The notes beneath the pieces are model-generated. The model did not search any database. It was not told where the DNA came from and saw nothing but the letters and a program-made list of their open reading frames with translations. Made by a program: the position numbers and the translations under genes. From an uncultured Bacteriovoracaceae bacterium (GTDB taxonomy: Bacteria > Bdellovibrionota > UBA2428), in contig CAZIFW010000026.1 in the NCBI GenBank assembly GCA_964538275.1, forward strand, positions 1 to 33,827: a stretch of DNA of 33,827 nt. The letters are read 5' to 3'. Shown piece after piece: positions 1-33,827 of the stretch (positions within the stretch are counted from its first letter, which is position 1; each line of letters starts with the position of its first letter).

Positions 1-332
1 TTACTGATCAAATCCAGGGTCGCACCAAGGACGTCTACGGCTTTGAGTTCTAAGCGAGCCACTCCTTCTGAAAGTGCAACTCGCACTTCAGGAGCAACTA
101 CAGTGTAAATAAGTGGGGCATCGCGAAGCTTTGCTTCTTCCAAAATAGCTTTGGCTTGAGCCTCTGTACGAACCATTTTGTAACGAAATATTTCTATTTT
201 AAGATTTCCGTATTGAATGAGGATCGCTTGAACCAAGTTTTCTACAGTTTCTCCCGTACCGTCGCTCAGTACAAAGAGGGGGAGGGATGTATTCGTGGGT
301 TCAAAGTCCCTAAAAAACTGCGATGCGTTCAT
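1..332 (-). CDS. Partial (N-terminal ~110 aa) PEP synthetase / pyruvate-phosphate-dikinase regulatory protein (kinase/pyrophosphorylase, DUF299). The gene runs off the left edge of the window.
   Basis: The minus-strand translation from the ATG at 330-332 reads MNASQFFRDFEPTNTSLPLFVLSDGTGETVENLVQAILIQYG..., matching the conserved PpsR N-terminus (FxxSDGTGxTxExLxxAxLxQF). The reading frame stays open to position 1. It is absent from the ORF track because there is no in-window stop. Confidence 0.6.
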   Translation of the reverse strand, partial: MNASQFFRDFEPTNTSLPLFVLSDGTGETVENLVQAILIQYGNLKIEIFRYKMVRTEAQAKAILEEAKLRDAPLIYTVVAPEVRVALSEGVARLELKAVDVLGATLDLIS

Positions 333-483
333 TCTTATTCTTATAGTCGAATAGAAGGGCGAAAGAAATTTATAAGTCGCTAGCGTTTCAGAATCTGAAG
401 ACGCTCAGACGAAGTTGCTTGTGATTGCTTATTTAGTAAGTAGGAGCACTTGTTTTCAGTACAACTTCAGCTAACCTTTTTGT

Positions 484-1851
484 ATGGAAATAACTGTAAT
501 TATTGTGGTTCTGGTATCATTATTGGCTTCAGCCAAGTTAGTACATTGGGTTTTGTCGCTTCGACGAGTTGTAGCAACAAATGAAGTGCATATTGTTCAA
601 TCTAGCAAAGAAACGAAATCATATGGAAAAGATACCCAGTACGGCAACAGTTACTATGAATGGCCGTCTTGGATTCCGATTTTTGGTATTTCTAAGATCA
701 CTCTGCCTGTTTCAGTTTTCGATTTAGATCTGAACGAGTATGAAGCTTACGATCAAGGACGTCTTCCTTTCGTGGTAGATATAAAATCCTTTTTCAGGAT
801 AACTGATTCTAATGTAGCAGCGCAGAGAGTGGCTTCATTTGATGAGCTTCAGGAGCAATTAAAGGCCATCGTACAGGGCGCTGTAAGAACCATTTTGGCA
901 TCCTCCGATATTGAGTCTATTATGCAAGGGCGCTCAGTTTACGGCGAGCAGTTTACCAAAGAAGTTTCTGAACAACTTTCGAACTGGGGTGTGAATACCG
1001 TAAAAAATATCGAATTGATGGATATTCGTGACTCAAGAGAATCGCACGTCATTCAGAATATTATGGCTAAGAAAAAATCTGCCATCGAAATGGAGTCAAG
1101 GATTGTTGTTGCCGAGAATATTCGGAAAGCAAAGACGGCAGAAATCGAAGCTCAGCGCGAAGTGGATATGCAAAGTCAGCAGGCTTTGGAAGTTGTAGGG
1201 CGTCGCACAGCGGAGAAAGATAAAGCCGTTGGTATTGCAAATGAATTGTCCCAGCAAGAAATTACGGAGCAACAGCGAACAACTAAAGAAAAACAAATGG
1301 CGGTGATAAAAGTTGCTGAAGTAAAACAGGCTGAGATTACAAAAGAAGTGACACTTGTTCAGGCGCAGCAACAAAAAGAAACGGCCGTTATTCGCGCCGA
1401 AGGGGAAAAGCAGCAAACCGTTCTCATTGCAGACGGGAAACTCGAAGAGCAAAAACGATTGGCGGAAGGAATAACGGTTACCGGTGCTGCGCAAGCAGAG
1501 GCAAAAAAACTTATGGAATTAGCGCCTGTTCAAGCGCAGATCGCGCTGGCTGAAGAGATTGGGGATAATAAGGGATATCAGGAATATCTGATCACTATTC
1601 GACAGGTCGAAGCCAACGAGAAAATTGGCATTGAACAAGCGGGCGCTCTGAAGGCGGCTGATATAAAGATTATTACAAATGCGGGACAACCAGTTGCGGG
1701 GATGAATTCGGTTATGGAGTTATTCAGTTCGAGTGGTGGAACTCAGTTGAGCGGTATGCTCGAGGCTTTAGCACAATCCAAAAACGGAAAAGCACTTCTG
1801 GAGAAAGTTGGCGTTGCGCCCTCCGGAGGGGACTCCTCTTCGAAGAAATAG
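484..1851 (+). CDS. Flotillin / SPFH (band-7) domain protein, YqiK-like.
   Basis: There is an N-terminal transmembrane anchor (ITVIIVVLVSLLASA), then an SPFH-like domain, then a long E/A/K/Q-rich coiled-coil (AEIEAQREVDMQSQQALE...) typical of bacterial flotillins. Confidence 0.65.
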   Translation: MEITVIIVVLVSLLASAKLVHWVLSLRRVVATNEVHIVQSSKETKSYGKDTQYGNSYYEWPSWIPIFGISKITLPVSVFDLDLNEYEAYDQGRLPFVVDIKSFFRITDSNVAAQRVASFDELQEQLKAIVQGAVRTILASSDIESIMQGRSVYGEQFTKEVSEQLSNWGVNTVKNIELMDIRDSRESHVIQNIMAKKKSAIEMESRIVVAENIRKAKTAEIEAQREVDMQSQQALEVVGRRTAEKDKAVGIANELSQQEITEQQRTTKEKQMAVIKVAEVKQAEITKEVTLVQAQQQKETAVIRAEGEKQQTVLIADGKLEEQKRLAEGITVTGAAQAEAKKLMELAPVQAQIALAEEIGDNKGYQEYLITIRQVEANEKIGIEQAGALKAADIKIITNAGQPVAGMNSVMELFSSSGGTQLSGMLEALAQSKNGKALLEKVGVAPSGGDSSSKK

Positions 1852-1980
1852 TTACCACATTAGCTAAGTCTGCTCGGGCGAGGAAAATGTCCCGGGCAGA
1901 GGGAAAAATAGCCTCAGCTTTTTTGCCTCGTATTCTAAAAATGCCAATACACTGGGCCTGTTTATTGCAGCGCTAAGAAC

Positions 1981-2148
1981 TATGGAATCCATGCATCTCA
2001 GAAAACTCAAACACAAATATCGTTATGGCTTAATTCATCACGAAGAGAGTGAACTCAGAGAGAAAGGCGGGGTGTTGCCACCGCTTTTGATGTATCTCGT
2101 GGGAGTTCCCGCTGGTATTTGCCTTTTGCTCTGGTTGATCTTCTTCTA
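1981..2148 (+). CDS. Doubtful small ORF (55 aa) with a hydrophobic C-terminal helix (LLMYLVGVPAGICLLLWLIFF).
   Basis: An ATG-initiated ORF sits in an otherwise empty 394-bp gap. It has no clear Shine-Dalgarno (SD) sequence. An equally long antisense reading frame overlaps it, so coding status is uncertain. Confidence 0.15.
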
Positions 2149-2245
2149 ACGCGGCACGTTGTATAACGAGCTGGGCTTCCTGCAATTTAGTCGCAGCTTT
2201 TTGACGCTCCTTACGTTCAGCCTCTAGGCACCGTATACTGTTTTC

Positions 2246-2986
2246 ATGGGTCAGGGGCTATCAAGGAAGATTTGTTTAGTTGGATGCTTTTCATTGTTTG
2301 GAACTTTTGCCTATGCGCAAGATGAAATGCTAAAGCCTGTAGAGGCTTATCAGATTCAATCGCAATACGGCCCCGAAGTTGCAGTGCTAAATCCTATCTT
2401 CGATAAAAATAATGCATTTGAATTTATGTTGGGGCTAAACTATGCGCCCACTTCTAGTTTGTATGATTATGCGGGAGTTTCAGGAGGCTTGGCGTATCAT
2501 CTGAACCGTCGCCATAGCTTAGAAGCTTCTGTGCAATATAATTTCTTTTCTGAAATGTCTGCTTTTGCTGAAGAAGAAATACGCGATAAGTGCGCACAGG
2601 CTGGATGTGCGGCAGGAAGCCTTGGAATCGACCTTCCTATCATGATGGTCGCAGCACTCTACACATTCACTCCGTATTACACAAAAATGCACATTACCGA
2701 TATGTCAGTCGTGCACATGGATATCACTGCGAGTTTAGGTCCTGCCGGTGTTATGACCGAAGAAGCACGTTTTTCCGGAGATACAGGCGATGTGAACTGG
2801 CAGTTTGGTGGAATGCTAGCAGCAGGGATTCGAATTTTAAAACGTAATCGTTGGGGTTTTCGTATTGAGTTGAAAGACTTTATACACCAGTCCACTAACG
2901 TGGGATCTAAAGAACTCGTTAACGATCTGCAGTTGAGTGCGGGTGTAAGTTTCTTCTTGGATTCTTTCCCCAGTTATGTGGATTAG
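2246..2986 (+). CDS. Hypothetical secreted protein with an N-terminal signal peptide, possibly an outer-membrane protein.
   Basis: The N-terminus (KICLVGCFSLFGTFAYA|QD) fits a Sec signal peptide. The ORF track flagged no similarity and I recognise no family signature. Confidence 0.5.
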   Translation: MGQGLSRKICLVGCFSLFGTFAYAQDEMLKPVEAYQIQSQYGPEVAVLNPIFDKNNAFEFMLGLNYAPTSSLYDYAGVSGGLAYHLNRRHSLEASVQYNFFSEMSAFAEEEIRDKCAQAGCAAGSLGIDLPIMMVAALYTFTPYYTKMHITDMSVVHMDITASLGPAGVMTEEARFSGDTGDVNWQFGGMLAAGIRILKRNRWGFRIELKDFIHQSTNVGSKELVNDLQLSAGVSFFLDSFPSYVD

Positions 2987-3099
2987 TTTTTATTGAGTAT
3001 TTCATATTGCTTAGATTTTTTAAGGTATTAGATCTTGATTAGAGAACCATAATTGACGTAGCACTGCGTCATGGTTGTTTCTTTGAAAGGAGATACTTT

Positions 3100-3633
3100 A
3101 TGAAAAATACATTCCTTGCGATTTCTTTATTTGCCCTTTGTCCTATGTTGAAATCAGATGATGCTCAGACTCTTACACGTGAAGAGCGAGACTTAGGTGC
3201 GGCATCTGTTGTTCAACTGTTTAAAGTTGAACATAAAATCGAATCTCAGTCTGGAGATCCTAGTGGACCTAAAGAGGATTTGGTTAATACTCTTAATGTT
3301 GCAGTGATTGCAAATGGAAGTGCGTCTAATCCCTTGAGTGACCTGATTATATCCTCTGAGAATGATGAAGGAGATGAAAATCCTCTACCGGTTCATAAAG
3401 TGGATACTAAGGGATTAAACAATGTTGAAAGTGTAGAAGGCAAGTGGGTGAATGCCAATAACTTAAGTGCGGGATATTACATTTTTGTAAAAGGGTCGCA
3501 AAATGACTTAAGCCCTGAGGGTGATCTTAGTCCCAAAAATAAGCTTATAACTATCAAAATTACTGATTCCACAAATGTATATTTAGAGAATTTAGAAGTT
3601 ACTGTGAGTGAAGTAGAAAAAGCTCCAAAATAA
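3100..3633 (+). CDS. Hypothetical secreted protein (177 aa).
   Basis: A strong SD (AAAGGAGATACTTT-ATG) precedes it. A signal peptide is present (MKNTFLAISLFALCPML). It is followed by a clear terminator. Confidence 0.55.
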   Translation: MKNTFLAISLFALCPMLKSDDAQTLTREERDLGAASVVQLFKVEHKIESQSGDPSGPKEDLVNTLNVAVIANGSASNPLSDLIISSENDEGDENPLPVHKVDTKGLNNVESVEGKWVNANNLSAGYYIFVKGSQNDLSPEGDLSPKNKLITIKITDSTNVYLENLEVTVSEVEKAPK

Positions 3634-3659
3634 TTTATTTTAATTTTTTGTTAAGAAGA

Positions 3660-3696
3660 GGCAGGCTTGAGACGATGTCTTGAGTCTGCCTTTTTT
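3660..3696 (+). terminator. Rho-independent terminator after the 3100-3633 gene.
   Basis: GGCAGGCTTGAGAC-GAT-GTCTTGAGTCTGCC forms a stem with some G:U pairs and is followed by TTTTTT. Confidence 0.6.
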
Positions 3697-3785
3697 GCGA
3701 GAGTGTAGGGCCTGAAAGAGTACGACTCATGTACTATCTCCCAGAACGGGGTGAAAGATTTTTAGACAGCTGCTAGTCTAGGTTT

Positions 3786-5180
3786 ATGTTTGATTCTATT
3801 CAGAAGAGCTTTGGCAGTGCCTTAAAAAAACTCAGAGGCAAATCTCGTCTGACCGAGGGTGAAGTTGACGAAGTCCTTGCAGAAATTCGCGTAGGGTTAC
3901 TTGAGGCCGATGTTCACTTCCGTGTTGTTCGCGATTTCTTAGCTCGAATTAAAGAACGATGTTTGCGCGAAGATGTGATGAAGTCACTCTCTCCAGAACA
4001 ACAAGTTTTAAAAGTGTTATCTGAAGAACTCACTTCAATTTTGGGTGGGCAATCTCGTGATCTTGATTTGAGTGTAAAGCCGCCTGCCGTTATTTTGTTG
4101 TGCGGTTTACAGGGATCAGGAAAAACAACTTCACTTATTAAACTTGCGTTGCATCTAAAAAATAAAGGCAAACGCGTAAAAGTTGTCAGCACAGACGTGC
4201 GCCGTCCCGCAGCACTTGAGCAATTAAAACAATTAGCTGAGCGCAATCAAATTGAAGGAATTTATTTTGATGAACAAAGCGCCATGAATCCGCGCAAAAT
4301 TGCAGAAGCAGCCTTGAGTGACGCTGAAAAAACCAACATTGAAGTTCTCTTGGTAGATACTGCAGGTCGTGTGCAATTGGACGACGAATTAATGAGCGAG
4401 CTTTCTGATTTGGTTAAGATTTTAAATCCGGCAGAACGTTTACTCGTTATCGACGCTATGATGGGACAAGGCGCAGTCGATGTTGCAGAAGGCTTTCAGC
4501 AAAAAGTAAACTTGAGCGGAGCTATACTTACAAAAATGGATGGTGACTCTCGTGGGGGGGCTGCACTTTCTTTGGTTTCAGTAACAGGTAAGCCTATCAA
4601 GTTTATTGGTCACGGTGAGCGCGCTGTAGACTTTGAAGTTTTTCATCCTGATCGTATTTCTTCGCGCCTTTTGGATATGGGCGATGTCATGAGTCTTATT
4701 GAACGTGCTGAAGAAGCGCTTAAAGACGAAGACGTTGCAAAAGACGAAATGGCTGAAGGTCTTGCAAAGGGATCTTTTACTCTTGAAGATTTTCGCAATC
4801 AGTTGCGTTTGGTTTCTAAGATGGGAAGCATGGGAAGTTTGATGAAAATGCTTCCCGGTATGGGCGCCATTCAAGAGCAATTTAATGAAAAAGAAGCTGA
4901 TCAAGAATTTAAAAAGATCAATGCAATTTTAAATTCCATGACTCCGCGTGAGCGCAAAGAACCTCAAGTGATCAACGGCTCGCGCAGATCACGAATCTCC
5001 AAGGGGTCGGGAATTGCTGTTCAAGACATCAATAGTTTTCTCAAGCGATTTGAAGAAGCTCGCCGCGCTATGAAGAAATTAGGAAAGTGGGCCAAGATGT
5101 TTGGGGGCAGTGGCGGACCTCCTGCGGGTATGGATCCGTTTCAAGGAAAACGCAGCAAGGGTTTTGGTCGTAAGTATTAA
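3786..5180 (+). CDS. ffh: Signal recognition particle protein Ffh.
   Basis: The GTPase P-loop (LCGLQGSGKTTS), DTAGR, TKMDGDSRGGAALS, and a C-terminal Met-rich M-domain (MGSMGSLMKMLPGMG) are all present. Confidence 0.95.
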   Translation: MFDSIQKSFGSALKKLRGKSRLTEGEVDEVLAEIRVGLLEADVHFRVVRDFLARIKERCLREDVMKSLSPEQQVLKVLSEELTSILGGQSRDLDLSVKPPAVILLCGLQGSGKTTSLIKLALHLKNKGKRVKVVSTDVRRPAALEQLKQLAERNQIEGIYFDEQSAMNPRKIAEAALSDAEKTNIEVLLVDTAGRVQLDDELMSELSDLVKILNPAERLLVIDAMMGQGAVDVAEGFQQKVNLSGAILTKMDGDSRGGAALSLVSVTGKPIKFIGHGERAVDFEVFHPDRISSRLLDMGDVMSLIERAEEALKDEDVAKDEMAEGLAKGSFTLEDFRNQLRLVSKMGSMGSLMKMLPGMGAIQEQFNEKEADQEFKKINAILNSMTPRERKEPQVINGSRRSRISKGSGIAVQDINSFLKRFEEARRAMKKLGKWAKMFGGSGGPPAGMDPFQGKRSKGFGRKY

Positions 5181-5280
5181 CTATAAGCAATTGTAAATAT
5201 TGAGTTATTTCTTCAAGTTGGCTGGATTGTAAGATTTATTAATTCATTAAAGTGTAGCAAAGATTAAATATTTTAGTTAT

Positions 5281-6111
5281 TTGTTACACACGGTGCATCA
5301 AGAAACGAGTCGAGACTTTTACTATAGGAAAAAACTTCATGAAAGTTTTGATCTAAGAAAGAAAAAACGCGCTGGCTATTCTTTGCGCGGCTTTGCTCGA
5401 GACCTCAATATCCTAGCACCCACTTTATCAAGTGTGATGAAGGGACATCGCACACTTCCTTTTGTGATGGCACTAAAAGTGAGTGATCGCTTAGAACTTG
5501 ATAAGACTTCGCGAGAGCAATTCCTTGAAAGTGTCATTGAAGAAAAAAAGCTTAGGCCACAGCGCAGACTTAAAAAAAGAGTTCTTCAAAAAGCATTGAG
5601 TCTTAAAGATGATCTACAAGAAGAGATTTTATCTACTCCGCTCTATTTTTCAGTGCTCAGTTTTTTACGTCTTGATATTCCTTCTAAAACACCAAAGGAC
5701 ATTGCGCGATTTTTTGGAATCACAGAAGTACGTGCAAGTTTTGTTGTTGAAAGGCTCTATCGAGTAGGAATGATTAAGTTTGAAAGAGGGCAATTAGCCC
5801 TGTCGGCAGAAGCTTTTAGGACTTCGGACGAAAAACCTTCATTGGCGATTCGTAATGCCCATAAAGAAACTTTAAAGCAGGCCGCTGACTCATTAGATAA
5901 TGTGCCACTCGAGATGCGAGATTTTTGTTCGCTTCGTGTACCACTTAATAAACGATCCATCGCAAAAGTTAAAAAAGAAGTGCGCTTAATGCTTGAGCGT
6001 GTTTATCAAATGTGTGCGTCAGATACAGACAAGGACGAGGTTTATGAATTTTCTGTACAATTTTTTCCACGAACGATTTTATCTACACAAAGAGGTAACT
6101 GTGAGAAGTAG
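5281..6111 (+). CDS. TIGR02147 / DUF4423-family protein (a paralogous family in Fibrobacter and Bdellovibrio) with an N-terminal HTH-like region.
   Basis: The N-terminus DFYYRKKLHESFDLRKKKRAGYSLRGFARDLNILAPTLSSVMKGHRTL matches the family hallmark Y..YL....K....FS.RAFA...G.S.GYLS.VL.GKR.L. The start codon is uncertain (TTG at 5281 or GTG at 5293). There is no in-frame ATG near the N-terminus. Confidence 0.55.
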   Translation: MLHTVHQETSRDFYYRKKLHESFDLRKKKRAGYSLRGFARDLNILAPTLSSVMKGHRTLPFVMALKVSDRLELDKTSREQFLESVIEEKKLRPQRRLKKRVLQKALSLKDDLQEEILSTPLYFSVLSFLRLDIPSKTPKDIARFFGITEVRASFVVERLYRVGMIKFERGQLALSAEAFRTSDEKPSLAIRNAHKETLKQAADSLDNVPLEMRDFCSLRVPLNKRSIAKVKKEVRLMLERVYQMCASDTDKDEVYEFSVQFFPRTILSTQRGNCEK

Positions 6112-6835
6112 CATTATTTTTACTTTTCTTTTTATAGCTTTATTTATGGCTGAAGCTCAGTCAGTAACAGGCAATGGAGGGAATGGGGATAGTCTCTATC
6201 GATATTATTCCGTTAAATACCTTAAAAAGTTAAAGCCTTTGTCTCCAGTTTTAAGCAACACTGTGGATTTTAACCTTGTTGTTTTTACTCCTGAACAATT
6301 ACTGGAGGTTGAATGGTTTCCAAGCTCCAAATTTTCCAATTTGAAAATTTGCGAGAACTTTTTTTCTGAGGCTTACAAAGGATGGCGTGAGTTTGTAGAG
6401 ATAAATCAAGTTTCTGGAGCCTTTGATCTTTCAAAGTTAAATGATTCAATGACTTTGGATCAATTAGTTTATTGGGATAATTTTTTAAAACAGGATTTTA
6501 GTTTTTTATGTTCAAATCAGAGGTTTTCAAGAGGCTTTGTAAGTAGTGTTTCCCAAGTGCCGTTTCTAGCAGCAAACTTTCAAAAAAAACTTAAAATTGT
6601 TTTAAATGATCTTTTTGTTCCTGTTGATAGTACTTTCTTCTGTGCAAGGTTTGCAGGGCAGGGTGATTTTTACAATGAATGCGATAACTTTTTCTTTAAG
6701 TCAATTGCTCTGCACGAAGTCTTAAGTTTGGTGCTTCCCAAATATGAAGGAAGCTATCGCTATGAGATAACATCTTATTATTTGAGTTATCGGGTTCATG
6801 AGGTAAACACTCCAAAGTTAGCCACTCTCAAATAA
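6101..6835 (+). CDS. Hypothetical secreted protein, probably co-transcribed with the TIGR02147-family gene.
   Basis: The ORF track opens this frame at 5993. A GTG at 6101 is preceded by AAAGAGG and starts a clean signal peptide (VRSSIIFTFLFIALFMAEA|QS). It overlaps the upstream stop by 11 nt. Confidence 0.45.
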   Translation: MRSSIIFTFLFIALFMAEAQSVTGNGGNGDSLYRYYSVKYLKKLKPLSPVLSNTVDFNLVVFTPEQLLEVEWFPSSKFSNLKICENFFSEAYKGWREFVEINQVSGAFDLSKLNDSMTLDQLVYWDNFLKQDFSFLCSNQRFSRGFVSSVSQVPFLAANFQKKLKIVLNDLFVPVDSTFFCARFAGQGDFYNECDNFFFKSIALHEVLSLVLPKYEGSYRYEITSYYLSYRVHEVNTPKLATLK

Positions 6836-6862
6836 GTGACTAACTTTGAGTGACTCTTAGAA

Positions 6863-7564
6863 TTATTTAATAGTTTTAAATTCGAAGCCTAAAAGTTTTG
6901 TAACTGAATTCACAACTTTTATAGGAGCATTGATGCCAGTTTTTGCAATACCTTTAGTGGCGTTGTACGCACCTTTGGGAGAAAAGTTTGCTACTGATCG
7001 AATGAGAGCGTGAGAATCTTTCACAAGACTTTTGCTGATTTCTACAACCATGTTCGCGTCATCACTTACATAATCAATGGCAAAGTTCACAGCACGAGCT
7101 GAGTAATCACCTAGGGGCACAAGAGTGTAGTTCCCCAAGGTGCTACCTTGACCAAGGTTTTGAAGAGTTCCAAGGCTCATCTCTACAGCGTATTTTGCCG
7201 CACCACCTGTAATAGCAACACCTTGTTCAGTGAAGTCAAATGCGAGTTTGCTCACATCTTCTCCAGCTCCAGCGCTCGCTTCAACACCCGCTGCATGAAG
7301 GTCGCTCACTTTTTCTGTTACAGCCGACCAAAGCGTTGCAGATTTTTTACCCGTAAAAATTACTTGTAAAAGATTACCTTGCTTATCAAGCACAGCAACG
7401 GCTGTATCTGTTGTGTTTTCTACAGATTGGCCAAGAGCATTCCTTAGGTTTACCGCAGCAGCACGTGTTTTGCTGTAGCCAGTGTTTGCAGCATTCTTTA
7501 CTCCAGAATAGGCCATTCCAGAAGCTACAAGAGTTAATGTTAAAATAGTTTTATTGAGTTTCAT
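6863..7564 (-). CDS. Hypothetical secreted protein (~233 aa), Ala/Gly/Thr-rich.
   Basis: The start is the second ATG (MKLNKTILTLTLVASGMAYS). It is preceded by GGAGG with correct spacing, and the first ATG lies inside that SD. A signal peptide is present. Confidence 0.55.
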   Translation of the reverse strand: MKLNKTILTLTLVASGMAYSGVKNAANTGYSKTRAAAVNLRNALGQSVENTTDTAVAVLDKQGNLLQVIFTGKKSATLWSAVTEKVSDLHAAGVEASAGAGEDVSKLAFDFTEQGVAITGGAAKYAVEMSLGTLQNLGQGSTLGNYTLVPLGDYSARAVNFAIDYVSDDANMVVEISKSLVKDSHALIRSVANFSPKGAYNATKGIAKTGINAPIKVVNSVTKLLGFEFKTIK

Positions 7565-7751
7565 AAGCACCTCCATTTGAAAGCAAGCATTATTGCTTGT
7601 TCTTTATGGCTTTAAGAATGTTTCGCTTTAGGAACAATCTGATTCGGATTCTGTAAAGTGTCGTTTGTATCTATTTGCTACAGTTGTTTATACATTCAAA
7701 TTAAGAACAAGCTTGTTTACTCTCTAAGTCGCCGGCGATAAAGATCTCTGA

Positions 7752-9092
7752 GTGGATCGGTGCATCGCTAGAAATCTTTTTTGCTTTCTAATTTATGTCT
7801 TGTTTTTTTCAAGCCCATTAGATGCACAAAGTAAGTTATTTAATTCTAAAACTTTAAAAGAGCTGAATGCAAAATTAGAAAAAGAATCTTTTTTAGGTGT
7901 TGCTGGAGCTCGCTATGAATCATCAATTTGGTCCGGGGTGGCGGCTGTAGAAACGAGAGCCTACCCTTGGTCTAAAAGTTGGTGGCGAAAAATTGATTTA
8001 AAGTGGCCAAAGGATCGAGCAGAAAATCCTTATTACCCAGGCACGGTTCCAGCGTATTACTATGAAGGCTCTGGAGACGAGTTACTTCTTATCTTTGGAA
8101 CAAGTTTTGGAACCGTAGGAAGAGGAACATGGTACCGAAAGTTTTTAAAAATTATTCGAGAAAGCCATCCCAATTCTTCAGTCCTAATTTTTCCGGGTTA
8201 TCTTTCAAAAGAAAATTTATTAGATGCTAAACCCTATTTTGCAGATTCAGGCGTTCGTTTTGTTTCCCGGGATATTTTAATACGAATTGAAAATTTTCTT
8301 TCTCAGAAAGCACTCTTAGGAAAACAGTATCGAAAAGTGGGGAGTGTAGGACTTTCAGGTGGCGCATCTTTGGTGCTTAGAATGTTACACTTCAATCGAT
8401 TCTTAAGTCGTGAGTCTGGTTGGTATCCCTATCTTTTAAATTGGGGCAATCTGGCTTTGAGTCCTGTTATGAGTGCATCAGCAGCGGCGGATGTATTGGA
8501 TGCGCAGGCGGATTATTTAGAAGCGCAAAAAAGAGTGAATTCTCACTTTGATATTGAAGATTGGTTTGTGCGCAAAGTCTTGGGGGGCTTGTTACCTTGG
8601 AATAAAAAGCTCACCACAGAGTATATGTTGGAACTTACGCGAGAGCCCGAGCGACCTGTATATCAAGAGTTACAAGGCTTAGTGGCGTATTCTGTGATTC
8701 ATGAGTTGGCGCAGTTTACTCGTCTGCAAAGTCCAGAATACAAAGGTCGTTTAAGATATAAGGATTATTACGAAGATTTTGCTCATCCCCGCCTGAAGCA
8801 AATTTTAGGCAATTCTTTCAATATGAGCTTTGAAGAGTATTCTTCTTTTTATGATTCTGCTCGATCGACTCGTGGGCCTTTGCGTTTAGTTTTTGCCGAG
8901 GACGATCCCATTCTTTCAGTGCGAGGGGTGCTTGCCCCCGAAGAAAGAGGACATCCTAAGGTTCTCAGGGTTTTACAAGCCTATAAGGAGAATCCTGCGG
9001 CTAGGGTGGATTTACTGCGATTTGGGGGTCATTTGGCCTACTTGGTAGATAATGATTATGTGGGTAGCTTGTTCCGAGAGACCTTCCGCTAA
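7752..9092 (+). CDS. Secreted protein with a serine-hydrolase-like GxSxG motif (alpha/beta-hydrolase-like).
   Basis: GTG start. A signal peptide is present (ARNLFCFLIYVLFFSSPLDA|QS). The motif VGLSGGAS resembles a nucleophile elbow. I recognise no named family. Confidence 0.4.
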   Translation: MDRCIARNLFCFLIYVLFFSSPLDAQSKLFNSKTLKELNAKLEKESFLGVAGARYESSIWSGVAAVETRAYPWSKSWWRKIDLKWPKDRAENPYYPGTVPAYYYEGSGDELLLIFGTSFGTVGRGTWYRKFLKIIRESHPNSSVLIFPGYLSKENLLDAKPYFADSGVRFVSRDILIRIENFLSQKALLGKQYRKVGSVGLSGGASLVLRMLHFNRFLSRESGWYPYLLNWGNLALSPVMSASAAADVLDAQADYLEAQKRVNSHFDIEDWFVRKVLGGLLPWNKKLTTEYMLELTREPERPVYQELQGLVAYSVIHELAQFTRLQSPEYKGRLRYKDYYEDFAHPRLKQILGNSFNMSFEEYSSFYDSARSTRGPLRLVFAEDDPILSVRGVLAPEERGHPKVLRVLQAYKENPAARVDLLRFGGHLAYLVDNDYVGSLFRETFR

Positions 9093-9209
9093 AAGTATCC
9101 TCCAGTTTTGTTCTCAGCCGCTCATGGAGCTCGCCTGGCCACATATATTATTTTACTTCATCTCTAGGCTTGAGATATTTCAAAACATGGAGCATAGTAG
9201 CTCCCCTAT

Positions 9210-9461
9210 ATGGTCGTAATTCGTTTAGCACCCGGAGGCAAAAAACATAACCCTGTATATCGCATTCACGTTGCGGATAAAGGCGCGAAACTCTGTGGTC
9301 GTTTCTTAGAGAAACTTGGAACTTATAAGCCTGGAAAATCAGGTTTTTTCACAATCAATGAAGAGCGTTATACGCATTGGGTATCTAAGGGCGCTCAGCC
9401 TTCTGAAACTCTTGCGAAGCTCTTAAAAGACAGCAAAAAAGCCGCAGCAAAAACTGCGTAA
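9210..9461 (+). CDS. rpsP: 30S ribosomal protein S16.
   Basis: MVVIRLAPGGKKHNPVYRIHVAD...RFLEKLGTYKP...HWVSKGAQPSETL matches the S16 consensus. Confidence 0.9.
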   Translation: MVVIRLAPGGKKHNPVYRIHVADKGAKLCGRFLEKLGTYKPGKSGFFTINEERYTHWVSKGAQPSETLAKLLKDSKKAAAKTA

Positions 9462-9485
9462 TTTTTTGCGAAGCTCTTAAGCTCA

Positions 9486-10025
9486 TTGGAAAATAGAGAT
9501 CCTAGTCTTCAAAATTCAAAGCTGATTGCACTTGCGCGTCTCATAAAGCGACATACATTCAAGGGTAATAAATGGAAAGCAGTCGCTCACTCTGGCTTGG
9601 CTGCTCCTTGGTTTAAAAACATCAAAAGTATTTATCTAGAAAACAAAGCGGTAGATGTAAGAGTGGAGGTTCCACTCAGTCATACGTCTGAGTTTTTTGT
9701 GAATTTTCCAGAAGGCTTTGAGCCGCCCGCAAAAGCTGATTTTTACATTGAACGCGCCTTATTTCCTAAATTGGATGGAGCAGATTTTTATATTTGCGAT
9801 TTGATGGGAGCCGAAGTGAAAACTTCAGTGGGTCCTTTTAGGGTTGTGGCCTATTTTGAAAATGGCGATCCTTCGAAGGGTGCGACAGCTATCAATTTAT
9901 TGCTTGAATCTGTAGAAGGTGATGATTCTAAAAAACTAGCTGTTGAAGTTCCTCTTCCACTCTTAAAAAGAGAGATGGATACTTGGATCGTTGAAGATAT
10001 AGAACTTTGGTTGGATCATGAATAA
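9486..10025 (+). CDS. rimM: 16S rRNA processing protein RimM.
   Basis: It sits between rpsP and trmD. The PRC-barrel-like C-terminus (DFYICDLMGAEVKTSVGPFRVVAYFENGD) is present. The start is probably TTG. Confidence 0.75.
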   Translation: MENRDPSLQNSKLIALARLIKRHTFKGNKWKAVAHSGLAAPWFKNIKSIYLENKAVDVRVEVPLSHTSEFFVNFPEGFEPPAKADFYIERALFPKLDGADFYICDLMGAEVKTSVGPFRVVAYFENGDPSKGATAINLLLESVEGDDSKKLAVEVPLPLLKREMDTWIVEDIELWLDHE

Positions 10026-10908
10026 AATCGAAATTCTCACTCTATTTCCCGAGCCCGTTCAGAGTGTTTTGGATTCTTCCATACTTCGTCGAGCTCAAGC
10101 CAAGGGTATTGTAGAATTGCATGCAAAAGATTTGCGCGCATTTGGTGTTACTAAACATCGCAACGTAGACGACACTCCATTTGGGGGTGGGCCAGGTATG
10201 TTGATTCGCGCCGATGTACTCGAAGCTGCTATTCTTGATAGTTGTGAAAAAGCTGGCGGCCGCGAAAATGTGAAAGTTATTTATGCTTCCCCTCGAGGAG
10301 TGGAAATTGCCCAAGGTCTTTGCCAAAGCTTTGCAGATTGGTTGGTACAGGGGACCCCCTCTTTAGGTCATCTTGACCTAAAAGAAGGTCCTCCCCAACC
10401 GGAGCTAACTGTAAGACCTCCGGTCTTAACAAACCCCAAAGAGGGGGGTCCCTCTTTGGGGACCCGACACTTGGTTTTTGTGTGCGGACGTTACGAAGGA
10501 ATTGATGAGCGCTTTCTGGAGAAGTGGGTGGATTTTGAGTTTAGTCTTGGAGATTTCATTCTTACTGGCGGCGAACTGCCTTCCTTGGCCTTTGTAGATG
10601 GGATTGTGCGCCTTTTACCTGGGGTGCTGGGTGATGAGCGCTCCTCGCGCCAGGAGAGCTTTACCCATGGTTTATTGGAGCATCCTCAATACACAAAGCC
10701 TCGTGAGCTCAATGGGGTTTCAGCCCCTGAGCTTTTACTTGAGGGGCATCATCTCAAAATGGAAGAATGGAAGTTAAGGGCTAGCTTAGCGCTTACTTTT
10801 GCATTTAGGCCGGATTTGATTCGGGCTCATAAGGGTGAGGGTTTTCCCAAATGGGCTTTAGCTCTTTTGGCTGAGCTTCAAAAGCGCCTCCAGAACCGCG
10901 GCGTTTAG
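10018..10908 (+). CDS. trmD: tRNA (guanine37-N1)-methyltransferase TrmD, carrying a ~41-aa in-frame insertion.
   Basis: LTLFPE, FGGGPGM, VCGRYEGIDERF and LTGGELP motifs are present. It overlaps rimM by 8 nt. It is 296 aa against ~250 aa for the typical protein. Confidence 0.9.
   Translation: MNKIEILTLFPEPVQSVLDSSILRRAQAKGIVELHAKDLRAFGVTKHRNVDDTPFGGGPGMLIRADVLEAAILDSCEKAGGRENVKVIYASPRGVEIAQGLCQSFADWLVQGTPSLGHLDLKEGPPQPELTVRPPVLTNPKEGGPSLGTRHLVFVCGRYEGIDERFLEKWVDFEFSLGDFILTGGELPSLAFVDGIVRLLPGVLGDERSSRQESFTHGLLEHPQYTKPRELNGVSAPELLLEGHHLKMEEWKLRASLALTFAFRPDLIRAHKGEGFPKWALALLAELQKRLQNRGV
10350..10466. repeat. GC-rich compound palindromic element inserted in-frame inside trmD.
   Basis: GGGGACCCCCTCTTT (10351-65) faces AAAGAGGGGGGTCCC (10438-52) as an inverted repeat. 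Nested hairpins sit between them: TAGGTCA-TCT-TGACCTA, CCGGAG...CTCCGG and AGACC-TCC-GGTCT. A further GGGTCCC-TCTTTG-GGGACCC hairpin follows. The element is far more GC-rich than its surroundings. Confidence 0.55.
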
Positions 10909-11003
10909 CGAAAGCTTAAATCCCGATATCTTAAAGATTTTTTAGGTTTAGAGGACTTGCGATACTTGACCCGCTCTGAAACTAAGGATTAAATGCCAGA
11001 GCT

Positions 11004-11438
11004 ATGCAAAGTCTTGATAACGTTAACGCCGCATTCAATAAAAACAAAGAACTTCCGCCTTTCAAGGCTGGAGATAAAGTTGTCGTAAAGTCTAAAATCA
11101 AAGAGGGCGACAAAGAGCGTGTTCAAGCTTTTGAAGGCGTTGTGATTTCTCGTCAGGGTCGTGGCGTAAGCGCTACCTTCACTGTAAGAAAAGTTTCTGC
11201 AGGCGTAGGCGTAGAAAGAATTTATCCTTTAAACTCTCCCAACATTGTGTCTGTAGAGCGCAAAGTTGAAGGTTTCGTTCGCCGCGCTAAACTTTACTAC
11301 ATCCGTGATCTCGATGGTAAAGCAGCTCGTATTCAAGATAAGAACATTCGCTTGATGGAAAACAAAGGCGCAACAGCTGCAAGTGCTGAAGCTAAAGCGG
11401 CAAAAAAAGCTAAAAAAGAAGAAACTGCTGCTGAGTAG
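11004..11438 (+). CDS. rplS: 50S ribosomal protein L19 with a Lys/Ala-rich C-terminal tail.
   Basis: FKAGDKVVV...[31 protein letters not shown]...SP matches the L19 consensus. The C-terminus has an extra [15 protein letters not shown] tail. Confidence 0.9.
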
Positions 11439-11466
11439 TTCTTCAAGTCTAAATTGAGTTAAAGAA

Positions 11467-11509
11467 AAGGGTGCTAGCCATTTAAGGCTGGTACCCTTTT
11501 TTGTTTTTA
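11467..11509 (+). terminator. Rho-independent terminator after rplS.
   Basis: GGGTGCTAGCC-ATTTA-AGGCTGGTACCC forms a stem with two mismatches, followed by TTTTTTGTTTTT. Confidence 0.5.
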
Positions 11510-11555
11510 AGACATTCTGAGGAATTCTTTTCCCGCTGCTCTGCGCTGATGAATA

Positions 11556-12311
11556 TTGCTTTGCAGATTGTTGCGCACTCTTTGCCTAGATAGTTTTTCT
11601 TTTGTGGCTCTCGCTAAAAAAAGTCCTTTAACTGCTCTTTCAGATGCGCAGTTTTTAAAAAAAACTTCGGGCTGGATCGTAGGTTTGGATGAAGTGGGTG
11701 CTGGTTGTCTCTCGGGGCCTTTATGTGTGGCGGCTTTTGCGTTTCCAGTGGCGCATGCGGCCAATATAAATTTTCCAGTTCGTATAACGGATTCAAAAAA
11801 GCTCACTCCTGAAAAAAGAGTGGAAGCCGCAGAACTTTTAAAAGTCGTACCTGAGTGTTTTTACAAACTTTTGTGGCTCGATGTTGCTGAGATTGAAACT
11901 ATAAACATTTACTGGGCGCGAATGAAAGCTTTTTGGACTCTCATCCTAGAACTCGATGAGAAGTTTTCGAGTGAGGCTTTCTATTTTGTGGACGGGCCGA
12001 AATTGGGAATAAAACACGGAGTTACTCCTGCTGTTGATGCTCTTGAAATGATGGAAATTGAAAAAAGAATTTTAGCTCAATCCAAAGCAGATTCTAGTTT
12101 TTTTGCTGTGGCTGCTGCCTCTATTCTTGCCAAGGTAGCGCGCGATCAGCTGATTTCAGAAATGGCCTCAGAGTTTCCGCACTACAACTGGGAAAAAAAT
12201 AAAGGTTATGCAACACCAGATCACATTGAAGCCATTCGCTTGCACGGAATTTGCGAGCATCACCGTAAAACATTTTGTGGCAATTTTATTGGAGCTCAAG
12301 CTGAATTATGA
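11556..12311 (+). CDS. rnhB: Ribonuclease HII.
   Basis: The motif GLDEVGAGCLSGPLCVAAF matches the RNase HII catalytic N-terminal motif GxDEAGRGxLxGP. The true start is probably internal, e.g. the GTG near 11604, because the upstream part of the ORF has no homology-like features. Confidence 0.8.
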   Translation: MLCRLLRTLCLDSFSFVALAKKSPLTALSDAQFLKKTSGWIVGLDEVGAGCLSGPLCVAAFAFPVAHAANINFPVRITDSKKLTPEKRVEAAELLKVVPECFYKLLWLDVAEIETINIYWARMKAFWTLILELDEKFSSEAFYFVDGPKLGIKHGVTPAVDALEMMEIEKRILAQSKADSSFFAVAAASILAKVARDQLISEMASEFPHYNWEKNKGYATPDHIEAIRLHGICEHHRKTFCGNFIGAQAEL

Positions 12312-13447
12312 GACTTTCTCCCGTTGACCATGTCTTTACGGGAGCTGGAGCTTACCCGATTAACTTTTTATTTTTTTTTGAATCTTTAATTGATGAGCAC
12401 AAACTAAAAGCTTCTTTAGAGAAAACTTTGCAGTTTTTTTCTCCCGTCGGATCGCATTTAAAAAAGATGTCGGATGAAACTCTGGAATTCGATCAAAATT
12501 TTAAATTTGGTTGGAACGTTCAAGAAACTTTAACAGCTCCAGATATGTCTAATCTTAAAGATCTGCAGCGATATTTTAAAAGTGCCAAAAGTACAGTGGG
12601 TGAAAATCTATTAGAGGTGACGTTGAGTCACTTTCAAGGTCGTTCTGCTTTAGGGGTCAGTCTTTCTCATTGTGTAGTAGATGGTTATAGCTACTTTATG
12701 TTTTTAACCTCGTGGTCAAAAGCGATGAGGAATTTAGACTTTCATAAGCCTGATTTAGATCGCTTAAAATTAGTTCCTTTGGAAAAAGCTCCCTTCAATG
12801 AAGCTTCGGTATTTGAGGCAACGGGTTTTGCGTATTCGCAGCAAGCGCGTCCCGATGATTTAAATGATATTCGCTGGGAGCTTATTGATTACAGCGAAGA
12901 AGACCTTAAAAAGTTGTATTCAAATACGACGGCTCAAAGTGCACTTAGGCTTTCGATGAATGATGTTTTGTGTGCAGATCTTTGGAAGAAACTTGCGCGC
13001 AAATATCAAAAGTCCGGTGAAGAACTTACTTTGGCCTGTGCTTTTGATTACAGGCGGGTTTATCCAAAAATTGGACCTCTCTATTTTGGCAATGCAGTCA
13101 GGGGTGCTTCTTTTAAACTTAGTTATGATGAATTGATGAGCTCTACTAATGCACTTATTGCCGAAAAAATTGGAGGCGCAGTGCGATCTATCAATGAGGA
13201 AAAAGCTCTGGCTTCACTCCAGTACCTTGAATCTCTGCGTAATAAAAAAGGACTGGAATCCATGACTCATTTTCATGTAGCAGATCCTCAAACGGGTTTT
13301 TTAATGACAAATCTTTCACGCTTACCTTTGTTGGAACTTGATTTTGGCGCAGGCGCGCCAGTAGATTTTAGAATATTAACTCCTGCGAGAAGAACGGCTG
13401 TTATTCTGCCCCTCGCAAACGGTTTAAGAATTCAAATTGCTCATTAG
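12308..13447 (+). CDS. HxxxDG-motif acyltransferase of the wax-ester-synthase / condensation-domain superfamily (WS/DGAT-like).
   Basis: The N-terminus MRLSPVDHVF resembles the WS/DGAT start (M.PLSPxDxxF). A catalytic-type motif SHCVVDG (HxxxDG) is present. Its ATG overlaps the rnhB stop as ATGA, implying translational coupling. At 379 aa it is shorter than classical WS/DGAT. Confidence 0.5.
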   Translation: MRLSPVDHVFTGAGAYPINFLFFFESLIDEHKLKASLEKTLQFFSPVGSHLKKMSDETLEFDQNFKFGWNVQETLTAPDMSNLKDLQRYFKSAKSTVGENLLEVTLSHFQGRSALGVSLSHCVVDGYSYFMFLTSWSKAMRNLDFHKPDLDRLKLVPLEKAPFNEASVFEATGFAYSQQARPDDLNDIRWELIDYSEEDLKKLYSNTTAQSALRLSMNDVLCADLWKKLARKYQKSGEELTLACAFDYRRVYPKIGPLYFGNAVRGASFKLSYDELMSSTNALIAEKIGGAVRSINEEKALASLQYLESLRNKKGLESMTHFHVADPQTGFLMTNLSRLPLLELDFGAGAPVDFRILTPARRTAVILPLANGLRIQIAH

Positions 13448-13515
13448 AGTCCGCAAAAAAATATTGTCTTTTAGAATTTCAAATGACTTGGCCTCAATAT
13501 TGCTAGTCCAAGTGT

Positions 13516-13863
13516 ATGAGGCATCAAAGAATATACAAAGGTCTTGCTGGAGAGGAGCGGGCTGCCCAATACCTCGTAGACAATGGCTACGAGGTATTGG
13601 CGCATGATTGGAAGCATCCGGAATTTAGGATTCAAATTGATTTAGTCGTTCGTCGTTCGGGACGAGCCTATATTGTAGAGGTTAAAAATCATAAATGGTC
13701 GGGCAGTGGTTTTGAGCGATTGATGAGCTGGAAACAACGCGAGCGTTTGGTGCAATTAGCTCGTAAATTAAACGATAAAAAGTTTGCTTCAACCCGTTGG
13801 GGTTTTCTTTGGGTTTGGGTCAGTGGACGTAGTTGTCAGGTTCTTGAATCGCACGAATTTTAA
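13516..13863 (+). CDS. yraN: UPF0102 / YraN-family endonuclease-like protein.
   Basis: GEERAAQYLVDNGYEVLAHDWKHPEFRIQIDLVVRRSGRAYIVEVKNHKW matches the YraN (PD-(D/E)xK-like) family. It sits in the typical position downstream of rnhB. Confidence 0.75.
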   Translation: MRHQRIYKGLAGEERAAQYLVDNGYEVLAHDWKHPEFRIQIDLVVRRSGRAYIVEVKNHKWSGSGFERLMSWKQRERLVQLARKLNDKKFASTRWGFLWVWVSGRSCQVLESHEF

Positions 13864-13985
13864 CGTTTCATCATTATTAAGAAATGTAAAACTTTTAATC
13901 AGTGCTAAAAGTTTTGATAAGTAAATCACTCAAATAAAAGCTTTCAATGCCCAGTAAATTTCAAGGCAATCTTTAGAATTTAGTT

Positions 13986-14873
13986 ATGAGAAAAAAATTA
14001 TTAAACGGAAGTCTATTAACATTCGCTTTAGTCGCTTCTCCGAGCTTGCGCGCTGAAGAGTCAATGGTTGATAAAGGTCAAAGAAAATTTAATAGCGCAG
14101 TGGATTCGGCTCAGAATGCAGTTGAATCGGGCGTAAACAACGTAAAAACTTTGTATAATAAAGTTCACAATCTTAAAATGCCTGAAGTAGAAATGAGCTC
14201 TGAGGGAGAGCGTCTACTTATGGGTGGAGCACCTGTAGGTGAAGGCAGTGGATCACTCAAGGCATGGGAAGCAGAAACAAAGGCAGTTGTTAAAGCAGGA
14301 TTTTCACTCAAGCTTGCTTTGCTTCTTTACGGTAGAGACAATGCTGACGCTAAGTCACTTTTAAAAATGAATGAACAACTTATGGCTCTTGAAGCAGATC
14401 GATTGAAGCTTGCGGGAACTGTAGATCAGCTTGGTGATCTTGAAACTAAAGTCATGTTCGATTCTGAGTTAAAGCAATATGTTCCTAAAGTTGAAGGTCT
14501 AGATAAAGCAGAACTTGCTAAGTTGAAGCAAATAAACGAAGTAGGTGAAAAATTTAGAAGTATTGAAGCAAGAAAAGTAGATTTAATTGCATCGATTTCT
14601 CAGAAAACGGAAACACTTCAAGTGAAGCTGCAAAATAATCGTATCTGGGCGCTTAAGGGAAGCATAGGCCCTGATGGTAACCTTACTCCAGCTGGTCTTG
14701 AAATTATTAAGTCTAACGGTGCACGCTGGTCGAAAGCCTTTGGTGGCTTAGGCGTTGCGATGACTACTTTAGAATTAGGCGTTGATACCTTCAACGTATT
14801 TCAAAACAAAGAAAGTCCTGGCTTAATTCCTATGCAGTCGACTGTAGAATTAGTGAAAGCACAAGTTAAGTAA
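13986..14873 (+). CDS. Hypothetical secreted protein (295 aa) with predicted coiled-coil.
   Basis: A signal peptide is present (MRKKLLNGSLLTFALVASPSLRA|EES). It has no recognisable family motif. Confidence 0.5.
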   Translation: MRKKLLNGSLLTFALVASPSLRAEESMVDKGQRKFNSAVDSAQNAVESGVNNVKTLYNKVHNLKMPEVEMSSEGERLLMGGAPVGEGSGSLKAWEAETKAVVKAGFSLKLALLLYGRDNADAKSLLKMNEQLMALEADRLKLAGTVDQLGDLETKVMFDSELKQYVPKVEGLDKAELAKLKQINEVGEKFRSIEARKVDLIASISQKTETLQVKLQNNRIWALKGSIGPDGNLTPAGLEIIKSNGARWSKAFGGLGVAMTTLELGVDTFNVFQNKESPGLIPMQSTVELVKAQVK

Positions 14874-14903
14874 AGGTTTTCGAAAAGAAAGTTAGGGGGT
14901 CGC

Positions 14904-16268
14904 TTGAGAAAAAATCTTAAAAGATTTTCTCTTGAGCGGCCTCTTCTGTTTTTTGTCTGTATATTTCTTTTTGTTGGCTCTATTGAAGCAAAAAGTTGTC
15001 TTAGTAAATTGAATTGCAGTTCTGCGTTTAACGATGCATGTATTTATACCTATGTGAAAGCAAATCAGTTGTTGAATACGCGCCTTGCTATAGAGCTCAC
15101 TACATTAACAAGAGAAAGTGCGCCAGCGTCGGGTGGGTGGGGTTCCAAGCCACACGTCTCGGGATTGGGAACAAGTTATCAACCCGGCACGGGTGCCCTT
15201 GCGCAAAGTATCCCTATTTTTCGACGTTTTGTAGAAAGAAACAATGGACGATGGACTCCGTTTACTTGGAAAAGCAAAGACGGCACTCGTTTTGACTTCG
15301 ATCCCATTCAGGGAATCTATCAAAAAATCCAGCATCGAATGAATCCAGAAAAGCCTCGTGAATTTACAATGCTTGCTTCCATACTGAATCCCATAGATGG
15401 AACGCGTTTGAGTCTTTATACTCTTACGGCCGCAGTTTTAGGTGGTTCTAGAATGTTAATCGAACACCAAGACGAAGAATCACTTGAGGAGGCTCTTGAT
15501 TGGTATCCTTTCTTAGAGGGAATGAAGCAAGAGCGTGAAAAGCTAGAAAAAGTTTTTGGCGATACAAAAAAATTCAAAAGCTTGGAAGCTGAAATTATAA
15601 AAGACGTTGCGCTTTCGCCTTCGCAATATGATGAAATGATGAGGCCGTATGAAGGCGTTGAGCCAGATTATTCTGCTCTTGCGATAAAATTAGAAAAAGA
15701 ACTTTCCCTGTTAGATTTAAAGGATTTGACCATTTACGAAAAACAATTTGCGCAAATGGCCTATCTCTTAAAAGTAGATAGCGTGTCTCTGGGACTCAAC
15801 CTGAGAGAAAAGAAGGCCTTGGAGCTTCTTCGCTTTGGAATGAGTCGACCTTCGTTTTTCAAACTTAAAAGTATACTTTTTAGCGATGTCTTAACTTACA
15901 AAAAGGCAGGATTTGCGCTCGATAGCAGCGCCGCTTTAGGAGCTGCATCGGCGAATTGGTCGAAGGGTGAGTCCTATCTCCCTAGTTTCGCAGATGCAGC
16001 GGTTTTATCTTTGCTGGGTGAAACTACAAAGGACTTGGTTGAAAAAAATAGAGCTATTCTTCAAGTAAACTCTGAATCAGGACAACAAAGAACGCGAGCA
16101 GCTTGGATTGCTCTTAAAAAAATAGAACTAGATTTTGAGCGACGAAGTTTCGAAAAAATGGGACTTGTTCCTATCATACGAGATAAAGCCAGCGGTGAAC
16201 TTAGGCCCCTTAGTGATGAAGAACACGACGAGATAGAAGCACAAGCTTTGCTCAAAGCACCCCACTAA
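14904..16268 (+). CDS. Hypothetical secreted protein (454 aa).
   Basis: TTG start preceded by AGGGGGT. A signal peptide is present (LLFFVCIFLFVGSIEA|KS). A Cys pair near the N-terminus is reminiscent of the LprI/DUF1311 family, but the match is weak. Confidence 0.45.
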   Translation: MRKNLKRFSLERPLLFFVCIFLFVGSIEAKSCLSKLNCSSAFNDACIYTYVKANQLLNTRLAIELTTLTRESAPASGGWGSKPHVSGLGTSYQPGTGALAQSIPIFRRFVERNNGRWTPFTWKSKDGTRFDFDPIQGIYQKIQHRMNPEKPREFTMLASILNPIDGTRLSLYTLTAAVLGGSRMLIEHQDEESLEEALDWYPFLEGMKQEREKLEKVFGDTKKFKSLEAEIIKDVALSPSQYDEMMRPYEGVEPDYSALAIKLEKELSLLDLKDLTIYEKQFAQMAYLLKVDSVSLGLNLREKKALELLRFGMSRPSFFKLKSILFSDVLTYKKAGFALDSSAALGAASANWSKGESYLPSFADAAVLSLLGETTKDLVEKNRAILQVNSESGQQRTRAAWIALKKIELDFERRSFEKMGLVPIIRDKASGELRPLSDEEHDEIEAQALLKAPH

Positions 16269-16419
16269 GTAATTCTCTAATATAGACTACGGCATGAATT
16301 TGTCGCTTTATTAAGAGCGTCTAGTTTTTAGACGTAACTTTTAATGAAATTGAGCTTTGTCGCTTCTTATTAACACAATCTTAATCATAGCTTTTCAAAA
16401 ACCCGTCGATAATTAAGGC

Positions 16420-19400
16420 ATGGGTAATTTCTCGAGATCCTTTATATATTCTTGTGCATTTTTTGCATTAACTTTAAATGTTGCGTGTACAAAGAAAATA
16501 AAAAAAGCCGCAACGGGACTTACAAATTTAGGACCCACCTCAAACCTAACGTGTATATTTGTTCCAAATTTTAATACCTTTGATGGGGAATCTTTCATTC
16601 AAGGTTTTCCCAATGGCGACCCTTCTTACGAAGTAAACTATTCATGTTCAAAAAACGGTCAGCCCGTTGCAGAAGCTGAATGTCGTAACCCAGCGACAAC
16701 AAGCACTGCAGCCTCGCAGCCCTATACCACTTGTCCTGGCGAAGGAACTTTTATTGTTGCTCAGAATAGTCCATCAGGGATTTATAATATTGCTGTAAAA
16801 GGTAAAGATCCCGAAAATGGTCTATTGAGTGATGCTTATGTTTATAATTTCGCAATTGATCGTGATGCTCCCTATGTAACGGATAACGTTATTGTCCTTT
16901 CAAAGAGTACAAATTCTTTTTCTATAAGTTTTGTAGCTATAGATCCGGAGAGTCCCTCTGCTCCAAATAGTGGAGTTAAAACCACAGAATGTTTGGTTCA
17001 TACTTCTGCTAGTTTGCCCTCAAATCCTGTGTGGCAAAGCTGTAATCCTTCCCAATATGCGGCAACAAATTTAGCTGCTGATACTCAATACTGGGTGCAT
17101 TTTAAGGTTGAAGATAAAGCGGGTAATTTGAGTTTTGATTCGCCAGCGGGAGTTCAGTCTTTTGCTGTTAAAACAAATGTAGATCCAGGAACAACAAACG
17201 GCGGAGGAACGGGACCAGGTTCTCCAGGCGTATGTACTATTCTTTCAAGCTTTCCCAATGGATTCACGCATGATTCAGCTATCAACATCTCTTACGAATG
17301 TCCTAACAACCAGTTAGTTAATAAATGTGTACTTTATAGCCCAGGTCAAACGGTAGCTTCTAATTCAGGCGACCCAGAAAGTGGTTTTCAGAATTGTGAT
17401 GAAACTGCATTTCAGCGCACTATCAGTGTAGATGGTGGCTATCAGTTCTGTGTAGCAGACGGTGCAGCCGGTCCTGTGCGTTGCCAAAGTTTTAGACGTG
17501 ATACAGCAGCGCCTACTGTTGCGATTAATACTCATAATATTACTGCAACGAGTGCAGTTGTTGAGTTTAGTGGCACAGATAGTGGAAGCGGCATCTCTCG
17601 CTTTACCTGTGCGCTTTTAAGGCGTGATGCAAATCCTGCAAATGAAATTGTGTATGATGCTGTTGGAAACATAGCTCCAAGTATAGGGGCTGCATTGGAT
17701 AACGTGTCTGTACCCTGTGGTGCTATTAGTGTGAGCCAAACTTCGGTTACTTTTGGTAGCAGTGTTATTGCCCCAGGAGTTGAGTACGCATTTTATGTAA
17801 GATCTTATGACAACACAGGTTTGAATTCTCCTACGGTCAATCAAACTCTTGTTCAAAGAGGAGCAGATATCTCGTGTGTGATTCTCAATAAAAAGAATGG
17901 TGCATGGAAAAATTCAAGTGCTCAAAGTTATGAATATGAGTGTTCGCAAAACAGTGTGGGTAACGTAAACTTTAAGTGTCAGCTTGAAAATGCTGCAGGA
18001 GGAACGACTCTTGATCTAGCTTGTAACAATCAAGCTCCGCAGTGTTATGCCACTACGAATGAACCTTCGACGGGAACTCTATGTGTTTACCGTGGTAGTT
18101 TTGAAACAGGCGCACGCACAAGCCCATTTGTAGCTTCAGGAGACACCCTTCGCGTAAGAGTGATTGCTGAAGATCGTGCAACATCTGGATTGGTTGTGAG
18201 TTCGGACACTGAAGAAGATACTTTTAAAGTAGATACTCAAAATCCGTTGCTTCCAAATATCAATGTTACTTCTAGCTCTGAAGAAGTGCAGTTAAGTTTC
18301 TCTGCAAATGACCCTCATGCTCCAGCCAGAGGAAGTGGTTTGCGTCCAAATTTAGGAATCAAACTCTATGAAGTGAGTGGAAACACGATTGTACAAGAGC
18401 TTACAGACTACGATGTACAGCTTTTGTGTTCAGGTACTGTTGTAGATCCAAATAACTTCGATATTCGAAATAATTGTAACGATCTTCGTTTTGGTCCTAG
18501 AAACTTTAACGTCGCAAAAATGTACAGAGTTGACTTAACAGTTTTTGACCAAGTCGATAATACTTCAACGGCTTCTTCTTTGTCTTTCCCTGGGCCTAAC
18601 CCAAGTGAGGGGCCTACTTGTTCCATTGGTTTGATCAGTGGATTCTCTGTTGATCCCAACAATCCTACAAATGCTGCAACAACTCTTTCGCGCATTGCTT
18701 GTAACAATCCGCATGAAGAAGCAGGAGTTGAGGATGAGCATACGACAATCGTGAGATGTCGAAAAACAAATCGCGATATAAACGGCAACCCGGTAATTGG
18801 AACTTGGTTTAATTGTGCAGGTTCAAATTTAACTCTTGCAAATGGTGCAACAACTGATTGGAACGTTGTTAACACTGGATTGCCAAACGGAGAAGTTAAA
18901 CTCGAAGTTCAAGGTTGTGATTCAACCTACACGTATCGTTGTGGTCCCATTTCAAGCATGAGCTATTACTATGGTAATGCGCGTGATGGTGGTTGGAGTA
19001 CTGCACAAACAGTTTATCTAAATGGTGATTCACAAACTCAGTATTCTAGAAAAGTTTGTAACAACCCTTCGCCTCTCGCAGGAGGAACCCCTTGTGAACG
19101 TGAGAGAGAACCGTGTCCATCTGTGGTGGGCGCGATTTGCTATGACTGGTTCATGGGACCAGATGTAGATACTTACAAAGCTCAGTATCTAAAACTTAAG
19201 TCGTGTAAGGATCCTGCTGACTTTATTTTTGATAATACCCAAGCGAAGTGTGTTCCAGTCAATCCGCCTGTAGATGGGGTGTGGAGTGATTGGAGTGATT
19301 GGGTAAGTCAGGGTTCATGTTCAGTAACGTGTGGAGGTGGAACACTTTCACAAACACGCACTCGTCAGTGTAATAACCCTGCACCTTCAAATGGCGGAAA

Positions 19401-21153
19401 TCAGTGTTCGGGTGCAAGTACTGAAACTCAAAATATTGCTTGCAACACTCAAAGTTGCACAGGAACTCCCGGTTCTTGGGTTTGGGGTCCTGTATACGCA
19501 GCACCAGCAGATTCTATTTATAATGAACGCAGACGTTGCTCGAATGGAACTCTCTGTGACAATATTTCAGGATGGCATCATTTTAATTCCGGTGGAATTA
19601 AATACGCTCATCGTTGCGTAAGAGGCGGTATACCTATGGGCTCTGGCAGTGCATACACGTGTCGTCCTCCAGTGGGTCGCATTCCAAGTGGTGAATTGTG
19701 TAGTTCAGATGCGGCTATTATTTCTAGAGGCGCACGCGGTTCAATAGCTGGAAAAACTCGTTACACTCAAATTCGCAATGCGGGCGCACCCATTCCAGAA
19801 TGGAGAAACCCATTCTACTCAAATGGAACGGGTATAAATTTGGCAAGTGATGCTCCCACAAGAAAAGTAGCTTGTTTGATGAATGGATATAACGACATTG
19901 TCAGCTATGTGGGCAAACGTTGGGATTCTCCTCAAAACAATGCCGTTCTACTTTGGAAGAATGCAGATAAGAATTTTGATAGAATCAGAGGTTCTGAATT
20001 TAACAACTGGTTAAGCTCAGGCACGTGTGGTGGAAGACTTCACAAAAACTGTGTGGATTATCCATTATGGATTTTCAGAGACACGCCTCCTAATCCCGAT
20101 CCCGTACCTAGAATTGACGGTGGTTGGTCTGCGTGGAGTGATTGGACTTCAGCAAGCGCATGCACGGGCGCATGTGGCGCAGCAACTCGAACTGAACAAA
20201 GAACTCGAACATGTACAGCTCCCGCACCTTCGGGTGGTGGCAGTCCATGTTCAGGACCTGCTGTAGAATCTAGAGCGGCTTCGTGTACTCCAAGCGGATG
20301 TGTTGCTTGTAGTGGAGTGTCTGAATTTACTTTACAAAGAGGATCTTCAAATCCTGTGTATGCAGTGACGGCTGAAATTCCTGCAACAGCTCCACTTGCT
20401 CAGGCGCAACAAGTGACTGTGTCATTAGCAACTTATGAAGGTGCAGATGACATTCGTTTATCAGCTTATGTGAGTGGGGCATGGGCCGATATCTTCGCTC
20501 CAGGAAAAATTAGCACCTGGACGAACGGAGATCCTACAAATGGAACGACTCCTCCGCCTGCTAGTACAATAAGAACATTTACAGCCATGATTCCTCAAGG
20601 AGCAGAAAAAGTTAAATTAGATGCGTCTCGTGCAAGAACACAGTTCTACTTAAAAGTAAGTGGGCTTTGTGGATTCAATGTGGCATCTGCTGTTGTGGCC
20701 AACTCTGCCGTCAATGGTGAATGGTCTGATTGGACAAGCTGGGCAAATATAACGGCTTGTAGCAAATCTTGTGGGGGCGGAACAGTTACTCAAAGTCGCT
20801 CTCGAGTTTGTAACAATCCCATACCTTCTAACGGGGGTGCAAATTGTACAGGATCAGCGACAGAAACTCAGGTTGTAGCTTGTAATACGCAAGCCTGTTG
20901 TAAGCCTAACGGAACGATTGTGGGTCGTGGAGATGTACCAGGCAATCTAAGTCGTGATGAAGTTACCTGTGGCAGGAGTCCTTCTAGTAGAAAAGTAAAT
21001 GGTGGCTCTGCAGGAGCTAATTCTCAGTGTTGCAGTGGCAGAGCGGTTTACAAAAACGGAAGTCGAGCAAGTCGTTGTGGCAATAGTTGTAGTTGGTGTG
21101 GAAGCAACGGTGGATACGATTACGACAACTGGGAAATTGTTTGCTCAAATTAG
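16420..21153 (+). CDS. Giant secreted or lipoprotein (1577 aa), probably an adhesin: fibronectin-III/Ig-like modules, three or four thrombospondin type-1 repeats, and a Cys-rich C-terminus with an RGD motif.
   Basis: The N-terminus has a signal/lipobox-like ALTLNVAC. Three modules begin D-x-D/T-A-P (DRDAPYV, RRDTAAPTV, KVDTQNPLL) and end ...D.AGN.S. Three thrombospondin repeats match WSxWSxW..CSxTCGGG...R.R.CNNP.PSNGG..C.G...E...C...C at nt ~19270-19460, 20116-20300 and 20713-20898. A degenerate fourth sits at ~19010-19130. GRGDVPG sits at ~20925-20945. Confidence 0.7.
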   Translation: MGNFSRSFIYSCAFFALTLNVACTKKIKKAATGLTNLGPTSNLTCIFVPNFNTFDGESFIQGFPNGDPSYEVNYSCSKNGQPVAEAECRNPATTSTAASQPYTTCPGEGTFIVAQNSPSGIYNIAVKGKDPENGLLSDAYVYNFAIDRDAPYVTDNVIVLSKSTNSFSISFVAIDPESPSAPNSGVKTTECLVHTSASLPSNPVWQSCNPSQYAATNLAADTQYWVHFKVEDKAGNLSFDSPAGVQSFAVKTNVDPGTTNGGGTGPGSPGVCTILSSFPNGFTHDSAINISYECPNNQLVNKCVLYSPGQTVASNSGDPESGFQNCDETAFQRTISVDGGYQFCVADGAAGPVRCQSFRRDTAAPTVAINTHNITATSAVVEFSGTDSGSGISRFTCALLRRDANPANEIVYDAVGNIAPSIGAALDNVSVPCGAISVSQTSVTFGSSVIAPGVEYAFYVRSYDNTGLNSPTVNQTLVQRGADISCVILNKKNGAWKNSSAQSYEYECSQNSVGNVNFKCQLENAAGGTTLDLACNNQAPQCYATTNEPSTGTLCVYRGSFETGARTSPFVASGDTLRVRVIAEDRATSGLVVSSDTEEDTFKVDTQNPLLPNINVTSSSEEVQLSFSANDPHAPARGSGLRPNLGIKLYEVSGNTIVQELTDYDVQLLCSGTVVDPNNFDIRNNCNDLRFGPRNFNVAKMYRVDLTVFDQVDNTSTASSLSFPGPNPSEGPTCSIGLISGFSVDPNNPTNAATTLSRIACNNPHEEAGVEDEHTTIVRCRKTNRDINGNPVIGTWFNCAGSNLTLANGATTDWNVVNTGLPNGEVKLEVQGCDSTYTYRCGPISSMSYYYGNARDGGWSTAQTVYLNGDSQTQYSRKVCNNPSPLAGGTPCEREREPCPSVVGAICYDWFMGPDVDTYKAQYLKLKSCKDPADFIFDNTQAKCVPVNPPVDGVWSDWSDWVSQGSCSVTCGGGTLSQTRTRQCNNPAPSNGGNQCSGASTETQNIACNTQSCTGTPGSWVWGPVYAAPADSIYNERRRCSNGTLCDNISGWHHFNSGGIKYAHRCVRGGIPMGSGSAYTCRPPVGRIPSGELCSSDAAIISRGARGSIAGKTRYTQIRNAGAPIPEWRNPFYSNGTGINLASDAPTRKVACLMNGYNDIVSYVGKRWDSPQNNAVLLWKNADKNFDRIRGSEFNNWLSSGTCGGRLHKNCVDYPLWIFRDTPPNPDPVPRIDGGWSAWSDWTSASACTGACGAATRTEQRTRTCTAPAPSGGGSPCSGPAVESRAASCTPSGCVACSGVSEFTLQRGSSNPVYAVTAEIPATAPLAQAQQVTVSLATYEGADDIRLSAYVSGAWADIFAPGKISTWTNGDPTNGTTPPPASTIRTFTAMIPQGAEKVKLDASRARTQFYLKVSGLCGFNVASAVVANSAVNGEWSDWTSWANITACSKSCGGGTVTQSRSRVCNNPIPSNGGANCTGSATETQVVACNTQACCKPNGTIVGRGDVPGNLSRDEVTCGRSPSSRKVNGGSAGANSQCCSGRAVYKNGSRASRCGNSCSWCGSNGGYDYDNWEIVCSN

Positions 21154-21161
21154 CATTGATA

Positions 21162-21200
21162 AAAGCTACTTTGGAATAGAATTTATTCTGAGGTAGCTTT
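21162..21200. terminator. Compound hairpin between or overlapping convergent gene ends, a possible bidirectional terminator.
   Basis: AAAGCTAC...GTAGCTTT forms an 8-bp outer stem enclosing GAATA-GAATT-TATTC. It overlaps the last codons of the minus-strand gene. Confidence 0.3.
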
Positions 21201-23546
21201 AGAAATTTGATCCAGTCTTTTTATTTCTTCTTTTAAGTTTTCAAATTCCGTGAAAGGCAATGCACCACGATCAAGAAAACGAATTTTTTTATTTTTGTCG
21301 ATCACATAGGTGCCGTGAAGGGGCAGTTCTTCGAAGTCGTCGAAAGATCTATATTTTTTAAATACATTCATTTGACTATCACTTAAGAGATCAAATTTTA
21401 GCCGAGTTTCTTCAGTAGAAAATTCAAGAGCTGTTGCAAGATCGCTTTCAGAATCTGTAGTGATTCCAACTATTTTATATCCAAGCTTTTGAAAACGTTC
21501 GCTTTGAGCATTTAATTCCTGAAGTTGTTCATTACAACGTGGACAGGAACCACCTAATACAAAAACTAAAAGCACACCTTTATTAGATTCTTTTAAAATT
21601 GAGTCGAGTGAGAGTGTTTTAGCAGCGGCATTCTTGAGGATAAAGTCGGGCGCTAAAGGTTGTGGAAATTTTTCTCCAGTAAAAGAAGTGGGTACTTTGA
21701 GTAAGAGTTCTCTTGGAGTGTGAACGGCTCTCCAGTCGTTTGGTATACTCTCGCCCAAGAGTTTCAATACTTCTTCTCCAAGTTTATAATATTCGGAGTT
21801 TTTGTCTAAATATGCACCCATAGTGCGACATTTTTTAAAGGTTTCAAAGGCAGCTTCTTGCTTGAGTTGCGAAGCTTGTGCGTGCGCAAGCTCTAAATAT
21901 TTTGAAATATCAGCATAGGGATCAGAACTTAAGTCTCCTAAAACTTCTTCTGCTTTTTCTGGAAGATTAAGTGTTCGGTAAAATTTTGCAAAGGTTGAAC
22001 GAGATAATATGTAATCAGCGTCTTGGTTAAGTTTACGCAATTCTTCGACATTCTCGGGTGATTCTTCGCCATTTTCCCAGCGTTTTATAAGATCTAGGAT
22101 TTTTTCGAGTTTAGCAGCTTGAGGTGCAAGCGAAGGGTTTTGAGATGCAAGATCATGCAACAGGACTCGATACTTAAAGCGCTCTACATCTTCGCCCACA
22201 ACAGTATAGCTATAAGCAAGTTGGTAAAAAAGTTTAAGGATGCGGATTTTATCTTTAAACTTACGAGCATCCGTAGGGAGATATCCTTGTTTTTCTGCTT
22301 CAACTAAAATTTCATGATTTCCATACGTGTTTGCAGTGGTAAACAGCAGATCAAGGCCAGCGATGTAATTTGAGTGATAAGTGCCCTCTTGCTCTAAAGG
22401 GTTGTTGTATTTGGAGTGAAGGGGGATTTCTAAGAGACCTTTTGCGACTTGTGCAGATTTTTTATATTTCCCAAGTCCAAGAAGATTGAGGCCCCAAAAA
22501 TGTTGATTGTGTCCATAATTATGAACCACGTAGGGAAATTCCATTTGTTTGTTTTGTTGTGTTTGATCAATGTATGCTGCACGCAAATATTGTTCATCAC
22601 TTTCGAAAAACTTCCCTATTTGTGAGTAAATGTGTGATCCCATGTGCCACATGTGAGCCGAGTTTATAAAAGAAGGTCCAATGTGTTGTGCTGAATCCAA
22701 TGCACGTTTTTCATTTTTACTATCGTTCCACAAGTGGATACGAGCATGGTGGGCGGGATGCATGGGTTCTTTTTCAAAAATTTCTTGAAAAAGTTTTTCT
22801 ATTTTTTCTTGTGTATATCCTAGATTTTCTATGTGACCTAGATCCCAGATAAAGAGCGCGCCCAGTGCTTTGAGATCAAGCTCATTCGGATTTTCTTCTA
22901 CAAGTTGAAGCCACGCTTTAACAAAAAACTTTTGATTCTCGGAATCTTCGGGATTTTTTAAAAAACTCAGTAAAATATTCTGTAAACGTATTTCGAGCTT
23001 ACTAAGTTTTAAATTGAGGTGACGAGTGAGTTCGATGGAGAGTTTTGTGAACTTGTATCCACGTTCATAGTTTCCAACGCCAAAAATAATCTGCGAAAGA
23101 CCCGCACCCCAAAGGGCCATAGTGCAATTGGAATCTTGGTGAAAAGCGAGGCGAAAATATCTTTCGGCCTCAACAGTTTCAAATGCGTGCATGTAGGCAA
23201 AAGCAAAATTTATGGATTTTAAAGCATCAGCGTTGCAAGATTGAATGGGGCTTTTGAGGGAGACGGTTAACGGAGGGAGATTGAGTGGGAATTGGCGAGG
23301 TCCGTAATCAAAAACTTGCCCGCGTTTTGAGGCTCCGGGGTGGGAGGCTTCATTTTTCAAGTAGGCGGCAAGTACATCTTCTCTTGCGTCTCCGCTTTCT
23401 TTGCTCATGGCGCTCATGCCGCCATTGCTTCCACCCATAGAGGGCATATTTGCGGCTTCGTGACCCTCGTGAGAGGGGCCACAAGAAACTAAAAAGAGAA
23501 CAAGAATTGTTGTAAGTAATTTAGGAAATGCACCGGAATTGAACAC
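21183..23546 (-). CDS. Lipoprotein (787 aa) with a Met/His-rich N-terminal segment and a C-terminal thioredoxin-fold (redoxin / AhpC-TSA / TlpA-like) domain carrying a CPRC motif.
   Basis: GTG start. A lipobox is present (LVLFLVSC). MPSMGGSNGGMSAMS resembles a metal-binding Met motif. The C-terminus reads VLLVFVLGGSCPRCNEQLQEL...IVGITTDSESDL...HGTYVIDKNKKIRFLD, which looks like a redoxin fold. Confidence 0.55.
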   Translation of the reverse strand: MFNSGAFPKLLTTILVLFLVSCGPSHEGHEAANMPSMGGSNGGMSAMSKESGDAREDVLAAYLKNEASHPGASKRGQVFDYGPRQFPLNLPPLTVSLKSPIQSCNADALKSINFAFAYMHAFETVEAERYFRLAFHQDSNCTMALWGAGLSQIIFGVGNYERGYKFTKLSIELTRHLNLKLSKLEIRLQNILLSFLKNPEDSENQKFFVKAWLQLVEENPNELDLKALGALFIWDLGHIENLGYTQEKIEKLFQEIFEKEPMHPAHHARIHLWNDSKNEKRALDSAQHIGPSFINSAHMWHMGSHIYSQIGKFFESDEQYLRAAYIDQTQQNKQMEFPYVVHNYGHNQHFWGLNLLGLGKYKKSAQVAKGLLEIPLHSKYNNPLEQEGTYHSNYIAGLDLLFTTANTYGNHEILVEAEKQGYLPTDARKFKDKIRILKLFYQLAYSYTVVGEDVERFKYRVLLHDLASQNPSLAPQAAKLEKILDLIKRWENGEESPENVEELRKLNQDADYILSRSTFAKFYRTLNLPEKAEEVLGDLSSDPYADISKYLELAHAQASQLKQEAAFETFKKCRTMGAYLDKNSEYYKLGEEVLKLLGESIPNDWRAVHTPRELLLKVPTSFTGEKFPQPLAPDFILKNAAAKTLSLDSILKESNKGVLLVFVLGGSCPRCNEQLQELNAQSERFQKLGYKIVGITTDSESDLATALEFSTEETRLKFDLLSDSQMNVFKKYRSFDDFEELPLHGTYVIDKNKKIRFLDRGALPFTEFENLKEEIKRLDQISKATSE

Positions 23547-23606
23547 ATCGCGAGGTTAACAATCTCACGCGGCGAGTCAAGTTGGCGGTAGCTTAAGCTA
23601 TTTGCG

Positions 23607-24266
23607 CTAAGTCATCTTAATTACAGAGTCTACAAGCTTGCGGATACCTTCAAAAATATCGCATAACGGAGCGTCGTCGTACATGTAGGCGGGGCTTGTG
23701 ATGATCTTGTATTTCGTATCGATACAACAATCACTCGCGCTTTTTACAACGTGACGATGTCCAAGTTTTTCTATTTCAGAAGAGGCTTCTGAAGGAGCAC
23801 CTACCGTGAGTTCTAGACCTTTGTTTCTAAATGTGAGTGCTAAAATAGCGGGTGCTATGCAAACGGCACCAATGGGTTTTGAGGCGTTGTGGAAATTTTG
23901 TAACTTTTCTTGAATCAAAGGGTGAGCTGTTCCACTTGCACCCTTAAGTGCAAAGTCGCATAAATTCTTAGCAGCTCCAAAGCCACCTGGAATAATTACG
24001 GCATCATATTCGTTGGGTTGAAGGGCATCGAGTTTTTGAACTTTTCCACGTGCTATACGAGCGGCTTCTACGAGCTGGTTTCGACTTTCATGTGTGTTTT
24101 CGCCCGTTAGGCAGTTTACAACATCATATTGAGGAGCATCGAGTGCAAAGCAGTCTACACTCACATCGTGCCGACTGAGGGCCCATAAAACTCCTACGGA
24201 TTCACGTATTTCCGATCCATCTTTAAAGCCACTTCCGCACAGTATGACTGCAATCTTTTTACCCAT
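23607..24266 (-). CDS. elbB: DJ-1/PfpI-superfamily protein ElbB (glyoxalase / ES1 family).
   Basis: From the internal Met, MGKKIAVILCGSGFKDGSEIRESV...IPGGFGAAKNL...KPIGAVCIAPA parallels E. coli ElbB almost motif for motif. The ORF track extends the start 19 codons further (to 24323), across the promoter repeats. Confidence 0.8.
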   Translation of the reverse strand: MGKKIAVILCGSGFKDGSEIRESVGVLWALSRHDVSVDCFALDAPQYDVVNCLTGENTHESRNQLVEAARIARGKVQKLDALQPNEYDAVIIPGGFGAAKNLCDFALKGASGTAHPLIQEKLQNFHNASKPIGAVCIAPAILALTFRNKGLELTVGAPSEASSEIEKLGHRHVVKSASDCCIDTKYKIITSPAYMYDDAPLCDIFEGIRKLVDSVIKMT

Positions 24267-24288
24267 AGATGTAAAATAGGCGTCAGAG

Positions 24289-24323
24289 ACCTTTTCGACA
24301 ACCCTTCGCAACCTTTTCGACAA
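24289..24323. promoter_or_regulatory. Perfect 13-bp direct repeat ACCTTTTCGACAA x2 with a 22-bp period, in the elbB/yceD divergent promoter region.
   Basis: The copies lie at 24289-24301 and 24311-24323 with a 9-bp spacer, 23-57 bp upstream of the elbB start. Their geometry is typical of tandem transcription-factor half-sites. Confidence 0.35.
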
Positions 24324-24390
24324 GCTAAGCCCTGCTTAAGAACGCGAATTAGCTTTATTCACAACGCAGGGTGGCCTATATCAAAGCGCT

Positions 24391-25032
24391 GTGAATCAAG
24401 GAAAACTTACTCTTCGGGAAGTGGGCTCTAAGTCCATTGACGTGTCCTTTAGTGAAGCTGATGAATGGGTCCAGTCTGCTCTAAAAGTAGCAGCCCCACA
24501 TGTAGATATCTGCGGAAAAAGCCCGGATGGGTGGGCCGCGGGCTCCAAGATTAGTGGATCTATTCGTGTAGAGCGTCTTGATCCTGAATATTCGCTTTCG
24601 GGTAATTTCGAAGGGCGTATGCCTCTGTTATGTCCCCGCTGCGGAGCTGAGGGGACGACTCAAAGGGCTGGAGATTTTAGGGTTTTCCTAAAGCCCATGG
24701 GGCCTTATGAGGCGGCTGAAGAGGGAGATGACCCTGATTATGTGTTTTTGGAAACTCCCTATATCGATTTAGCTCACATTTTAACGGAGCAGATTGTGGC
24801 CGTAGAACCCGTAGTGGAACACCCCGATTTGGAGCTTTCAGGCGAAGAACACGTGTGCACTTCTGTGGATATGACGGATGAAGAATTGGCCGTAGATAAT
24901 GAATTTCATTTGTCTTCTGGACAAAATGCCGGAAAAGCGGAAAACTCCCCTTTTGCAGTTCTAAGCAAGTTGAAGGATTTATCAAAAGATTCTACAACAG
25001 TGGCCAAGAGCTCAAAAAAGAACAAGGAATAG
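24391..25032 (+). CDS. yceD: YceD / DUF177 family protein (large-subunit rRNA accumulation protein).
   Basis: It has the conserved position immediately upstream of rpmF. A CxxC...CxxC-type motif is present (LLCPRCGAEG). It has an acidic C-terminal extension. GTG start. Confidence 0.7.
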   Translation: MNQGKLTLREVGSKSIDVSFSEADEWVQSALKVAAPHVDICGKSPDGWAAGSKISGSIRVERLDPEYSLSGNFEGRMPLLCPRCGAEGTTQRAGDFRVFLKPMGPYEAAEEGDDPDYVFLETPYIDLAHILTEQIVAVEPVVEHPDLELSGEEHVCTSVDMTDEELAVDNEFHLSSGQNAGKAENSPFAVLSKLKDLSKDSTTVAKSSKKNKE

Positions 25033-25045
25033 TAGGAAATTAAAA

Positions 25046-25237
25046 ATGGTTGTACCTAAGAAGAAATCATCTAAATCAAGAACTGCACAACGTAGTGCTA
25101 ACAAATTTTTAGTTCCCAAAGGCTTTAGCATTTGCAAAGAAACTGGCGAAGTTGTTCCTCCACACAGAGTAAGTGCTATGGGCTGGTACAAAGGTAAGAA
25201 AGTTCTTAAAACTAAAGCTGAGTTGAAAAACTCTTAA
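25046..25237 (+). CDS. rpmF: 50S ribosomal protein L32.
   Basis: MVVPKKKSSKSRTAQRSANKFL...HRVSAMGWYKGKKV matches the L32 consensus. Confidence 0.9.
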   Translation: MVVPKKKSSKSRTAQRSANKFLVPKGFSICKETGEVVPPHRVSAMGWYKGKKVLKTKAELKNS

Positions 25238-25255
25238 GCTAAAATTTAAAATTTT

Positions 25256-26263
25256 ATGAATTACGGCGCACGCATTGTGAGCACAGGGCTTGGTGTGCCC
25301 TCAAGAAAAGTCTCTAACGACGACATGTCAAAAATTGTCGAAACAAGTGACGAATGGATCGTATCTCGCACCGGAATTAAAGAGCGAAAATTTGTAGATA
25401 GCGACAACGGTGAATACATCACTCAGTTGTGCGCGCGCGCTGGTGAGCAGGCACTTAAAAATGCAGGCCTTAAAGCGAGCGATATCGATATGGTTATTTC
25501 CTGCACAATCTCAGCAGAGACTGTGATGCCCAACAACTCAGCACGAGTTATGGGTGCGCTGGGAATGAAACACACTCCGGGCTTTGACTTAAGTGCGGCT
25601 TGTGGCGGTTTTGTTTTTGGAATTCATACAGCAAATGCTTTGATTCAAAATGGTTCTCAAAAGCGCATTATGCTTTTTGGAGCTGATGTGTTGTCAGCTG
25701 CTCTCAATATGAAAGACCGTACGACTTGCGTACTTTTTGGAGACGGTGCGGGCTGTGTCATCATCGAACGTGTTGAGAACGCAGATCCCCAAAAAGATTC
25801 TATGATTTTGGGATCTAGAATTTATACAGATTTTGATGCAACAGGGGCTTTGACAATCAATGCAGGCGGTAGCCGTGCCCCTTCTTGGAAGACCGAAGCT
25901 CATATAGAAAATTCCCCTTACGTTCAAATGAATGGACAGGATGTTTTTAAACATGCGGTTAAAGGTATGGTTCATGCTGCGACTGAAGTTTTAAAAGAGC
26001 AGAAAGTTCCAACGTCTGCCATCAAGTGGTTTGTTCCGCATCAAGCAAATTTACGAATTATTGAGATGACTGCGAAGTATCTTGATTTTCCAATGGATCG
26101 CGTTTTTGTGAACATCGATAGATGGGCGAATACATCTGCAGCTACTGTTGCAATTGCATTAGCTGAGATGGAGCAACAAGGAAAACTACAACGAGGAGAT
26201 TTAATTCTTTTGGATGTTTTCGGTGGAGGCTTTAACTACGGCGCTGCTCTTCTAAGATGGTAA
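25256..26263 (+). CDS. fabH: 3-oxoacyl-ACP synthase III.
   Basis: GxGxYVP-like N-terminus. Active-site region AACGGFVFG (Cys). HQAN and the C-terminal N...GNTSAAT motifs are present. Confidence 0.9.
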   Translation: MNYGARIVSTGLGVPSRKVSNDDMSKIVETSDEWIVSRTGIKERKFVDSDNGEYITQLCARAGEQALKNAGLKASDIDMVISCTISAETVMPNNSARVMGALGMKHTPGFDLSAACGGFVFGIHTANALIQNGSQKRIMLFGADVLSAALNMKDRTTCVLFGDGAGCVIIERVENADPQKDSMILGSRIYTDFDATGALTINAGGSRAPSWKTEAHIENSPYVQMNGQDVFKHAVKGMVHAATEVLKEQKVPTSAIKWFVPHQANLRIIEMTAKYLDFPMDRVFVNIDRWANTSAATVAIALAEMEQQGKLQRGDLILLDVFGGGFNYGAALLRW

Positions 26264-26278
26264 TTATTTAAAATACTC

Positions 26279-27265
26279 ATGGCACATCAAAAGGCACTTA
26301 TTGTTTTTGCAGGTCAAGGAAGTCAATTCCCTGGAATGGGCAAAAATTATTACGAAAACTTTCCTCTCTACAAACAAACACTTGAGGAAGCTTCTGATGC
26401 TTCTGGTTTACATCTTAAAAAATTAAGTTTTGATGCCTCTGAATCTGAAATACGTGAAAGTTCTGTAGCGCAACCTCTCATACTCACTGCAAGCATTGGT
26501 ATGTGGAGAGTTTTAACAACTCAATTTGCATTCACTCAAAACTTAGATCCCATTTTTGCAGGGCACTCTTTAGGTGAATACACAGCCCTTGTGGCAGCGG
26601 GAACTTTTAAGTTTTCGGAGACTGTAAAAGCCGTGCAAAAACGCGGTCAGTTTATGAGCGAAGCGGTGAGCCCTGGAGTGGGTGGAATGCGCGCACTCAT
26701 TTTGAGAGAGCCTGCTAATGAAGAAAAAATTAAAACGTTTTGCGAATATGCGAGCGCTCAAAGTGGAAAGCTAGTTGCAATGGCCAACTGGAATACAGAC
26801 ACTCAAATTGTACTTTCAGGCTACGAAGAAGCCCTTAAAAAAGTAGACCAGCTAGCTGGCAAAGAAGAGGGTGGTCATGATTGGAAATGGATTCGTCGGA
26901 GTATTCCATTGGATGTGAGTGGACCTTTTCATTCTCCTTTAATGAAGAATGCTGAAGAGAACTTTATTCCGGTATTAGATGCTTTAACTTTTGAAGCTCA
27001 GCAAAAACTTTACATTCGCAATATAGATGCAAGTTTAAACTCTTTGAGTTCAGAAAAAGAAATTAAAAACGCATTACGAGAACAAGTTTGTGGAAGTGTG
27101 CGTTGGTATCCAACACTTTTAAAAGCTAAAGATTCAGTTTCTGTGCACGCAGAAATATCGCCCTCTAAGGTTTTAACCAATATGGCTTCTCGCATGGAGG
27201 CTTTTAAAGAGTGGAAATTCATGAACTTTGAAGACATTTCAAAGATCGAGGAGATTTTAAAATGA
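26279..27265 (+). CDS. fabD: Malonyl-CoA:ACP transacylase.
   Basis: FAGQGSQFPGMG and GHSLGEYTAL motifs are present. Confidence 0.9.
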   Translation: MAHQKALIVFAGQGSQFPGMGKNYYENFPLYKQTLEEASDASGLHLKKLSFDASESEIRESSVAQPLILTASIGMWRVLTTQFAFTQNLDPIFAGHSLGEYTALVAAGTFKFSETVKAVQKRGQFMSEAVSPGVGGMRALILREPANEEKIKTFCEYASAQSGKLVAMANWNTDTQIVLSGYEEALKKVDQLAGKEEGGHDWKWIRRSIPLDVSGPFHSPLMKNAEENFIPVLDALTFEAQQKLYIRNIDASLNSLSSEKEIKNALREQVCGSVRWYPTLLKAKDSVSVHAEISPSKVLTNMASRMEAFKEWKFMNFEDISKIEEILK

Positions 27266-28008
27266 CTTTGTTAGCAGGAAAAAGATTAGTCGTAACGGGC
27301 GGTAGCCGCGGTATTGGAAAAGCCTGTGTAGAATTTTTTGCCGAGCAAGGTGCAAGTGTTGCGTTCACGTACACCACGGAAACTCCCGAGCTCACAACAT
27401 GGCTCAACGAAATGCAAAGCAAAGGTCACAAAGTGAAAGGTTTTGTTTTGAATTTGGGTCACCGAGACCAATTTAAAGCAGTTGTAGCTCAAATGACTGA
27501 ATACTTGGGCGGTATTGATGGTTTGTTAAACAATGCCGGAATTGCCCGTGATCAATTGATGTTGCGCATGAAAGAAGAAGATTTTGAAGAGACCATGAAT
27601 ATCAACCTCAAGGGTTGTTATTTCTTTACCAAGGAGTGTTTGCGCTCTTTGATGAAGTCTGAGTCTGCTTCAGTTGTTTTTGTGAGTTCTGTAGTTGGTT
27701 TGATGGGGAACAGTGGGCAAAGTGCTTACTGTGCCTCTAAAGCGGGCCTAGTAGGCTTAGCTAAGTCTTTGGCTCGTGAGCTCGCTTCTAGGCAGTTGCG
27801 AGTGAATGTATTGGCTCCAGGCTTTATTGAAACCGACATGACCTCAAATTTGAGCGAAGAAGCCAAGGCCTATTTTATGTCGAATATACCTCTAGCGCGT
27901 TTAGGTAAGCCGGTTGAGATTGCCCAAGGGGCGACTTATTTGCTATCGGATATGTCACGTTACGTCACAGGGCATGTTCTGAACGTAAATGGTGGCTTGT
28001 ATATTTAG
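27262..28008 (+). CDS. fabG: 3-oxoacyl-ACP reductase.
   Basis: VTGGSRGIGKA Rossmann motif. SxnYxxxK is present (SSVVG...YCASKAG). It overlaps fabD as ATGA. Confidence 0.9.
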   Translation: MTLLAGKRLVVTGGSRGIGKACVEFFAEQGASVAFTYTTETPELTTWLNEMQSKGHKVKGFVLNLGHRDQFKAVVAQMTEYLGGIDGLLNNAGIARDQLMLRMKEEDFEETMNINLKGCYFFTKECLRSLMKSESASVVFVSSVVGLMGNSGQSAYCASKAGLVGLAKSLARELASRQLRVNVLAPGFIETDMTSNLSEEAKAYFMSNIPLARLGKPVEIAQGATYLLSDMSRYVTGHVLNVNGGLYI

Positions 28009-28128
28009 GGGCGATCTGATGTATTTGGGCTCGATAAGGAAGTTATTTAGATTGTGTTATTAACTGTTTAGTTAAAATCACAGTTTGTTTAAGTGTGTAG
28101 AGAAAGTTATTAACTTAAGGAGTTGGTT

Positions 28129-28371
28129 ATGAACGTAGAAGACAAAGTAAAGAATATTATCGTTGAGCAGCTCAATGTAGACGGCGATGCCGTTAAACCT
28201 GAAGCAACATTTATCGAAGATCTCGGTGCAGATAGCCTTGATATCGTAGAACTTGTTATGACTATGGAAGAAGAGTTTGATCTCGAAATTCCTGACGAAG
28301 ATGCAGAAAAAATTAAAACTGTTGGCGACGTTGTGGCTTATGTAAAAAACCACAGCAAAGAAAGCCACTGA
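28129..28371 (+). CDS. acpP: Acyl carrier protein.
   Basis: The DLGADSLD phosphopantetheine site is present. The ATG at 28129 is preceded by AAGGAG at the right spacing. The ORF track's TTG at 28123 lies inside that SD spacer. Confidence 0.9.
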
Positions 28372-28395
28372 GTTTTTCACTCGGAAGTGTAAAAG

Positions 28396-29628
28396 ATGAC
28401 ATCCAAACGTGTCGTTGTTACCGGCTTGGGCTGTGTAACATCGCTCGGTCTTAACTTTGAAGATTTTTGGAAAAATCTGCTTGCTGGCAAAAGTGGAATC
28501 TCTAAGCTGAGTAATTTTGATACCACAGGTCTCACCGTTACTTTTGGGGGTGAGATTAAAGATTTTGATGCAGAAAAGTGGATCAACAAAAAAGACATTC
28601 GAAGAATGGATCGTTTTATTCAGCTGGGATTAGCTGCAAGTTTTCAAGCATGTGATCAAGCAAAACTTGATAGCTTTGAAGATAAAAAAAGAATTGGCAC
28701 CATACTTTCGAGTGGTATTGGCGGACTTCAACTCATTGAAGAAACCGTGATTGAAATGACTCAAGGGAAACGGGTCTCTCCGTTTTTTATACCTTCAATT
28801 ATTTCCAACTTACTTCCTGGACAATTGAGTATCATCAAAGGTTTTAAAGGTGTGAATTATTGCATCACATCTGCTTGTTCTAGTTCAGCACATGCCGTTG
28901 GCGAAGGTTTTCGCATGATTGAACGCGGAGATGCGGATGTGATGGTAGTAGGTGGAGCAGAAGCTCCTCTTACAAAACTTTCTATTGCCGGATTTTCATC
29001 AATGAAAGCTCTTTCAACTCGTAACGATGCTCCTGAAAAAGCTTCGCGTCCTTTTGATATGGATCGCGATGGTTTTGTTATGAGTGAAGGCGCAGCTGTT
29101 TTGGTTTTAGAGAGTTTAGAATCAGCTCAAAAAAGAGGCGTGCCTATACTTGCTGAAATTATAGGTTACGGAACAAACTCGGATGCCTATCACATGACTT
29201 CGCCCAGTGAAGGTGGAGAAGGAGCGCGAGACTGCATGGTTTTAGCTTTGGAAGATGGCAAAACATCTTACAAAGAAGTGGATTATGTAAACATGCATGG
29301 GACTTCAACCGATGCTGGAGATGTCTCAGAATCCTCTGCGATAGAAACACTTTTTACAGATTGGAAAGAGCATCTCTTAGTGAGCTCTACAAAGTCTATG
29401 ACGGGTCATATGCTGGGAGCAGCGGGCGCACTTGAAGCTTTGGTTTGTATTGGTGCTATTCGGGATGGAAAAATTCCTCCCACCATTAACTTAGAGAAGC
29501 AAGACCCCGCTTGTCGTTTGGATTATGTTCCTCATGAAGCGCGATCGCACAAAGTTAAAAAAGCCCTTTCCAATAGCTTTGGATTTGGCGGTACAAACGT
29601 TTCTTTGTTATTTAGCGAATATCGTTAA
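28396..29628 (+). CDS. fabF: 3-oxoacyl-ACP synthase II.
   Basis: KRVVVTGLG N-terminus. Active-site Cys (SACSSSAH). HGTSTxxGD, and a Gly-rich C-terminus NSFGFGGTN. Confidence 0.9.
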   Translation: MTSKRVVVTGLGCVTSLGLNFEDFWKNLLAGKSGISKLSNFDTTGLTVTFGGEIKDFDAEKWINKKDIRRMDRFIQLGLAASFQACDQAKLDSFEDKKRIGTILSSGIGGLQLIEETVIEMTQGKRVSPFFIPSIISNLLPGQLSIIKGFKGVNYCITSACSSSAHAVGEGFRMIERGDADVMVVGGAEAPLTKLSIAGFSSMKALSTRNDAPEKASRPFDMDRDGFVMSEGAAVLVLESLESAQKRGVPILAEIIGYGTNSDAYHMTSPSEGGEGARDCMVLALEDGKTSYKEVDYVNMHGTSTDAGDVSESSAIETLFTDWKEHLLVSSTKSMTGHMLGAAGALEALVCIGAIRDGKIPPTINLEKQDPACRLDYVPHEARSHKVKKALSNSFGFGGTNVSLLFSEYR

Positions 29629-29763
29629 AGTCTTAAAGTGAAGGCTCATCTGCGGAACAATATGTTTCTGGAGATTCCAGGCTTTCTAATTTGCCCTGAT
29701 TTCAGACATTTTTATTGCTAATAACCGAGAGCAAGGCTAACTCTCTACTAGGTGCGTCAAAAG

Positions 29764-31638
29764 ATGTTTAAGGTTTATTTTCAAAAAATTATATTCACAT
29801 GTGCTTTTTTATTTTCAGTTGCGGCCCATGCCCTTAGCCCGAGTGCTCTGGAACTTTTAAAGAAATCTTCAGAGAATTCTACAGATTTTTTTAAAATGCA
29901 TGGAATTTTTAAAGAGGTGTTGGCTTCTGACAGAGGACTTCATTATCAAAACATGAAAGAGCTAGTTGCAAAGCTCCAAGAACTTGATCCCGATTATGCA
30001 ACTCGTATTTTAGAAATAGAAGATTTTTGGAAGTTAAGTTTTCTTTTAGAAAACGGATGGGATGTCACTCAAGAAAACTCTAAAGGGCGCGATCTCCTAA
30101 CGGAAGCTATTTATGTTTATCATATGCCCAATATTGAATTGGTCTTAAAATCCGGTGGGACTCGCATACTCTTAGCAAAATCTAATAAAGAAATTTTAAA
30201 AACTGCTGAAGCTGAGAATGATAATGCTTTGGAAAATTTGTTATCTCAATGGGAGCAGTGGGCCCTTAACCCTAGTAAGTTCCCAAACTTTTTAGAGGGG
30301 CAACCTGAAACTTACAGAGTCGAAGGTATTTATGCCAACGATGGCTTGAGTGCAATGGCTCCCTCTGCAGCATCGCCTCCACCTCCTGCGCCCGTTCCCG
30401 CGCCAGCGCCCGTATTGCCCCCGCTAGCGGTGAATCCTTCAGATCCGCCCGTGAGCAGTGCACCTCCGCCACCGCCACCCCTTCGTTCACGTTCCGTGCC
30501 TAAAGGAATTGCTCCCAATCCAAATGCCTTTGAAGTTGAGGTTCCTTATGGAACCAATCGTGCCATGGATAGCTCTAAGAAAAACGAAATTCACACTACG
30601 AGTGGCGCTGAAGCTTTTTATTCCTATACAGATTCCGGAAAAATTTCTTATGGAATTGCAAAAGTTTCTATTCCAAAAATTCATAAAAAAGGTCAATTAG
30701 AAGAACGTGGCTTTTTTGAATTCAAGTGGGATCCTAAAAAACATGTTTTATTAAAAGACTTAACGCTCATCAGTTCTGAAACTGATTTTTTTAAAAAAGT
30801 AGGCGCTATGATTCAGGCTCGCGAAGCAGCGTTTCCGGATGAAGCCACATCTAAAGAGCTCTTTGTATATATCCATGGTTTTAACGTAGATTTTAGTTAT
30901 GCCATGAGAAAGACGGCGCAACTCATGTTTGACATGGACTACCCGGGTCTTTCATTGGCGTATTCTTGGCCTGCGAGAGCGGTGAAGTTGCCTCTACCAC
31001 AGGACTTTAGAGATGATGTTTTGCGTGCGGAAGCTTCCATTGCAATGCTAGAGGAGTTTCTCAACAAGCTTCGCGCAGAATACCCTGATCGAAAGATAAA
31101 CGTAATAGCCCACAGTCTAGGGACACGTGTTTTGAGTCGGGTACTTTTAAATATTGCTAAGAATTTAGATGCTAAGCAAATAGCGGAGGGCGCAAAAGTT
31201 TTTGGCCAAGTTATACTCGCGGCACCTGCAATAGATGCTCAAGATTTTATTCAAGATTGGGCACCTATAATCACACCCTTATGCGACCGAGTGAGTATTA
31301 TGGCGTCTGATGACGATTACGCTCTTAAAGTGCAATCACTTGCAGAAGAGCTTAAGAGTTTTCCGTTGGGTTTATGGACAGACACTCAAGCGGCATTGGC
31401 TTTAGATATTTTTAATTTTGATATTTCAAAACTAAGTTCTGGAACCTTCAGTTTGGATCACTCTGTTTATTCACAAGTACCTCATGCAATTGATCATATG
31501 GGAATGATGTTAAAGAAAAAGCCAAGTGAAGAAGCGCTTTCTCAACTTCCATACGCAAAGTACTTGGAGTCTCAAGAACGTACGGATTTCTTTAGTCTTT
31601 TAAAACGTAAAGTATGGGATTTTATTGAGCAAGATTAA
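29764..31638 (+). CDS. Secreted multi-domain protein with an N-terminal helical (possibly ankyrin-like) region, a Pro-rich linker and a C-terminal DUF900-type alpha/beta-hydrolase domain.
   Basis: The ATG at 29764 gives the signal peptide MFKVYFQKIIFTCAFLFSVAAHA|LS. The linker reads SPPPPAPVPAPAPVLPP...APPPPPPL. The C-terminal domain has FVYIHGFNVDF...LAYSWPA...NVIAHSLGTRV, resembling PF05990-like esterases with an AHSLG nucleophile elbow. Confidence 0.55.
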   Translation: MFKVYFQKIIFTCAFLFSVAAHALSPSALELLKKSSENSTDFFKMHGIFKEVLASDRGLHYQNMKELVAKLQELDPDYATRILEIEDFWKLSFLLENGWDVTQENSKGRDLLTEAIYVYHMPNIELVLKSGGTRILLAKSNKEILKTAEAENDNALENLLSQWEQWALNPSKFPNFLEGQPETYRVEGIYANDGLSAMAPSAASPPPPAPVPAPAPVLPPLAVNPSDPPVSSAPPPPPPLRSRSVPKGIAPNPNAFEVEVPYGTNRAMDSSKKNEIHTTSGAEAFYSYTDSGKISYGIAKVSIPKIHKKGQLEERGFFEFKWDPKKHVLLKDLTLISSETDFFKKVGAMIQAREAAFPDEATSKELFVYIHGFNVDFSYAMRKTAQLMFDMDYPGLSLAYSWPARAVKLPLPQDFRDDVLRAEASIAMLEEFLNKLRAEYPDRKINVIAHSLGTRVLSRVLLNIAKNLDAKQIAEGAKVFGQVILAAPAIDAQDFIQDWAPIITPLCDRVSIMASDDDYALKVQSLAEELKSFPLGLWTDTQAALALDIFNFDISKLSSGTFSLDHSVYSQVPHAIDHMGMMLKKKPSEEALSQLPYAKYLESQERTDFFSLLKRKVWDFIEQD

Positions 31639-31657
31639 AGCCTGCTTAAAAAAAGGT

Positions 31658-31700
31658 GACCGTACTTGTGCCAAAGACGCAAGTACGGTCTTGTTTGTTT
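31658..31700 (+). terminator. Strong rho-independent terminator.
   Basis: GACCGTACTTG-(11-nt loop)-CAAGTACGGTC forms a perfect 11-bp stem and is followed by TTGTTTGTTT. Confidence 0.7.
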
Positions 31701-31992
31701 ATACTCAGGGGAAAAAAGCTTTCCCTTTGTCCACGATCTGAGAGTCGTAGGCGCGACTGCAGGATCGCTTAAAAATAGGCTTTCACTTCCGAGGGAGGTG
31801 ACCCTTTTCTAAACAACACCAGTTTACATGATATCTATCGGTAATCGCAAAGTAAATATTAAACAAATTTGATTTAAGTCCAAAATCTTTACACCCTCTT
31901 AATTTTAGAAAATCTTAAAAATGGGTTGGTCTCTGGATCGGCGTGTTATAAAGTGAAATGACTGTTTTAGGCAAAAGAATAAGGAAATTTTT

Positions 31993-32301
31993 ATGACAAG
32001 TTCAAGAAGAAATAACCAGAATTTAAAGAAGCAAGCCCGTCTTCGCTTTGCAGAGTTTCTTCGCAACAAACGTCTTGAGGCCGGTCTTACTCAAGGAGAT
32101 GTTGCCAAAAAATTGAAGCTCAAAAATGCTCAATTTGTTTCGAATATTGAACGGGGTTTAGCGCCTGTTCCATTTTCAACATTGAAGCTTTTGATGAAGT
32201 GCTATGACATGAGTTACGACGAGTTATCTGAAAAATATTTAGAACTTCAAGAGTCTATTTTAAAAGGTGAACTCGGAGCCAGAGAACTTCGAAGCGCTTA
32301 A
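31993..32301 (+). CDS. XRE-family HTH transcriptional regulator (102 aa).
   Basis: SD AAGGAA is 7 nt before the ATG. The helix-turn-helix reads LTQGDVAKKLKLKNAQFVSNIERG, a Cro/C1-type fold. Confidence 0.65.
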   Translation: MTSSRRNNQNLKKQARLRFAEFLRNKRLEAGLTQGDVAKKLKLKNAQFVSNIERGLAPVPFSTLKLLMKCYDMSYDELSEKYLELQESILKGELGARELRSA

Positions 32302-32437
32302 TAAACTAAACGCATTCAAATAAAAATTTCTAAGACGCCTACTCTTAAGAAAAACTCATATAAAAGGTTCGTGAAACCCTGCGACAGCTTCCTATTAGCT
32401 GATGCAAGCGGCCTCCGCTTGTGTCAGACTTGGCAGC

Positions 32438-32905
32438 ATGAAGTTACGTATTGCCTCTGATCACGCTGGTTTTGAACTCAAAGAAATGCTCAAAAAAGAA
32501 TTCAAAGACGTTGAGTGGTTGGATCTTGGGCCAGAATCAACAGAATCGACCCATTACCCCAAATATGCCCAAAAACTTTGCGAAGACCTCTTGGATAATA
32601 CGCCCCTTGAAGAATTGCATAAAAACAACCCTATGGGAGTCCTTATCTGTGGCTCTGGGGTGGGGATGTCCATTCAGGCCAATCGTTACATGGGAATTCG
32701 CGCTGCGCTCTGTTGGACCCCAGAAGTTGCTGAATTAAGCCGCTTACACAATGGCTCAAACGTTTTGTGTTTAAGCGCTCGTTTGGTGGACCGTGAGATC
32801 AATAAAGAAATACTCAAGAAATGGATGAAAACTGCCTTTGAAGGTGGGCGTCACGCCGAGCGTATTCGTATGTTGGATATGGATGAAGGCTGCGAGTGCT
32901 GCTAA
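32438..32905 (+). CDS. rpiB: Ribose-5-phosphate isomerase B (RpiB/LacAB family).
   Basis: MKLRIASDHAGFELK...LICGSGVGMSIQANRYMGIRAALC...LHNGSNVLCLSARLV...EGGRHAERI parallels E. coli RpiB. The start is taken at the internal ATG (MKLRIASDH). There is an unusual C-terminal DEGCECC. Confidence 0.8.
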   Translation: MKLRIASDHAGFELKEMLKKEFKDVEWLDLGPESTESTHYPKYAQKLCEDLLDNTPLEELHKNNPMGVLICGSGVGMSIQANRYMGIRAALCWTPEVAELSRLHNGSNVLCLSARLVDREINKEILKKWMKTAFEGGRHAERIRMLDMDEGCECC

Positions 32906-32917
32906 TGTTTTTGCAAA

Positions 32918-33827
32918 ATGAGTGATACGCACTTTAGCAGAAACCTAACTGAATACGATCCCGAGCTTTGGCAGAGCTTTCAAAGAGAATTTGGCCGTCA
33001 ACGCGATCACCTAGAACTTATTGCCAGCGAAAACTACACATCACGAGCGGTGATTGAAGCTATGGGGAGTGTGCTCACAAATAAATATGCAGAAGGTTAC
33101 CCTGGAAAAAGATATTACGGCGGCTGCGAATACGTAGACGAAGTAGAAAATCTCGCTCGCACACGTGGCGCAGAGCTTTTTAAAGTGGGAGACTTTGTGC
33201 CTCACTTAAACGTGCAGCCTCACTCGGGGGCAAGTGCCAACCAAGCTGTATTTCTTGCGCTTCTTCAACCTGGAGATAAATTCCTTGCTTGTAGCTTAAG
33301 TCACGGAGGCCACCTCACTCATGGATCGCCCGTGAACTTATCGGGAAAATGGTTTCAGCCTGTTCACTATACAGTGAATCGTGAAACTGAGCGCATTGAT
33401 ATGGATCAAGTGCGCGATCTTGCTCTTAAAGAAAAACCTAAGTTGATTATTGCAGGTTACAGCAGTTACACACGCGTGCTCGACTTCAAAGCTTTCCGCG
33501 ATATTGCAGATGAAGTGGGAGCAAAGCTCATGGTAGATATGGCGCATTTTGCGGGAATAGTAGCGGCTAAAAAACATCCCAGTCCTTTTCCTCATGCTCA
33601 CGTCGTAACAACAACTTCGCATAAAACATTGCGTGGTCCTCGCTCAGGAATGATTTTGTGTCATCCTGAACTAGCCAAAGCTATTGATAGCGCAATTTTT
33701 CCCGGTCTCCAGGGCGGGCCTTTGATGCATGTGATTGCGGGTAAAGCTGTGATGTTTAAAGAAGCTCTTGAACCCGCTTTTGTGAGTTATATCGAACAAG
33801 TTTTAAAAAATTCAAAAACACTTTGTG
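32918..33827 (+). CDS. glyA: Serine hydroxymethyltransferase, N-terminal ~300 aa. The gene runs off the right edge of the window.
   Basis: DPELW....E..RQ...[34 protein letters not shown]...HLTHGSP...[14 protein letters not shown] are hallmark GlyA motifs. The frame is open to the window end. Confidence 0.9.

Follow-up and report, generated by a model that had tools for sequence, protein, structure and literature searches.

Rickettsia palindromic elements (RPEs) provide a precedent for in-frame palindromes in housekeeping genes (PMC10969869). An RPE is a palindrome of about 100–150 bp lying in frame in a conserved gene, where it encodes an additional surface segment and spares the catalytic core; RPEs form multi-copy families with a conserved peptide per family, and 44 insertions are present in the R. 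conorii genome (PMC10969869). MITEs and the REP, BIME and REPIN elements are short, with a terminal inverted repeat, strong hairpin potential and alternating units, and they are dispersed, mostly intergenic and multi-copy, often accompanied by target-site duplications or a GTAG motif and by a cognate transposase or RAYT. PARCELs are dyad-symmetric coding DNA with a copy number that varies within open reading frames; they consist of a defined 25-residue amphipathic motif repeated in tandem, occur in proteins of unknown function that are often membrane-targeted, and are horizontally spread (PMC2996958).

Template-switch (quasi-palindrome) mutations leave a perfect stem where a sister sequence has one arm or none, and are reported to introduce multi-base changes into both arms in one event (PMC8794818). 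The arms are homogenised or extended by copying that is always local (PMC8794818, PMC8604942, PMC7202029), and switching between inverted-repeat arms in yeast has been linked to coding-sequence change (PMC8604942). The described cases are mostly RNA genes, reporters and scattered yeast and primate loci. Finally, lineage-specific surface-loop insertions are placed at turns between secondary-structure elements, keep the catalytic motifs and are usually stable clade markers. The in-frame palindromic segment of trmD described here resembles each of these systems in part.

The window, which is the whole stretch of DNA analysed (33,827 nt), carries trmD, encoding tRNA (guanine37-N1)-methyltransferase, at 10018–10908 on the plus strand (296 aa). 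Its neighbours are rpsP (9210–9461) and rplS (11004–11438), both confirmed by Pfam. The host clade consists of uncultured predatory-type bacteria of the Bdellovibrionota. The product matches the TrmD family profile (PF01746, E=8e-43) in two separate stretches, and solved TrmD structures in the PDB match it at E about 1e-55. The PDB alignment covers only residues 2–105 and 150–271, and about 44 residues are therefore left unmatched between them. TrmD structures were also the best Foldseek matches (probability 1.00). The SPRG, GRYEG(I/V)DER and GGE motifs are all retained, and P92, R93, G94, G157, R158, E160, G161, D163, R165, G184, G185 and E186 are invariant in the TrmD alignment, in agreement with the initial annotation, made from the sequence alone, that the catalytic motifs are intact despite the insert.

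The segment matched neither by Pfam nor by the PDB TrmDs is a variable in-frame insert at 10348–10464 on the plus strand (residues Q111–T149, QGTPSLGHLDLKEGPPQPELTVRPPVLTNPKEGGPSLGT). It adds about 117 nt, or about 40 codons, between the SPRG and GRYEG motifs of the AdoMet-binding loops, at a site that is a turn of about 4–10 residues in canonical TrmDs. The split Pfam match and the gap in the PDB alignment confirm the extra in-frame segment that had been noticed by eye, and its peptide had been quoted correctly. In the AlphaFold2 model, residues 117–143 are coil with pLDDT < 50, preceded by a helix (99–111) and followed by a strand (151–155), while the flanking core is confidently modelled. 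The segment is translated as a Pro/Gly-rich loop, as had been proposed, and this loop is not conserved. The knot core of E. coli TrmD spans residues 81–161 (PMC8162576), and the insert loop falls within the corresponding segment. On the other hand, the statement that the GC content of the insert lies far above the local average was exaggerated: it is 0.53, as compared to 0.49 for the whole of trmD, in which other parts come to 0.54–0.56, and 0.42 across the window.

The insert is composed of three palindromic modules. Module 1 (10350–10396) is a 47-nt quasi-palindrome centred on TCT (10371–10373), with a perfect 9-bp inner stem, TTTAGGTCA/TGACCTAAA (10362–10382), and an outer stem, GGGGACC/GGTCCTC(CCC); 15 of its 20 positions are paired, as compared to about 7.5 by chance. 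Module 2 (10398–10428) contains two overlapping short hairpins, ACCGGAG/CTCCGGT (10398–10424) and TAAGACC-TCC-GGTCTTA (10412–10428). Module 3 (10434–10461) is a perfect 12-bp hairpin, CCCCAAAGAGGG-GGGT-CCCTCTTTGGGG, and forms the strongest element of the insert, although the initial annotation had not singled it out. In the minus-strand reading, TTTGTT follows this hairpin, which receives a terminator-like score.

The 5′ arm region of module 3 doubles as the right arm of a long-range inverted repeat, GGGGACCCCCTCTTT/AAAGAGGGGGGTCCC, which had been proposed as a terminal inverted repeat (TIR). The repeat exists: its 19-nt arms (10349–10367 and 10435–10453) are 84% complementary with a perfect 9-nt core, and the pattern occurs three times in the window, as compared to 0.3 expected. 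The left arm (AGGGGACCCCCTCTTTAGG, 10349–10367) overlaps the conserved codons Q-G-T-P-S-L-G and is at the same time a direct repeat of 10442–10460 (79%), and GGGGACCC at 10350 recurs at 10458–10465. The nested internal hairpins described earlier were likewise recovered in modules 1 and 2, whereas the trailing GGGTCCC/GGGACCC hairpin exists as a pair but is imperfect (79%). Copies of one local unit, alternating in orientation and present as inverted and direct repeats, make up the insert, and the peptide echoes these units (GTPSLG and GGPSLGT; LKEGPP and PKEGGP). As compared to PARCELs by their published definition (PMC2996958), the insert contains no fixed 25-residue unit or array of such units, its Pro/Gly-rich peptide is predicted to be coil, and its host is a single essential enzyme. 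By inspection we also ruled out an integron attC site (no R-box-like consensus), a DGR target (the variability arises via indels and not adenine-specific substitution) and a CRISPR-like locus (no repeat-spacer array).

The segment folds far better than expected by chance, in line with the palindromy originally described. The minimum free energy of 10339–10468 is −63.7 kcal/mol, as compared to −45.9 ± 4.3 kcal/mol in dinucleotide shuffles (z=−4.15), and none of 200 shuffles folded as well. Since Gly (GGN) and Pro (CCN) codons are reverse complements of each other, palindromy might be a trivial outcome of the peptide composition, a possibility excluded by synonymous recoding: for 10339–10482, z was −6.3 when 300 synonymous versions encoding the identical peptide served as reference and −5.1 for codon-order shuffles. 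These results indicate that the palindromy belongs to the nucleotides and is not a by-product of the Gly/Pro-rich peptide. An assembly artefact was ruled out as well, as the same protein is recorded in both NCBI and Logan, and independent assemblies contain homologous palindromic modules.

The trmD locus of the window (W) was compared with those of ten relatives (L001–L010), 11 loci with DNA in all. The relatives carry homologous modules, differently assembled, at exactly the insert site of W. The loop ranges from 7 to 54 residues with almost no sequence conservation; L009 is essentially without the insert, and more distant relatives such as P0014–P0020 lack it, so that the segment was gained at some point. 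W, L001 and L002 have TrmD cores that are 95–97% identical, while their loops of 41, 28 and 28 aa are shared only in parts. In the 17.2 kb of synteny between W and L002 there are four indels of at least 9 nt, and the 42-nt indel in trmD is the sole palindromic one and the largest in coding sequence; in the 10.1 kb shared by W and L001, three of the four indels of at least 9 nt fall in the trmD loop.

The individual modules can be followed between these loci. L002 lacks exactly 10355–10396 of W, the 42 nt holding the first palindrome (folding z=−4.0), bounded by CCCC(C) runs, and L001 lacks modules 2 and 3. Module 2 is common to W and L002 (TTAGACC-TAC-GGTCTTAA), with 36 nt at 89% identity. At module 3, L002 shows a single, diverged 5′ arm (CGACAAAGAGGA) with unrelated sequence 3′ of it; because the 5′ arm of W also differs from that of L002, it is uncertain which way the change went and how many events it took. 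A cognate hairpin of 11 bp, also perfect, occurs at the same place in L005, and provided that the two hairpins are orthologous, W and L005 differ within the 11-bp stem by three changes that affect both arms and by none that affects a single arm. The centre of module 1 has homologues, G-x-x-D-L in the peptide and GGTC(A)NNN(T)GACC in the DNA, in L001, L003, L005, L006, L007 and L010. Of its 20 possible pairs, 15–16 form in W, L003 and L005, 13–14 in L001 and L007, and 7, the chance level, in L004.

Several lineages have long, near-perfect palindromes of their own, with arms of up to 24 nt. The arms of the L010 palindrome are 24 nt long with one mismatch (z=−7.2), and L006 combines nested palindromes with three tandem GGTCA(A/G)GGTGACC units. 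The loops of L001 (z=+0.6), L002 (+1.3), L004 (−0.7), L008 (−0.1) and L009 (+1.5), however, show no significant structure. The alternative offered in the initial annotation, a lineage-specific structured loop, comes closer to these data but is incomplete: the loop is hypervariable rather than fixed, and the palindromy is real and recurrent. Whereas lineage-specific insertions usually persist as clade markers, this strongly palindromic one changes by whole modules at 95–97% core identity. Two outcomes had been set out as speaking against a mobile element, namely a similar peptide without palindromic DNA in all close relatives, or a lack of other copies together with palindromy no greater than in shuffled sequence; neither was found in clean form.

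The reading first preferred, an RPE- or MITE-like element, is not supported. In its broad form it holds that a mobile miniature palindromic element (RPE-, MITE- or REP-like) inserted in frame into trmD, once in the clade ancestor or repeatedly, gave rise to the segment, and that the family of this element is now extinct, rare or too diverged to be recognised. The size of about 117 nt in frame and the predicted disordered loop, compatible with the fold, resemble RPEs; the inverted repeat around about 67 nt, about 105 nt in total, is a MITE-like layout; and the absence of the insert from more distant relatives such as P0014–P0020 would suit an insertion. However, no second copy of any module was found outside trmD, either in the window, which is the 33.8 kb of the W genome searched, or in 131.7 kb from 11 clade genomes. 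The zero count in the window is in itself unremarkable. The R. conorii genome is about 1.27 Mb in size. With 44 RPEs (PMC10969869) this corresponds to about one per 29 kb, a density at which 33.8 kb could easily hold none.

Searches beyond the clade were consistent with this lack of further copies. An exhaustive phmmer search with the 39-aa insert peptide among 1.84 billion representative proteins gave two matches, both spurious repeat proteins, and revealed no second host of the segment. The module 3 hairpin, searched as CCAAAGAGGGN4CCCTCTTTGG in 185,579 species-representative genomes, gave 23 matches, all in Oscillospiraceae, Clostridia or Bacteroidota MAGs and none in Bdellovibrionota, a weak negative only, since the copy of W itself is missing from the matches and the W genome thus lies outside that collection. 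Metagenome contigs searched with TrmD yielded mostly TrmDs of about 40% identity, with the generic pattern EHPQYTKP dominating and no new close relative bearing the insert.

The layout of the segment also differs from that of a mobile unit. The left arm of the proposed TIR (GGGGACC...) consists of codons of the conserved Q-G-T(-P), and it is retained in L001 and L003, both of which are without the right arm, so that the segment was not inserted as a single TIR-bounded unit. Unlike an RPE, it is modular and hypervariable between close relatives, which have different subsets of the modules instead of a single element with fixed ends, and its left end consists of coding sequence that is conserved in the host gene. 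We recognised no convincing target-site duplication, the GGGGACCC repeat being inside the unit and not flanking it, and neither a transposase nor a RAYT-like gene is among the genes called in the syntenic loci. REP and REPIN elements are abundant, mostly extragenic palindromes of 20–40 nt with a conserved 5′ GTAG-type motif. A hairpin census revealed no family of similar hairpins in the window or the relatives, and the modules lie within a gene and lack a GTAG motif. Furthermore, an ancient insertion alone would leave the young perfect palindromes unexplained. Descent from a mobile element is unlikely.

What the data presented here show is a site that is hypervariable, gains and loses modules, is palindromic at the nucleotide level, is not dispersed in the DNA searched and encodes a loop predicted to be disordered. 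It looks like a local copying-error hotspot, not jumping DNA. We judge it somewhat better than an even chance that the segment arose by local inverted duplication through template switching, together with palindrome deletion, in an indel-tolerant, disordered surface loop inside the trefoil-knot core. In such a mechanism, template switching or fold-back copying would generate reverse-complement copies of adjacent loop sequence, and each event would make or re-perfect a hairpin in a single step. The palindromes would then decay through point mutation, and some would be lost in their entirety when hairpins promote slippage between short repeats on either side. The essential role of trmD would let only in-frame products persist, and these would be translated into a disordered loop rich in Pro, Gly and Asp that is not required for any function. 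An initial palindrome would predispose the site to further events, and the hotspot would persist at one position.

The alignments offer candidate examples of these stages. Whole palindromes are the unit of change, as L002 is without module 1 and L001 without modules 2 and 3. Older palindromes look as if they are decaying, judging from the module 1 pair counts across W, L001, L003, L004, L005 and L007, and the perfect palindromes of L010 (24-nt arms), W module 3 (12/12) and L005 (11/11) are presumably young and lineage-specific. The perfect stem of W module 3, compared directly with the one diverged arm of L002, would be consistent with a reverse-complement copy of nearby sequence, as would the L010 palindrome, and the clustered both-arm changes between W and L005, if the hairpins are orthologous, are of the kind reported for template switching. 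Unlike the described cases, the putative events here are clustered in one essential bacterial enzyme loop, in many lineages, and amount to about 50 codons in total. Template switching that was simply frequent in these genomes should have affected other tolerant loops as well, but none in the 10–17 kb of synteny shows it, implying that a site-specific property or selection is still needed besides template switching. Selection for pairing would be another way to read two observations: module 1 has persisted in three lineages, and the differences in module 3 are all compensated.

Such selection is the basis of another reading, in which the hairpins are a selected cis-acting structure, either in the rpsP-(rimM-position ORF)-trmD-rplS transcript or in the DNA, and the peptide is a tolerated by-product. 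Possible roles include an internal mRNA element for processing or stability through which the ratio of TrmD to ribosomal proteins is adjusted, a ribosome pause at the knot core, or an antisense terminator, the last recalling the terminator-like score of module 3 on the minus strand. The fold far exceeds that of synonymous recodings of the same peptide, hairpins recur in place in W, L003, L005, L006, L007 and L010 with arms that differ yet stay complementary, and several Watson-Crick pair types occur at equal distance from the centre across lineages; the changes in the module 3 stem between W and L005 affect both arms only, and the trmD site is the only palindromic indel hotspot in the 10–17 kb of synteny. 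However, given that L001, L002, L004, L008 and L009 show no significant structure at this site and L009 is essentially without the insert, any function of the hairpin would be dispensable. Hairpin position, number and sequence vary by lineage, and Rfam returned no match in the window at gathering thresholds and a single chance miRNA-like hairpin (E=0.1) under permissive settings. In the long stem of L003 we counted by eye three G:T and three A:C mismatches, indicating no bias to the pairs that a sense-strand RNA alone would tolerate, and the very long perfect stems suggest recent DNA-level copying over long-term RNA selection. On balance, a selected hairpin is unlikely, though it has more in its favour than the mobile element.

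The two mechanisms could also be combined, with the hairpin cluster being a maintained functional nucleic-acid structure in the knot core, as a translational pause that helps the deep trefoil knot to form co-translationally or as an internal mRNA element that sets TrmD output against that of the flanking ribosomal proteins, regenerated by template switching. We regard this combination as distinctly improbable; if true, it would represent a coding-embedded regulatory structure that evolves via palindrome turnover.

Selection might instead act on the protein, with the loop giving TrmD a lineage-specific surface for interaction or regulation and the palindromy of the DNA being incidental. A weak peptide motif, G-x-x-D-L followed by (G/S)-P-P, does recur across lineages. 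Moreover, a TrmD chain of C. diphtheriae (7kff) appears to have about 35–40 extra residues upstream of GRYEG, so that nearby insertions may be tolerated in other phyla; a literature search found no paper for 7KFF. Against this stand the variation in length from 7 to 54 residues with almost no sequence conservation, the predicted disorder of the loop, palindromy far above what the peptide requires, and the fact that L009 manages without the loop. Protein-level selection is accordingly very improbable, the least so favoured of the readings considered.

For annotation practice, the copy number of a palindromic insert found in frame in a housekeeping gene should be checked before the insert is labelled a mobile element. 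If local copying is the correct explanation, the trmD loop would be a clean natural bacterial example of template switching that builds coding sequence, up to about 50 codons, in an essential conserved enzyme, with the stages of birth, decay and excision visible side by side in close relatives. Given that the loop lies within the knot core, the clade offers a natural gradation of knotting loops with about 0 to about 50 additional residues, which could serve for testing how loop length affects knot folding.

The TrmD of the window, whose closest homologues are annotated as coming from Bdellovibrionota MAGs, is matched in two pieces (residues 2–105 and 150–271) by the Pfam model and by all solved TrmDs, leaving about 44 residues unmatched where the canonical enzymes have a short turn. 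In an AlphaFold2 model built with a 37-sequence alignment, the TrmD core is confident and its fold was confirmed by Foldseek, while residues 112–150, between the helix 99–111 and the strand 151–155, form a coil with pLDDT below 50 for 117–143. A protein-level role of this loop is quite unlikely to be the explanation of the insert. The knot core of E. coli TrmD comprises residues 81–161 (PMC8162576), and residue 150 of the window protein aligns to chain residue 112 of 1p9p; taken together, these alignments would place the insert within the knot core, which it may lengthen by up to about half. The 308-residue chain of Corynebacterium diphtheriae TrmD (PDB 7kff) aligns to the window protein in one stretch (3–269 to 18–283). 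Its GRYEG equivalent lies near chain residue 163, as compared to about 110–130 in other TrmDs, and the model covers only 249 residues. The chain may have its own disordered insertion of about 35–40 residues somewhere upstream of GRYEG.

The gene (10018–10908, 296 aa) belongs to a ribosomal-protein operon composed of rpsP (S16, 9210–9461), an ORF at the rimM position (9486–10025), trmD and rplS (L19, 11004–11438), followed by rnhB (RNase HII, 11556–12311); all but the second are Pfam-confirmed. The 179-aa ORF between rpsP and trmD shares 8 nt with the start of trmD. It does not match Pfam, nor is a match on record for its orthologues in relatives, and it is a RimM that has diverged strongly or else another protein. 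Upstream of rpsP, a 446-aa ORF (7752–9092), kept in position in relatives as a 422–497-aa ORF, also has no Pfam match there or in the window. A 49-nt intergenic stretch 5' of rpsP (about 9097–9145), missing in the relatives' loci L001 and L002, is not palindromic (z about 0). Immediately 3' of rplS, a stem of 17 pairs with a T-run after it (11463–11502) is the probable operon terminator; the equivalent place holds different perfect hairpins in L002 (11415–11444) and in the relative's locus L005 (7338–7371).

The inverted repeat and internal hairpins described in the initial annotation are all present in the insert. They comprise a 19-nt inverted repeat (10349–10367 and 10435–10453; arms 84% complementary, including a 9-nt core free of mismatches), a perfect 9-bp hairpin (10362–10382), two overlapping 7-bp hairpins (10398–10428, module 2) and, as the strongest element, a perfect 12-bp hairpin (10434–10461, module 3) that had not been singled out. 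On the minus strand (10461–10434), the 12-bp hairpin is directly followed by TTTGTT and scores as intrinsic-terminator-like inside trmD; no minus-strand gene for it to terminate was identified. The palindromicity exceeds the shuffled expectation (MFE −63.7 kcal/mol as compared to −45.9 ± 4.3 for dinucleotide shuffles, z = −4.15). Because Gly and Pro codons are mutual reverse complements, the insert peptide was also recoded with the codon usage of the window (n = 300). The real insert exceeded these recodings in stability by 6.3 sd, with none of them reaching its value, and codon-order shuffles by 5.1 sd. The palindromy thus resides at the nucleotide level. The earlier observation is thus real except for a GC content said to be far above the local average: GC is 0.53 in the insert, 0.49 in the gene and 0.42 in the window.

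The window's longest perfect hairpin, of 14 bp (CCAATACCTCGTAG-ACAATGG-CTACGAGGTATTGG, 13566–13600), lies inside a UPF0102/YraN-like gene (13516–13863) and encodes QYLVDNGYEVL. It is kept in several relatives, including L002 (13503–13537) and L005 (10450–10484), and is broken in L007, whose protein differs; it looks like a coding coincidence maintained through protein conservation.

The insert had been likened to a Rickettsia palindromic element or MITE, a reading that the evidence does not support, and the segment is probably not a mobile element. Apart from trmD itself, no significant module match was found in the 131.7 kb of DNA from the clade or in the window, the 33.8 kb of this genome that was searched, in which zero copies would not alone be decisive at RPE-like density. 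An exhaustive phmmer search of the insert peptide against 1.84 billion representative proteins returned only two unrelated repeat proteins, and the exact module 3 hairpin, with its loop free, was absent from the species-representative genomes of Bdellovibrionota, a collection outside which this genome falls. The left "terminal repeat" consists of the conserved codons for Q-G-T(-P), which relatives without the right arm also have. No target-site duplication was seen at the insert, no transposase at the syntenic loci and no match in Rfam. An ancient mobile-element origin is unlikely. The hairpin CCAAAGAGGG-N4-CCCTCTTTGG is present on six or more contigs of a single Oscillospiraceae MAG (JAZOBQ01; loci L012, L014, L017, L024, L025 and L026) and in several related MAGs, which suggests that a family of repeated hairpins or terminator-like elements, unrelated to the window, exists there.

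The DNA of eleven relatives' loci (L001–L010 and L114), all syntenic with the window, was compared. Loop length, measured between W-L-V and x-L-V-F-V-C-G-R-Y-E-G, varies from 7 to 54 residues. The window, L001 and L002 represent the three closest genomes (neighbourhood about 80% identical in nucleotides), and their loops differ by whole blocks despite a TrmD core identity of 95–97%. L002 lacks exactly PSLGHLDLKEGPPQ (window 10355–10396), the first quasi-palindrome, an in-frame difference of 42 nt with C-runs at its borders; in L001, modules 2 and 3 are missing and module 1 (window 10350–10396) contains 21 extra nucleotides. Module 1 is common to the window and L001 (19 nt identical), and module 2 to the window and L002 (36 nt at 89%). 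The 17.2 kb syntenic with L002 contain only four indels of at least 9 nt, that in trmD being the sole palindromic one (z = −4.0), and three of the four such indels in the 10.1 kb syntenic with L001 fall in the trmD loop. The loop is therefore a site-specific hotspot rather than the expression of a genome-wide habit.

Palindromy of the loop DNA is recurrent among lineages, yet not universal. The folding z is −7.2 in L010, −4.2 in the window, −3.1 in L005, −2.9 in L007, −2.2 in L006, −1.5 in L003, −0.7 in L004, −0.1 in L008, +0.6 in L001, +1.3 in L002 and +1.5 in L009. The arms in L010 are 24 nt long and mismatched at one position, L005 has its own perfect 11-bp hairpin, and L006 (637–690, the trmD loop of P0010) has three tandem GGTCA(A/G)GGTGACC units encoding a repeated G-Q-G-D motif, nested in a longer quasi-palindrome (GACCGCGAAAAAGGTCA ... 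TGACCTTTCGAACGGTC). When loci are anchored on a shared centre (codons G-x-x-D, DNA GGTC(A)NNN(T)GACC), the first 20 positions pair at 18 in L010, 16 in L003 and L005, 15 in the window, 14 in L001, 13 in L007, 10–11 in L006 and 7 in L004, with about 7.5 expected by chance. The outer arms vary in sequence among lineages while complementarity is kept, and between the module 3 hairpins of the window and L005, three changes within the stem affect both arms and none affects one arm alone. Selection for a hairpin function, in RNA or DNA, would account for such compensated changes and for the site specificity, but leaves unexplained the close relatives without structure, and we regard it as doubtful.

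The anatomy of the insert points to local copying: it is assembled from repeats of a single unit, about GGGGACCCCCTCTTTAGG, that alternate in orientation (repeats I1, I2 and I4, inverted, and D1 and D3, direct), mirrored in the peptide as GTPSLG/GGPSLGT and LKEGPP/PKEGGP. Where the window has module 3, the 5' arm in L002 is diverged and the sequence 3' of it unrelated, and the P-H-(N/D) motif common to L001 and L002 there suggests that the 3' arm in the window is derived. Palindromes are also known to be lost through deletion between short repeats at their flanks. Template switching during replication has been documented to create perfect stems and to change both arms simultaneously (PMC8794818), and in yeast, switching between inverted-repeat arms has been linked to coding-sequence change (PMC8604942).

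The best explanation, which we favour with modest confidence, is that the loop is disordered, hypervariable and tolerant of indels, and that its DNA undergoes local turnover. Sequence would be gained by inverted duplication through template switching and lost by palindrome deletion, while selection would keep the reading frame, trmD being essential. The trmD loop would be a variant of two known kinds, the genesis of hairpins by template switching and the lineage-specific insertion in loops.

Follow-up and report, generated by a model that had tools for sequence, protein, structure and literature searches.

A probable lineage-variable envelope island with a TSR lipoprotein beside a convergent redoxin lipoprotein on a Bdellovibrionota chromosome

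Analysis of a 33,827-nucleotide stretch of DNA (the window) leads us to favor, with slightly better than even confidence, a lineage-variable cell-envelope island on a Bdellovibrionota chromosome, in which a lineage-specific adhesin lies beside a general periplasmic redox protein. The island would hold three independent kinds of cargo: an orphan pair of secreted proteins (295 and 454 aa), a lineage-specific, disulfide-rich adhesin carrying thrombospondin type-1 repeats (TSRs; 1577 aa) and a convergent member of a redoxin family (787 aa). An earlier note on this DNA had proposed that the four genes form a functional unit, made of a surface adhesin and a dedicated extracytoplasmic thiol-disulfide oxidoreductase. 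We regard this four-gene unit as a weak finding, and the redox family and the TSR lipoprotein as noteworthy separately. Gene content, domain identities, active-site substitutions, family breadth and synteny pattern are given below as observed, and from there we infer the biochemical activity of the redoxin and any client relationship.

Layout of the island and its orphan pair

The four ORFs were found at exactly the positions claimed in the earlier note (Table 1), as were the gaps of 30 bp between the 295-aa and 454-aa genes and of 151 bp between the 454-aa and 1577-aa genes; a further 29 bp separate the 1577-aa gene from the 787-aa gene, which has the opposite orientation. By a signal-peptide heuristic, all four N termini consist of a positive start followed by a hydrophobic stretch, in agreement with the export proposed for these proteins, and none of the four contains a second membrane-spanning-like segment. 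The Cys-richness that had been described holds for the 1577-aa protein, which has 72 Cys (4.6%), 70 of them past the lipobox, and does not extend to the 295-aa and 454-aa proteins, which have zero and four, respectively.

Table 1. Positions in the window of the genes, domains and motifs discussed in the text
Feature	Position	Strand	Basis or remark
295-aa secreted orphan ORF	13986..14873	+	ORF call
454-aa secreted orphan ORF, TTG start	14904..16268	+	ORF call
Terminator-like hairpins, overlapping, between the 454-aa and adhesin genes (151-bp gap)	16290..16335	+	Consensus scan alone, weak
1577-aa Cys-rich probable surface lipoprotein, putative adhesin	16420..21153	+	ORF call, Pfam, Cys count
Degenerate TSR-like module, GGWS...CNNPSP..GG..C	18988..19149	+	Shared by every homologue, the 918-aa P0021 among them
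TSR1, canonical six-Cys, with CSVTCG	19276..19458	+	Pfam residues 956-1013; PDB phmmer
TSR2, canonical six-Cys, most divergent of the three	20119..20301	+	
TSR3, canonical six-Cys	20716..20898	+	Kept in P0018 and P0019
Cys-rich tail, 84 aa, CC + CC + CSWC	20899..21150	+	
787-aa redoxin lipoprotein: TPR-like His-rich N-domain and peroxiredoxin-fold CxxC domain	21183..23546	-	
Peroxiredoxin-fold (AhpC/TSA) domain, residues 630-787	21186..21659	-	
His744, within PLHG, site of the peroxiredoxin catalytic Arg	21315..21317	-	Invariant; residue alignments
CPRC motif, Cys668 and Cys671	21534..21545	-	Alignments to 2cx3 and 2ywn; invariant in 95/95
Invariant His/Trp/Asn core of the N-domain, residues 261-347	22506..22766	-	

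The island is bordered by conserved housekeeping blocks, identified by their Pfam content: one consists of trmD-rplS-rnhB-yraN, and the opposite one of a DJ-1-like gene with yceD and the fab genes. The same yraN...DJ-1 backbone is found with different cargo in three related loci, L001 (~85% identical), L002 and L003. We set aside a mobile-element or phage origin of the island: there are no integrase or phage matches and no tRNA, and the GC content (0.38-0.47) falls inside the window's own range. Scans of the whole sequence for Rfam families and tRNAs returned nothing, and neither ccdA nor dsbD was found in the 33.8 kb of the window.

The 295-aa protein, which has a signal peptide and is abundant in Leu, Lys, Ala and Glu, has no match in Pfam, NCBIfam, PHROGs, PADLOC or the PDB, and its sole orthologue is in L001 (69% identity). 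Similarly, the 454-aa protein matches no family in Pfam, NCBIfam, PHROGs or PADLOC and nothing in the PDB, and a search of 5.8 billion proteins retrieved only the protein itself and its L001 orthologue (73% identity), in which the TTG start and the AGGGGG ribosome-binding site are kept. These identities compare with 83-93% for the neighbors of the two orphans in L001. Both genes are absent from L002 and L003, so the synteny check did not bear out the four-gene unit. The two are fast-evolving orphan secreted proteins, probably with a short transcription unit of their own; the terminator-like hairpins in the 151-bp gap may place the adhesin gene in a transcription unit separate from that of the 454-aa gene.

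The TSR lipoprotein

The 1577-aa surface protein is probably an adhesin, hereafter so called. Correcting the earlier note, which had not described it as such, we find that it is probably also a lipoprotein, as judged from its N-terminal sequence: the lipobox Cys23 and the [TS]KK after it do not vary among the five homologues, although position -3 (NVAC) is atypical. The TSRs themselves were confirmed by a Pfam TSP_1 match (E=1.4e-12; 48 bits, for a cut-off of 21.6). Three repeats are canonical, their Trp motifs beginning at residues 955, 1236 and 1435, and each of them displays WxxWxxW, CSxTCG, the RxR ladder and six Cys in ~60 residues; a degenerate copy lies near residue 857. TSR1 matches human thrombospondin-1 with E=4.5e-25 (phmmer against the PDB) and is identical to TSR3 of that protein at 33 of 57 aligned residues (58%).

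The protein is built of Ig/Fn3-like modules, then three canonical and one degenerate TSR, and a Cys-rich tail. The Ig/Fn3-like region, which has invariant Cys, extends up to ~residue 850, and Big_3_2 and OmpL47 matches (Pfam, NCBIfam) give weak hints. The tail, previously described as laden with CC and CxxC motifs, indeed contains two CC pairs and a CSWC, while a CVAC lies at the TSR2 boundary. The tail also contains an RGD (residues 1503-1505), which lacks conservation: P0019 has GSGD at this place. An AlphaFold2 model of residues 850-1577, computed with five sequences, was unusable (pLDDT 50, pTM 0.27).

Near-canonical thrombospondin-1-like TSRs in a bacterial lipoprotein are rare. A search of 5.8 billion proteins recovered just five homologues of the adhesin, whose alignment includes 28 Cys in its invariant columns. 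Alignment-derived patterns retrieved no more relatives from metagenomes, and a literature search on bacterial or Bdellovibrio TSRs found nothing specific. The adhesin raises the questions of where its TSRs come from, possibly by horizontal transfer, and of how three disulfides per repeat are made in the periplasm. TSR disulfides are non-consecutive, and the need for an isomerase is therefore chemically plausible.

The redoxin lipoprotein, its genomic linkage and its family

The earlier note had described the 787-aa protein as an extracytoplasmic lipoprotein ending in a thioredoxin-fold domain with a CPRC active site. This description is supported on each point, by the lipobox LVSC (Cys22, kept within the clade upon motif inspection), by an AhpC/TSA match at residues 632-757 (E=7.6e-24) and by the presence of CPRC at residues 668-671, directly preceding helix 669-687 in the predicted model. 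The domain has a thioredoxin fold of the peroxiredoxin type. When the domain is aligned residue by residue with 2cx3 and 2ywn, Cys671 falls on the peroxidatic Cys and Cys668 on the catalytic Thr/Ser position; the Pro position of the PxxxT/SxxC motif is an invariant Leu664, and the residue matching the Arg of 2ywn, 6p0w and 1zof is His744. Cys668, Cys671 and His744 are each invariant in 95/95 sequences. The residues around the CxxC read GGSCPRC, with no WCxxC, and His744 stands in place of Pro ahead of the TYVID strand, at the equivalent of the cis-Pro position, to which the peroxiredoxin Arg position presumably corresponds. An invariant acidic stretch, DDFE (residues 736-739), precedes His744.

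Because Cys668 and His744 replace the catalytic Thr and Arg, the C-terminal domain is very probably not a peroxidase, and we rejected an ordinary peroxiredoxin on these active-site residues. The possibility that it acts as an ordinary thiol peroxidase, detoxifying peroxide in the envelope, is thus highly improbable: in addition to the loss of PxxxTxxC and of the Arg to Leu664, Cys668 and His744, which are invariant in 95 sequences, all NCBIfam peroxiredoxin models score far below their cut-offs. For the same reason, the objection raised in the earlier note, that the domain could be a peroxiredoxin unrelated to disulfides, does not apply to what is a CxxC thiol-type domain.

The TPR-like N-domain contains ~10 invariant His that, with Met302, Trp273 and Trp300, recur at i, i+3/4, i+7/8 spacing along three helices that follow one another; its core motifs are PMHPxHHxxIHLW, AHMWHMxxH, D327, P338 and HNYxHN. 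Such a solenoid would display invariant His, Trp and Asn as stripes running over three helices in a row, and the ligand in its groove would be an extended polypeptide or else a metal or cofactor. The CxxC domain would then carry out thiol-disulfide exchange, by reduction or isomerization, on envelope clients generally, the neighboring adhesin possibly being one of them in the Bdellovibrionota lineage. Alternatively, the ~10 invariant His may make the N-domain a metal centre rather than a client-binding groove. The 787-aa protein could handle a metal or cofactor (e.g., copper, iron or haem), with its His-lined solenoid and Cys-Cys-His site binding or transferring a metal as the CxxxC and His of Sco proteins do, and be functionally unrelated to the adhesin. 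The helical spacing of the invariant residues is consistent with such a function, as are the placement of Cys668, Cys671 and His744 at positions that are in mutual contact in peroxiredoxin active sites and the DDFE that adjoins His744. However, sequence searches of Pfam, NCBIfam and the PDB found no known metal-site motif, and the motif is CxxC rather than CxxxC, so that we consider this reading rather unlikely.

We then return to the reading of a general redox protein beside an adhesin, on which the genomic linkage of the two genes bears. The convergent adhesin/redoxin pair is kept in the window, in its close relatives L001 and L085 and in L002, at ~45% identity. In L002, the two genes are adjacent, 8 bp apart, despite gene insertions on both sides, which hints at some selection for linkage. 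This conservation is a point in favor of a dedicated extracytoplasmic oxidoreductase or isomerase, kept beside the adhesin to form or shuffle its ~35 disulfides, including the non-consecutive ones of the TSRs. The 70 Cys that follow the adhesin lipobox also fit a dedicated enzyme, as do the CxxC with the peroxidase residues gone and a TPR-like domain in which an unfolded client could sit; moreover, the L002 adhesin has no canonical TSR, yet keeps 31 Cys. Against it, the L003 adhesin is TSR-rich and has 67 Cys, yet its island contains neither a redoxin gene nor a CxxC protein, a result that concerns the locus only, as L003 is a metagenome-assembled genome in which a copy elsewhere is possible. 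The presence of the redoxin thus does not track that of TSRs (L002 against L003). Conversely, L086 and L092 carry a redoxin homologue without an adhesin, and the neighbors of the redoxin in these two loci and in L004 are unrelated genes. In addition, the two genes are convergent and therefore not co-transcribed. About four independent lineages are informative for adjacency of the pair, which is kept in L002 and lost in L003. The contig of an adhesin homologue from JGI sample 3300050046 breaks off within a 52-aa gene fragment that is convergent to this homologue; the sample also includes a redoxin homologue, and the two may be adjacent (contigs P0004 and P0020).

The breadth of the redoxin family bears on the same question. 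At least 583 species genomes, mostly of Planctomycetota and Verrucomicrobiota, encode full-length relatives spanning residues ~70-780, and the N-domain is matched by 1197 representative clusters (50% identity). The joining of a TPR-like N-domain to a peroxiredoxin-fold domain is found across the family, AhpC-TSA being also carried by 5/5 full-length-sized and 2/5 shorter proteins (531-826 aa) scanned. We surveyed the neighborhoods of 81 family loci from the PVC group (Planctomycetota, Verrucomicrobiota and allies). No neighbor was conserved, the commonest neighbor family occurring in just 8/81 loci; no TSR protein was found near the redoxin gene in any of the 81, and Cys-rich ORFs were not in excess close to it (36/482, compared with 52/693 further away). 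Searching metagenomes for clade-specific redoxin loci with Bdellovibrionota-clade patterns yielded no more than three relatives, all distant and of the Planctomycetota/Verrucomicrobiota type. A dedication of the redoxin to the adhesin is therefore not supported by this survey, and an enzyme reserved for this one client is unlikely. As for the unit formed by the two genes alone, its adjacency survives in L002, but the adhesin without redoxin in L003, the lack of canonical TSRs in L002 and the unrelated neighbors in L086 and L092 stand against it.

The family is uncharacterized and usually stands alone, which makes a role as a general envelope redox factor more likely for the 787-aa protein than one as a dedicated folding helper; the adhesin may be one of its clients. 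A more specific version, in which a widespread class of exported redox proteins was recruited in one Bdellovibrionota lineage as a folding or isomerization factor for a lipoprotein with eukaryote-acquired TSRs, appears quite doubtful; if true, it would represent a bacterial way to fold an animal-type adhesion module in the periplasm. The family has no assigned function, no Pfam model for its N-domain and no solved structure, and finding its function would provide an annotation for an envelope protein that is very common in Planctomycetota and Verrucomicrobiota.

Comparison with known systems

The best sequence and fold matches of the redoxin domain are BCP/PrxQ-type peroxiredoxins and PRX-like2 proteins (PRXL2B, prostaglandin F synthase), with Cys671 at the peroxidatic position. 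In PRX-like2 proteins, the second Cys of a CxxC is the peroxidatic equivalent, with no other residue of the triad present. This pattern fits the alignment of the 787-aa protein, but the NCBIfam SelL_rel_redox model gives 31.4 bits for a cut-off of 120. The 787-aa protein differs in having Cys in place of Thr and His in place of Arg, and in being exported, lipidated and extended by a large N-terminal solenoid. It resembles TlpA, ResA and CcmG in being membrane-anchored and extracytoplasmic, with a thioredoxin-like fold and a CxxC at the N terminus of the first helix, and the NCBIfam ResA model matches it weakly (E=1.8e-8). However, it has SCPRC rather than WCxxC and an invariant His at the cis-Pro position, its sequence and fold are nearer to those of peroxiredoxins, and TlpA-type proteins are devoid of its ~550-aa His-rich TPR-like domain. 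Sco copper chaperones combine CxxxC with a distal His on a thioredoxin-like fold, a combination that the 787-aa protein does not display.

The role that the earlier note had proposed, fixing the non-consecutive disulfides of secreted Cys-rich proteins, is that of DsbC and ScsC; the 787-aa protein differs from these in having neither a DsbC/DsbG-type dimerization domain nor a DsbA-like helical insertion, and in belonging to the peroxiredoxin/TlpA fold class. A literature search on proteins combining TPR with a CxxC AhpC/TSA domain found nothing specific. The association of a thioredoxin-fold module with a TPR-type client-binding module is reminiscent of the chaperedoxin CnoX (YbbN) and of CcmI (TPR) with CcmG/CcmH, and by analogy a possible working model is that the 787-aa protein holds a client and exchanges its thiols. 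CnoX differs in being cytoplasmic, with the reverse domain order and no sequence relationship detected, and neither CnoX nor CcmI/CcmG/CcmH has a counterpart of the invariant His-rich core.

Finally, the adhesin TSRs resemble those of thrombospondin-1 and properdin from metazoans and of TRAP-type adhesins from apicomplexans, sharing WxxWxxW, CSxTCG, RxR and six Cys; compared with TSP-1, they carry short insertions (3, 2 and 2 residues). They differ from the eukaryotic repeats in their bacterial host, in their association with Ig-like modules in a probable lipoprotein and in their presumed folding in the periplasm, away from the glycosylation-based quality control of the ER.

Layout and synteny of the four-gene island

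The genes of two orphan secreted proteins (295 and 454 aa), a 1577-aa Cys-rich adhesin and a convergent 787-aa redoxin lipoprotein lie exactly where the earlier note had placed them, separated by gaps of 30, 151 and 29 bp. The domains and signal peptides it had read from the sequence were also recovered, with signal-peptide-like N termini in 4/4 proteins, thrombospondin type-1 repeats (TSRs; Pfam TSP_1, E=1.4e-12, exceeding the cut-off) in the adhesin, which has 72 Cys, and an AhpC/TSA domain (Pfam, E=7.6e-24) at the C terminus of the 787-aa protein. Upstream of the block lie ffh, a DUF4423 gene, trmD, rplS, rnhB, a BAHD-type transferase gene and yraN, and downstream lie a DJ-1/PfpI gene, yceD, fabH, fabD, fabG and fabF. 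The backbone from yraN to DJ-1 recurs in relatives while the cargo between the flanks differs, suggesting that the block is a variable island amid housekeeping genes, which would hold independent cargo.

Features of the window; conserved residues are from a 95-sequence alignment of the redoxin family, in which the listed positions are 93-100% conserved
Feature	Position	Strand	Details
DUF4423 gene	5281-6111	+	ORF
Overlapping ORF	5993-6835	+	TTG start
PF02458 gene	12308-13447	+	379 aa
295-aa gene	13986-14873	+	ORF; signal-peptide-like N terminus
454-aa gene	14904-16268	+	ORF, TTG start; signal-peptide-like N terminus
Terminator-like hairpins	16290-16335	+	Three, overlapping
1577-aa adhesin gene	16420-21153	+	ORF; signal-peptide-like N terminus
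Antisense ORF	18408-18875	-	155 aa
TSR1	19276-19458	+	
RGD tripeptide	20926-20934	+	Adhesin residues 1503-1505
787-aa redoxin lipoprotein gene	21183-23546	-	ORF; signal-peptide-like N terminus
Redoxin His/Met/Trp/Asn core	22506-22766	-	Residues 261-347; PMHPxHHxxIHLW, AHMWHMxxH, HNYxHN
Redoxin N-terminal motif			G71, S73, G76, F79, G82, P83, R84
Redoxin conserved block			E126, E128, R129, F131, R132; W146, G147
Redoxin conserved block			P261, H263, P264, H266, H267, H271, W273
Redoxin conserved block			A297, H298, W300, H301, M302, H305
Redoxin conserved block			D327; P338; H342, N343, H346, N347
Redoxin C-domain block			C668, C671, Q674, F729, D736, D737, F738, E739
Redoxin C-domain block, continued			L743, H744, P764, E774, R777

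On synteny, the unit of four genes fails. The arrangement is kept in L001, a relative with 83-86% identity, and in the close relative L085 (about 80%), but both are too close to be informative; the two orphan genes were found only in L001 and are absent from L002, a distant relative, and from L003, the locus of a relative's metagenome-assembled genome. One deep lineage retains the adhesin-redoxin pair, which is disrupted in two or more others. In L002 the redoxin (45% identical) and the adhesin (44%; 918 aa, 31 Cys, no canonical TSR) are convergent and 8 bp apart, with other genes inserted on either side of the pair. In L003 the adhesin (59% identical, 67 Cys) keeps its TSRs and is followed by four unrelated genes devoid of CxxC, and the locus has no redoxin. 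The presence of the redoxin thus does not track that of TSRs. Among other loci with redoxin homologues, L086 (41% identical) has a different secreted neighbor, a Cys-containing DUF1554 lipoprotein encoded downstream on the same strand (L086:4039-4593, +; Pfam E=3.8e-38), with a GspN-like gene upstream; the redoxin of L092 lies among housekeeping genes, and L091 is uninformative, its contig stopping just past the redoxin gene. The functional unit proposed in the earlier note, a surface adhesin with its dedicated thiol-disulfide oxidoreductase, is only partly supported and is of modest interest.

Several side observations concern the same region. In JGI sample 3300050046, the adhesin homologue P0020 abuts, at the edge of its contig, a convergent gene fragment of 52 aa, and the redoxin homologue P0004 is present on a separate contig; the two genes may be neighbors here as well. 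The PF02458 ('Transferase family', E=2.6e-27) gene between rnhB and yraN brings a second eukaryote-typical domain near the TSR gene; we take this family to be the BAHD-type acyltransferases, mainly of plants and fungi, and HCVVDG to be the HxxxD motif. This gene is kept in L001 (79% identity), an Acyl_transf_3 gene occurs instead in L002, and L003 has none. The two upstream ORFs overlap by ~120 bp, the TTG start of the second having probably been mis-set by the mechanical ORF list, and the antisense ORF within the adhesin gene, which nothing marks as a gene, is most likely spurious.

The adhesin and the orphan pair

The adhesin, a rare bacterial protein with thrombospondin-1-like repeats and a notable by-product of this check, has three TSRs of the canonical six-Cys type and a fourth that is degenerate, besides a tail rich in Cys; ahead of these lie ~850 residues with weak Ig/Fn3-like hints and many invariant Cys. 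It is a probable lipoprotein too, because Cys23 and the following [TS]KK are invariant in 5/5 homologues. Only five homologues were found in a large protein collection, the nearest named one being from a Bdellovibrionota metagenome-assembled genome. TSR1 matches human thrombospondin-1 (TSP-1) with E=4.5e-25 and is identical to its TSR3 at 33/57 aligned positions, including the CSVTCG motif, with small insertions of 3, 2 and 2 residues; TSR3 of the adhesin reaches 31/56 in the same comparison. This likeness suggests that TSR1 may have been acquired horizontally from a eukaryote. Since the homologue P0019 has GSGD in place of the RGD of the tail, this tripeptide is unlikely to be a conserved motif of the integrin type.

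The orphans evolve faster than every neighboring gene (69% and 73% identity, respectively, to L001), and neither has a match in Pfam, NCBIfam, PHROGs, PADLOC or PDB; among 5.8 billion proteins the 454-aa protein has no homologue besides its L001 orthologue, in which both its TTG start and its AGGGGG ribosome-binding site are kept. The hairpins in the 151-bp gap, a consensus match only, tentatively suggest that the orphan pair and the adhesin gene are separate transcripts, the pair probably forming its own transcription unit.

Breadth and proposed role of the redoxin family

When a single genome was scanned for each species, full-length relatives of the redoxin (26-30% identity, residues ~70-780) turned up in at least 583 genomes, nearly all of Planctomycetota, Verrucomicrobiota or Chthonomonadales. 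Searching 1.84 billion representative proteins for the N-domain alone, without a profile, yielded 1197 clusters (E<=1e-3), most members having 700-870 aa; in ten scanned proteins, AhpC/TSA follows the N-domain in 5/5 of full-length size and 2/5 shorter ones (531-826 aa). Some members (P0055, P0057, P0124) carry an NHL propeller, a peptidase S51 or a second thioredoxin-like domain beyond the redoxin domain, which are possible clues to family function. Across 81 loci, no neighbor family occurs in more than 8, and the few shared neighbors appear to be of the PSCyt/PSD1 type, as beside the homologue of L004; families of this sort are common in the phyla concerned. At the same loci, an HMM built from the TSRs detected no TSR protein near the redoxin, and Cys-rich ORFs are not enriched beside it (36/482 near versus 52/693 further away). 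Judged from these neighborhoods, the protein stands alone in most of its hosts, as a general component of the envelope.

Most likely, the lipoprotein would perform thiol-disulfide exchange in the periplasm generally, its solenoid would hold an extended client, or else a metal or cofactor, and the adhesin may be one client; taken together, we consider this reading somewhat probable. A partner dedicated to folding the adhesin is chemically plausible, given that the three disulfides of each TSR are non-consecutive and that such bonds usually need an isomerase in the periplasm, and the pair in L002 agrees with it; the 81 neighborhoods and the uncoupling from TSRs make it improbable.

The redoxin, whose lipobox is LVSC, belongs to a very widespread, uncharacterized family combining His-rich TPRs with a rebuilt peroxiredoxin, a second notable by-product. 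Its AlphaFold2 model is confident (pLDDT 87.2, pTM 0.85), all-helical over residues 48-596 and of thioredoxin-type fold over ~630-787. When 15 homologues are aligned, the ~550 residues at the N terminus prove to be more than TPR filler. The His/Met/Trp/Asn core, covered by no Pfam model or solved structure, is found in 95/95 family members (Planctomycetota, Verrucomicrobiota, Chthonomonadales, Bdellovibrionota). Its histidines are spaced i, i+3/4, i+7/8 along three successive helices, giving one His-rich face per helix, and the core resembles a binding site for a metal or cofactor, or else a groove for catalysis. Handling of a metal or cofactor by this cluster and the Cys-Cys-His site is a doubtful possibility as the main role.

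In the reading we prefer, general thiol-disulfide exchange would be carried out by the C-domain. In residue-level alignments, Cys671 falls on the peroxidatic Cys, and the positions of the catalytic Thr/Ser and Arg are taken by Cys668 and His744, respectively; these replacements rule out a competent canonical peroxiredoxin, and an ordinary peroxidase is highly improbable. Judged from these alignments, the C-domain has the peroxiredoxin fold in a CxxC...His version, distinct from TlpA and ResA, whose WCxxC motif and cis-Pro signature it lacks.

Follow-up and report, generated by a model that had tools for sequence, protein, structure and literature searches.

Thrombospondin type-1 repeats of a distinct cysteine-spacing subtype in a putative surface adhesin of an uncultured Bdellovibrionota-type bacterium

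Thrombospondin type-1 repeats (TSRs) are textbook adhesion modules of animals and apicomplexans (thrombospondin, properdin, ADAMTS, TRAP/CSP). In eukaryotes they bind glycosaminoglycans and proteins (TSP-1, properdin, TRAP/CSP) and mediate matrix and cell-surface interactions. The literature that we searched treats them as eukaryotic (PMC3417536), and it yielded nothing on type-1 repeats in bacteria. The "thrombospondin" repeats of giant Omnitrophota proteins are of type 3 (bioRxiv 10.1101/2023.11.21.568195); bacterial type 3 repeats, known from OmpA-family and Omnitrophota proteins, share a name and an extracellular location with the repeats described here, but are calcium-binding, common in bacteria and unrelated to the type-1 repeat. 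The mosaic adhesive trimer (MAT) fibres of Bdellovibrio bacteriovorus, such as Bd2133 (PDB 8ok3/8ond), provide a precedent for mosaic-tipped surface adhesins (PMC10769870); judged by the marks of that superfamily (a trimeric fibre stalk, a mosaic adhesive tip and relatedness in sequence or structure to Bd2133-type proteins), the protein studied here does not belong to it.

We analyzed a stretch of 33,827 nucleotides (the window) in which an initial annotation had recognized a "giant" TSR-containing surface protein. The open reading frame at 16420..21153 (+ strand) was listed as a complete coding sequence of 1577 amino acids with 72 Cys, a large protein for which "giant" is a generous term. The gene seems to form a transcription unit by itself: a terminator-like hairpin (16304-16335) lies 3' of the upstream gene, and the ATG is immediately preceded by a weak AAGG. 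The family alignment showed that the MGNFSR... start was kept across orthologues and that Cys23, followed by [TS]KK, is an invariant column. A PS51257-type lipobox rule was passed by the relatives P0003, P0005 and P0027, but was failed by the window protein and P0002, both with Asn at -3, and by P0004. Because the window protein's own lipobox fails this strict PROSITE-type rule, we inferred anchoring from the orthologues, which suggest that the protein is probably lipid-anchored at the envelope. No Rfam families or tRNAs were found within the window, and we found no published account of the protein. Its modules are listed below by nucleotide position in the window, or by residue (aa) where so marked.

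16420..16488, + strand: signal peptide, ending at the invariant Cys23; probable lipoprotein anchor
16531..18975, + strand: stalk of alternating Cys-rich A modules and FN3/Ig-like B modules, with Cys columns invariant in five orthologues
aa 38-146, 266-360, 483-604 and 728-852, + strand: Cys-rich modules A1-A4, of marginal mutual similarity (E 0.003-0.006)
aa 147-262, 361-482 and 605-727, + strand: FN3/Ig-like modules B1-B3, each opening with D-x-x-(A)P
18976..19140, + strand: TSR0, a TSR-like module that is truncated and degenerate, reading GGW...YSRKVCNNPSPLAGGTPC, without the CSxTCG part; present in 5/5 orthologues
19270..19458 (aa 951-1013), + strand: TSR1, Cys spacing 5/3/12/11/11/4
19459..20112, + strand: X module, composed of a spacer rich in Cys and, after it, the X domain, which has no annotation
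19681-20082 (aa ~1088-1221), + strand: X domain core, motif C.MNGY...W.SP.NN.V..W...FNN.L...C.G.L...C...WIF
20113..20301 (aa 1232-1294), + strand: TSR2, with WSAWSDW, CTGACGAA, QRTRTC and CTAPAPSGGG; more divergent than the other two
20317..20709 (aa ~1300-1430), + strand: beta-jelly-roll, shared by the window protein and P0002 alone
20710..20898 (aa 1431-1493), + strand: TSR3, with WSDWTSW, CSKSCGGG, SRSR and CNNPIPSNGG
20899..21150, + strand: Cys-rich C-terminal tail with 12 Cys, kept in P0002 and P0003; contains an RGD

Three TSRs had been claimed, and all three lie where the initial annotation had placed them. Pfam TSP_1 (PF00090) matched the whole protein in three stretches (E=1.4e-12, 48 bits), as had been expected of this search, but when each repeat was scanned alone against the gathering cutoff of 21.6 bits, TSR1 (30.9 bits) and TSR3 (30.6 bits) exceeded it and TSR2 (16.8 bits) did not. 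TSR2 and TSR3 scored 78.9 and 95.5 bits against an HMM of the family's own TSRs. The WSxW[ST]xW ladder starts at nt 19282, 20125 and 20722 (aa 955, 1236 and 1435), and the ladder and RxR pairs read from the sequence are WSDWSDW/TRTR in TSR1, WSAWSDW/QRTR in TSR2 and WSDWTSW/SRSR in TSR3. In phmmer alignments, TSR1 matched TSR2/TSR3 of human TSP-1 (7yyk, 3r6b, 1lsl) with per-domain i-E of 2e-9 to 7e-11 and with 6/6 Cys in register; identity to human TSP-1 TSR3 was ~50% (i-E ~1e-10). The features shared with eukaryotic group-1 TSRs (thrombospondin-1 TSR2/3, properdin, UNC5, ADAMTS13, BAI1) comprise WxxWxxW, CSxTCGGG, RxR, CNNPxPxxGGxxC and an identical order of the six Cys. However, the window family differs from the eukaryotic repeats in three lineage-constant insertions, and unrelated bacterial modules lie between its repeats, whereas the eukaryotic ones stand in tandem arrays. 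Eukaryotic TSRs mature by C-mannosylation of their Trp ladder and by O-fucosylation at CxxS/TCxxG; here this acceptor motif occurs in TSR1 (CSVTCG) and TSR3 (CSKSCG) and is absent from TSR2 (CTGACG). The modifying machinery is presumably absent, because the host is bacterial.

A degenerate fourth copy had also been suspected, and TSR0 is indeed a truncated TSR relative: 33 central columns (aa ~870-902) aligned with the family TSR profile in hhalign (96.4%, E=1.4e-9), and the family TSR HMM matched it with an i-E of 0.0016, although it had no Pfam match. The protein contains three bona fide TSRs and this one truncated relative, and each of the four is a homologue of the eukaryotic domain. With regard to the elongated, three-stranded and layered TSR fold, AF2 models, built on MSAs of three sequences, reached pLDDT values of 80-84 for TSR2, 56-68 for TSR1 and 43-52 for TSR3, and the poor models of TSR1, TSR3, the X module and the tail are attributable to these small MSAs. 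The top Foldseek matches in the PDB were all TSR proteins (3r6b, 7yyk, 1lsl, 7r84) with probabilities of 0.99-1.0, but with E of at least 2e-3.

The six Cys had been described as canonically spaced, and it is their group-1 order and register that hold, not the spacing itself: the window-family spacing of 5/3/12/11/11/4 compares with 2/3/10/11/9/4 in human TSP-1, and the insertions of +3/+2/+2 residues were constant across 7/7 family TSRs. They fall at loops and strand ends, are tolerated by the profile and mark a subtype, with membership in PF00090 unaffected. The spacing was also considered as a marker specific to Bdellovibrionota or to prokaryotes and was rejected, since a metagenome pattern scan also matched low-GC, gene-poor, probably eukaryotic contigs; UGA recoding of these contigs produced no gene-dense bacterial loci.

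Rarity of TSRs in bacteria, another point of the initial annotation, holds insofar as they are sparse in prokaryotes, but the window protein is not alone. Prokaryotic carriers of its TSR subtype include T2SS/T4P-type pseudopilins, archaeal-type pilin-like proteins and lipoproteins: pseudopilins of N_methyl+T2SSG+TSP_1 make-up encoded within a PilM operon (L016), an fn3+TSP_1 pilin-like protein (L023; L014 likewise, judged by eye), a TSP_1 lipoprotein (L021) and a pilin-like protein in which the X domain of the window protein follows a TSR (N_methyl+TSP_1+X domain; P0028). Against the family TSR HMM, the TSRs of such pilins and lipoproteins scored highest, at 67-83 bits (L016, L021), and the spacing in the L012-L023 loci is that of the window family. 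These carriers, together with L012 and L009, resemble the window protein in being exported surface or appendage proteins. However, their TSRs often stand in tandem, and they begin with a prepilin N_methyl/T2SSG region or a class-III-signal-like N-terminus, or are short lipoproteins, whereas the window protein has a 900-aa Cys-rich/FN3-like stalk. We found no published description of these prokaryotic TSR proteins. A search with TSR1 alone returned 17 candidates, from which no bacterial census could be drawn because all were short ORFs resembling eukaryotic exons, and annotated plasmids and phages contained no TSR1-like sequence.

More divergent relatives of the repeat were found in giants of 2198-2335 aa from Bdellovibrionales MAGs (L006-L008), which belong to the same order-level group as the window source. 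Like the window protein, they are large and exported and combine Ig-like repeats with 7-8 TSR-like units that have the 5-residue spacer after the Trp ladder. They are nevertheless not orthologous; PF00090 does not match their units, which are too divergent (TSP1_CFP_C alone responded, with 25 bits, below cutoff) and differ in C2-C3 and C5-C6 spacing, and the Ig repeats belong to the HYDIN/VesB/ASH type. A fibrinogen-related start of these giants was considered and is kept as a lead only, as it had no Pfam support and a marginal PDB match (best E=0.0035, first ~55 residues).

Taken further, these occurrences might represent one coherent prokaryotic subtype, W-x2-W-x8-C-x3-C-x12-C-x11-C-x11-C-x4-C, serving for tip adhesion on these pseudopilins, pilin-like proteins and lipoproteins as well as on the stalk adhesins of Bdellovibrionota, in many cases together with the X domain, and used for cell-to-cell attachment in predatory or episymbiotic lifestyles. 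The TSR would then not be purely eukaryotic, but an ancient shared module or the product of long-ago exchange between domains, possibly of prokaryotic origin. We offer this proposal tentatively, as a speculation that could well be wrong; the occurrences reopen the issue of the TSR fold's origin.

The remaining modules were compared in the same way. The three FN3-like modules opening with D-x-AP that had been noted are real repeats, with B1 and B3 aligning well (hhalign 94.5%, E=8e-8) and B2 and B3 aligning over their full length but weakly (E=0.02). Their FN3/Ig assignment was sub-threshold in the window protein itself (Big_3_2 E=0.005, fn3 E=0.048, Big_13 E=0.046) and was supported through orthologues: fn3 matched 4/6 family members (best E 9e-7), as did Big_13 (best E 2e-6), and Big_3 matches also occurred among the orthologues. 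PDB sequence searches gave nothing significant for the stalk, X module, jelly-roll or tail, and an EGF-like reading of the spacer, a weak hint (E=0.16), was rejected. Exhaustive HMMER searching found 46 cluster representatives of the X domain in 1.84e9, and its usual place is the extreme C-terminus of small lipoproteins. We flag this unannotated domain, which co-occurs with TSRs. Neither the X module (AF2 pLDDT 25-30) nor the tail (21-31) matched a Pfam family or PDB entry, and because AF2 on three-sequence MSAs gave such low pLDDT, both were left without a fold assignment. For the jelly-roll, the resemblance is to adhesive and carbohydrate-binding modules, a Bdellovibrio fibre tip among them, although this match is generic. 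The Cys-rich tail is present as described; its RGD (aa 1503-1505, nt 20926-20934), however, gives no grounds for an integrin-type motif, since it recurs in P0002 but is SGD in P0003 (the P0004 tail was not alignable), and at a chance expectation of 0.33 per protein the probability of at least one RGD is 0.28.

Orthologues had been recommended as a check on the gene's history, and five were found; with P0027 they make up the known relatives, the nearest named one being a Bdellovibrionota MAG. A family-profile search added no further members, and no relative turned up when species-representative genomes were scanned with the whole protein. The window, L001, L002, L005 and the P0004 contig share one chromosomal slot, in which trmD-rplS-rnhB-UPF0102 precede the gene and AhpC/TSA-like or DJ-1-yceD-fab genes follow it, and orthologues down to 43% identity have TSRs at equivalent positions in that same slot. 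In the family alignment the N-terminal ~900 aa form a conserved core and the C-terminal part varies, with 0 to 3 canonical TSRs per orthologue; this "variable head" is based on few sequences, the five orthologues and P0027. P0005 stops after TSR0, and because the next gene begins 8 nt downstream, it has no space for further TSRs. The GC3 of the gene (0.278) lies inside its neighbours' range of 0.26-0.48, few genes of the window have a lower codon-usage distance, and dN/dS was 0.078 overall, 0.07 in TSR1 and 0.107 in TSR2. The gene has long resided in a housekeeping neighbourhood, has been passed on vertically and evolves under purifying selection. A bacterial lineage hence encodes near-canonical TSRs natively, and these are old and under selection, while in other prokaryotes their subtype rides on pilins and lipoproteins.

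We consider it likely, taking all parts jointly, that the window protein is an exported, disulfide-rich, modular surface protein in which a probably lipid-anchored stalk carries a variable C-terminal TSR binding head, and that it acts as a surface adhesin. Adhesion, which the initial annotation had also proposed, gained support here as the most reasonable inference for this putative role. In the model we propose, the N-terminal modules would form a stalk that projects the head, ordered TSR1, X domain, TSR2, jelly-roll, TSR3 and Cys-rich tail, away from the cell envelope, and the disulfides (70 Cys after the lipobox) would form in the periplasm. The Trp/Arg ladder face of the TSRs, together with the X and jelly-roll modules, may bind a surface polymer on a prey or host cell or on a substrate, most plausibly a putative anionic glycan or protein. 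That the source organism is predatory is an assumption from its phylum-level relatives. Such proteins are candidate attachment factors for uncultured Bdellovibrionota-type bacteria, whose recognition of prey or host is poorly understood, and they offer a tractable bacterial system in which to ask what a TSR binds without glycosylation.

The same architecture could instead be directed at a eukaryote (the extracellular matrix of a host, a grazing protist, or the surface of an animal or alga), with TSRs that bind or mimic matrix in a host-associated bacterium. TSRs mediate such matrix and cell-surface contacts in eukaryotes; furthermore, the CSVTCG motif was kept in TSR1, and the subtype was also seen on the probably eukaryotic low-GC contigs. 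However, the window held no evidence of host association, the RGD was unconserved, and the other prokaryotic carriers of the subtype, which are pilins and lipoproteins, come from free environmental metagenomes, which led us to favour a general adhesive module over host mimicry and to regard a eukaryotic target as unlikely, if worth keeping in mind. We think it quite improbable that the protein is a structural component of the envelope or matrix (surface layer, cyst wall or biofilm scaffold) instead of a specific adhesin: its size, its many disulfides and repeats, its lack of a catalytic domain and its conservation in a housekeeping locus under strong purifying selection throughout would fit such a role, but a range of 0 to 3 TSRs between close lineages is more typical of ligand-facing tips, and the same modules occur on pilins.

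As to the origin of the repeats in this putative adhesin, the initial annotation had suggested horizontal acquisition or convergence. A recent gain of a TSR cassette by transfer from animals or protists, yielding a "eukaryote-like" mimic, might be read from the average identities, as the family TSRs are as close to eukaryotic TSRs (52%) as to one another (49%) and closer than to the TSR-like repeats of the other Bdellovibrionales giants (41%), and from the best non-family word-index matches, which were probable animal exons at 48-68% identity. However, this is very unlikely given the shared slot and equivalent TSR positions among the orthologues, GC3 and codon usage indistinguishable from the neighbours, the low dN/dS of TSR1 and TSR2 (0.07-0.11), and a spacing that is unlike canonical animal TSRs and common to the prokaryotic pilins and lipoproteins. 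An ancient transfer between domains may have taken place, in either direction. Convergence of a Cys-rich repeat merely resembling TSRs, conceivable in a short Cys/Gly/Trp-rich domain whose composition could yield such motifs, appears effectively refuted by homology as strong as the Pfam and human TSP-1 matches given above, with six Cys, Trp ladder, RxR and CNNPxPxxGG all in register. Finally, an assembly chimera or eukaryotic contamination, which a single 33.8-kb MAG-type contig might raise, has a negligible chance of being correct, because the ORF is continuous and intron-free between bacterial housekeeping genes, codon usage is native, there is no repeat collapse and no long DNA repeat between TSR copies, and the same architecture came independently from at least three further assemblies (JGI 3300015615, GCA_041391385.1, JGI 3300050046).

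The product of the gene under study has a high content of Ser, Gly, Ala, Thr and Asn, and its Cys residues number 72. The initial annotation had proposed that it carries three thrombospondin type-1 repeats (TSRs) and an RGD motif, and we located all of these where they had been placed: the WSxW[ST]xW Trp ladders start at nt 19282, 20125 and 20722, and the RGD lies at nt 20926.

Features of the TSR gene and its product
16420..21153, + strand: single uninterrupted ORF, 1577 aa
Downstream of TSR1: Cys-rich module of 225 aa, the C-terminal ~130 aa of which form a separate unannotated domain (X domain)
19681-20082 (aa ~1088-1221): X domain, ~130 aa, Cys-containing, found also in P0027-P0071
Protein end: C-terminal tail, 84 aa, 12 Cys

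Pfam TSP_1 (PF00090) matched the whole protein in three stretches (E=1.4e-12, 48 bits). Scanned singly, TSR1 and TSR3 scored 30.9 and 30.6 bits, above the Pfam cutoff of 21.6 bits, but TSR2 fell below it at 16.8 bits. In comparisons with the PDB, TSR1 matched TSR2 and TSR3 of human thrombospondin-1 (7yyk, 3r6b, 1lsl; per-domain i-E 2e-9 to 7e-11) with the Trp ladder, CSVTCGGG, RxR, CNNPxPxxGG and all six Cys in register, and was next matched by properdin, UNC5, ADAMTS13, BAI1 and complement C6-C8. We regard the identity of these repeats as solid. Judged by sequence, they are homologous to eukaryotic TSRs, the likeness reflecting neither chance nor convergence; a convergent origin, which had been raised earlier, is disfavoured by these i-E values and by the register of the six Cys, ladder and RxR.

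The six Cys had been described as canonically spaced, and they do align with those of thrombospondin-1, but the window TSRs contain three small insertions. Counting residues from the ladder to C1 and then C1-C2, C2-C3, C3-C4, C4-C5 and C5-C6, all seven canonical TSRs of the family showed a 5/3/12/11/11/4 spacing, versus 2/3/10/11/9/4 in human thrombospondin-1 TSR2/3 and exon-like eukaryotic sequences. Searched with a DNA pattern for the former spacing, the window gave exactly its three TSRs, and the orthologue loci L001 and L002 gave three and two, respectively. The pattern also matched 18 loci in a metagenome collection, several of them clearly prokaryotic, including L016, L023, L014 and L021. 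Among these prokaryotic TSRs, those of loci L016 (73-83 bits) and L021 (67-80 bits) scored highest with the family HMM; canonical-spacing eukaryotic exons scored 54-65 bits. The subtype is not exclusive to prokaryotes: eight of the loci are low in GC, poor in genes, carry a single TSR on each short ORF and have a eukaryotic appearance; UGA recoding recovered no long ORFs in these eight. Single-TSR short "proteins" on low-GC, gene-poor contigs also occur in the metagenome protein database (L004 7349-9248, L003, L010, L011, L013, L017, L020, L022, L025 and L027), and some of these exon-like TSRs show the 5/3/12/11 spacing of the bacterial subtype. L004 contains a TIL domain close to three TSR ORFs, which are separated by 600-1000 bp. 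Short TSR ORFs of the L003/L004/L010 type resemble eukaryotic exons that gene calling mistook for prokaryotic ORFs.

A degenerate fourth copy (TSR0, aa ~870-902) had also been suggested. A Pfam scan of this segment gave no match; however, a profile built from the five orthologues' segment matched the family TSR profile with 96.4% probability (E=1.4e-9). The alignment spans 33 central columns, from the B strand through the CNNPxPxxGG loop to the following Cys. TSR0 is therefore a truncated relative of the TSRs, from which the CSxTCG portion has been lost, and it is present in every orthologue, even the one without a canonical TSR. Upstream of TSR0, modules of two types alternate. Three "B" modules open with D-x-x-(A)P, as in the D-x-AP/FN3-like modules proposed initially: B1 and B3 are alignable over their full length (hhalign 94.5%, E=8e-8) and B2 more weakly. 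The FN3 and bacterial-Ig matches fell below Pfam thresholds in the window protein, but fn3 (best E 9e-7) and Big_13 (best E 2e-6) were each detected in four of six family members. The four Cys-rich "A" modules between them are only marginally similar to each other, and sequence comparison of the stalk with solved structures revealed no relative. Three further modules follow TSR1. The Cys-rich tail that had been noted is indeed present, with no relative detected in Pfam or PDB sequence searches. The RGD, which had been read as an integrin-type motif (GRGDVPG), is SGD in the orthologue P0003, and the probability of one or more RGDs arising by chance is 0.28; the motif should be disregarded.

The orthologue search recovered only four relatives among 5.8 billion proteins, and a family-profile search found no members beyond those four.

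Orthologues of the window protein
P0002: 86% identity, full length
P0003: 57% identity, Bdellovibrionota bacterium MAG according to its NCBI label
P0004: 43% identity, two tandem TSRs at the C-terminus
P0005: 44% identity, 918 aa, terminates directly after TSR0

The absence of TSRs from P0005 is real, since the next gene in its locus, L005, begins 8 nt past the stop. The window gene and all four relatives occupy an identical chromosomal slot, with (rpsP-)trmD-rplS-rnhB-UPF0102 upstream and, where the contig reaches, an AhpC/TSA-like gene and/or DJ-1, yceD, rpmF and fabH-fabD-fabG-acpP-fabF downstream. Nothing foreign was apparent in composition: GC3 of the TSR gene was 0.278 (neighbours 0.26-0.48; TSR segments 0.25-0.29), and its synonymous codon-usage distance to the rest of the window, 0.102, was among the lowest of 25 ORFs. 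Relative to the P0002 gene, dN/dS was 0.078 overall, 0.07 for TSR1, 0.107 for TSR2 and undefined for TSR3, with dS ~1 and thus near saturation. Between TSR copies there were no long DNA repeats, only ~30-nt stretches of 69-76% identity. The shared slot, native composition, low dN/dS and lack of long repeats indicate that the gene was inherited vertically and that the TSRs are functional parts of it that have resided there for a long time, and disfavour the recent transfer that the initial annotation had entertained. No TSR1-like sequence was found in plasmid and phage collections. Assembly chimerism is likewise disfavoured.

An exhaustive HMMER search with aa 1014-1238 against 1.84 billion cluster representatives gave 46 matches. 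The part that recurs in them is the X domain, with the motif C.MNGY...W.SP.NN.V..W...FNN.L...C.G.L...C...WIF[KR]K. Its hosts, mostly lipoprotein-like proteins of ~200 aa, nearly always carry it at their extreme C-terminus, and in many of these small proteins a conserved S-x-F-S/A-G-G directly follows the lipobox Cys. Fusions of the domain to TIG, DUF11 and pilin+TSR proteins also occur. In P0028 a prepilin N_methyl motif and a TSP_1 domain (26.8 bits) accompany the X domain. P0027 shares the stalk-type modules of the window protein and has the complete X module as well as, by eye, a segment resembling TSR0. The domain has no Pfam family or PDB relative, and AF2 run from three sequences gave no usable model.

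Separately from the metagenome loci, a TSR1 scan of species-representative genomes identified three orthologous Bdellovibrionales giants and one pilin-like Omnitrophota protein.

Other TSR-carrying loci
L016 7988-13178, - strand, and L012; JGI Ga0206855: tandem paralogous TSR pseudopilin genes within a PilM/N/O-type pilus or T2SS operon
L023 2249-3763, - strand: fn3 and two TSRs; N-terminus (QAAMEFLMTYGWAIMV) with an apparent resemblance to an archaeal class III (pilin-type) signal
L014 2136-4022, + strand: layout as L023, by eye, plus a long Gly-rich tail
L006 3445-10041, L007 3403-10410, L008 3424-10278: giants of other Bdellovibrionales MAGs, 2198-2335 aa
L009 5068-7278: 736-aa protein, Ca. 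Omnitrophota MAG JADFYF010000059.1

L016 encodes PilM and tandem pseudopilins (N_methyl + T2SSG + TSP_1); two of the pseudopilin ORFs are full length and contain three TSRs apiece, and a third is truncated by the locus end. These genes suggest TSR-tipped pili in a bacterium. L023 and L014 possibly encode archaeal TSR proteins, and L021 encodes a lipoprotein with three TSRs adjoining a DUF11/GLUG giant. The L006-L008 giants each contain 7-8 divergent TSR-like units and HYDIN/VesB/ASH-type Ig repeats. Their N-terminal region has no Pfam match; its PDB matches were fibrinogen-related domains in 16/16 cases, marginally (best E=0.0035, first ~55 residues), and L007 ends in a GH115_C-like domain. 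In the Omnitrophota protein a single TSR, 45% identical to TSR1, is accompanied by numerous other Cys-rich repeats; the N-terminus of this protein is prepilin-like, with an N_methyl match (E=0.004) that stayed below the cutoff. A second TSR-like ORF lies at L009 909-2504.

The literature searched treats TSP1 as an animal/apicomplexan domain (PMC3417536). It yielded no description of prokaryotic type-1 repeats, and the only "bacterial thrombospondin" paper found concerns type 3 repeats, not type 1. The domain call itself is not new, as databases already flag PF00090 on these proteins. What is new is a near-canonical but distinct TSR subtype that is natively maintained in a Bdellovibrionota lineage, recurs on pilins and lipoproteins of prokaryotes, and has an unannotated X domain as its partner.

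Eukaryotic TSRs bind glycosaminoglycans and proteins through a Trp/Arg-layered face. The window protein starts with a signal peptide whose last residue, an invariant Cys, precedes [TS]KK. P0003, P0005 and P0027 conform to the strict lipobox rule, but the window protein departs from it (Asn at -3), so that its lipid anchoring is only probable. The 70 Cys past the lipobox Cys point to oxidative folding outside the cytoplasm. Orthologues share the ~900-aa stalk and vary in their C-terminal set (0, 2, 2+1 or 3 TSRs, with or without the X domain and a predicted jelly-roll), an architecture that would fit a conserved stalk carrying a variable binding head. By analogy with eukaryotic TSRs, the likeliest ligand would be an anionic surface glycan or a surface protein on another cell, either bacterial prey or a eukaryote. 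We favour such an adhesin mechanism with moderate confidence. A functional analogy may be drawn with the mosaic-tipped MAT fibres of B. bacteriovorus, among which one fibre is known to bind glycans of prey (PMC10769870); the evidence does not support placing the window protein in the MAT family.

Genes flanking the TSR gene
13986-14873 and 14904-16268, + strand: directly upstream, without Pfam match
21183-23546, - strand: convergent neighbour, 787 aa, lipoprotein-like N-terminus (LVSCGPS)

The convergent neighbour ends in an AhpC/TSA/Redoxin thioredoxin-fold domain with a CPRC motif. This adjacency recurs in L001 and L005, but in L002 the TSR gene has no such neighbour. Speculatively, the product of this neighbouring gene may be a periplasmic thiol-disulfide oxidoreductase that helps to fold the 72-Cys protein. 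Similar-sized counterparts of both upstream genes are absent from L002 and present at the same position in L001 (293 and 440 aa), and the N-terminus encoded by 14904-16268 is signal-peptide-like.
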